Part shown: positions 1 through 32,948 of the stretch, piece after piece | How positions within the stretch are numbered: position 1 is the first letter of the stretch | Layout: each line of letters starts with the position of its first letter | Assembly (NCBI GenBank): GCA_037137535.1 | Contig: JBAXKC010000028.1 | Span: forward strand, 1-32,948 | Direction of reading: 5' to 3' | Source of the DNA: a bacterium | Lineage (GTDB): Bacteria > Cyanobacteriota > Vampirovibrionia > Gastranaerophilales > JBAXKC01 | DNA length: 32,948 nucleotides | Position numbers and translations under genes: made by a program | Notes under the pieces: generated by a model | The model's input: only the letters and a program-made list of their open reading frames with translations | Told to the model about the DNA's origin: nothing | Databases searched by the model: none

Positions 1-270
1 ATTGAAACAAAAGAAGTTAAAGCGCCTGTTAAAACAATAGCAGTTGCTGAAAAAATAGAACCTAACGTAAAAATTGAAACAAAAGAAGTTAAAGCGCCTG
101 TTAAAACAATAGCAGTTGCTGAAAAAACAGAACCTAACGTAAAAGTTGCAACAAAAGAAGTAAAAGCTCCTGCTAAAACAATCATAGTTACTAAAAAAAC
201 AGAAAATAATATAAAAGTTAAAACGAAAGAAATTAAAACTCCTGCGAAGGCAATTACGGTTGCTGAAAAT
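1..270 (+). repeat. 72-bp (24-aa) coding tandem repeat, about 3.7 copies visible
   Basis: 1-72 and 73-144 differ at one base (IETKEVKAPVKTIAVAEK[I/T]EPNVK). 145-216 and 217-270 are diverged copies. Confidence 0.95.
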
Positions 271-1794
271 GCAGCAACGATTCCTAATCAATCAACGATG
301 AGTCCTCAAGAAGAAGATTATATTCAAATGGCAGAAGTTTACTTTGATAGTAATGAATTTGATAAATCCATTGAGTATTTAGATACAACTATTTTATTAA
401 ATCCATCAAATTCAAAGGCTTATTATCTTTTAGCTCAAAACTATTTTGAATTAGATAATATGGAAAAAGCCAGGGAAAATATAATTAAAGCTATAAACTT
501 AATTCCAAATTCAAAAGAATTTTTAGATTATCAACAAAAAATTGATGGTAAAGATTCATCTTTAATTAATGACAAAGATAGAACGGTTTCTTATCAGGAT
601 GCTAATGATGCACCGTTAGATTCAGAATATTATAATAAAAAAGGTATTGAATATATTAAATATCAGGATTATGAAAAAGCAGAATCTTATTTTTTAAAAA
701 GCATTGAATTAAAGCAAGATTTTTATGAGGCTTATAATAATCTAGCCTATTTAAGTTTAAATGAAAAAAAATACACTCAAGCCGTTAAATATGCTGAAAA
801 TGCATTAAAGTTTAAGGCTGAATACCCTGAAGCCTTGTATAATATTGCATTTGCTTATAAACAAATGAATGATAATTCCAAAGCAATTACTTATTTAAAT
901 AAAACAATTGTAGCTGATCCTAAATTTGATAAAGCATATTATTTAAAAGCCTTAATTTATTTAAATGCTAAGGATAATAAAAAAGCTAAAGAAAATTTAT
1001 TAAATGCAGTAAAATACAATAATGACTTCTATGAAGCTAACTACAATTTAGCTGTTATATCAGCAAATGAAGCAAATATGAATGATGCAATTTTATACAT
1101 GGGCAATGCTTCAAAAAATGACAAAGATAATGGGCAAGCTAGCTTTTATCTAGGGCTTTTTTATGAGTCATTAAATGATAATGATTTAGCAAATAATGCT
1201 TTTCAATCAGCTGTAAACAAAAATTTTAAAGATGAAAATTTATTTATTCAATATGCAAACTCTTTAATGGCGTCTAATAATTATGAAAAAGCACTTGAAA
1301 TAGCTGATATTGGTTTAGGGAATAATAAAAGCAGCCATGAACTATACAATATTAAAGGTATGGCTTTAATTAATTTAAAAAATCTTGATTATGCGGTAGA
1401 TGCTTACAGAAAGGCTATTGAATTAAATGAAAAACGCCCAATATATCATTACAATTTAAGTCAATGCTCTTTATTAATGGAAAATCAGGGACTATCTTCA
1501 ACTGAGTTTCAAAAAGCTATCGCAATAAAGCCTGTTTATGTTCAAGATTATATTGATTTAACTTCTATTTATATTGATAGAGGAATGAAAGACTACGCAA
1601 TATCAACAACAAAAGACGGTCTAAAAACTTTTCCGAAAGATACTAAGCTAAATCTTATTCTTTCGCAGTTACTTGAGGATAATGCTCAATTAAAAGATGC
1701 GAAAATTCTTCTTAAAAATTATAATAAAATTAATGATTCTGCTCCCTTAAAAGCAAAACTTGAAGAGAAAATAAATTATTTAAATAGATTTTAA
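1..1794 (+). CDS. TPR-repeat protein, 5' end outside window; N-terminal 24-aa Lys/Val/Thr/Ala-rich tandem repeats
   Basis: Frame 1 is open from base 1 and in frame with the 298..1794 ORF. Many TPR motifs (e.g. AYYLLAQNYFELDNMEKARENIIKAINLIP, EALYNIAFAYKQMND). Confidence 0.9.
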   Translation: METKEVKAPVKTIAVAEKIEPNVKIETKEVKAPVKTIAVAEKTEPNVKVATKEVKAPAKTIIVTKKTENNIKVKTKEIKTPAKAITVAENAATIPNQSTMSPQEEDYIQMAEVYFDSNEFDKSIEYLDTTILLNPSNSKAYYLLAQNYFELDNMEKARENIIKAINLIPNSKEFLDYQQKIDGKDSSLINDKDRTVSYQDANDAPLDSEYYNKKGIEYIKYQDYEKAESYFLKSIELKQDFYEAYNNLAYLSLNEKKYTQAVKYAENALKFKAEYPEALYNIAFAYKQMNDNSKAITYLNKTIVADPKFDKAYYLKALIYLNAKDNKKAKENLLNAVKYNNDFYEANYNLAVISANEANMNDAILYMGNASKNDKDNGQASFYLGLFYESLNDNDLANNAFQSAVNKNFKDENLFIQYANSLMASNNYEKALEIADIGLGNNKSSHELYNIKGMALINLKNLDYAVDAYRKAIELNEKRPIYHYNLSQCSLLMENQGLSSTEFQKAIAIKPVYVQDYIDLTSIYIDRGMKDYAISTTKDGLKTFPKDTKLNLILSQLLEDNAQLKDAKILLKNYNKINDSAPLKAKLEEKINYLNRF

Positions 1795-1920
1795 AAAGTG
1801 AAAAAACTTCTAATATAGAGATATAAAAATTACATTATGTTACAATTTAGCAACTTTTAGCTTTTCTAGTTTTTATTAATATTAGAATGGTTTTACTGAC
1901 GGTTAAAGGAGCTGAATTTC

Positions 1921-2706
1921 ATGTCATCCATTAGTTTTAGAGGTAATTTACCAATAAATAATAATACCTTGCCTAATAATGGAGTTCAGAAAAAAAATGA
2001 AACTCTTAAAACTTATGGGCAACCTGAGCATGACACAGTTTCCTTTGGATCAGAAAAAAATAAAAATGTCGATAAAAAACAGGGATTTAATACAAAACTG
2101 GCACTTGCTGCAGCTGGGGCTTTAGCTCTAACTTTAGGCATTGTTTATGCAGTAAAAAATCACAAATCTCTAGATGAAGCTAAAGGTATAGCCAAAGCAG
2201 GTCTACAGACTGAACAAAAAGCAAAGACATCAATTGAATTATTTAAAGAAGCACTTGAAAAACTTGCTAAAACAGACGTAACGGCTGAAAATGTTGAGGA
2301 ATTAGTGAAACCACTACAATCTCAAATCAAACATGAGCTGCACTGCAGAACAAACTTTGATACTACAATAGCGGTTATTGAAGCCTATCAAAAAGCAGGT
2401 AAAAAAGAACAAGCTAATGAATTAGTACAAAAATCAACACAAGCTTGTTGTAAGCAATTAAAAGCAATTTTTGACAGTAACGCTAAAGGCAAGGCTATCG
2501 CTCGTATTGACGGTGATGACACAGCAAAAGCTATTGAATATCTTGCTAAATTAAGAAAATTAACAAATGATAATGAAATGGCAGACAAACTACTTCAATA
2601 TCACGAGAAATATTATTCGCCTAGTGAATCCAGAAGTGCTATTCATTTTACTGACGCTTATGAAAAAATTGTCAAACCATTAATGGAAACCTTTCAAAAA
2701 ACATAA
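1921..2706 (+). CDS. hypothetical protein with one hydrophobic segment
   Basis: 261-aa ORF with SD aaggag upstream. Low-complexity N-terminus with SISFRG and DTVSFG motifs, then LALAAAGALALTLGIVYAV and a helical C-terminus. Confidence 0.85.
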   Translation: MSSISFRGNLPINNNTLPNNGVQKKNETLKTYGQPEHDTVSFGSEKNKNVDKKQGFNTKLALAAAGALALTLGIVYAVKNHKSLDEAKGIAKAGLQTEQKAKTSIELFKEALEKLAKTDVTAENVEELVKPLQSQIKHELHCRTNFDTTIAVIEAYQKAGKKEQANELVQKSTQACCKQLKAIFDSNAKGKAIARIDGDDTAKAIEYLAKLRKLTNDNEMADKLLQYHEKYYSPSESRSAIHFTDAYEKIVKPLMETFQKT

Positions 2707-2804
2707 CAATAAATATCCCCAAACATTTTAGCCACTAAAGGTAATGTAATTCTCCATTTCTCAATATAAATTTAAAGTATCGGGGTAAAATGGGGAATTA
2801 TAAA

Positions 2805-2963
2805 ATGTCGAATGAAATAGAAAACATTCAAAAAATTTTGATAATGAAATCATTTAAAAAAGAATATTTCAAAACAAAACATAATCCTATAAAAGACGAT
2901 TTTGAAAAAGACGATTATAAAATTGATGACTATTTATACAAGTCAGAAGATTTTAGCTTCTGA
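2805..2963 (+). CDS. possible small hypothetical protein (52 aa)
   Basis: Below the ORF-track cutoff: MSNEIENIQKILIMKSFKKEYFKTKHNPIKDDFEKDDYKIDDYLYKSEDFSF, preceded by ggggaa. It converges on and overlaps the hydA end by 11 nt. Confidence 0.45.
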   Translation: MSNEIENIQKILIMKSFKKEYFKTKHNPIKDDFEKDDYKIDDYLYKSEDFSF

Positions 2964-4323
2964 AAAGATATTGCCCATTACCAGCATTTCCTTTAAAAGA
3001 GTTATTTTCAATGATTATTTCACCTTTTGAAATAACAATAATTGGCTTTCCTGTTATTTCTTCGCCCTCGTATATTGTATAGTCAACATTTTCGTGCAAT
3101 TTTTCTTTTGTAATAGTCCATTTAAAATCAGCATCCCAGATACAAATATCAGCATCATATCCAATTTTTATATCGCCTTTATTTTTTATTTTAAATATTT
3201 TCGCAGGATTTGTAAAATTAAGACGAACAAATTGTGTCAATGGCATTCTATTTTCTTTTACTAATTTTGAAAACATTAAAGGTAATCTTGTTTCAATACC
3301 AGGAACACCATTTGGAATTTTAGAAAAATCATTTATCCCCTTTTGCTTTTCTTTTTTAAAATTAAAAGGACAGTGGTCAGTTGCTATAACATCAATTTGA
3401 TTGCCTAAAGACGCCTGTAATAAATAATCCTTATTAAAACTTTCTCGCAATGGTGGAGACATAACATATTTCGCCCCACCAAAATTTTCTTCTTCATATT
3501 TTTCTTGAGAATACATTAAATATTGAGGACAAGTTTCAGCATAGGCATTAATTTCAGAATTTTTATATTTTTGAATTTCTTCAATAGCCGATTTAGTAGA
3601 CAAATGAACAAAATAAACATCTGAGCCTTTTAATGAAGCTGTATTTAAGACTTTTTGTACAGCTTCACACTCTAATTCAGGTGGTCTTGACAAAGCATGA
3701 TAAATAGGAGCTGTTTTATTTTCATTTATATATTTATTAACTAAATTATGAATTTCTTCGCCATTTTCAGCATGAATACAAACTAAAAGATTGTTTTGAG
3801 TAGCCGCTTCAAATAATTTTTCTAATTCCTCATCATTAAGCATTAATGAATTTTTATAGGCAAGAAAACATTTTATACTTGATATTCCTAATGTTTTAAG
3901 CTCTGCCAATTGGTTAATAGCACTTTCTACGGATGGTACAATTGCCATGTGGAAGCCATAATCAATTACTGACTTACTTTCCGCTTTTTGTTTCCATATA
4001 GAATAAGCCTCATTAAGTGATTGGTCTATTTTTGGAATTATATAATCAATAATAGAAGTAGTTCCACCAAAAGCAGCTGCAACAGTTCCACTATAAAAAT
4101 CATCTGTAGAAAAAGCCCCCATAAAAGGCATGTCTAAATGTGTATGAGCATCAATTCCACCGGGTAAAATTAACTTATTTTTTGCATCAATAACATGAAC
4201 GTCTTTTGATACTTCAAGTTCTTCTTTAGAGATTTTTTCAATAATTTTATCTTTTATTAATAAATTACCCTTGAAAACTTCTTCTGAGGTAACAATAGTT
4301 CCATTTTTTATGAGAATATCCAT
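2953..4323 (-). CDS. hydA: dihydropyrimidinase / D-hydantoinase
   Basis: PGGIDAHTHLD metal motif, GGTTSIID, IHAENG, SPPLR, TDHCPF, GVPGIETR. Confidence 0.92.
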   Translation of the reverse strand: MDILIKNGTIVTSEEVFKGNLLIKDKIIEKISKEELEVSKDVHVIDAKNKLILPGGIDAHTHLDMPFMGAFSTDDFYSGTVAAAFGGTTSIIDYIIPKIDQSLNEAYSIWKQKAESKSVIDYGFHMAIVPSVESAINQLAELKTLGISSIKCFLAYKNSLMLNDEELEKLFEAATQNNLLVCIHAENGEEIHNLVNKYINENKTAPIYHALSRPPELECEAVQKVLNTASLKGSDVYFVHLSTKSAIEEIQKYKNSEINAYAETCPQYLMYSQEKYEEENFGGAKYVMSPPLRESFNKDYLLQASLGNQIDVIATDHCPFNFKKEKQKGINDFSKIPNGVPGIETRLPLMFSKLVKENRMPLTQFVRLNFTNPAKIFKIKNKGDIKIGYDADICIWDADFKWTITKEKLHENVDYTIYEGEEITGKPIIVISKGEIIIENNSFKGNAGNGQYLFRS

Positions 4324-4361
4324 ACAATTTACCTTTTAGCTCACATCATCTCTTCTTCAAA

Positions 4362-4401
4362 AAAAGAGAGCTTAATTATAAATAATTTTCAGCTCTCTTT
4401 T
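4362..4401. terminator. inverted repeat, probable intrinsic terminator after nadC
   Basis: aaaagagagct ... agctctctttt stem flanked by A/T runs. Confidence 0.6.
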
Positions 4402-4426
4402 AAAATTATAACATTTGAATACTCCG

Positions 4427-5269
4427 TTAAATATCCAAACCAATATCTAAAATACCTGCCTTTGCGTGAATGGCACTTGTTGAAATATAATCTACACCAC
4501 TTGAAGCAACATCATTAACTGTTTGTATAGAAATATTTCCGCTTGCTTCTGTTACAGCTCTTTTATTGATAAAATTAACTGCCTCAGACATCTGCTCTAT
4601 TGTCATATTATCAAGCATAATAATGTCTACACCTGCCTCTAATGCTTCCTCTATCTGATGAAGGTTTTCAGTTTCAACTTCAATTTTTGCAGTATGCCCA
4701 AGTTTTTCTTTAACAAGTTTAACTGCTTTTTTAATACTTCCACCTGCAAGTGCTATATGATTATCTTTTATCATTACGCAATCATAGAGACCAAATCTAT
4801 GAGGCGATCCACCACCTGTTTTAACAGCATATTTTTCAAAAATTCTAAAATTCGGTGTTGTTTTTCTTGTATCGGTTATTTTAGTTTGGTAAGGAATAAT
4901 TGCTTGCTGATACTCATTTGTTAAAGTAGCAATTGCACTCATTCTCTGAATGAAATTCAAGGCAAGCCTTTCCCCTGTGAGAACAGCTCTTGCACAACCT
5001 TCAATTATTGCAATATCCTGCCCTTTGCAAACTTTTTCTCCATCATTAGCAATTATTTTGATGTTTATATATGGATCAAGCAAAGTAAAAACTCTAGTTG
5101 CAACATCAACTCCGCAAATAATACCTTCAACTCTTGAATTAATTTTTGCTATAAGCTTTTGATCGGATCTAACTATAGAATCAGTCGTAATATCACCATT
5201 CCCGACATCTTCTAAAAGTGCGCTTTCAATATATTTCTTTACTAAAAAATCATGAGCAAGGTATGACAT
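4427..5269 (-). CDS. nadC: nicotinate-nucleotide diphosphorylase (quinolinate phosphoribosyltransferase)
   Basis: EDVGNGDITT, DTRKTTP, HRFGLYDCVMIKDNH, EVE, IMLDN, EASG motifs. Confidence 0.96.
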   Translation of the reverse strand: MSYLAHDFLVKKYIESALLEDVGNGDITTDSIVRSDQKLIAKINSRVEGIICGVDVATRVFTLLDPYINIKIIANDGEKVCKGQDIAIIEGCARAVLTGERLALNFIQRMSAIATLTNEYQQAIIPYQTKITDTRKTTPNFRIFEKYAVKTGGGSPHRFGLYDCVMIKDNHIALAGGSIKKAVKLVKEKLGHTAKIEVETENLHQIEEALEAGVDIIMLDNMTIEQMSEAVNFINKRAVTEASGNISIQTVNDVASSGVDYISTSAIHAKAGILDIGLDI

Positions 5270-6869
5270 AATCGCTTAAACTCTCTCCTTTTCTGATACA
5301 GCTGTGATACGCCTGTTTAAACGTATTCGGACAATCTTCTCGATAATGTGCCCCTCTGCTTTCTTTTCTTGCAATGGCACATTTGACAATTATTTCTGCA
5401 ATTAACAACATATTTCTTAATTCATATTCAGCTAAAGAAGAACATTTTAATTCTTTATTAAACTCTTTATTAATATAGTAAATATCTTTTAATGCATTGG
5501 TTAATTTAGTTTCATTTCTTATAATTCCTGCATTATTCCACATTGTAGATTTAAGAAGATTGGTCAATTCTACAACCTTTTCACTATTTACTGACTCAGA
5601 TATTTCTTCATATTTATCTAAAATTGAAATACAAGTTTCATCTTCTATTTTATAAAAATCAGTTTTATTTTCAATTACTTTTTCCGCTAATGAATCGGCA
5701 AAAACGACACATTCAAGTAATGAGTTACTGGCAAGCCTATTTGCACCGTGAAGTTTTGTGCAGGCAGCCTCTCCGATGGCAAAAAGTCCATTTATATTGG
5801 TTTCACCGTTTAAATTGGTTTTTATACCGCCCATAAAATAATGAGCAGCGGGAGAAACAGGAATTCCATCTTTAAATGGATCAATTCCGTTATCTCTACA
5901 ATGATTTATTATAGTTGGAAATCTTTGCATTATTTTTTCATAAGGCATAAATGAAATATCTAATGTAACGTGATTACTTTGAGTTTTTTGCATTTCAAAG
6001 AATATCATCCTTGAGACTATATCTCTAGGGGCTAATTCGCCTTTTTCATCATAATTGGTTGCGAAATATTCACCGTATTTATTTTTAAGTTTAGCTCCTT
6101 CGCCTCGTACTGATTCAGAAATAAGAAATCTTGTTTCAGTATCTTCAAGAGCCAAAGCTGTAGGGTGGAATTGTATGAACTCCATATCCTCTAGGATAAC
6201 ATTATTTCTATACGCAAGAGCTATTCCGTCAGCGGTTGCAACCTTAGGATTTGTGGTATTACTGAATATTTGACCGATTCCGCCTGATGCGATAACCGTA
6301 AAAGGAGAGAAAACAGCAGAATATTCATTCTTATTTTCGTCAAGAATAATTGCACCGATACAATCGTCTGAATTATTTTTCAGCAAATCAACAGCTGATG
6401 TTCTTTCTAAAACAGTAATATTTGAGCTTTCAGTAACTCTTTGACATAAGGTTTGCTCAATAATTTTTCCCGTAGCATCACCACCTGCGTGTAAAATTCT
6501 TCTTACACTATGTGCAGCTTCAACAGTTAGAGCAATATTACCGTTTTCATCTTTGTCAAACGGTACACCAAAGTTAATTAAATCTTTTATAAGCTGATTA
6601 CTTTGTTGTGATACAAATTTTGCAACATCAATATCTGTAAGCCCGGCTCCGGCATTAATTGTGTCTTTAATGTGTAAATCAACGCTATCTTGAGGATTAT
6701 TCTCAATTACAGCAACTATTCCGCCTTGAGCATATCTTGTATTGCTTTCACCCAGCTGAGATTTAGTAACGATTAATACTTGTTTACCGTTCTCGGCTAT
6801 TTTAAGGGCTGCAAAAAGACCTGCTATGCCACTGCCTATTATTATTGTATCTGCAAAAAGTTTTCTCAT
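5250..6869 (-). CDS. nadB: L-aspartate oxidase
   Basis: GSGIAGL FAD motif, AQGGI, EAAHSVRRILH, QFHPT, ELAPRDIV, HYFMGG, HGANRLASNSLLE, ESRGAHYR. Overlaps nadC. Confidence 0.95.
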   Translation of the reverse strand: MRKLFADTIIIGSGIAGLFAALKIAENGKQVLIVTKSQLGESNTRYAQGGIVAVIENNPQDSVDLHIKDTINAGAGLTDIDVAKFVSQQSNQLIKDLINFGVPFDKDENGNIALTVEAAHSVRRILHAGGDATGKIIEQTLCQRVTESSNITVLERTSAVDLLKNNSDDCIGAIILDENKNEYSAVFSPFTVIASGGIGQIFSNTTNPKVATADGIALAYRNNVILEDMEFIQFHPTALALEDTETRFLISESVRGEGAKLKNKYGEYFATNYDEKGELAPRDIVSRMIFFEMQKTQSNHVTLDISFMPYEKIMQRFPTIINHCRDNGIDPFKDGIPVSPAAHYFMGGIKTNLNGETNINGLFAIGEAACTKLHGANRLASNSLLECVVFADSLAEKVIENKTDFYKIEDETCISILDKYEEISESVNSEKVVELTNLLKSTMWNNAGIIRNETKLTNALKDIYYINKEFNKELKCSSLAEYELRNMLLIAEIIVKCAIARKESRGAHYREDCPNTFKQAYHSCIRKGESLSDYVIPCS

Positions 6870-7072
6870 TGCTAAAATACTCTAAATAAAATTATAATTA
6901 CGTTATGGTAATACAAAAATGAAGTGTTTGTATAGATTGTGCAAAATTAGTTTATCAATCCTGTAATATATAAACAATCTAATTAAAATTAATTGCCTAA
7001 ATTTTAATATTTGTCTACTATATTTATTATAGATGTTTTTCGTTTGAAATAGTTTCAGAGGCAGGAAATATT

Positions 7073-8590
7073 ATGATTGAAGTTAAACCCAAAATTGATG
7101 AAATAAAGTCTTTAATAAACAACAGCGAAGATAAATATATATTTCCTGTCTGGCACGAAGTTTTTGCTGATTTAGAAACACCTGTATCTGCTTATCATAA
7201 AGTTTGTGGCGATAAACAATACAGTTACCTTTTAGAATCAGTCGAAGGAGCGGAAAATGTCGGACGCTATTCATTCATTGGCATTGACCCGTTATATATA
7301 TTAAAATCCGACAAAAATTCAGGTAAAATTTTTAACACCTCCACTAATGAAGTAATAGCAGAAGCAGAAAATCCTTATGAACTTTTAGACAACTTTTTAA
7401 AAAAGTATAAATTTGAAAATTTCGGCTTGAATTATTCATCAGGAGCCATCGGATATTTTGGCTATGACACTGTAAGACACATTGAACCTGTTTTAAAAAA
7501 ACAATATGACAATATTGAAGAATGTTCCAGCTTTCCTGAAGCATATTTTATGATTGCAGGCACAGTAATTGTTTTTGATCATGTGAAACACAAAATGTAT
7601 GTCATAAACAATGTTTTTGCTGATAAACACAGTAATGTAGAAGAATTATACAGGCAATCAATAGATAAAATTCAAGTAATACTGGATAAATTATCAAATG
7701 CTCATAATTTAAAGGCATTAAACATTAAAGAAACTGATAAAAAACCTGTCATTAAATCTAATTTTACTTATGACGAATGGGTTAAATCAGTAAAAAGTGC
7801 TAAAGAGCATATTTTAGCAGGTGATATTTTTCAAGTTGTTCTATCTCAGCGTTTTTGCGTAGAAAAAAGTCCTAAAATAGATAATTTGACAATTTATAGA
7901 GCTTTAAGAAGTATTAATCCTTCGCCGTATTTATATTTTCTTAACTTTGGAGATTTTCAGATAGTCGGCTCTTCCCCTGAAATTATGATTAAATGTTCAA
8001 CTGATAAAATTGCAAAAATGCGACCAATTGCAGGAACAAGAAAAAGAGGCATTAACGCTGAACATGATTTAGAACTCGAAGCAGACCTTTTAAACGACCA
8101 AAAAGAAGTTGCTGAACACGTTATGCTTGTAGACCTTGCAAGAAATGACCTCGGACGTGTATGCAAATATGGAACGGTAAAAGTAAAAAGGTTTATGAAA
8201 GTAGAAAAATATTCTCATGTTATGCATATAGTAAGTGATACTGAAGGAATATTAGACGATAAATTATCGTCGATAGACCTTGCAAAAGCTTGCTTTCCTG
8301 CGGGAACTCTATCAGGTGCGCCAAAAGTCAGAGCGATGCAACTTATATATGAACTTGAGAAATCAGCAAGAGGACCTTACGGTGGAAGTATAGGTCATTT
8401 TGGATTTAGCGGAGATGTAAATACGGCTATAACAATCAGAACAATGCTAATAAGAGGTAATAATGTTTATGTTCAAGCAGGTGCAGGAATTGTAGCCGAT
8501 TCTGATCCTGATATGGAATATAAAGAAACACAAAACAAAGCAGCAGCGTTAATTCAAGCGCTAGCATCTTTGGAGGCAAGTATTGACTGA
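7073..8590 (+). CDS. trpE: anthranilate synthase component I
   Basis: YLLES, GRYSFIG, GDIFQVVLSQ, NPSPY, RPIAGTR, EHVMLVDLARND, YSHVMH, GTLSGAPK, QAGAGIV. Confidence 0.92.
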   Translation: MIEVKPKIDEIKSLINNSEDKYIFPVWHEVFADLETPVSAYHKVCGDKQYSYLLESVEGAENVGRYSFIGIDPLYILKSDKNSGKIFNTSTNEVIAEAENPYELLDNFLKKYKFENFGLNYSSGAIGYFGYDTVRHIEPVLKKQYDNIEECSSFPEAYFMIAGTVIVFDHVKHKMYVINNVFADKHSNVEELYRQSIDKIQVILDKLSNAHNLKALNIKETDKKPVIKSNFTYDEWVKSVKSAKEHILAGDIFQVVLSQRFCVEKSPKIDNLTIYRALRSINPSPYLYFLNFGDFQIVGSSPEIMIKCSTDKIAKMRPIAGTRKRGINAEHDLELEADLLNDQKEVAEHVMLVDLARNDLGRVCKYGTVKVKRFMKVEKYSHVMHIVSDTEGILDDKLSSIDLAKACFPAGTLSGAPKVRAMQLIYELEKSARGPYGGSIGHFGFSGDVNTAITIRTMLIRGNNVYVQAGAGIVADSDPDMEYKETQNKAAALIQALASLEASID

Positions 8591-8990
8591 GCTTTTAATT
8601 CTATATCAAATGATATACGGTTTTATAAACCCTGCTGACCCCACAGGAGCAACAATGTATCCTTCAGGCGTAAAAGATTGCGACAGCGGCTTTATGCTAA
8701 ACCCTGAAAGTCCTTATCCTGTGGTTAAAATCAGTAACAAAATTTATGATGCTCAATCTAATCCTATTGAAGCAGGAATTTACCAGATTAGAATTTCTGG
8801 TGATGAAAAAAAAATGTTTTTTTATGAAGGTACAACCAAGAAAGCAGAATTTGATATAATAAAAGTAAACAAATTTACAACTGCAAAAATGATTTCAGTT
8901 ACTGAAACAGAGAGCGTAGATCCTTACAGTTTAATTATTTCGGTAAAAATTGCCGATAAAGAATATGTTGCGGTTGCTTATAAACAGTAA
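8583..8990 (+). CDS. hypothetical protein
   Basis: 135-aa ORF with a TTG start overlapping the trpE stop, co-directional. No motif recognised. Confidence 0.7.
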   Translation: MTELLILYQMIYGFINPADPTGATMYPSGVKDCDSGFMLNPESPYPVVKISNKIYDAQSNPIEAGIYQIRISGDEKKMFFYEGTTKKAEFDIIKVNKFTTAKMISVTETESVDPYSLIISVKIADKEYVAVAYKQ

Positions 8991-9087
8991 GGTTTAGTTT
9001 GGATTTTACAGCATTTTATTGTAAGATATAGGGCAATAAATAACTTAACAGGTTATTTGCGTAAATAATTTTTTAGGAGTACACGAG

Positions 9088-10032
9088 ATGGCAGAAGCTT
9101 GCGAAAGTAATAGTAAAAGTTTTGTATTTATGGATGGAGAGTATGTCCCTTCAACAGAGGCTAAAATCAGCGTCAGGGCTCATGCTTTTTTATATGGAAC
9201 TTCTGTCTTCGAAGGTATTAGAGCATACTGGAATGCCGAGCAAAAGCAGCTTTATATCTTTAGAATGCGTGAACATTATGAAAGATTAATGAAAAGCTGT
9301 AAAATTATGCATTTACCAATTCCATATACTGTTGATGAGCTTTGCGACATTACAGTTGAATTATTAAAGAAAAATGCACCTGAAACAGGTACATACATTA
9401 GACCAACAGCATATAAAGGTGCTGAACAGATTGGCCCTAAGCTAATTGACCCTAATAATAACTTTTTAGTATTTACTACACCTTTAGGCGATTATGTCGA
9501 TATTTCAAAAGGTTTAAGCGTTTGCGTTTCAAACTGGAGAAGAGTTGATGATAATGCAATTCCACCTAGAGCTAAAATTGGCGGTAGCTATGCTAATACC
9601 TCTTTAATCATTACTGATGCAATTAAAGCAGGGTTTGACGAAGCAATAGTTCTTTCTCACGCAGGTCAAGTTACTGAAGGAAGTGCAATGAACCTTTATT
9701 TAGTACAAGACGGCAAACTTATCACAACTCAAACAACTGATAACATACTAATGGGAATAACTAGAGATACCGTTAAAGAAATGGCACAACAAGAATTTGG
9801 ACTGGAAGTTATCGAAAGACCTATCAGCAGAACAGAACTTTATATTTCGGATGAAGCTTTCTTCTGCGGTACAGGGGCGCAAATCAGCCCAATTAGTAAA
9901 ATTGACAATAGACTTGTCGGTGATGGAAATATCGGACCGATAACAAAAAAATTACAAGACTTATACTTTGAAATTGTAAAAGGTGAAGTGGAACAATATA
10001 AAAAATGGTTAGTTCCTGTTTATGATAATTAA
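9088..10032 (+). CDS. ilvE: branched-chain amino acid aminotransferase
   Basis: HAFLYGTSVFEGIRAY, YIRP, AKIGGSY (PLP Lys), EGSAMN, GITR, FFCGTGA. SD aggag. Confidence 0.93.
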   Translation: MAEACESNSKSFVFMDGEYVPSTEAKISVRAHAFLYGTSVFEGIRAYWNAEQKQLYIFRMREHYERLMKSCKIMHLPIPYTVDELCDITVELLKKNAPETGTYIRPTAYKGAEQIGPKLIDPNNNFLVFTTPLGDYVDISKGLSVCVSNWRRVDDNAIPPRAKIGGSYANTSLIITDAIKAGFDEAIVLSHAGQVTEGSAMNLYLVQDGKLITTQTTDNILMGITRDTVKEMAQQEFGLEVIERPISRTELYISDEAFFCGTGAQISPISKIDNRLVGDGNIGPITKKLQDLYFEIVKGEVEQYKKWLVPVYDN

Positions 10033-10756
10033 TTTTATTGGTGAATGTGTAATTAATCTGTTTTTAGCTTTAAGATTTCTCTTTAGCGGTCATATAAACT
10101 GGAAGAATACACTGTTTCAATCTGCAAAAATTGGTTATGATTCTATACCTATTTCATTAGTAATCTCTTTAGTAAGCGGGGCTGTTTTTTCACTGCAAGT
10201 ATCAAAACAGTTTGTTCAAAGTGGTGCTGATGCCTATATAGGTGGGCTTATTTCAGTTGCAATTGTTAGGGAGATGGCTCCTGTTTTTGCCTCATTGGCA
10301 ATAGCTGCGAGAGCAGGAACAGCAATTGCCGCAGAAGTCGGTAATATGAAAGTAACTGAACAGGTTGATGCGTTGAAAACACTAAAAGTTGACCCTATCG
10401 AGTATCTGCTTTTACCTAGATTAATTGCAGGCTTTACTATGGTTCCGCTAATTACAATTCTTTCTATATTAATAGGAGTTTTAGGCGGAATGGTAATTGC
10501 TAAATTTTCAGTAGGACTTCACCATAACTTATACTATACCTCGGTATGGCACTCGTTAAGACCTTATGATATTTATGTCAGCCTTGTAAAAGGAGCTGTA
10601 TTTGGGGTTTTAATTACCTTAATATGCACTACTCATGGATTATTAACATCGGGCGGAGCAAAAGAAGTAGGTCAATCAACAACAAAAGCCGCTGTTTATA
10701 CTGCTATTGCAATATTATTATTTGATTACTTAATCACTTGGATCTATTACAGCTAG
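10022..10756 (+). CDS. mlaE: MlaE-family lipid asymmetry ABC transporter permease
   Basis: REMAPV, GTAIAAEVGNMKVTEQVDALKTL..DP..YLLLPR, GGAKEVGQSTT. Confidence 0.9.
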   Translation: MIINFIGECVINLFLALRFLFSGHINWKNTLFQSAKIGYDSIPISLVISLVSGAVFSLQVSKQFVQSGADAYIGGLISVAIVREMAPVFASLAIAARAGTAIAAEVGNMKVTEQVDALKTLKVDPIEYLLLPRLIAGFTMVPLITILSILIGVLGGMVIAKFSVGLHHNLYYTSVWHSLRPYDIYVSLVKGAVFGVLITLICTTHGLLTSGGAKEVGQSTTKAAVYTAIAILLFDYLITWIYYS

Positions 10757-10785
10757 TAGAAAACCGATTTCAATTTAATATGCAA

Positions 10786-10820
10786 AAATAGCGTCTATTA
10801 ATTAATAATAGACGCTATTT
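10786..10820. terminator. bidirectional intrinsic terminator
   Basis: Perfect 15-bp stem aaatagcgtctatta/taatagacgctattt between convergent mlaE and radical SAM genes. Confidence 0.8.
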
Positions 10821-10838
10821 ATTTCTATAGAACAGTAA

Positions 10839-12305
10839 TTAATTCAGAAAAATCCTCTTAAAATGTGCATAAAAAACAGCCATTTTTATTGCTCTGCTGA
10901 AAGATTCAGGATACTTAAACAGGCTTATAAAAAACAATTTCCAATAATATTTTCTATCTTTTTCAACAATTCCTAATAGAAAAACAGATTTAAATAAAGC
11001 CTTAATATTACTCCAAGTCAATTTTTCAGAACTATAACATTTGTAATCACTAAAAAAGGTTAAGACTCGCTCATAATATTCTTTTGGAGAATAAATAACT
11101 GATATTATTTTTTTATAACCTTTAAGCAGCTTTTCTTCATTCATTTTCGGAATAAAGTTCAAATAAGTATCAGTATTATTTCCCGAAGTATCTTGAATTA
11201 ATCTATTTTCTTTTTTTAACCTCTTATAAAGTTTAGTTCCCGGTAAAGCTTGTAATAAACCTACCATTGCAATAACTACGCCTGTTTTCTGTATGAATTC
11301 TATTTGTCGATCAAAAATAGTTTCATCATCATGATCAAAACCAACAATAAAACCTGCTGATACTTCCATTCCATGCTGATGAATTTTTTTGACAGAGTCA
11401 ACTAAACTTCGGTTTTTATTCTGATATTTGCCACATTCTTGAAGAGACTCAGTTGATGGTGTTTCTAAGCCCACAAAAACCGCATTAAAGCCTGCATCTC
11501 TCATTAAAGCTAATAATTCATCATCATCTGATAAATTCAAAGAAACCTCAGTCATAAAGGTCATTGACCGTTTTGTCAATCGCCTCCACTTGATAATATA
11601 TCTTAATAGCTCTTTTGATTTTGATTTATTCCCAATAAAGTTATCATCAACAATAAATATAGGTCCATCCCAACCTTTTCTAACAAGCGAATTTAGCTCT
11701 TTTATCACTTGTAAAGGCTTTTTAGTTCTTGGAATTCTTCCATTCAAATTGACAATATCACAAAATTCGCAATCAAAAGGGCATCCTCTCGAATACTGTA
11801 TTGGCATTTTAGAATAATATTTAAAATCCAACAAATCCCACTGTGGAATTGGAGATAAAGACATATCAGGTTTTTTATCTGAAGTATAGATTCTTTTTAG
11901 ATTATTTTTTTCTAAATCATTAAGAAATAAAGGCAAAGTAATTTCACCTTCATCAAGAATGAAATGATCTATTTCTGAAAATTGGTCATAAAGACTTGTA
12001 AATAAAGGTCCACCTGCAACTATTTTTTTATTAAGTTTTTTACATTTGTCGATAATTTCTTTGACTGAATCTTTTTGTGTAATCATTGCGCTTATAAAGA
12101 CATAATCAGCTGCAATTATATCGTTATCATTAAGTTTAGCGACATTCAAATCTACTAATTTACGTTCATATTTATCAGGAATCATTGATGCAATCGTCAA
12201 TAATCCCAGTGGGGGCAAAAGTGCTTTTTTGGATATAAATTTTAACGAATGTTTAAAACCCCAGAATGTATCGGGATATTCAGGATAAACTAATAATATT
12301 TTCAT
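10839..12305 (-). CDS. B12-binding radical SAM protein (DUF4070-type C-terminus)
   Basis: N-terminal cobalamin-binding-like domain (PPLGLLTIA, GGP), SRGCPFDCEFC motif, VDDNFIGN, GFIVGFDHD. Confidence 0.9.
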   Translation of the reverse strand: MKILLVYPEYPDTFWGFKHSLKFISKKALLPPLGLLTIASMIPDKYERKLVDLNVAKLNDNDIIAADYVFISAMITQKDSVKEIIDKCKKLNKKIVAGGPLFTSLYDQFSEIDHFILDEGEITLPLFLNDLEKNNLKRIYTSDKKPDMSLSPIPQWDLLDFKYYSKMPIQYSRGCPFDCEFCDIVNLNGRIPRTKKPLQVIKELNSLVRKGWDGPIFIVDDNFIGNKSKSKELLRYIIKWRRLTKRSMTFMTEVSLNLSDDDELLALMRDAGFNAVFVGLETPSTESLQECGKYQNKNRSLVDSVKKIHQHGMEVSAGFIVGFDHDDETIFDRQIEFIQKTGVVIAMVGLLQALPGTKLYKRLKKENRLIQDTSGNNTDTYLNFIPKMNEEKLLKGYKKIISVIYSPKEYYERVLTFFSDYKCYSSEKLTWSNIKALFKSVFLLGIVEKDRKYYWKLFFISLFKYPESFSRAIKMAVFYAHFKRIFLN

Positions 12306-12371
12306 AATTTGTTTTGCCTATAAATTATAAAACATATATAAATTATTCACGCTGAAAGCTTACAATAAATA

Positions 12372-12403
12372 TCCGAGTGTCTATTCATTTAGCGACACTT
12401 GGA
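12372..12403. terminator. hairpin downstream of the GT4 gene
   Basis: tccgagtgtc ... gacacttgga near-perfect stem. Confidence 0.4.
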
Positions 12404-12438
12404 CAAGAACATAAAACTTATTCAATTTTTCAACACAA

Positions 12439-13566
12439 TTAAATTTTAGAATACATATTTTCTAATTCATTTTCAAATTCAGTAAAAGTTTTATCCCAAC
12501 TAAATTTATTTGCAGTTAAAAAGGCATTTTCTGACATTTTATTAATTAAGGTTTTATTATTAAGAACAATCATCATTTTTTCAGCAAGATTTTTTTCGGG
12601 GTTTCTCATGCTAAAAACAAATCCATTTTCTCCATCATCAATAATCTCAGAAGCACCGCAGTTTGAACTGACAATACATATTTTCTTATTTGCCATAGCT
12701 TCAAGAGTGACAAGATTAAACGTATCCTCGTAAGATGGCATAACCATGCAATCTACAGAATTATAAAAATCCTGCATGTTTTTCTGAAAATTAACAAATT
12801 CGACATTTTTTTCAATTTTATATAATTTTAATAATAATTTAACACCAAAATTCTTCTTAGCTTTAGGGTAAATTATTTTAGCATTAAAGTCATAACCTTT
12901 ATTTTTTATGAGTTTTAAAGCCTTTAACAAAATATAACCGCCTTTAATTTTAAATCCCGGAGCGGATAATCCAAAGGTTAATACTGAATCATTTGTATAA
13001 TTTTTAGGTTTGAGGATATTTTCAGGAATATCAACACCGGGATAAATTACGCTTATATTTTCAGCAGGAGTGTTGAAATTATCAATAATATCCTTTTTAT
13101 GAATATCAGATACGACAAAAATCTTTTTATATCCTTGTTTTAGCCATTTATCCTGATATTTTATTCGAGTTTTTTTCTCCGATCTGAAATTGTAAAAAAG
13201 TGACTCAAAAATACTTTTTAACTTTCTTTGTCGGTGAATAAGGGAATGTCCTTGCAAAAAGGTTACTCCAACAGGCGGAGTTATATTTTCAGAAATAACT
13301 AAATCATAATTTTTATCTAAAACAGCAGTTTTAACTTCATCGTAAAAAGTTTCCATAACAACAGGATCAACATGATTATAAGGGTTTTGCATAACAATAA
13401 TGCTATTAATCCCCTCAAACGTTAATACGTTTGATTCACTACAATAAATGTCGACTAAATATTGTTTTTTTATGAATTTTTCAATAAGCTTAAAAAATAA
13501 TTTTTCTCCACCACCATGAAAACTTGAATCTTGAAACATTTTTACTACAAATGCTATTTTTTTCAT
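12439..13566 (-). CDS. glycosyltransferase family 4
   Basis: GGGEK N-terminal motif, VIYPGVD, KGG, PSYEDTFNLVTLEAMA, IIDDGENG. Confidence 0.9.
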   Translation of the reverse strand: MKKIAFVVKMFQDSSFHGGGEKLFFKLIEKFIKKQYLVDIYCSESNVLTFEGINSIIVMQNPYNHVDPVVMETFYDEVKTAVLDKNYDLVISENITPPVGVTFLQGHSLIHRQRKLKSIFESLFYNFRSEKKTRIKYQDKWLKQGYKKIFVVSDIHKKDIIDNFNTPAENISVIYPGVDIPENILKPKNYTNDSVLTFGLSAPGFKIKGGYILLKALKLIKNKGYDFNAKIIYPKAKKNFGVKLLLKLYKIEKNVEFVNFQKNMQDFYNSVDCMVMPSYEDTFNLVTLEAMANKKICIVSSNCGASEIIDDGENGFVFSMRNPEKNLAEKMMIVLNNKTLINKMSENAFLTANKFSWDKTFTEFENELENMYSKI

Positions 13567-13643
13567 TTATAATTTAACCTATATATACAAAGCTTAATAT
13601 TTGTTCTATATTATCATGAATTAAAAATTAAAATTGTGGAAGT

Positions 13644-14393
13644 ATGATTAAAAAGTTATCGAAAGAATTTAAAAAAAAATATATTAATTTTGTCTATTCA
13701 AATAGATTAATTAAATTATTAAAAGCCTTTCATTACGAAAAGATTATTTATCAGGAATTAACACTTAATAAAACGGATAAATGCTTATTATTAGCCCCAC
13801 ATCCCGATGATGAAACTTTCGGATGCGGAGGTATGCTTTTAAAATATCCTGAAAACTTTGAAGTTATTTGTTTGACTGACGGTAGATTTGGCGGACATGA
13901 CGATGATCCTGACGAACTAATTGAGACAAGAAAACAAGAATTCAGTTCAGTTATGAATCAGTTAAATATAAGTTCTTATTCGATGCTAGGAATCAAAGAC
14001 AGAAAATTAATTTATAATTATGAAACCTTTAAATCTTTAAATATTGAAGAATTTAATTATATTTTTATTCCTAATTATTTCGATCAACATAAAGACCACA
14101 AAGCTGTTACTAATTTACTTCAAAAGCTTTTAATAAATAAAAAACATAACAATAATTTAAAAATTGTTTTTTACGAAGTATGGTCAGCTCTTGCTTACCC
14201 TAATTATTTTATCGATTTAACAGATACGATTGAAAAGAAAAAAGAATTAATAAACATTTATAAATCACAGATAAAATATGTGGATTTTTTAAATGGAATT
14301 TCTTCTTTAAATGCTTATAGAGGAATGCTAGTCGATAAAAGTTATGCCGAATTTTTCAGCATAATTGACATAAAAACATTTATGAAATTTTAA
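13644..14393 (+). CDS. PIG-L family N-deacetylase
   Basis: LAPHPDDETFGCGG, R..E, DQHKDH, YKSQ motifs. Confidence 0.9.
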   Translation: MIKKLSKEFKKKYINFVYSNRLIKLLKAFHYEKIIYQELTLNKTDKCLLLAPHPDDETFGCGGMLLKYPENFEVICLTDGRFGGHDDDPDELIETRKQEFSSVMNQLNISSYSMLGIKDRKLIYNYETFKSLNIEEFNYIFIPNYFDQHKDHKAVTNLLQKLLINKKHNNNLKIVFYEVWSALAYPNYFIDLTDTIEKKKELINIYKSQIKYVDFLNGISSLNAYRGMLVDKSYAEFFSIIDIKTFMKF

Positions 14394-14748
14394 ATATTTA
14401 TTAAAATTCCACCATTTTATCAATGTTTACTATTATACTCACCCAACAAAATAATTGATAAAAAGTCATGCGAAACCTGTTTCGAGATTAACTAACTCGA
14501 ATCGCTAAATATTTTAAATTCTTTTTAATTTTTTCACTTACGCTCAACATGAAAAATATAGTTATTTTCCCCTATCCTATTAATAGGACAATATTTAAAC
14601 ACAAATTAGACGTACAGCGGTCTTAATATTTAACTGTTTTATTCCTCTGTTTATTTAAACTATAATAGTTACAAGCAGAATTGGGTTTTATTTAAGCTAC
14701 AAGCAGTTTTAATCAATTATCCAAAATAAGAAGAAAGTAAAACAAGTA

Positions 14749-15702
14749 ATGAAAATTATATTAATAACTCAGGGTGAATCAAAAATAACAGAAGAGCTAT
14801 TTAGTTCACATTACGAAATAATTGGTATAGTTGAATCTGCTCCACGATCAAAAAAAAACAAACTGCAAAAATTCTGTTTTAAATTAATAACTTTTCTATT
14901 AAAAAATATTTTTAAACGAAATAAAGGATTAAAAAACTTTGCAGAAAAAAGAAAAACTCCCTATTTTTACCTTTCTAAACAAAATTATATGGCATTTGAT
15001 AAATGGATTGAAAAGCTTAATCCAGATTTAATAGTAGTTAATTCAATGTCTCAACTTCTAAAAGAAAGTACTATTCAAATCCCCACTAAAGGAATTATCA
15101 ATATTCACCCCTCTTATCTTCCTGATTATAGAGGAGCCAATCCACTATTTTGGGTATATTTTGATAATTGCAATTATACGGGTGCAACAGTTCATTATAT
15201 TGATAAAGGCGAAGATACGGGCGATATTATTTTAAGAGAAAAAGTGTTAATAAAAAGAGGAATCAGTTCTTCTGAGTTAGAAAAAGAAATTAAAGTTATT
15301 GGTAAAGACTTAATAATTAAAGCAATAGAGCTAATTGATAAAGACTTGGTAAATAGATCAAAACAAGAATTATCACAAACAGTAAGAGCTTCTAATATAA
15401 AAAAACATGAATATCCTGAGTTAATTGATAAAACTTGGAGCGTTGAAAGAACATGGCATTTTTTCAGAGGAACAGAAAGTTATTTACCATTACTTTTTAA
15501 GGGAATAAAAGATAAATTATTTCTTGATAGTATTGAAGTGTTAAATTTCACCAAAACTAACAATAATAATTTAATATCAGGTCAAATTTATCAAAAAAAC
15601 AAATGTTTTTATGCCTGCAAAGATGGTTTTATTTTATTTAAATTAAACTATTCTTATAAGAAGATAATAAAAATATTAATAGAGTTACTTTTTGGCAATT
15701 AA
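14749..15702 (+). CDS. formyltransferase (Fmt-like, probably a sugar N-formyltransferase)
   Basis: INIHPSYLPDYRGANP and GATVHYIDKGEDTGDII. Located within the polysaccharide cluster. Confidence 0.85.
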   Translation: MKIILITQGESKITEELFSSHYEIIGIVESAPRSKKNKLQKFCFKLITFLLKNIFKRNKGLKNFAEKRKTPYFYLSKQNYMAFDKWIEKLNPDLIVVNSMSQLLKESTIQIPTKGIINIHPSYLPDYRGANPLFWVYFDNCNYTGATVHYIDKGEDTGDIILREKVLIKRGISSSELEKEIKVIGKDLIIKAIELIDKDLVNRSKQELSQTVRASNIKKHEYPELIDKTWSVERTWHFFRGTESYLPLLFKGIKDKLFLDSIEVLNFTKTNNNNLISGQIYQKNKCFYACKDGFILFKLNYSYKKIIKILIELLFGN

Positions 15703-16653
15703 TAATTTTTTAAATTGAGCTAAAGTATTTAATAATAAAATACTTTTTGAATTAATTTTAGAGATATTAGTATATTGCTGTTGAACAGCTCCAAATCCTT
15801 TAAAAAAGTTTTCTATGGGTTCTATCATACTTCCTTCAAAGTCAAACTTAGTTGTTACAGTAGAAGCGTATTTTATAGCTTCCCACATAAGTAAAGACAT
15901 TGCACCACTGGTTCTATAATCTAAATTAGTACCACCCATTAAATAATACGCACTATTTGAATCCCATACTAAATAAAGTGCAGCATGTATATTATTACTA
16001 ATATCCTTTGCAAAGAAAATTCTTCTTGATTTATTTGTACTTAGATTTCTATCAAGTTTTTTTATAAACTCAAAAGTATAAGGAATAGCAAGCCCTTGCT
16101 TTTTAAAAACCTGATTATTTAACTCATAAAATAATTCAATATTATCATCAAAATCTACATTAATTGTTTTTTCAGCTTTACGAATTTCTTTTCTTATTCG
16201 TCCTTCAAAATTATTAAATATATTATCCACATCACTTAAATCATTAATTAAATAAGTCATTCTTGAGGTTTGTGTATAACCATTCCAATGAAAAGGTAAA
16301 AAATTCGAGAAAGAGTAATGAAAGTTCTGATTAAAATAATCAAAATCAGGTAATTGATTAATTAATTCATTAATAATTTCTTTTTCATAGGATAATTTTG
16401 AAGTATATTTTTGATTTTCAGGATATTCTATCCAAATACCTATGGATTGAGTCAATAAAGGAAGAGTAATATATTTATATTTACCATACTTATGTGACAA
16501 ACAATAAGGAAGACTTGCAACAATCCTATTATTTCTAATAACTAATGCAACATCCCAATTATCTGTAACAGAATCTAGCCACCAACTTTTAGAAAAAAGT
16601 GGAATTGATGGTTCGGATTTGCATAGTTCAATATATTTTTGTTTATTACTCAT
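15685..16653 (-). CDS. GNAT/FemAB-like acyltransferase
   Basis: PLFSKSWWLD, AYYLMGG, LLMWEAIKYA, FDFEGSMIEPIENFFKGFGA. Confidence 0.8.
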   Translation of the reverse strand: MSNKQKYIELCKSEPSIPLFSKSWWLDSVTDNWDVALVIRNNRIVASLPYCLSHKYGKYKYITLPLLTQSIGIWIEYPENQKYTSKLSYEKEIINELINQLPDFDYFNQNFHYSFSNFLPFHWNGYTQTSRMTYLINDLSDVDNIFNNFEGRIRKEIRKAEKTINVDFDDNIELFYELNNQVFKKQGLAIPYTFEFIKKLDRNLSTNKSRRIFFAKDISNNIHAALYLVWDSNSAYYLMGGTNLDYRTSGAMSLLMWEAIKYASTVTTKFDFEGSMIEPIENFFKGFGAVQQQYTNISKINSKSILLLNTLAQFKKLLIAKK

Positions 16654-16656
16654 AAG

Positions 16657-17178
16657 TTAATAAGCATCCTCACCTGAATACTCTGGCAGTCGTTTTATAA
16701 TCCTTGCTGGATTACCTGCGATAAGACAATTACCTTCATTAAAACTTTTAGTTACAACTGCCCCTGCACCAATAATTGTGTGTTTTCCAAGTTCAACACC
16801 TGCTAGTATAACTGCATTAGCACCAATCCAACAATCATCACCAATTTTTATAGGATTAGTTTTTATATGTTTAGTAAAATCAGTTAATTCATGGTTTGCA
16901 GAAATAATCTTAACACCAGCTGCGACAATAACATTTTTCCCCACTTCAATTCCATTTGTAGCTTGAATATAGCAACCATTTGCATAGCCTAAGAAGGGCG
17001 TTGAACTAAATTTAATATTTTCAGGTTGCATTACCGATGAACTCCAATGAACAGGCCATTTCACATTGGAATTTATCAAAAAAACTCTTTGAAATATAAA
17101 ATAAGTAATATAATTTTTAATACCAATATGTTTCAATGTTTTATTTCTATAAAGAAGGTTGCGTATAAGTTTTTTCAT
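16657..17178 (-). CDS. hexapeptide-repeat O-acyltransferase
   Basis: [33 protein letters not shown] and AGNPARIIK. Confidence 0.9.
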
Positions 17179-17184
17179 TTAATA

Positions 17185-18552
17185 TTACCTAAAAAACATT
17201 AATCTAATTATATAAACAAATAATAAAACAGGCAAAACCCTTGATAAAGTATAGGTTAATGATTCAGTAATTTTTATTCCAACCATCCTTAATAAATATA
17301 AACAAAAAGTAAATCTTATTAAAGTACAACTTAAACCAAACAGAACTACCGTTAAAAATGGATTATTAAACACATAATAACCGATAAAAATAGGAATAAC
17401 TCTTGATAAAAGTAATATAATACTCCATATAAATCCCGGCTTAGGCTTATACAAAGCAGGAAATAAATAGGATAAAGGCGAAGACACAAGGATTAACAAG
17501 AAAAATACACTTAATATTTGAGAATATTGTCCCGCAATTAACCATTTTGAACCTAAGGCATAAGAAAAAATTAAATCACCAAATCCCAAAATAATTGAAA
17601 AAGGAATTATTCCAATCGATAAAAGTTTTTTATAGGTTTCATAACTTAATTTTTCTATATTTACAGGATTATTACGCTCTTCACTTGCTTTTTGAAAAAA
17701 AACTTGAGAAAAAGATCCTGCAACCAATGAAACAGGCATTGTAATAAATTTATAAGAAGCTGAATAATAACCTGCGACAGATGGATTGAACAAGCCTGAA
17801 AACATTATAGTCGGAAGATTTAGTGAGAATGAATTTATAAAACTTGACCAAATATTATATTTTGGAAAAGCAGAAAATTGTTTTATTTGAGTAATCATAT
17901 TTTTAATGCTAATAAATTTTAATTTAGCAAAATCTTCTTTGCAAAAAGAATAAAGAAGAAATAAAGAAGAAATAATATCACTTAATATAAAAGCAAATAT
18001 TAAACCATAAGCTTTGTATTTTAAATAGCCAAAAAGCAATGAAAAGAATGTAAGAACGATTGCTGCCATAATTCTGTTCTTACTAATTCTTGCAAATTGT
18101 TTTTTTCTATTACACCAATATATTTGAGATTGATTAAAGCCTTTTACAATATTAGATATAGGTATTAAATACAGTAATAATTGAAAATCTTTAATTCCTA
18201 TCATTGAGGTTAATAATGAATTAAATAATATTATGATTAAAAAAATCAATAAACTAAATGCTACTGAGAAAGCAGCAGAAAATGCAAGTAAATTTATGGC
18301 ATCTTCTTCTTTTTCGGGTAATAAAATGGCTTGTTCATATCCTGCATTAAGTATAACAATGAAAATCCCACTTATAGATGCAAATAAGCCATAAATACCA
18401 AAATCAGCGGGTGAAAAGATTCTTGTCAATAAAGGGGTCGATATTATAACTAGAAATTGTGAAATTGCAGTTCCAGTTACAAGTTTTATTACATTTTGAG
18501 TAAATTCACCCTGAAAATTAGTTTTAATTTTATCTTTTATAGTCCTAATCAT
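17185..18552 (-). CDS. Wzx-type oligosaccharide flippase
   Basis: Multi-TM protein. GTAISQ..PLLTRIFSPADFG, YEQAILLP, SFSQVFFQ. Confidence 0.88.
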   Translation of the reverse strand: MIRTIKDKIKTNFQGEFTQNVIKLVTGTAISQFLVIISTPLLTRIFSPADFGIYGLFASISGIFIVILNAGYEQAILLPEKEEDAINLLAFSAAFSVAFSLLIFLIIILFNSLLTSMIGIKDFQLLLYLIPISNIVKGFNQSQIYWCNRKKQFARISKNRIMAAIVLTFFSLLFGYLKYKAYGLIFAFILSDIISSLFLLYSFCKEDFAKLKFISIKNMITQIKQFSAFPKYNIWSSFINSFSLNLPTIMFSGLFNPSVAGYYSASYKFITMPVSLVAGSFSQVFFQKASEERNNPVNIEKLSYETYKKLLSIGIIPFSIILGFGDLIFSYALGSKWLIAGQYSQILSVFFLLILVSSPLSYLFPALYKPKPGFIWSIILLLSRVIPIFIGYYVFNNPFLTVVLFGLSCTLIRFTFCLYLLRMVGIKITESLTYTLSRVLPVLLFVYIIRLMFFR

Positions 18553-19895
18553 TAACTAAGCCTTGCTTTCATAAAGCTAATAATCTTCAAATACAACTCA
18601 AAATATTCTTTGTTTGTATGAAAAATAGTATTATGAGTCAAATAAGTTAGAGCCATATTATATTTTTCACTTAAATTATTAAATTTATTAATTAAATTAA
18701 TATTCTCTTCTTGAGAGCTTTTCAAATAACAGGTTAAAGTAGAATCCATTAAAATTAATGGTCTTTCTTTCAAATTCAACTTTTTTCGAGTTAAAACATT
18801 AAATACGCTAAATAAATCCCCTGTTCCGCATCTGAAACCCACCTTATCAGCATAACCGCAACTAGAATCAGCTGTCATTTTATTGTCTTCCCAAATTTGC
18901 CATGTTAAGGGTACGGAAAAATTAAGATAATGTTGTCTGCCTTCTTTTACTGAATAGCCCAATGCATTTTCAAGCATTTGTTTTTCCTGTTGCCATATTT
19001 CAGCATTGTCAAAAGAAGAGAAACTGGGATGAAATCCGATTATTTGCTTATGATTTTCAATTTTTTTAATTATTTTGTAAAAAAGCGGATTGTCTAGCTT
19101 ATAAGTGCCATCTCTTCCTGTTTTTCGGTCTGACATGAAATAAAAATAAGATTTTATCTCATTTTGTTCTACAATTTCCAAAAGCCAATCAAAAATATCA
19201 TAAGGGTTATAAATAAATTTAAAAATATTAAAATGAAGTTTCTTGTTATAACTTTGTAGCAACTTCATGTCAAAAATAAACATATTAAGTAATGATTTAA
19301 TTGCATGCTTACCTTTAAACGGCCTGTCTATTACGTCAACATCGTGAGTGAGAAATATTTCTGACTTTTTCACAGCTCTTTCTTGTTGGAAATTATAATA
19401 TTTGAGCATATTCCATAACATTTCAACGTATTCATTTACAACAGGTCGCTCAAGAAAATTATTTTTATATGCAATAGATGCAATAGCAGGAAAGCGTCCT
19501 ATACTATCTTTTACGGGATTTACATATTCTTCCCACCTGCTAAGCATAAAAAACACACTAGAAAATATATCTATACCGCATTTTATATAGTTATCAGATA
19601 TTTCAACAGTTGAATTGCCATAAATAACAGGAATATCTGATTCTGGAGTAAATTCGTTTTGTGAAAAAATTATGTTTTGTGGTAAATTATTAATTTCTAA
19701 ATAATTCTCACTATACTTTGAAAAAAAATGATCTTCAAAAATAATTTTTTTATCGCTTAAACAAATAACGGTTGATTGAAGTTCATCAGATTGAACTGTT
19801 ATTTTATAATTCAATCCTAAAAACTCTTTAAAAATCACCTCAATTACATAGGAGCGCTCAGGAATGAAATTATCAGGAATTAAAATCTCCAGCAT
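18552..19895 (-). CDS. polysaccharide deacetylase family protein
   Basis: FFMLSRWEE, RPVVNEY, THDVD, IGFHPS, RQHYL, GFRCGT. Confidence 0.8.
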   Translation of the reverse strand: MLEILIPDNFIPERSYVIEVIFKEFLGLNYKITVQSDELQSTVICLSDKKIIFEDHFFSKYSENYLEINNLPQNIIFSQNEFTPESDIPVIYGNSTVEISDNYIKCGIDIFSSVFFMLSRWEEYVNPVKDSIGRFPAIASIAYKNNFLERPVVNEYVEMLWNMLKYYNFQQERAVKKSEIFLTHDVDVIDRPFKGKHAIKSLLNMFIFDMKLLQSYNKKLHFNIFKFIYNPYDIFDWLLEIVEQNEIKSYFYFMSDRKTGRDGTYKLDNPLFYKIIKKIENHKQIIGFHPSFSSFDNAEIWQQEKQMLENALGYSVKEGRQHYLNFSVPLTWQIWEDNKMTADSSCGYADKVGFRCGTGDLFSVFNVLTRKKLNLKERPLILMDSTLTCYLKSSQEENINLINKFNNLSEKYNMALTYLTHNTIFHTNKEYFELYLKIISFMKARLS

Positions 19896-19901
19896 TATGT
19901 T

Positions 19902-21035
19902 TTACCCTAATATACTTTTTAAGCTATTACAGACGTAAGCAACATCATCCTTTGTCATTGTCGGATAGAGAGGCAAAGTTAAAACTCTCGAAGAAATTTC
20001 ATTTGCAACAATTAAATCCTGTTCAATTATGTTTTTATAATGTTCAAATTGATTAAAAGCAGGATAATGTAGGCTTGTTTGTATTCCTTGAGCTTTCATT
20101 TTTTCCATTACATTAGGTCTATCAGCATTTACAGGCAATAAAACAGGAAAAATATGATAAGACGATATTCTATCAGTAAAGTCATCAGTCCAAGGAATTA
20201 TCAAGCCGTTTATATTTTCTAATAAAGAATGATAGAGCTTGACTGTTTTTTGTCGTTTTAAATTACTCTCATCAAGTTTTTTAAGTTGCTCAATACCGAT
20301 AGCTGATCTTATTTCATCAATTCGATAATTTAGCCCTGGGATAACAACATCATAAGAAATTGTCCTGCTGTTATGTCTTTCAATAGTCATTGAAGTCATT
20401 CCATGCGAACGTAACAACTTGAATTTCTGATGCAAATCAGCATTTTTTGTAGTTATCATTCCGCCTTCGCCTACTGAAAGATTTTTATTCGAGAAAAAAC
20501 TAAAACAACCTATATCTCCAATTGTTCCGCATTTTTCATTTTTATAAGAACCACCAACGGCATGCGCTACATCTTCTATCAAAATTAAATTATATTTATC
20601 GGTAATAGCTTTTATTTCATTCATATCACAAGGATAGCCCGCAAAATGAACTATTATTACAGCTTTTGTTTTATCTGTTATTTTAGACTCAATATCATTT
20701 GAACATACATTCCAGTCATATAAAGACTTTGAATCAGCAAGAACTGGTATAGCGCCTGTAATACTAACCATATTTAAGCAAGCTACAAAGGTTAATCCCG
20801 AAATTATTACTTCGTCCCCTGCTCCAATACCACATGCCAGCAAAGCCAAATGCAAAGCCGCTGTGCAACTTGAAACAGCTGTTGAATAAACATTATTTCC
20901 TAGATATTCGCTGAAATTTTTCTCAAATTCTTGAGTTTTAGGCCCTGTCGTAAGCCATTTGTTATTTATAACATCAAGAGCAGCTTTAGACTCTTTATCA
21001 TCGTAATTCAAGTCAAATAGAGGGATTTTCCACAT
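19902..21035 (-). CDS. DegT/DnrJ/EryC1/StrS sugar aminotransferase
   Basis: SSCTAALH, VHFAG, EDVAHA, FSFFSNKNLSVGEGG, GLNYR, LPLYP. Confidence 0.93.
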   Translation of the reverse strand: MWKIPLFDLNYDDKESKAALDVINNKWLTTGPKTQEFEKNFSEYLGNNVYSTAVSSCTAALHLALLACGIGAGDEVIISGLTFVACLNMVSITGAIPVLADSKSLYDWNVCSNDIESKITDKTKAVIIVHFAGYPCDMNEIKAITDKYNLILIEDVAHAVGGSYKNEKCGTIGDIGCFSFFSNKNLSVGEGGMITTKNADLHQKFKLLRSHGMTSMTIERHNSRTISYDVVIPGLNYRIDEIRSAIGIEQLKKLDESNLKRQKTVKLYHSLLENINGLIIPWTDDFTDRISSYHIFPVLLPVNADRPNVMEKMKAQGIQTSLHYPAFNQFEHYKNIIEQDLIVANEISSRVLTLPLYPTMTKDDVAYVCNSLKSILG

Positions 21036-21041
21036 TTATAT

Positions 21042-21755
21042 TTAGTCCTTTAAAAATTTTGTCTTATTATTTTCAAATTCATCAATCGCTTTGACATAAT
21101 CATCAGGTCTGCCAATATCAAGCCAATTGCCGTCATATTTATAAATACTCGGATTATTGGCTTCTTTTAACAAAGTATTCATTAAATCATCAAAGCCATA
21201 TTTTTGCTTTAGTGGAATTAACCCTAAAATATCCCTATTAGCAACATATATTCCCATGCTGACTAAATAATTCAATTTAGGTTTTTCACTAAAACCAATT
21301 AATTTTGAATTTTCATTAGAATCTAAAACGCCGTATTCTATTTGCTCAACACGCTCTGCCGAGGCAATAGTAAAAATATTTTTATTATTTATATGAGTTT
21401 GGTAAAGATCATTAAAATCAATATCCGTTAAAATATCTCCATTCATTATAAGGAAATTTTCGGGTAAGCTGTTTATTAATTTTAATGGAGCAATTGTCCC
21501 AAGTGGCTTATCTTCAATAGAATAATCAATTTTTATACCCCATTTATCGCCATTCCCAAAGAAAGCCATAAATAATTCAGCCTGATGATTTACGCACATA
21601 GTTAAATGATCAAAACCATTGTAAGCAAGCTGCCTTATCACCACCTCAAGTATTGGATACTCACCTATCGGCATAAGTGGTTTCGGCAAAACGAGAGTAT
21701 AAGGCTGTAATCTTTTTCCTAATCCGCCTGCAAGAATTATAGCTCTTTTAGACAT
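21042..21755 (-). CDS. sugar-phosphate nucleotidyltransferase
   Basis: ILAGGLGKRL..PKPL, PLGT, NGDILTD, WLDIGRP. The ATG at 21755 (MSKRAII) overlaps the upstream stop and is more likely than the 21800 start. Confidence 0.9.
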   Translation of the reverse strand: MSKRAIILAGGLGKRLQPYTLVLPKPLMPIGEYPILEVVIRQLAYNGFDHLTMCVNHQAELFMAFFGNGDKWGIKIDYSIEDKPLGTIAPLKLINSLPENFLIMNGDILTDIDFNDLYQTHINNKNIFTIASAERVEQIEYGVLDSNENSKLIGFSEKPKLNYLVSMGIYVANRDILGLIPLKQKYGFDDLMNTLLKEANNPSIYKYDGNWLDIGRPDDYVKAIDEFENNKTKFLKD

Positions 21756-22740
21756 TATAAATATTTCCTTTGTATTTTTTAAGATTTTCAGGATTAACAA
21801 ACCAGTCGACAGTTTCTTCTAATCCGTCTTGAATTGTATATTGAGGTTTAAAACCTGTTAATGAATTTATTTTTGTATTATCACACCAAAGTCTTTTAAC
21901 TTCGCTTTTTTCAGGTCTTAATCTTTGCTCATCAACAATAAAATTAACATCTGAATTCATATAATTTTTTATTATTTCTAATGTATCCGCTACTGATATT
22001 TCATAATTTGAACCTATATTAACGGTTTCACCAATTGTAGTATCACTTTCTGCTAACATCGTAAAGCCTAAACAAGTATCAGTTACATAATTAAAATCTC
22101 TTGTAGGTGAAACATCTCCAAGTTTAATTTCTTTTGCGCCTTGAGCTATTTGAGTAATTATTGCAGGTATTACAGCTCTTGCCGATTGACGGGGTCCATA
22201 GGTATTAAAAGGTCTTGCAATACAAAGAGGAAGTCCGAAAGCGTTGTAAAAACTTTCAGCAATTGCATCAGCACCGATTTTTGTTGCTGAATAAGGCGAT
22301 TGTGGCTGTAAAGGATGTTTTTCATCAATAGGAACATATAAAGCCGTTCCGTAAACTTCACTTGTTGAAGTATGGATAATCTTTTCCACCTCATTTTCAA
22401 GTGCAGCCTGACAAATATTAAGAGTTCCTTTTATGTTTGTATCAACATAAGACTCTGGCGCAACATAAGAGTATGGTATAGCGATTAAAGCAGCTAAATG
22501 GAAAATAACATCAATGTCTTTTGTAATTTTTTTTATATAATGAGCATCTCTGACATCACCTGATAAAACTTCTATCTGATTCAATATAGCTACATCTTCC
22601 AGCCATCCCCAATTATTAAAAGAATTATATTGAGATAATGCTTTAACCTCAGCTCCTTTTTGAACAAGAGCTTCTGTAAGATGAGAGCCGATAAAACCAT
22701 CAGCGCCTGTTATTAATACTTTTTTTCCTGTTAAATTCAT
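21748..22740 (-). CDS. NAD-dependent sugar-nucleotide 4,6-dehydratase (LegB-like)
   Basis: TGADGFIGSH, YNSFNNWGWL, AALIAIPYSY, STSEVYG, YSATK, RPFNTYGPRQSARA. Confidence 0.9.
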   Translation of the reverse strand: MNLTGKKVLITGADGFIGSHLTEALVQKGAEVKALSQYNSFNNWGWLEDVAILNQIEVLSGDVRDAHYIKKITKDIDVIFHLAALIAIPYSYVAPESYVDTNIKGTLNICQAALENEVEKIIHTSTSEVYGTALYVPIDEKHPLQPQSPYSATKIGADAIAESFYNAFGLPLCIARPFNTYGPRQSARAVIPAIITQIAQGAKEIKLGDVSPTRDFNYVTDTCLGFTMLAESDTTIGETVNIGSNYEISVADTLEIIKNYMNSDVNFIVDEQRLRPEKSEVKRLWCDNTKINSLTGFKPQYTIQDGLEETVDWFVNPENLKKYKGNIYNV

Positions 22741-22831
22741 TATTAAACTTTAACCTTACCATTTGATAATATTTAAAACTATAATCTATCATACATGGCA
22801 CAAAATCAAGTTCTATAAGTAAATAGACAGA

Positions 22832-23680
22832 TTATAGACTATATAAAGAAACCGTTCCTGTCCTTTTAATTAATTTAGCTTTAGTCTTAATAACGTTTGA
22901 AATAAGGTTATATTCAGAACGCTGAAAGATATAATCATCGGCTAATATGTATTTAATATTTTTTGTTTTAATTAAATTTAACAAATTTGCGGTTTTATTG
23001 ATTTTTCGTTGAATAGTATAATACATAAGTGACTTTGAATTAGAGTAATAATAATAATCTGTTATATTAATAACCAGAATATTATTTTTTTCATTAATAT
23101 TAAGCGTATTTATATAGTCAATTAATTCAACAACTTTTGAAGGTCTATTAAATTCTGCAATTGTCCTTTTATATCTGTGAAAATTATCAAATAAATTAGC
23201 ACTTAACAGCATTACAAAACAAATTATTATTAATTTTCTTTTGTAGTTGAATTTTTTATAAAGCTCATAAATACAACCTAATACACCAATAATAGTAAAT
23301 GGGTAAAGAGTATAAGCATAACGAAAATTTGTATAGCCTTTTATAGAAATAAGCAGAAACGAAAGAACATATACAAATAATAAAGCTCTTTGCCACTGTG
23401 GTCTTTTATCTATTGAGAAAAGATAATAAAATAATGAAGGAACTGCAAGAAACATTAAAAATCCAAAAGTTTTAGTCTTGAAAAATAATGATAAATACCC
23501 ATTAAGCCATAATTTTAGAGGTGTATTTATATCTCTTGCAATATAATCACCTGTATTAAGATAAGCATAATGACCTGATAATGAATACAAAAAAATAGCC
23601 GTTATAGAAATAAAAATAATAATAGCAAGTAGAATAGCCATTATTATTTTTATTCTTTTATTAGAATCAGCAGTTAACAT
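22832..23680 (-). CDS. multi-pass membrane protein of the polysaccharide locus
   Basis: About 6 hydrophobic segments including an 'RYAY' motif, then a soluble C-terminus ending ..IKYILAD... Confidence 0.7.
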   Translation of the reverse strand: MLTADSNKRIKIIMAILLAIIIFISITAIFLYSLSGHYAYLNTGDYIARDINTPLKLWLNGYLSLFFKTKTFGFLMFLAVPSLFYYLFSIDKRPQWQRALLFVYVLSFLLISIKGYTNFRYAYTLYPFTIIGVLGCIYELYKKFNYKRKLIIICFVMLLSANLFDNFHRYKRTIAEFNRPSKVVELIDYINTLNINEKNNILVINITDYYYYSNSKSLMYYTIQRKINKTANLLNLIKTKNIKYILADDYIFQRSEYNLISNVIKTKAKLIKRTGTVSLYSL

Positions 23681-23759
23681 TTAGAACCTAATCCTATTAG
23701 ACATGTTGTGCTTATTAATATAACAGAACAATTTTAAATAAGGTAGTACTATAAAAATT

Positions 23760-25088
23760 TTATAATTTTATATCTAATTTATTTTTAGTGAAAACTTTTA
23801 ACAAAATAATAATTAATGTATAAGTAAGCGTTGTTGCAATAGCTGCACCGTTAATTCCCAATAACTTAATTAAAACAATATGACAAATAAAGTTAAACAC
23901 TAAAGCAATACTTGCTAATTTTATTTTCTCTTTAGGATGTCCCACCATCTCTAATATGCCGCCAGCCCAATAATTAGTGGAATATATAAAAATGCCAATT
24001 AACAGAATATAGAAAACTAAACTATTATTTAAAAACAAATTATTTTTTATAAATATTCTCAAAAATACAGGATACAAAAGAGCCGCAATAGATAATATTG
24101 ATAACATAATTATAAAAGATGTTTTCTTGAGTTTTTCAATACATTCATTTAATTTATCAATATGTTTTTCTGCCCACAATCTTGAGATAATAGGATTAAA
24201 ATTCAGTTGTAAAACTCCGCTTATCATAATAAAGCCTTTTGCAATAGTAGAAGCGAAACTATAAATCCCTACGTGATAATCAGACATAAGCCATCCAATC
24301 ACTAAAATATCCATTTTAGAATTCAAGTCACTCATAGAGTCCGCCATTAAACTGGTAATACTAAATAAAATATGCTTTTTTATCCAATATTGAAGATTAT
24401 TTAAACTAAAATTAAAAAATCTTTTTACATATAAAGACAATACTGAAAATAATAATATTTCAGCAAAAGGAAATGCATATAAGGAAAACGTTACAGGCTT
24501 ATGGTAAAAAATAGAATATAGTATAAAAAATATGAGGAAACAGCATCTTGCTATTTGAGAAAAAGCATAAGTTCTCATTTTCCTAAGACCGTTCAAAAAG
24601 CCCATTAGTATTTTATTAAGGGAAAAGAAAGGCAAACTTATAATTATATTTTTCAATCCAATTATTAACAAATGACTTTTTATAAAAGAATCCGCCAGAG
24701 TTAAAGAAGCAAGTAAAACTATCGTTAATATAGTAGAAAATAAACTTATAAAAATCAAAGCGGAGGTAATCAATTCATTTATAGTGTCTATATTATTTCT
24801 ACATTCTGCCGTATGCCTTATAATAGAGATATGGAAGCCAAATGCAGTAATAATAGATAATATTATATATATCGCCATTACTTGATTAAAAAGACCAAAG
24901 CCGGCAACATTATAATTATTCGCAACTATTATATTAAGTAAAATTCCGCTAAGGGCAACAATAAAGCTACTAACTAAATTAAATGAAACATCCCTAATAA
25001 ATTTCTGATAAAAAAAAGCTTTTATAGCAGCAGTCTTAGTGACATTAGCTTCATTATTATTTAGTATTTTTTGAGGCGAAGACTTCAT
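23760..25088 (-). CDS. Wzx-type flippase (second copy)
   Basis: Multi-TM MOP family pattern: FGLF, DILVIG...VGIYSFA, LGINGAAIAT. Confidence 0.88.
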   Translation of the reverse strand: MKSSPQKILNNNEANVTKTAAIKAFFYQKFIRDVSFNLVSSFIVALSGILLNIIVANNYNVAGFGLFNQVMAIYIILSIITAFGFHISIIRHTAECRNNIDTINELITSALIFISLFSTILTIVLLASLTLADSFIKSHLLIIGLKNIIISLPFFSLNKILMGFLNGLRKMRTYAFSQIARCCFLIFFILYSIFYHKPVTFSLYAFPFAEILLFSVLSLYVKRFFNFSLNNLQYWIKKHILFSITSLMADSMSDLNSKMDILVIGWLMSDYHVGIYSFASTIAKGFIMISGVLQLNFNPIISRLWAEKHIDKLNECIEKLKKTSFIIMLSILSIAALLYPVFLRIFIKNNLFLNNSLVFYILLIGIFIYSTNYWAGGILEMVGHPKEKIKLASIALVFNFICHIVLIKLLGINGAAIATTLTYTLIIILLKVFTKNKLDIKL

Positions 25089-25273
25089 TATAGATTTTCA
25101 ACCTAATATATTAACACCCTATTCAACTATAATCTATTATACAGAAAATAAAAGCAAGGTAGTTAAAGAGAATATAGCGCAACAGTCCTTACTTTTTTTA
25201 TTAGTTTCCCCTTTTTTTTGATTATTTTAGAAAGATCTGCTGTCGTTTAATTTTTGGTTGAATTGTATAATAA

Positions 25274-25882
25274 ATTTATAGCTTTAAAAGATGGCTTGTA
25301 ATAGGAGCATTTCCAGAATTATGGAAAAAACTTCTCGAAGAATATGACGAAGTCGAAGGACTAGATTGGGAATGAATAAGCGGAGATTCATCATCAGTTA
25401 AGTTACAACTTGGCGGAGAAAAAAAGGGCATAATTCCAAGTATAAAAACAAGCTTGGAACCAAATGACATACTATATGCTAAGGAAATGGTATTCCGATA
25501 AGTTTATGTTTATCAGGTGCAAATGTTCACGATATTAATGTTTTAAGCGAAATGATAACAGATATTATTGTTGATAGACCTTTGTATTTAGAAACTATTG
25601 TCAATTTATGATTAGATAAATCTTACAAATCAAGAGATTCAGAAGAAATAATATATGAAAATCTTATGGGAGCACATATTTCTCAAAAAGGAATGACGAA
25701 TCTGCTTAAAGATACTAAAAAAAGACCAAGGCGATGGACTATCGAACGTACTTTCGCTTGGTTCAATAGATATAGGAGGTTATTAATTAGATGGGAATAG
25801 AAACATGAAAATTATGCAGCTTTTATACACCTTACCTGTTGCGTTATTGTAATTTCTAAATTAATTCTCGGATAGGCTCTAA
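25274..25882 (+). pseudogene. decayed IS5-family transposase, 5' part lost, right end retained
   Basis: Manual translation: FKRW..GAF.ELWKKLLEEYDEVEGLDWE*..GGEK / KLGTK*H..C*GNGIPISLCLSGANVHD ... L*LDKSY ... RWTIERTFAWFNRYRRLLIRWE*. Five in-frame stops. Ends in ggataggctc+taa, typical of an IS5 right end plus TAA target. Confidence 0.85.
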
Positions 25883-26059
25883 GCTCCAAATTATTAAAAA
25901 GAACATATAAATTTTTTAATTGTTACTTTTTAATACGTTCGATTAATTAAATTTTAAAATAAGTTTTAAAATTCTTAAAATATGGAATAAGAATAAAATG
26001 GTATGGCAATACCTGTTTAGGAGCCATTTAATAAAATGATAAAGGAGAACACCACATAA

Positions 26060-26797
26060 ATGAAAGAAACTGTTACTAAAAGAATATGCAATGCCTATAC
26101 TTGTGTAGAATTAATTAAAAATAAAAGAAAAAGGTTAAAACAATTTAATCCATATAACTTTTCTAGGCTATATAACCTTATAGCTCATTATCCCGTACAA
26201 TGGAAAGTAAAAAGAATTATAGATTATAGCGGAAGTTTTCTAGGGCTTATTTTGTTATTTCCTGTTTTTTTACTTATTGCTGCCATGATTAAATTAGAAT
26301 CAAAAGGTTCTATTCTTTATAAGCAAGAAAGAATAGGACTTTATGGTGAAAAATTCTTTATGTACAAATTTAGAAGTATGAAAACAGATGCAGATAAAGA
26401 ATTTGATACTGTAAAAGCATTAAATGAAACTAACAGCGGAATGTTTAAACTTACTGATGATCCAAGAATGACAAGAGTAGGAAAATTTTTAAGAAAATAT
26501 AGCTTAGATGAATTTCCACAGCTGTTAAATGTATTAAAAGGAGAAATGAGCCTTGTAGGTCCAAGACCTCCACTAGAAAGAGAACTGTCCGCATATAAGT
26601 ACTGGCATTATTTAAGATTTGGAACAATTCCCGGGTTAACAGGCTTGTGGCAGACAAGTGGACGATCTACTATAACTGATTTTGATAAAGTAGTGGAACT
26701 TGATCGATACTATATAACTCATTGGAGTCTTTTACTGGATATTAAACTATTATTTAAAACAATCCCTATTGTTTTATTTGGAAAAGATTCAGCCTGA
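26060..26797 (+). CDS. priming sugar transferase (undecaprenyl-phosphate glycosyl-1-P transferase domain)
   Basis: KRIID, QERIG, KFRSM, DDPRMTRVGKFLRKYSLDEFPQLLNVLKGEMSLVGPRP, PGLTGLWQ. Confidence 0.93.
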   Translation: MKETVTKRICNAYTCVELIKNKRKRLKQFNPYNFSRLYNLIAHYPVQWKVKRIIDYSGSFLGLILLFPVFLLIAAMIKLESKGSILYKQERIGLYGEKFFMYKFRSMKTDADKEFDTVKALNETNSGMFKLTDDPRMTRVGKFLRKYSLDEFPQLLNVLKGEMSLVGPRPPLERELSAYKYWHYLRFGTIPGLTGLWQTSGRSTITDFDKVVELDRYYITHWSLLLDIKLLFKTIPIVLFGKDSA

Positions 26798-26825
26798 TTG
26801 CTAATTTATAATAATTATTGTTTAC

Positions 26826-26868
26826 TAACCGCAATCTTGTTTTATAATATATAAAAAAGTTGCGGTTA
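26826..26868. promoter_or_regulatory. inverted repeat enclosing TATAAT, immediately upstream of nth
   Basis: taaccgcaa ... ttgcggtta with tataat in the loop. Could be a terminator or an operator. Confidence 0.4.
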
Positions 26869-26873
26869 ATTAT

Positions 26874-27512
26874 ATGAAGAAAAAAGTCGATATAACTAAA
26901 ATAGTTGAAATATTAGAAAACCATTACACCGAAAAACATGTAATGGAGTCAAACTATGAGGGAAGCCCTTATAAGTCATTGGTGGCATGTATTTTAAGTT
27001 TAAGAAACCTTGATGAAGTTACATTTCCCATTGCTGACAGACTTTTTGAGGTTGCAGACACCCCACAAAAAATAATTAATTTGGGAGTGCAAAAACTTCA
27101 GGAATACACAAAATCTATAAATTATTACAAAACAAAAGCAGAAAATATAATGTTGTTATCACAGCAAATTATTGATGATTATAATGGCGAAGTTCCTGAG
27201 ACTATTGATGAATTAATGAAATTCAGAGGAGTCGGAAGAAAAACTGCCAATATCACAATATCAGTAGGTTTTCAAAGACCTGCAGTAGCCGTAGATACAC
27301 ATGTTCATAAAATAGCCAACAGATTAGGATATGTATCTACTGAAACACCTGATGAGACAGAAATGGTGCTCCGTAAAAAACTGCCTCAAAAGTATTGGAG
27401 AAAAATCAACCAATTATTTGTTATACATGGTAAAACAATTTGTAAAACTCGAGGCGTTAAATGTAATATTTGTCCTATCATAGATTACTGTAATCAGATA
27501 GGTGTCAAATGA
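26874..27512 (+). CDS. nth: endonuclease III
   Basis: HhH motif LMKFRGVGRKTAN, VDTHV, and the C-x6-C-x2-C-x5-C 4Fe-4S motif. Confidence 0.93.
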   Translation: MKKKVDITKIVEILENHYTEKHVMESNYEGSPYKSLVACILSLRNLDEVTFPIADRLFEVADTPQKIINLGVQKLQEYTKSINYYKTKAENIMLLSQQIIDDYNGEVPETIDELMKFRGVGRKTANITISVGFQRPAVAVDTHVHKIANRLGYVSTETPDETEMVLRKKLPQKYWRKINQLFVIHGKTICKTRGVKCNICPIIDYCNQIGVK

Positions 27513-27579
27513 CAAAAGTCATGATATAACATGAGATGTAAAGTTATGGGCTTGTCCCTTAAATTTGGAGGAAAACACA

Positions 27580-27741
27580 ATGGATAGATATGTATGCACA
27601 GTATGCAATTATGTTTATGACCCTGCTATTGGCGATCCTGACTCAGGTGTAGCTCCAGGAACTCCATTTGAAGCAATTCCTGAAGATTGGGTCTGCCCAA
27701 TTTGTGGAGTAGATAAATCCGACTTCGAGAAGGAGAGCTAA
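27580..27741 (+). CDS. rubredoxin (53 aa)
   Basis: Not in the ORF track. [53 protein letters not shown] has two CxxC motifs. SD ggagg. Confidence 0.97.
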
Positions 27742-27743
27742 AA

Positions 27744-28919
27744 ATGGCCGTAAGGCATATTGTCCCAAACGTTCACCATGTTGGTGTTCTTGATTGGGAT
27801 AGAAGATTATTCGATAAATTAATTCCTTTACCACAAGGAACAACCTATAATTCTTACGTTATTCAAGGTAGTGAAAAAACAGCTATAATTGACACAGTTT
27901 ATCCTCAGAAAGCTGAAGAACTTTTAGCTAATATTAAAAGACTCAATCTTGAAAAAATTGACTATATTATAGCTAGTCATGGAGAACAGGATCATTCCGG
28001 GACAGCTCCAATTCTGTTACAAATGTATCCTGAAGCTAAAATAGTTACCAATAATAAATGTATTACCTCTATTATGGACATGTTAATGGTTGATAAAGAC
28101 TGTTTCATTGAAATAAAAGATGGAGATACCTTATCTCTTGGTGATAAAACGTTAGAATTTATGATAACTCCTTGGGTGCATTGGCCAGATACAATGGTTA
28201 CATACCTTAAAGAGGATAAAATTCTCTTTACCTGTGACTTTTTCGGATCACATTTAGCGTCAAGTAAAATGTTTGCAATAGAACATGAGGTTTATGAACC
28301 TGCAAAACGCTATTATGCTGAAATAATGATGCCGTTCAGAAAACAAATCCAAAGGCATATTGCAAGAATAGAGCCGATGGATGTGTCTATAATCGCACCT
28401 AGTCACGGACCTCTTTATAATAACCCTAAATTCATCATTGATGCCTATAAAGATTGGGTTTCTGATGATGTTAAAAATGAAGTTATTATTCCGTATGTTT
28501 CTATGTATGAAAGTACAACCAAACTTGTTCTTCATCTGACTGATCAGCTTATGGAAAAGGGCGTAAACGTAAAACCTTTTAACGTAACTGAATCAGACCT
28601 AGGAGACTTTGCTGTTTCTGTTGTTGATGCTGCAACTATGGTCGTTGGTTCATCTATGGTTCTTTCGGGCGCTCATCCGTCTATAATTCCATGGGTATTT
28701 ATGGCTAATGCTATAAGACCGAAAATACAGTATACCTCAATTATAGGCTCTTATGGATGGGGTGGAAACATGATTGATCAATTAAATGGACTAATGGCTC
28801 ATATTAAATCAGAACCATTAGAAAATATAATTGTAAAAGGTCATCCACGTCCTGAAGATTTCATTAAAATTGAAGCTCTTGCTAATCAAATATATGAAAA
28901 ACATCTGCCTTTAATGTAA
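27744..28919 (+). CDS. fprA: flavodiiron protein (A-type flavoprotein)
   Basis: GTTYNSY, HGEQDHSG, HWPD, CDFFG, PSHG diiron ligands, followed by a flavodoxin domain (GSYGWGG). Confidence 0.93.
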   Translation: MAVRHIVPNVHHVGVLDWDRRLFDKLIPLPQGTTYNSYVIQGSEKTAIIDTVYPQKAEELLANIKRLNLEKIDYIIASHGEQDHSGTAPILLQMYPEAKIVTNNKCITSIMDMLMVDKDCFIEIKDGDTLSLGDKTLEFMITPWVHWPDTMVTYLKEDKILFTCDFFGSHLASSKMFAIEHEVYEPAKRYYAEIMMPFRKQIQRHIARIEPMDVSIIAPSHGPLYNNPKFIIDAYKDWVSDDVKNEVIIPYVSMYESTTKLVLHLTDQLMEKGVNVKPFNVTESDLGDFAVSVVDAATMVVGSSMVLSGAHPSIIPWVFMANAIRPKIQYTSIIGSYGWGGNMIDQLNGLMAHIKSEPLENIIVKGHPRPEDFIKIEALANQIYEKHLPLM

Positions 28920-28951
28920 TACTCCTACAAATTTCGTTAAGAAATTATATT

Positions 28952-28994
28952 TAACCCTATTACAGGACGAAAAAAGTCCTAGGTAATAGGGTTA
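28952..28994 (+). terminator. intrinsic terminator after fprA
   Basis: taaccctattac-aggac / gtcct-(ag)-gtaatagggtta extended stem followed by ttt. Confidence 0.75.
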
Positions 28995-29096
28995 TTTAGT
29001 TGCTATAACAGACTTTATTTTATAAACAAATTTTACATCAAAGCAACTGTCTGTATGGTTATGTTTTAATATTATAGGTGTAGAAAAGGAATAAAG

Positions 29097-29189
29097 ATGC
29101 AAGAAAATAATCATAATTATCAAATATGTCTATTATGCGGAAAGTATACTCCTGAAACCACTTCATCCGCGGTAAAAATATATGTATAG
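29097..29189 (+). pseudogene. short 5' gene relic 1 (MQENNHNYQICLLCGKYTPETTSSAVKIYV)
   Basis: Has SD aagga. First 20 nt are identical to 32416-32435, and 29148-29186 matches 30541-30579 at 34/39 nt. Confidence 0.6.
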
Positions 29190-29254
29190 ATATTGACAAA
29201 GAGGGTCTATTGAATACCTCTTTTTTAGTGTTGATAAGAATAAGTGAGGAATAA

Positions 29255-30478
29255 ATGAAAAAGAAATTCAATATTAGTAGATTAATAAATTTAATTCGAA
29301 AATCAAAAATATTAATGATATGCAGTTTAATTTTTTTGTTATGCATTGTAGGTTGTGCCATTCCGTCAAATAGTAATCCAACTTCTATTAATGATACAGA
29401 AATGTTAGGTCATTTTGAAAAAGCAGGTTCATTAAAAATAGGTAGATACGACCACACTGCTACATTGTTACAAGATGGAAGAATTCTTATTATAGGTGGA
29501 AGAGGTGGAGCTGAACATTCAACTTTGAATCAAGCTGAAATATATGACCCAACGACTAAAAAAAGTACAAAGATTGGCAGAATAAATGTTGCTAGATGTA
29601 ATCATACAGCAACACTTTTAAAGGACGGTAGAGTCCTTATAACTGGCGGCACTGGCCAAGGGAATCAATATAATATGGCAAGTGCTGAAATATTTGATCC
29701 AGTGACAAATACTTTTAAGAAATTGCCTGATATGAATTATAAAAGATCAGAGCATTCAGCAATATTATTGCCTAATGGAAAAATACTTATTAGTGGAGGA
29801 AGGGCGGCAGGAAATACTGCAGAGTTATTTGATCCTGAAACAGAAAGATTCAGCATTACAAGCAATTTAAGTGCTAATAATAGATATAATCACAATTCTG
29901 TACTCTTAAAAGATGGTCGCATTCTTTTAGATGGTGGAGGTTGTTATTATGAAACCAAACTTTCAACGAAATCTAACAAGATGATGATTGTAAATGAAAA
30001 CTGCAATATAGCTGAAACATATAATCACGAAACAGAAATGTTTATACCATTAAAATCTAAAATGAATAATGCTAGACGAAGTAATTCAATAACAGTTCTA
30101 AAAAATGGCAAAGTATTAATAACTGGGGGTGAAGATATAAGTATAATAACCGGTACCTCATTAAAAACAGCCGAAATACTTGATCCTGAAACTGAAACCT
30201 GGCAAAAATTGCCTGATATGAATTATGACAGAGTAAATCATAAAGCAATGCTGCTTAAAAATGGAAATGTATTAATAATTGGTGGAATATACCCTGAGTT
30301 TATAGGGCCTGAGGTTTATGATCCAGTAAAAAACAAGTTCTTTATCATTAAGCAAAAAACTACCAAAAGAGCCTCTCCTCAAACAGTTATTTTAACTGAT
30401 GGAAGCGTAGTTATAATTGGTGGCGCCCACTATGGAGATGGGGTAAAAGCAATAGAAATATATAAGGAGAATAAATAA
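29255..30478 (+). CDS. Kelch-repeat beta-propeller protein, probable lipoprotein
   Basis: Repeated R.(D/N/E)H(T/S)A.LL.(D/N)G(R/K).LI.GG...AE.(Y/F)DP blades. Hydrophobic stretch ending in the lipobox-like IVGC. Confidence 0.92.
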   Translation: MKKKFNISRLINLIRKSKILMICSLIFLLCIVGCAIPSNSNPTSINDTEMLGHFEKAGSLKIGRYDHTATLLQDGRILIIGGRGGAEHSTLNQAEIYDPTTKKSTKIGRINVARCNHTATLLKDGRVLITGGTGQGNQYNMASAEIFDPVTNTFKKLPDMNYKRSEHSAILLPNGKILISGGRAAGNTAELFDPETERFSITSNLSANNRYNHNSVLLKDGRILLDGGGCYYETKLSTKSNKMMIVNENCNIAETYNHETEMFIPLKSKMNNARRSNSITVLKNGKVLITGGEDISIITGTSLKTAEILDPETETWQKLPDMNYDRVNHKAMLLKNGNVLIIGGIYPEFIGPEVYDPVKNKFFIIKQKTTKRASPQTVILTDGSVVIIGGAHYGDGVKAIEIYKENK

Positions 30479-30684
30479 TGGTAGATAGTAAAGTTAATAT
30501 TATATCTTGTGCTCAGATTGCTGCTTCAGTTTATTCCTTTACTCCTGAAACGCCATCATCCTTGGTAAAAATATATGTACCGAAAATAGTACAAGATTGG
30601 GAAACACTAAAAGCTGATGGATGGCAGTTAGTTGATAAAGCAGATGATAATAAAAATGGTTTTCAAGAAGTAGGGTGGGTTTAA
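30478..30684 (+). pseudogene. truncated ORF (relic 2), resembles the N-terminus of a lipase-type effector
   Basis: TAATG-coupled to the Kelch stop, strong SD aaggag. Pattern A.IA.SVY...GW......NGFQ. The stop lies in the centre of the 30669-30696 palindrome. Confidence 0.55.
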
Positions 30685-30696
30685 ACCCACCCTACT
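30669..30696. repeat. perfect 28-bp palindrome, GTAG-type REP-like
   Basis: agtagggtgggtttaaacccaccctact equals its own reverse complement and is GC-rich in an AT-rich context. Confidence 0.85.
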
Positions 30697-30865
30697 AACT
30701 GTCAGCAATAAAGACAGGAAATGTCGAGTTATCTTACTACAAGGTTATTACCCTATTAACTGGGGATGCTGAGATGATATAAAGTATATTAGAGCTTTAA
30801 TCTATGAATAAACGATAGAATGGTATGTATTGCAGACTATACAGTCTGTAATAAGTTAGGAAAAG

Positions 30866-32173
30866 ATGAAAGATAAATTTAAGAATAAAAAATTGATAGC
30901 AATGATAATATTGTTAGTAATATTATTGTGCTTAATCATAATTCATTTAAGTTTAATAACCGACTTTAAAAAAACAGGTAATAATATACATAAACGTGTA
31001 AACCATACTGCCTCCTTACTTCCTAATGGCAAAGTACTTGTTGCAGGGGGCTTAGATGATGATCTTGGAGGTGGTCCCAGCAACACAGCGGAAATCTATG
31101 ATCCAAAAACACAAAAATTCTCTTTAACGAGGAATTTACTTGTAAAAAGAATAAATCCTCAATCAATTTTATTAAAAAACGGTAAAGTACTTATTGTTGG
31201 TGGAGTTGATGATTTACCAATGTATAAGAATCAAATTAAAATTGCTGAATTATATGATTATAAGTCTGGTAAATTTTCTCGCACAGGGGACCTAAACATA
31301 CCAAGACTGAATGGGTTTAAATTAACTTTATTGAATGATGGAAGAGTGCTTGTAACTGGTGGGCTAACAACAGCTTATGGAATTAGAAAAAATAATTGTG
31401 AAATTTATGATCCGAACACAGCTAAATTCAAACTCATATCTCCAATGAAATTTAAAAGAGATATGCATAATGCAGTCTTACTAAAAAATGGAAATGTATT
31501 AATAGTAGGAGGAAATACTACTTTTAATACTATAGATGAAAAATCAATACAACAAGCAGCAGCAGGTGCTGGTATTGAATCTACCACAGAAATATTTAAT
31601 TCTAAAACAGAAAAATTTTCTTTAGCTGGGAATATAATTTATCGTATCATTCCAGGTGCTTCAATTTTATTACCTGATGGGAATGTTCTCATTATTGGAG
31701 GATTTGGAAAAAAAGCAGACGATAATAATAAATTTTATGATACAAAATCGGTAGATAGAGAATTTTATCCTAAAAATAGAAAATACTATACAATACCACA
31801 TTCGTTATATACAGCTGAAATTTACGATATAAACAAAAACAAAGTAGTGAAAGTCCTACAAATGAATGCTAGGCATGGACGTCCAACTTTTAACATCTTA
31901 AAAAATGGGAATATTTTAATTTTTGGAACTAATCAAAAAGATAAACAAAGAGTTGTAAATACAGATTATTCAATTGTTTATACGAAAGAAGACAATAACT
32001 TTGAAGAAATCTTTGATATTAAAAGCAATACATTTAAAAAAATTAAAAATATTGGATATAGTCGGGGGCAACATACGGCAACAACTTTAAAGAATGGTCA
32101 AGTACTAATTGTTGGTGGTACTTCGTATCCAAGACATAATATTCCTAATTTAATATTGGGGGAGCTTAAATAA
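30866..32173 (+). CDS. Kelch-repeat beta-propeller protein with N-terminal signal/anchor
   Basis: Basic N-terminus plus hydrophobic LIAMIILLVILLCLIII. Repeated HTA.LL.NGKVL..GG blades. Confidence 0.92.
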   Translation: MKDKFKNKKLIAMIILLVILLCLIIIHLSLITDFKKTGNNIHKRVNHTASLLPNGKVLVAGGLDDDLGGGPSNTAEIYDPKTQKFSLTRNLLVKRINPQSILLKNGKVLIVGGVDDLPMYKNQIKIAELYDYKSGKFSRTGDLNIPRLNGFKLTLLNDGRVLVTGGLTTAYGIRKNNCEIYDPNTAKFKLISPMKFKRDMHNAVLLKNGNVLIVGGNTTFNTIDEKSIQQAAAGAGIESTTEIFNSKTEKFSLAGNIIYRIIPGASILLPDGNVLIIGGFGKKADDNNKFYDTKSVDREFYPKNRKYYTIPHSLYTAEIYDINKNKVVKVLQMNARHGRPTFNILKNGNILIFGTNQKDKQRVVNTDYSIVYTKEDNNFEEIFDIKSNTFKKIKNIGYSRGQHTATTLKNGQVLIVGGTSYPRHNIPNLILGELK

Positions 32174-32228
32174 TTTGTCTGATTCTCCGATAGAATCGAG
32201 TTAGAATAAAGAAATCGGAGGATAAACA

Positions 32229-32375
32229 ATGTCAAAGTTATTTACAAAAGAACAAGCCAGAAAATTCTTGAAAGAAAATAATCTCAAAGACGGCGAAAGT
32301 ATCGCAGATGCTTTACGAGATAGCTTTAAAGACCTCATACAGGAAGCTCTTGAATCTGAAATGGACGAAGAGTAG
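32229..32375 (+). mobile_element. IS256-family transposase N-terminal fragment (48 aa)
   Basis: MSKLFTKEQARKFLKENNLKDGESIADALRDSFKDLIQEALESEMDEE* matches the IS256 'ALEAEMDEHLGY' region and stops just before LGY. SD ggagg. Confidence 0.75.
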
Positions 32376-32392
32376 TAGGGTTTAAACCTTAC
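32375..32392. repeat. shorter variant of the REP-like palindrome
   Basis: gtagggtttaaaccttac has the same GTAGGG start, TTTAAA centre and TAC end as 30670-30695, with one mismatched pair. Confidence 0.5.
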
Positions 32393-32415
32393 AAAATTGT
32401 TACTAGAGGTTTATA

Positions 32416-32537
32416 ATGCAAGAAAATAATCATAAATATATAAAATATTCTGTTTGTTAGAAACAATCTTACGCAAAAGTCTCATTAATGGAATGTTAAA
32501 ATACAATCATAAACTGAGAGAAGGAATAAATGAATAA
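32416..32537 (+). pseudogene. gene relic 3, frameshifted, overlapping the start of the third Kelch gene
   Basis: SD gagg. First 20 nt are identical to 29097-29116. Removing one TA from 'aatatata' gives MQENNHKYKIFCLLETILRKSLINGMLKYNHKLREGINE*, which overlaps the Kelch ATG (atgaataa). Confidence 0.5.
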
Positions 32538-32948
32538 ATTTTCGAAAAAGAAAAAGTTTTTAGTTTTACTGTTTATATTTATGGTGATAGCGACTTCTAC
32601 TTTTGTTTTAGATACCTTTCGGCTTAAACATAATAAATTTGTTAAAGCTCCAGATATGAATTATTCAAGAATTTATCATACTGCAACTTTATTAAAGGAT
32701 GGCAGAGTTCTTATTGTAGGAGGAGACAATTCATCCTCTTTACAGATATCTGAAATGGAAATTTATTATCCTTCAATAAAACAGTTTGAAATTGTTACTA
32801 GGTTGAATATTCCTCGATCAAATCATACGGCAACACTATTAAAGGATGGCAGAGTCCTTATAGTAGGAGGTAAAAACGGTTCAGACTTTCTAACTTCTAT
32901 TGAAATTTATGATCCAGTAAAAAATACTATAGTTAAAATAAATAATAT
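32530..32948 (+). CDS. Kelch-repeat protein 3, runs off the window end
   Basis: Not in the ORF track. MNKFSKKKKFLVLLFIFMVIATSTFV...RIYHTATLLKDGRVLIVGG...RSNHTATLLKDGRVLIVGG...IEIYDP. SD aagga. Confidence 0.92.
   Translation, partial: MNKFSKKKKFLVLLFIFMVIATSTFVLDTFRLKHNKFVKAPDMNYSRIYHTATLLKDGRVLIVGGDNSSSLQISEMEIYYPSIKQFEIVTRLNIPRSNHTATLLKDGRVLIVGGKNGSDFLTSIEIYDPVKNTIVKINN

Follow-up and report, generated by a model that had tools for sequence, protein, structure and literature searches.

Exported Kelch propeller genes beside short open reading frames: a probable remnant of Kelch-lipase cassettes in a member of the Gastranaerophilales

Polymorphic toxin loci (CDI, Rhs and the orphan modules of T6SS loci) carry orphan immunity genes, or arrays of them, next to toxin fragments, and in the classical orphan modules it is the 3′ part of the toxin gene, encoding the C-terminus, that survives. 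The RTX lipases of family I.3, for example TliA of Pseudomonas fluorescens and LipA of Serratia, are secreted by type I secretion systems (T1SS); to our knowledge they are digestive exoenzymes without a dedicated exported partner gene. In Enterobacter cloacae, the T6SS phospholipase effector Tle (Tle(ECL)) has as its immunity protein the ankyrin-repeat lipoprotein Tli, which must be periplasmic to protect and is also needed for the activation of Tle (10.1101/2023.03.28.534661). The same paper mentions PefE of Proteus mirabilis, a beta-propeller that is the predicted immunity protein for the PAAR effector PefD, and its text makes no mention of RTX or T1SS (10.1101/2023.03.28.534661).

The locus considered here occupies the right-hand end of the window, by which is meant the whole stretch of DNA analysed, an entire contig (C28) of 32,948 nucleotides from a member of the Gastranaerophilales (Table 1). 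A preliminary description of this DNA had reported three co-directional, diverged Kelch genes (K1, K2 and K3) with export or anchor signals. That observation is confirmed by Pfam matches (for K1, Kelch_6 at E 7.7e-39 and 130.9 bits, cut-off 25.3, and Kelch_1 at E 1e-31) and by tblastn identities of about 32% for K1/K2 and 42% for K1/K3. All three products appear to be exported or membrane-anchored, as read from N-termini with a lipobox-like ...LLCIVG/C in K1 and a basic stretch followed by some 20 hydrophobic residues in K2 and K3. A terminator-like hairpin marks the left border of the locus, 3′ of a gene for a metallo-beta-lactamase/ODP-domain protein (27744-28919; Pfam ODP E 2e-26, Lactamase_B E 1.9e-16), the fprA of the preliminary description. 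The array had been thought to continue past the window, yet K3, which carries over to contig C17 via a 37-nt overlap, ends at C17:725 and no further Kelch gene follows; 3′ of it lie a convergent sigma-factor gene and then housekeeping genes, so that the array comprises three Kelch genes and ends at K3. The blade of K3 that ends the window is identical to the first blade on C17 at 131 of 144 nt and the 37-mer of the overlap is found again at C17:145; the blade count of K3 is uncertain because adjacent blades are near-identical. The sialic-acid mutarotase NanM/YjhT and the GlxA/galactose-oxidase propeller are likewise exported Kelch propellers, but the matches of K1 to NCBIfam models of the GlxA and NanM type are all sub-threshold (NF010730, 29 bits; TIGR03547, 24.9 bits; NF052501, 87 bits), and since the curated cut-offs are much higher (416, 256 and 800 bits) K1-K3 were rejected as members; nor are there sugar-metabolism or copper-oxidase genes near K1-K3.

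Table 1. Features of the Kelch locus, in order along the window.
Feature	Position	Strand	Basis or remark
Terminator-like hairpin, AACCCTATTACAGGAC...GTCCTAGGTAATAGGGTT then ATTT	28953..28997	+	By-eye reading; not flagged by automated hairpin scan
R1, 30-codon stub	29097..29189	+	5′ end matches R3, 3′ end matches R2; no Pfam family
Hairpin and T-run (AAAGAGG...CCTCTTTTTT) in R1-K1 gap	29198..29226	+	By-eye reading
K1, intact exported Kelch beta-propeller, 407 aa	29255..30478	+	Pfam; lipobox-like N-terminus (IVGC)
K1/R2 junction, AAGGAGAATAAATAATGGT, 19 nt	30464..30482	+	RBS inside K1 3′ end; K1 stop overlaps R2 start (TAATG)
R2, 68-codon stub	30478..30684	+	Position, junction, weak lipase N-terminus likeness
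Perfect 28-nt GC-rich palindrome, GTAGGGTGGGTTTAAACCCACCCTAC, at R2 end	30669..30696	.	Member of a small hairpin family
K2, intact exported Kelch beta-propeller, 435 aa	30866..32173	+	Pfam Kelch_6 E 9.3e-26; N-terminal hydrophobic anchor
IS256-family 5′ fragment, between K2 and R3	32171..32375	+	blastn to contig ends; transposase N-terminus
R3, 14-codon stub	32416..32460	+	First 20 nt identical to R1
K3, exported Kelch beta-propeller	32530..32948, completed on C17	+	Pfam Kelch_4 E 9.1e-15 on 139 in-window aa

In relatives of the same order (Melainabacteria-type), exported Kelch genes stand directly 5′ of genes encoding a Lipase_3 domain and RTX repeats, and such intact pairs are known from both gut and freshwater relatives. 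Among 30 Kelch ORFs examined in 17 genomes, seven are directly followed by a lipase gene (one in G023, two in G193 and four in G248); Pfam recognises Lipase_3 and/or RTX in six of the lipases, and the seventh (L058) has RTX together with a BLAST match to the C9 lipase at E 1.5e-12. Three more (in G003, G042 and G132) have a weak or partial lipase behind them, and four additional pairs came from L066, L077 and L080. The genes may alternate, as K-L-K-L in G193 and G248 and as K-TM-TM-L-K-L in L066. The Kelch proteins of the intact pairs bear a signal peptide, lipobox or membrane anchor, and translational coupling of the Kelch gene to the lipase gene is frequent. In the lipase, a Lipase_3 domain (Ser-Asp-His, GHSLGG) forms the N-terminal part and RTX repeats the C-terminal part. 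A type I secretion set (TolC-like, C39-ABC, HlyD) often comes after the lipase, and T1SS genes lie 3′ of it in G193 and G248. The first reading had not foreseen this context, in which type I secretion exports the lipases as RTX substrates. By the family tables alone, 3 of 21 Kelch_6 rows from other genomes have a Lipase_3 row no more than 2 kb away, against an estimated chance expectation of about 0.02. The lipase-linked Kelch proteins form no clade (a quick and poorly resolved tree needs 6 changes for 7 rows), and as 20 of the 30 Kelch ORFs, together with four further Kelch loci of the present genome, have no lipase alongside, the Kelch family is not tied to lipases throughout.

The junction between K1 and R2 connects these pairs with the present locus. 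Within the 2.95 Mb genome, K1/R2 is the single site of the pattern AAGGAGAATAANTAATGGT, and in 1.0 Mb of fetched loci the pattern was found only at the Kelch-to-lipase junctions of G193 (L056) and G132 (L059), where the lipases share with R2 the stop/start overlap and an initial MV(D/E). The G132 copy has been eroded independently: after its intact Kelch gene come a lipase stub of 45 codons, 52% identical to residues 1-40 of the G193 lipase (E 3e-5), and then an HlyD fragment. The stubs of the present locus have no sequence homologue in 1.84 billion proteins; the question of the ancestral unit is decided by synteny instead. The proposal that a lipase and a Kelch protein formed this unit and that the lipase parts were deleted is upheld by the intact pairs, the shared junction and the erosion in G132. 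The order had been misjudged, as the unit had been drawn as relic followed by Kelch gene, whereas in the intact pairs the Kelch gene is upstream and the functional unit is Kelch followed by lipase. The earlier interpretation is supported in part. It is highly probable that the locus consists of eroded Kelch-lipase cassettes: originally it would have been a tandem of two-gene cassettes, each with an exported Kelch propeller gene and then a secreted RTX lipase gene, of which the lipase genes would have been deleted down to their first 14-68 codons (R1, R2 and R3), a truncated IS256 element also coming to lie at one junction, while the three Kelch genes stayed intact. Tandem intact partner genes among truncated toxin-gene pieces and IS debris are also what characterizes orphan modules; unlike the classical ones, 5′ stubs survive here, owing to the N-terminal position of the lipase domain and the upstream position of the Kelch gene, and the immunity function of Kelch is putative.

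The closest solved relative of the Kelch-linked lipase domain is Tle(ECL) (PDB 7ubz, chain 7ubz_B, and 9cys, 'T6SS lipase effector'; profile E 1.3e-9), an alpha/beta-hydrolase similar to fungal neutral lipases, with a GxSxG elbow, whose gene adjoins that of a Tle-binding repeat-protein lipoprotein. The pairs differ from Tle/Tli in that the partner is a Kelch beta-propeller rather than ankyrin repeats, that its gene is upstream and not downstream of the lipase gene, and that the N-terminal lipase domain is fused to RTX repeats and accompanied by T1SS genes, with no VgrG, PAAR, Rhs or CdiA fusion; in this window, moreover, no lipase is left. C-terminal RTX repeats and an ABC/MFP/OMP exporter encoded nearby are shared with the lipases of family I.3, in contrast to which the lipase domain is Lipase_3/Tle(ECL)-like, often in proteins of 700 to 2,664 aa. 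The co-folding of a Kelch protein with an intact partner, which the preliminary description had proposed, was successful for the G248 pair: the Kelch protein and its own lipase domain gave an ipSAE of 0.63 (runs 0.61, 0.63 and 0.67) against 0.01 for controls, best of 3, thereby passing a mark that 116 of 157 solved complexes reach, as do 2 of 215 mismatched pairs. The runs have at least 75% of their contacts in common, with a partner pLDDT of 76-77. In this model, which is of the G248 pair and not of K1-K3, the interface takes in lipase residues 127-129 (Ser128 elbow) and 69-72 (RGT motif), with the best-defined contacts at residues 18-29, so that Kelch is predicted to cover the catalytic serine. 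The pass is not a simple recall of the 7ubz/9cys complex, as that complex contains no Kelch protein. These results suggest that Kelch is a previously undescribed binding partner of a toxin-like lipase, and binding as such is judged probable.

One face of the Kelch propeller would then bind the lipase domain and cover its active site, which may protect the producer's envelope in an immunity-type role analogous to that of the ankyrin lipoprotein Tli towards Tle, and the orphan Kelch genes may have been kept because they still protect against the lipases of neighbours. PefE is a precedent for a beta-propeller as immunity or activation partner of an antibacterial effector, although PefD is not a lipase and is delivered by T6SS. 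The protective role is argued from the co-fold, the export read from the N-termini and the likeness of the lipase to an antibacterial effector, and it should be considered with caution, falling somewhat short of an even chance; T1SS substrates bypass the periplasm, which counts against it as regards where an exported inhibitor would meet the lipase. Worn-down cassettes with an immunity-type Kelch protein are nevertheless the best explanation as a whole, with a chance of about one half.

The same cassette history could also have involved Kelch as an accessory partner of the secreted lipase and not as an immunity protein, candidate roles being a folding or activation factor, a target-binding subunit, or a tether, periplasmic or at the surface, that holds the N-terminal lipase domain of giant RTX proteins. 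We regard this as rather unlikely, though it is the best of the alternatives. The co-fold speaks for binding only and not for inhibition, and Tli is itself required to activate Tle in E. cloacae (10.1101/2023.03.28.534661). The lipase domain is N-terminal in proteins of 2,348-2,664 aa with RTX and HCBP_related repeats, an architecture which we take to resemble that of retained surface RTX proteins. Moreover, the divergence of the two proteins is decoupled, the two Kelch proteins of G193 being 43% identical and their lipases 90%, and those of L077 and L080 90% and 66%, respectively; this is not what strict toxin-immunity co-evolution predicts. A helper would, however, be useless without its lipase, yet three intact Kelch ORFs stand beside stubs here and one in G132, and the predicted interface over the nucleophile elbow and RGT motif suggests occlusion. 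Of 16 homologous lipase loci inspected outside this clade, 7 have, closely linked on the upstream side, a gene whose product bears a signal peptide or lipobox and belongs to no Pfam family. In these other phyla the slot of the Kelch gene is taken by unrelated exported proteins, the pattern of variable immunity genes.

A plain expansion of Kelch paralogues, in which the short ORFs are chance ORFs or a shared promoter or leader, the IS fragment and hairpins unrelated debris and the lipases of relatives irrelevant, is improbable, but it draws on the stubs themselves. A purine-rich RBS-like motif precedes each of R1, R2 and R3, which the preliminary description had presented as mutually related; this holds for R1 with R2 (29147-29186 against 30540-30579, 35/40 nt, with a local score of 55 where 200 shuffles reach 31 at most) and for R1 with R3 (29097-29134 against 32416-32454, score 49, shuffle maximum 35), but R2 and R3 have no detectable likeness (score 23, inside the shuffle range). 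The R1/R3 similarity begins at a promoter-like site, CTTACA-18-TATAAT, which overlaps the R3 ATG, and C34 carries a related 62-nt stretch without an ATG; given 20 identical nt between R1 and R3 where K1 and K3 have 42% identity, these could be a regulatory element rather than neutral relics. Nor are the stubs significantly lipase-like, contrary to the earlier suggestion. R2 ranks 32 and 86 among 50,864 six-frame ORFs against lipase N-terminus HMMs (E 23 and 50) and R1 ranks 6502, R1 and R3 being unrecognised as lipase; hhalign aligns R2 residues 11-34 with lipase residues 8-37 (P 0.13, not significant), and 10/15 identities to the C9 Lipase_3 protein are weak but collinear with lipase N-termini. 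No homologue of R2 was found among 1.84 billion protein representatives, in 60 relatives or by a 'longer' word search, and the single match in metagenome contigs is spurious; an intact ORF starting MQENNH or containing TPET.SS.VKIYV, which the preliminary description had advised looking for, was likewise absent from everything searched. That the stubs are lipase fragments cannot be proven by sequence alone. The lipase-free Kelch genes also fit a paralogue expansion. Against this stand the junction, unique in the genome and common to the Kelch-to-lipase junctions of two others, the lipase-type start of R2, its place, though short, in the top 0.06-0.17% of ORFs, and the stretch common to R1 and R2, which lies within the R2 ORF at a like distance from the start (codon 18 of R1, codon 22 of R2). 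With eroded cassettes as the preferred reading, R1 is taken for what is left of the 5′ end of a lipase gene and R2 for about the first 63 codons of a gene of the Lipase_3 type that was cut off ahead of the RGT strand and GxSxG elbow. That the stubs are working micro-genes, encoding peptides in which the Kelch-binding N-terminal part of the lipase is preserved, or acting as uORFs that tune Kelch expression, is very improbable, for although R1 and R2 retain an RBS and open frame, share a stretch far better conserved than the Kelch genes and, in R2, align near the best co-fold contacts, that alignment is not significant, R3 has just 14 codons and the stubs are not conserved outside this genome.

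The hairpin between R1 and K1 was not flagged by the automated scan, its loop being longer than the scan permits. The palindrome at the end of R2 has relatives at C7:10598, followed by a T-run, and at C5:213; as a known RNA it was dismissed, Rfam giving a chance miRNA match only (E 0.52). The IS256 fragment, overlooked in the first reading, consists of a terminus of 43-44 nt and the first 48 codons of the transposase (32229-32375), after which it breaks off. PF00872 is absent from the assembly in a profile search. The terminus is 100% identical over 42-44 nt to the ends of contigs C62, C63, C41, C10, C49 and C27, and the 48 aa match annotated N-termini of IS256 family transposases in 4/4 matching plasmid records.

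The three co-directional Kelch genes claimed for this locus, K1, K2 and K3, are borne out by Pfam, and the short ORFs preceding them (stubs R1, R2 and R3) are present as described in the preliminary description. Scores against Kelch_6 (gathering cut-off 25.3 bits) were 130.9 bits over four stretches for K1 and 89.4 bits for K2, whilst the fragment of K3 within the window scored 54.8 bits against Kelch_4 (cut-off 21.6); all three carry several motifs above the Pfam gathering cut-offs, as expected of Kelch-repeat beta-propellers. The profile A3 matched both natural and designed Kelch propellers in the PDB, with E-values down to 1e-37. By reading of the sequence, the N-terminus of K1 contains a lipobox-like IVGC and those of K2 and K3 hydrophobic anchors. 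Identity of K1-K3 with the enzymes NanM or GlxA was rejected, as the scores were far under the cut-offs.

Features of the Kelch array and its upstream flank (positions are those of the window unless another contig is named)
Feature	Position	Length	Remarks
Metallo-beta-lactamase/ODP-domain gene	27744-28919		Precedes the Kelch array; a rubredoxin gene is also upstream
R1	29097-29189	30 codons	
K1	29255-30478	407 aa	Co-directional with K2 and K3; Kelch_6, E 7.7e-39
R2	30478-30684	68 codons	Start overlaps the K1 stop (TAATG)
K2	30866-32173	435 aa	Co-directional with K1 and K3; Kelch_6, E 9.3e-26
IS256-family fragment	32171-32375		Between K2 and R3; one terminus plus 48 N-terminal transposase codons
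R3	32416-32460	14 codons	
K3	32530 to contig end, finishing at C17:725		Window fragment: Kelch_4, E 9.1e-15

The window is the entire contig C28 of a 2.95-Mb assembly in 81 contigs (approximately 31% G+C), and K3 runs across its end: the last 37 nt of C28 are the first 37 nt of contig C17, and the same 37-mer occurs again at C17:145. Adjacent blades of K3 (window 32803-32948; C17:1-330) are identical at 131 of 144 nt, which explains the assembly break between the two contigs and leaves the number of blades in K3 uncertain; the blades look like a recent amplification, which the assembly may under-count. The array had been thought to continue beyond the window. This holds for K3 itself, but K3 is followed on C17 by a convergent sigma-factor gene and then by housekeeping genes, and the array therefore consists of three Kelch genes and no further ones. 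Four more Kelch loci lie elsewhere in the source genome, none of them with an adjoining lipase gene.

The kinship claimed between the stubs was upheld in part. R1 and R2 have 35 of 40 nt in common (local score 55; the highest of 200 shuffles scored 31), and R1 and R3 are identical over their first 20 nt with a further gapped 38-nt stretch (score 49, shuffle maximum 35), but no likeness was detected between R2 and R3. The proposed search of this genome and its relatives (tblastn in the genome itself; a search over 61 genomes, 60 of them same-order relatives) returned no homologue of any stub, the best foreign match having an E-value of 0.022. For R2, no relatives of greater length were present in a word-indexed protein collection, phmmer against 1.84 billion representative proteins recovered R2 alone, and there were no genuine relatives in metagenome contigs; the single metagenome locus returned (L133) was rejected, its PSSLVKIY match having arisen by chance in an unrelated ORF of high GC. 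The sole hint from similarity is a 15-residue match, with 10 identities, between R2 and the N-terminal end of a Lipase_3 protein of 276 aa (contig C9). With two HMMs of lipase N-termini R2 ranked 32 and 86 of 50,864 six-frame ORFs, which is suggestive without being significant, and R1 and R3 were recognised by neither; hhalign placed residues 11-34 of R2 collinear with lipase residues 8-37 (P 0.13). The lipase identity of R2, judged on its sequence alone, is suggestive but short of proof. All three stubs end before the RGT and GxSxG motifs of Tle(ECL)-like Lipase_3 proteins and have no Pfam match, and tblastn with seven intact lipases found no more lipase sequence in the array locus, so that R1-R3 would be at most 5' remnants of lipase genes and not lipases.

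The C9 protein (C9:42937-43767) has a paralogue of about 290 aa at C14:46803-47660, and the N-termini of both provided this hint. The two small Lipase_3 proteins are 40% identical to each other, and both are without RTX repeats and without a Kelch neighbour. On the minus strand of contig C34 (3166-3239) there is also a 62-nt stretch which is 84% identical to the promoter-plus-start region of R1, without the ATG, and which matches R3 over 29 nt at 93% identity. It heads a non-coding region of approximately 700 nt which precedes a sigma-70-type gene, and there is no Kelch gene in the vicinity; the stretch could be a fourth relic, or alternatively a regulatory element that is shared.

It is the synteny found in relatives, and not the sequence of the stubs, which decides for their reading as lipase relics. 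Kelch_6 occurs in 18 and Lipase_3 in 103 of the 301 genomes of the order (source genome included), and in the family tables 3 of 21 Kelch rows from other genomes lie less than 2 kb from a lipase row, where approximately 0.02 would be expected by chance, by our estimate. Among 30 Kelch ORFs from 17 genomes, seven have a lipase gene directly next on the same strand. Genome G023 contains a 393-aa Kelch protein followed by a 473-aa lipase; in G193 a Kelch gene is followed, with start/stop overlap, by a 253-aa lipase gene, then by a second Kelch gene and a 2,664-aa protein with an N-terminal lipase domain; and G248 has four such pairs, three within one cluster. In G003, G042 and G132 three further Kelch ORFs precede a lipase that is weak or partial. 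Counting the seven firm adjacencies, these three partial ones and the additional loci L066, L077 and L080, Kelch and lipase genes are separated by -1 to 156 nt. Tight linkage of the kind seen between toxin and immunity genes recurs across the relatives' genomes, with only stubs present in the window. With a four-row lipase alignment as the seed, a scan across 185,579 species returned 69 loci; Kelch genes adjoin the lipase in five, all assigned to the same clade by their Melainabacteria, Vampirovibrio or Cyanobacteria titles or as equals of G023 or G248, and including an alternating Kelch/lipase array (L066), and none was found beside lipase homologues outside the clade among these 69. The ancestral lipase-Kelch unit of the preliminary description therefore has intact counterparts, although their order is Kelch gene then lipase gene, and not relic then Kelch gene as had been supposed.

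Some loci in these searches do not follow the pairing. At L077 an intact Kelch-lipase pair lies upstream of a second Kelch gene (7213-8517), split into three ORFs (144, 144 and 135 aa) and not followed by a lipase; in this case it is the Kelch gene without a partner that decays. In genome G158 (L061, contig C6:6990-11351) a 2.2-kb unit is present as a tandem duplicate, each copy comprising a Kelch gene (409 aa) and a divergent gene (226 aa) and the two having identical BLAST scores; the unit is not linked to a lipase. The rumen 'RUG' lipases of 386-412 aa were set aside as not Kelch-linked; they are a different subgroup, probably cytoplasmic.

The junction between K1 and R2 connects the window to such Kelch-lipase pairs. 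It reads AAGGAGAATAAATAATGGT, with R2 starting MVD, and the junctions in G193 and G132 read AAGGAGAATAACTAATGGT, with the lipases there starting MVE and MVA. K1/R2 is the single site of the pattern AAGGAGAATAANTAATGGT in the 2.95-Mb source genome, and in 1.0 Mb of fetched loci the pattern is present at the G193 and G132 junctions only. As R2 has this junction in common with Kelch-lipase pairs in two other genomes, it is read as the surviving 5' part of a lipase gene which has been deleted, and R1 and R3 are read as further lipase stubs through their similarity to R2 and/or to each other. With the intact unit being a Kelch gene followed by a lipase gene, the matching pairs are K1 with R2 and, on either side of the IS fragment, K2 with R3; the Kelch gene once upstream of R1 is gone, and no stub follows K3. 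In G132 an intact Kelch gene is followed by a lipase stub of 45 codons, which matches the beginning of the G193 lipase at 52% identity (E 3e-5), and then by the tail of an HlyD gene; this is an independent erosion of a Kelch-lipase pair.

The IS256-family fragment between K2 and R3 was overlooked in the preliminary description. Its first part (32171-32214) is identical over 42-44 nt to six contig ends (C62, C63, C41, C10, C49 and C27), and over its 48 codons it matches, in all four plasmid records that responded, the N-terminal ends of transposases annotated as IS256 (E 9e-6 to 2e-3). PF00872 (Transposase_mut) has no match in the assembly, from which a full IS256 element, with a PF00872 ORF between terminal inverted repeats, is absent; only the fragment is present. 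A multicopy element of this family is probably the cause of many of the assembly's contig breaks, to judge from the repeated termini. R2 ends within a perfect 28-nt palindrome (30669-30696). This is one of a small set of related GC-rich palindromes in an AT-rich genome, of the form TAGGGTGGGTTWAAACCCACCCTA or a shorter GGGTTTAAACCC, with other sites at C7:10598-10620, C5:213-238, C1:293690 and C5:1056; one has a T-run after it and is terminator-like, and two lie exactly at the ends of gene fragments, namely R2 and the IS256 fragment (32375-32391). Over 28800-32948 the sole Rfam match was to an miRNA, by chance and within the palindrome, and a promoter/terminator scan of the locus found 17 sites against a shuffle mean of 23.6, with no excess.

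The relatives' lipases combine a Lipase_3 domain with RTX repeats, HemolysinCabind being matched with E-values from 1e-9 to 6e-63. PF01764 exceeds its 22-bit cut-off at L045, L056 (the 253-aa protein), L057 (698 and 417 aa), L066, L077 and L080, and falls slightly under it in the 2,664-aa protein of L056 and the 1,123-aa protein of L057. In the 11-row alignment A4 the columns G126, S128, G130, D185 and H193 are invariant, and the catalytic Ser (within GHSLGG), Asp and His of a Tle(ECL)-like Lipase_3 protein are found together in the Kelch-linked lipases. Downstream are genes for OEP, ABC_membrane+ABC_tran+Peptidase_C39 and HlyD_3 proteins, with TolC-like and C39-ABC genes following the lipases in G193 and G248, so that the C-terminal RTX repeats and the ABC/MFP/OMP neighbours of a type I secretion substrate are both present. 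No RTX lipase is left in the source genome. It does contain two complete type I loci (HlyD, C39-ABC and TolC-like; C1:300074-304901 and C5:76044-81074), both in housekeeping surroundings with no adjoining substrate gene, and its type I ABC protein is 66-68% identical to the ABC proteins adjoining the relatives' RTX lipases.

The nearest solved relative of these lipases is the type VI lipase effector of Enterobacter cloacae (7ubz_B/9cys, E 1.3e-9), whose immunity partner is described in the preprint text as an ankyrin-repeat lipoprotein which protects only if periplasmic (10.1101/2023.03.28.534661). The same text gives VgrG, PAAR, DUF4150, Rhs and CdiA as carriers and ankyrin proteins as the immunity genes (10.1101/2023.03.28.534661), and the terms RTX and T1SS have zero occurrences in it. 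The putative partner found here is instead a Kelch propeller, and the relatives' lipases are carried on RTX proteins with type I secretion.

Co-folding of an intact pair, another step proposed in the preliminary description, was carried out on a pair from a relative, not on K1-K3, and predicts that the two proteins bind. One G248 Kelch protein (residues 30-399) and its own lipase domain, modelled in three runs with three controls, reached an ipSAE of 0.63 (runs 0.61, 0.63 and 0.67) against 0.01 for the best control. This mark is attained by 116 of 157 solved complexes and by 2 of 215 mismatched pairs, counts which hold only roughly here because the analysis's own alignments were used. At least 75% of contacts agree between runs, with a partner pLDDT of 76-77. 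In the model, loops from all blades on one face of the propeller contact the N-terminal segment of the lipase (4-34), the RGT motif (69-72) and the nucleophile elbow (127-129) including Ser128. The E. cloacae lipase complex includes no Kelch protein, and the result is therefore no mere reproduction of that complex.

The favoured reading, which draws on this interface, the recurring pairing, the export signals read from the Kelch sequences and the likeness of the lipase to an antibacterial effector, is that the Kelch protein would be the cognate exported inhibitor of the adjacent lipase. The array would then preserve three intact Kelch genes as orphans of the immunity type, still useful against the lipases of neighbours. 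Several findings count against immunity. The identities of Kelch proteins and lipases are only loosely correlated, where toxin and immunity proteins would vary together (Spearman 0.42, over non-independent pairs), and in some pairs the divergence is clearly decoupled, with Kelch proteins 43% but lipases 90% identical within G193, and Kelch proteins 90% but lipases 66% identical between L077 and L080. A quick and poorly resolved tree of 36 Kelch rows, from which the 139-aa N-terminal piece of K3 was left out, contained no lipase-linked clade, the linked proteins being scattered. Two thirds of the relatives' Kelch genes, and the four other Kelch loci of the source genome, have no adjoining lipase; the 20-nt identity of R1 and R3, together with the 62-nt stretch on C34, hints at a regulatory element; and the cargo of type I systems bypasses the periplasm. 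A role for the Kelch protein as an accessory partner of the lipase, whether activator, tether or targeting subunit, is thus a serious rival. That exported Kelch proteins are a new class of inhibitor for Tle(ECL)-like lipases, delivered in Melainabacteria/Gastranaerophilales as RTX proteins by type I secretion instead of T6SS or CDI, with three cassettes reduced in the source genome to an orphan-immunity array guarding against the lipases of neighbours, is possible, if on balance somewhat doubtful. A bolder version would have the stubs R1 and R2 code even now for the lipase N-terminal segment to which the Kelch protein binds.

What has been found is read as a known type of cassette, a toxin lipase with a repeat-protein partner, in which the fold of the partner and the secretion route are new and which is eroded here. 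A Kelch partner for a lipase or RTX protein was described nowhere in the full texts searched. If the Kelch proteins neutralise the adjacent lipases, they would be a new fold among the immunity proteins of antibacterial lipases, a toxin domain of type VI, Rhs and CDI systems would also travel by type I secretion, and interbacterial antagonism would for the first time become concretely approachable in these uncultured, non-photosynthetic relatives of cyanobacteria from animal guts and fresh water. Only ruins are left in the window itself; what makes it valuable is that the pairing becomes visible there, and with it the half that is retained. The eroded array would be a natural experiment on the dispensable half, with the lipase lost four times (G132 counted) and the Kelch gene kept.

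Other candidate partners accompany lipases elsewhere. In 7 of 16 lipase loci from other phyla, a tightly linked gene with a signal peptide or lipobox and no Pfam family lies upstream (L087:3953-4798, L096:4231-4866, L099:4279-4881, L104:3765-4856, L100:3987-4877, L098:3727-4614 and L105:4144-4857). The hosts are Proteobacteria, Fusobacteria and other MAGs, with N-terminal-lipase RTX proteins of up to more than 1,800 aa, and the upstream proteins, mostly unrelated to one another, are candidate alternative partner or immunity families. One slot is filled here by differing families, a pattern usual for immunity genes. The short Lipase_3 genes of Gastranaerophilales-type MAGs have neighbours on the opposite strand which encode small proteins predicted to lie in the membrane; at some loci these are present as tandem copies or alternate with lipase copies, a candidate second lipase/partner arrangement. 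Examples of these membrane proteins are found at L079:5834-6385 and 7338-7889, L083:4354-4866, L088:4460-4831 and L078:3114-4001, and at L082:3687-4969 there are three tandem paralogues of approximately 150 aa.
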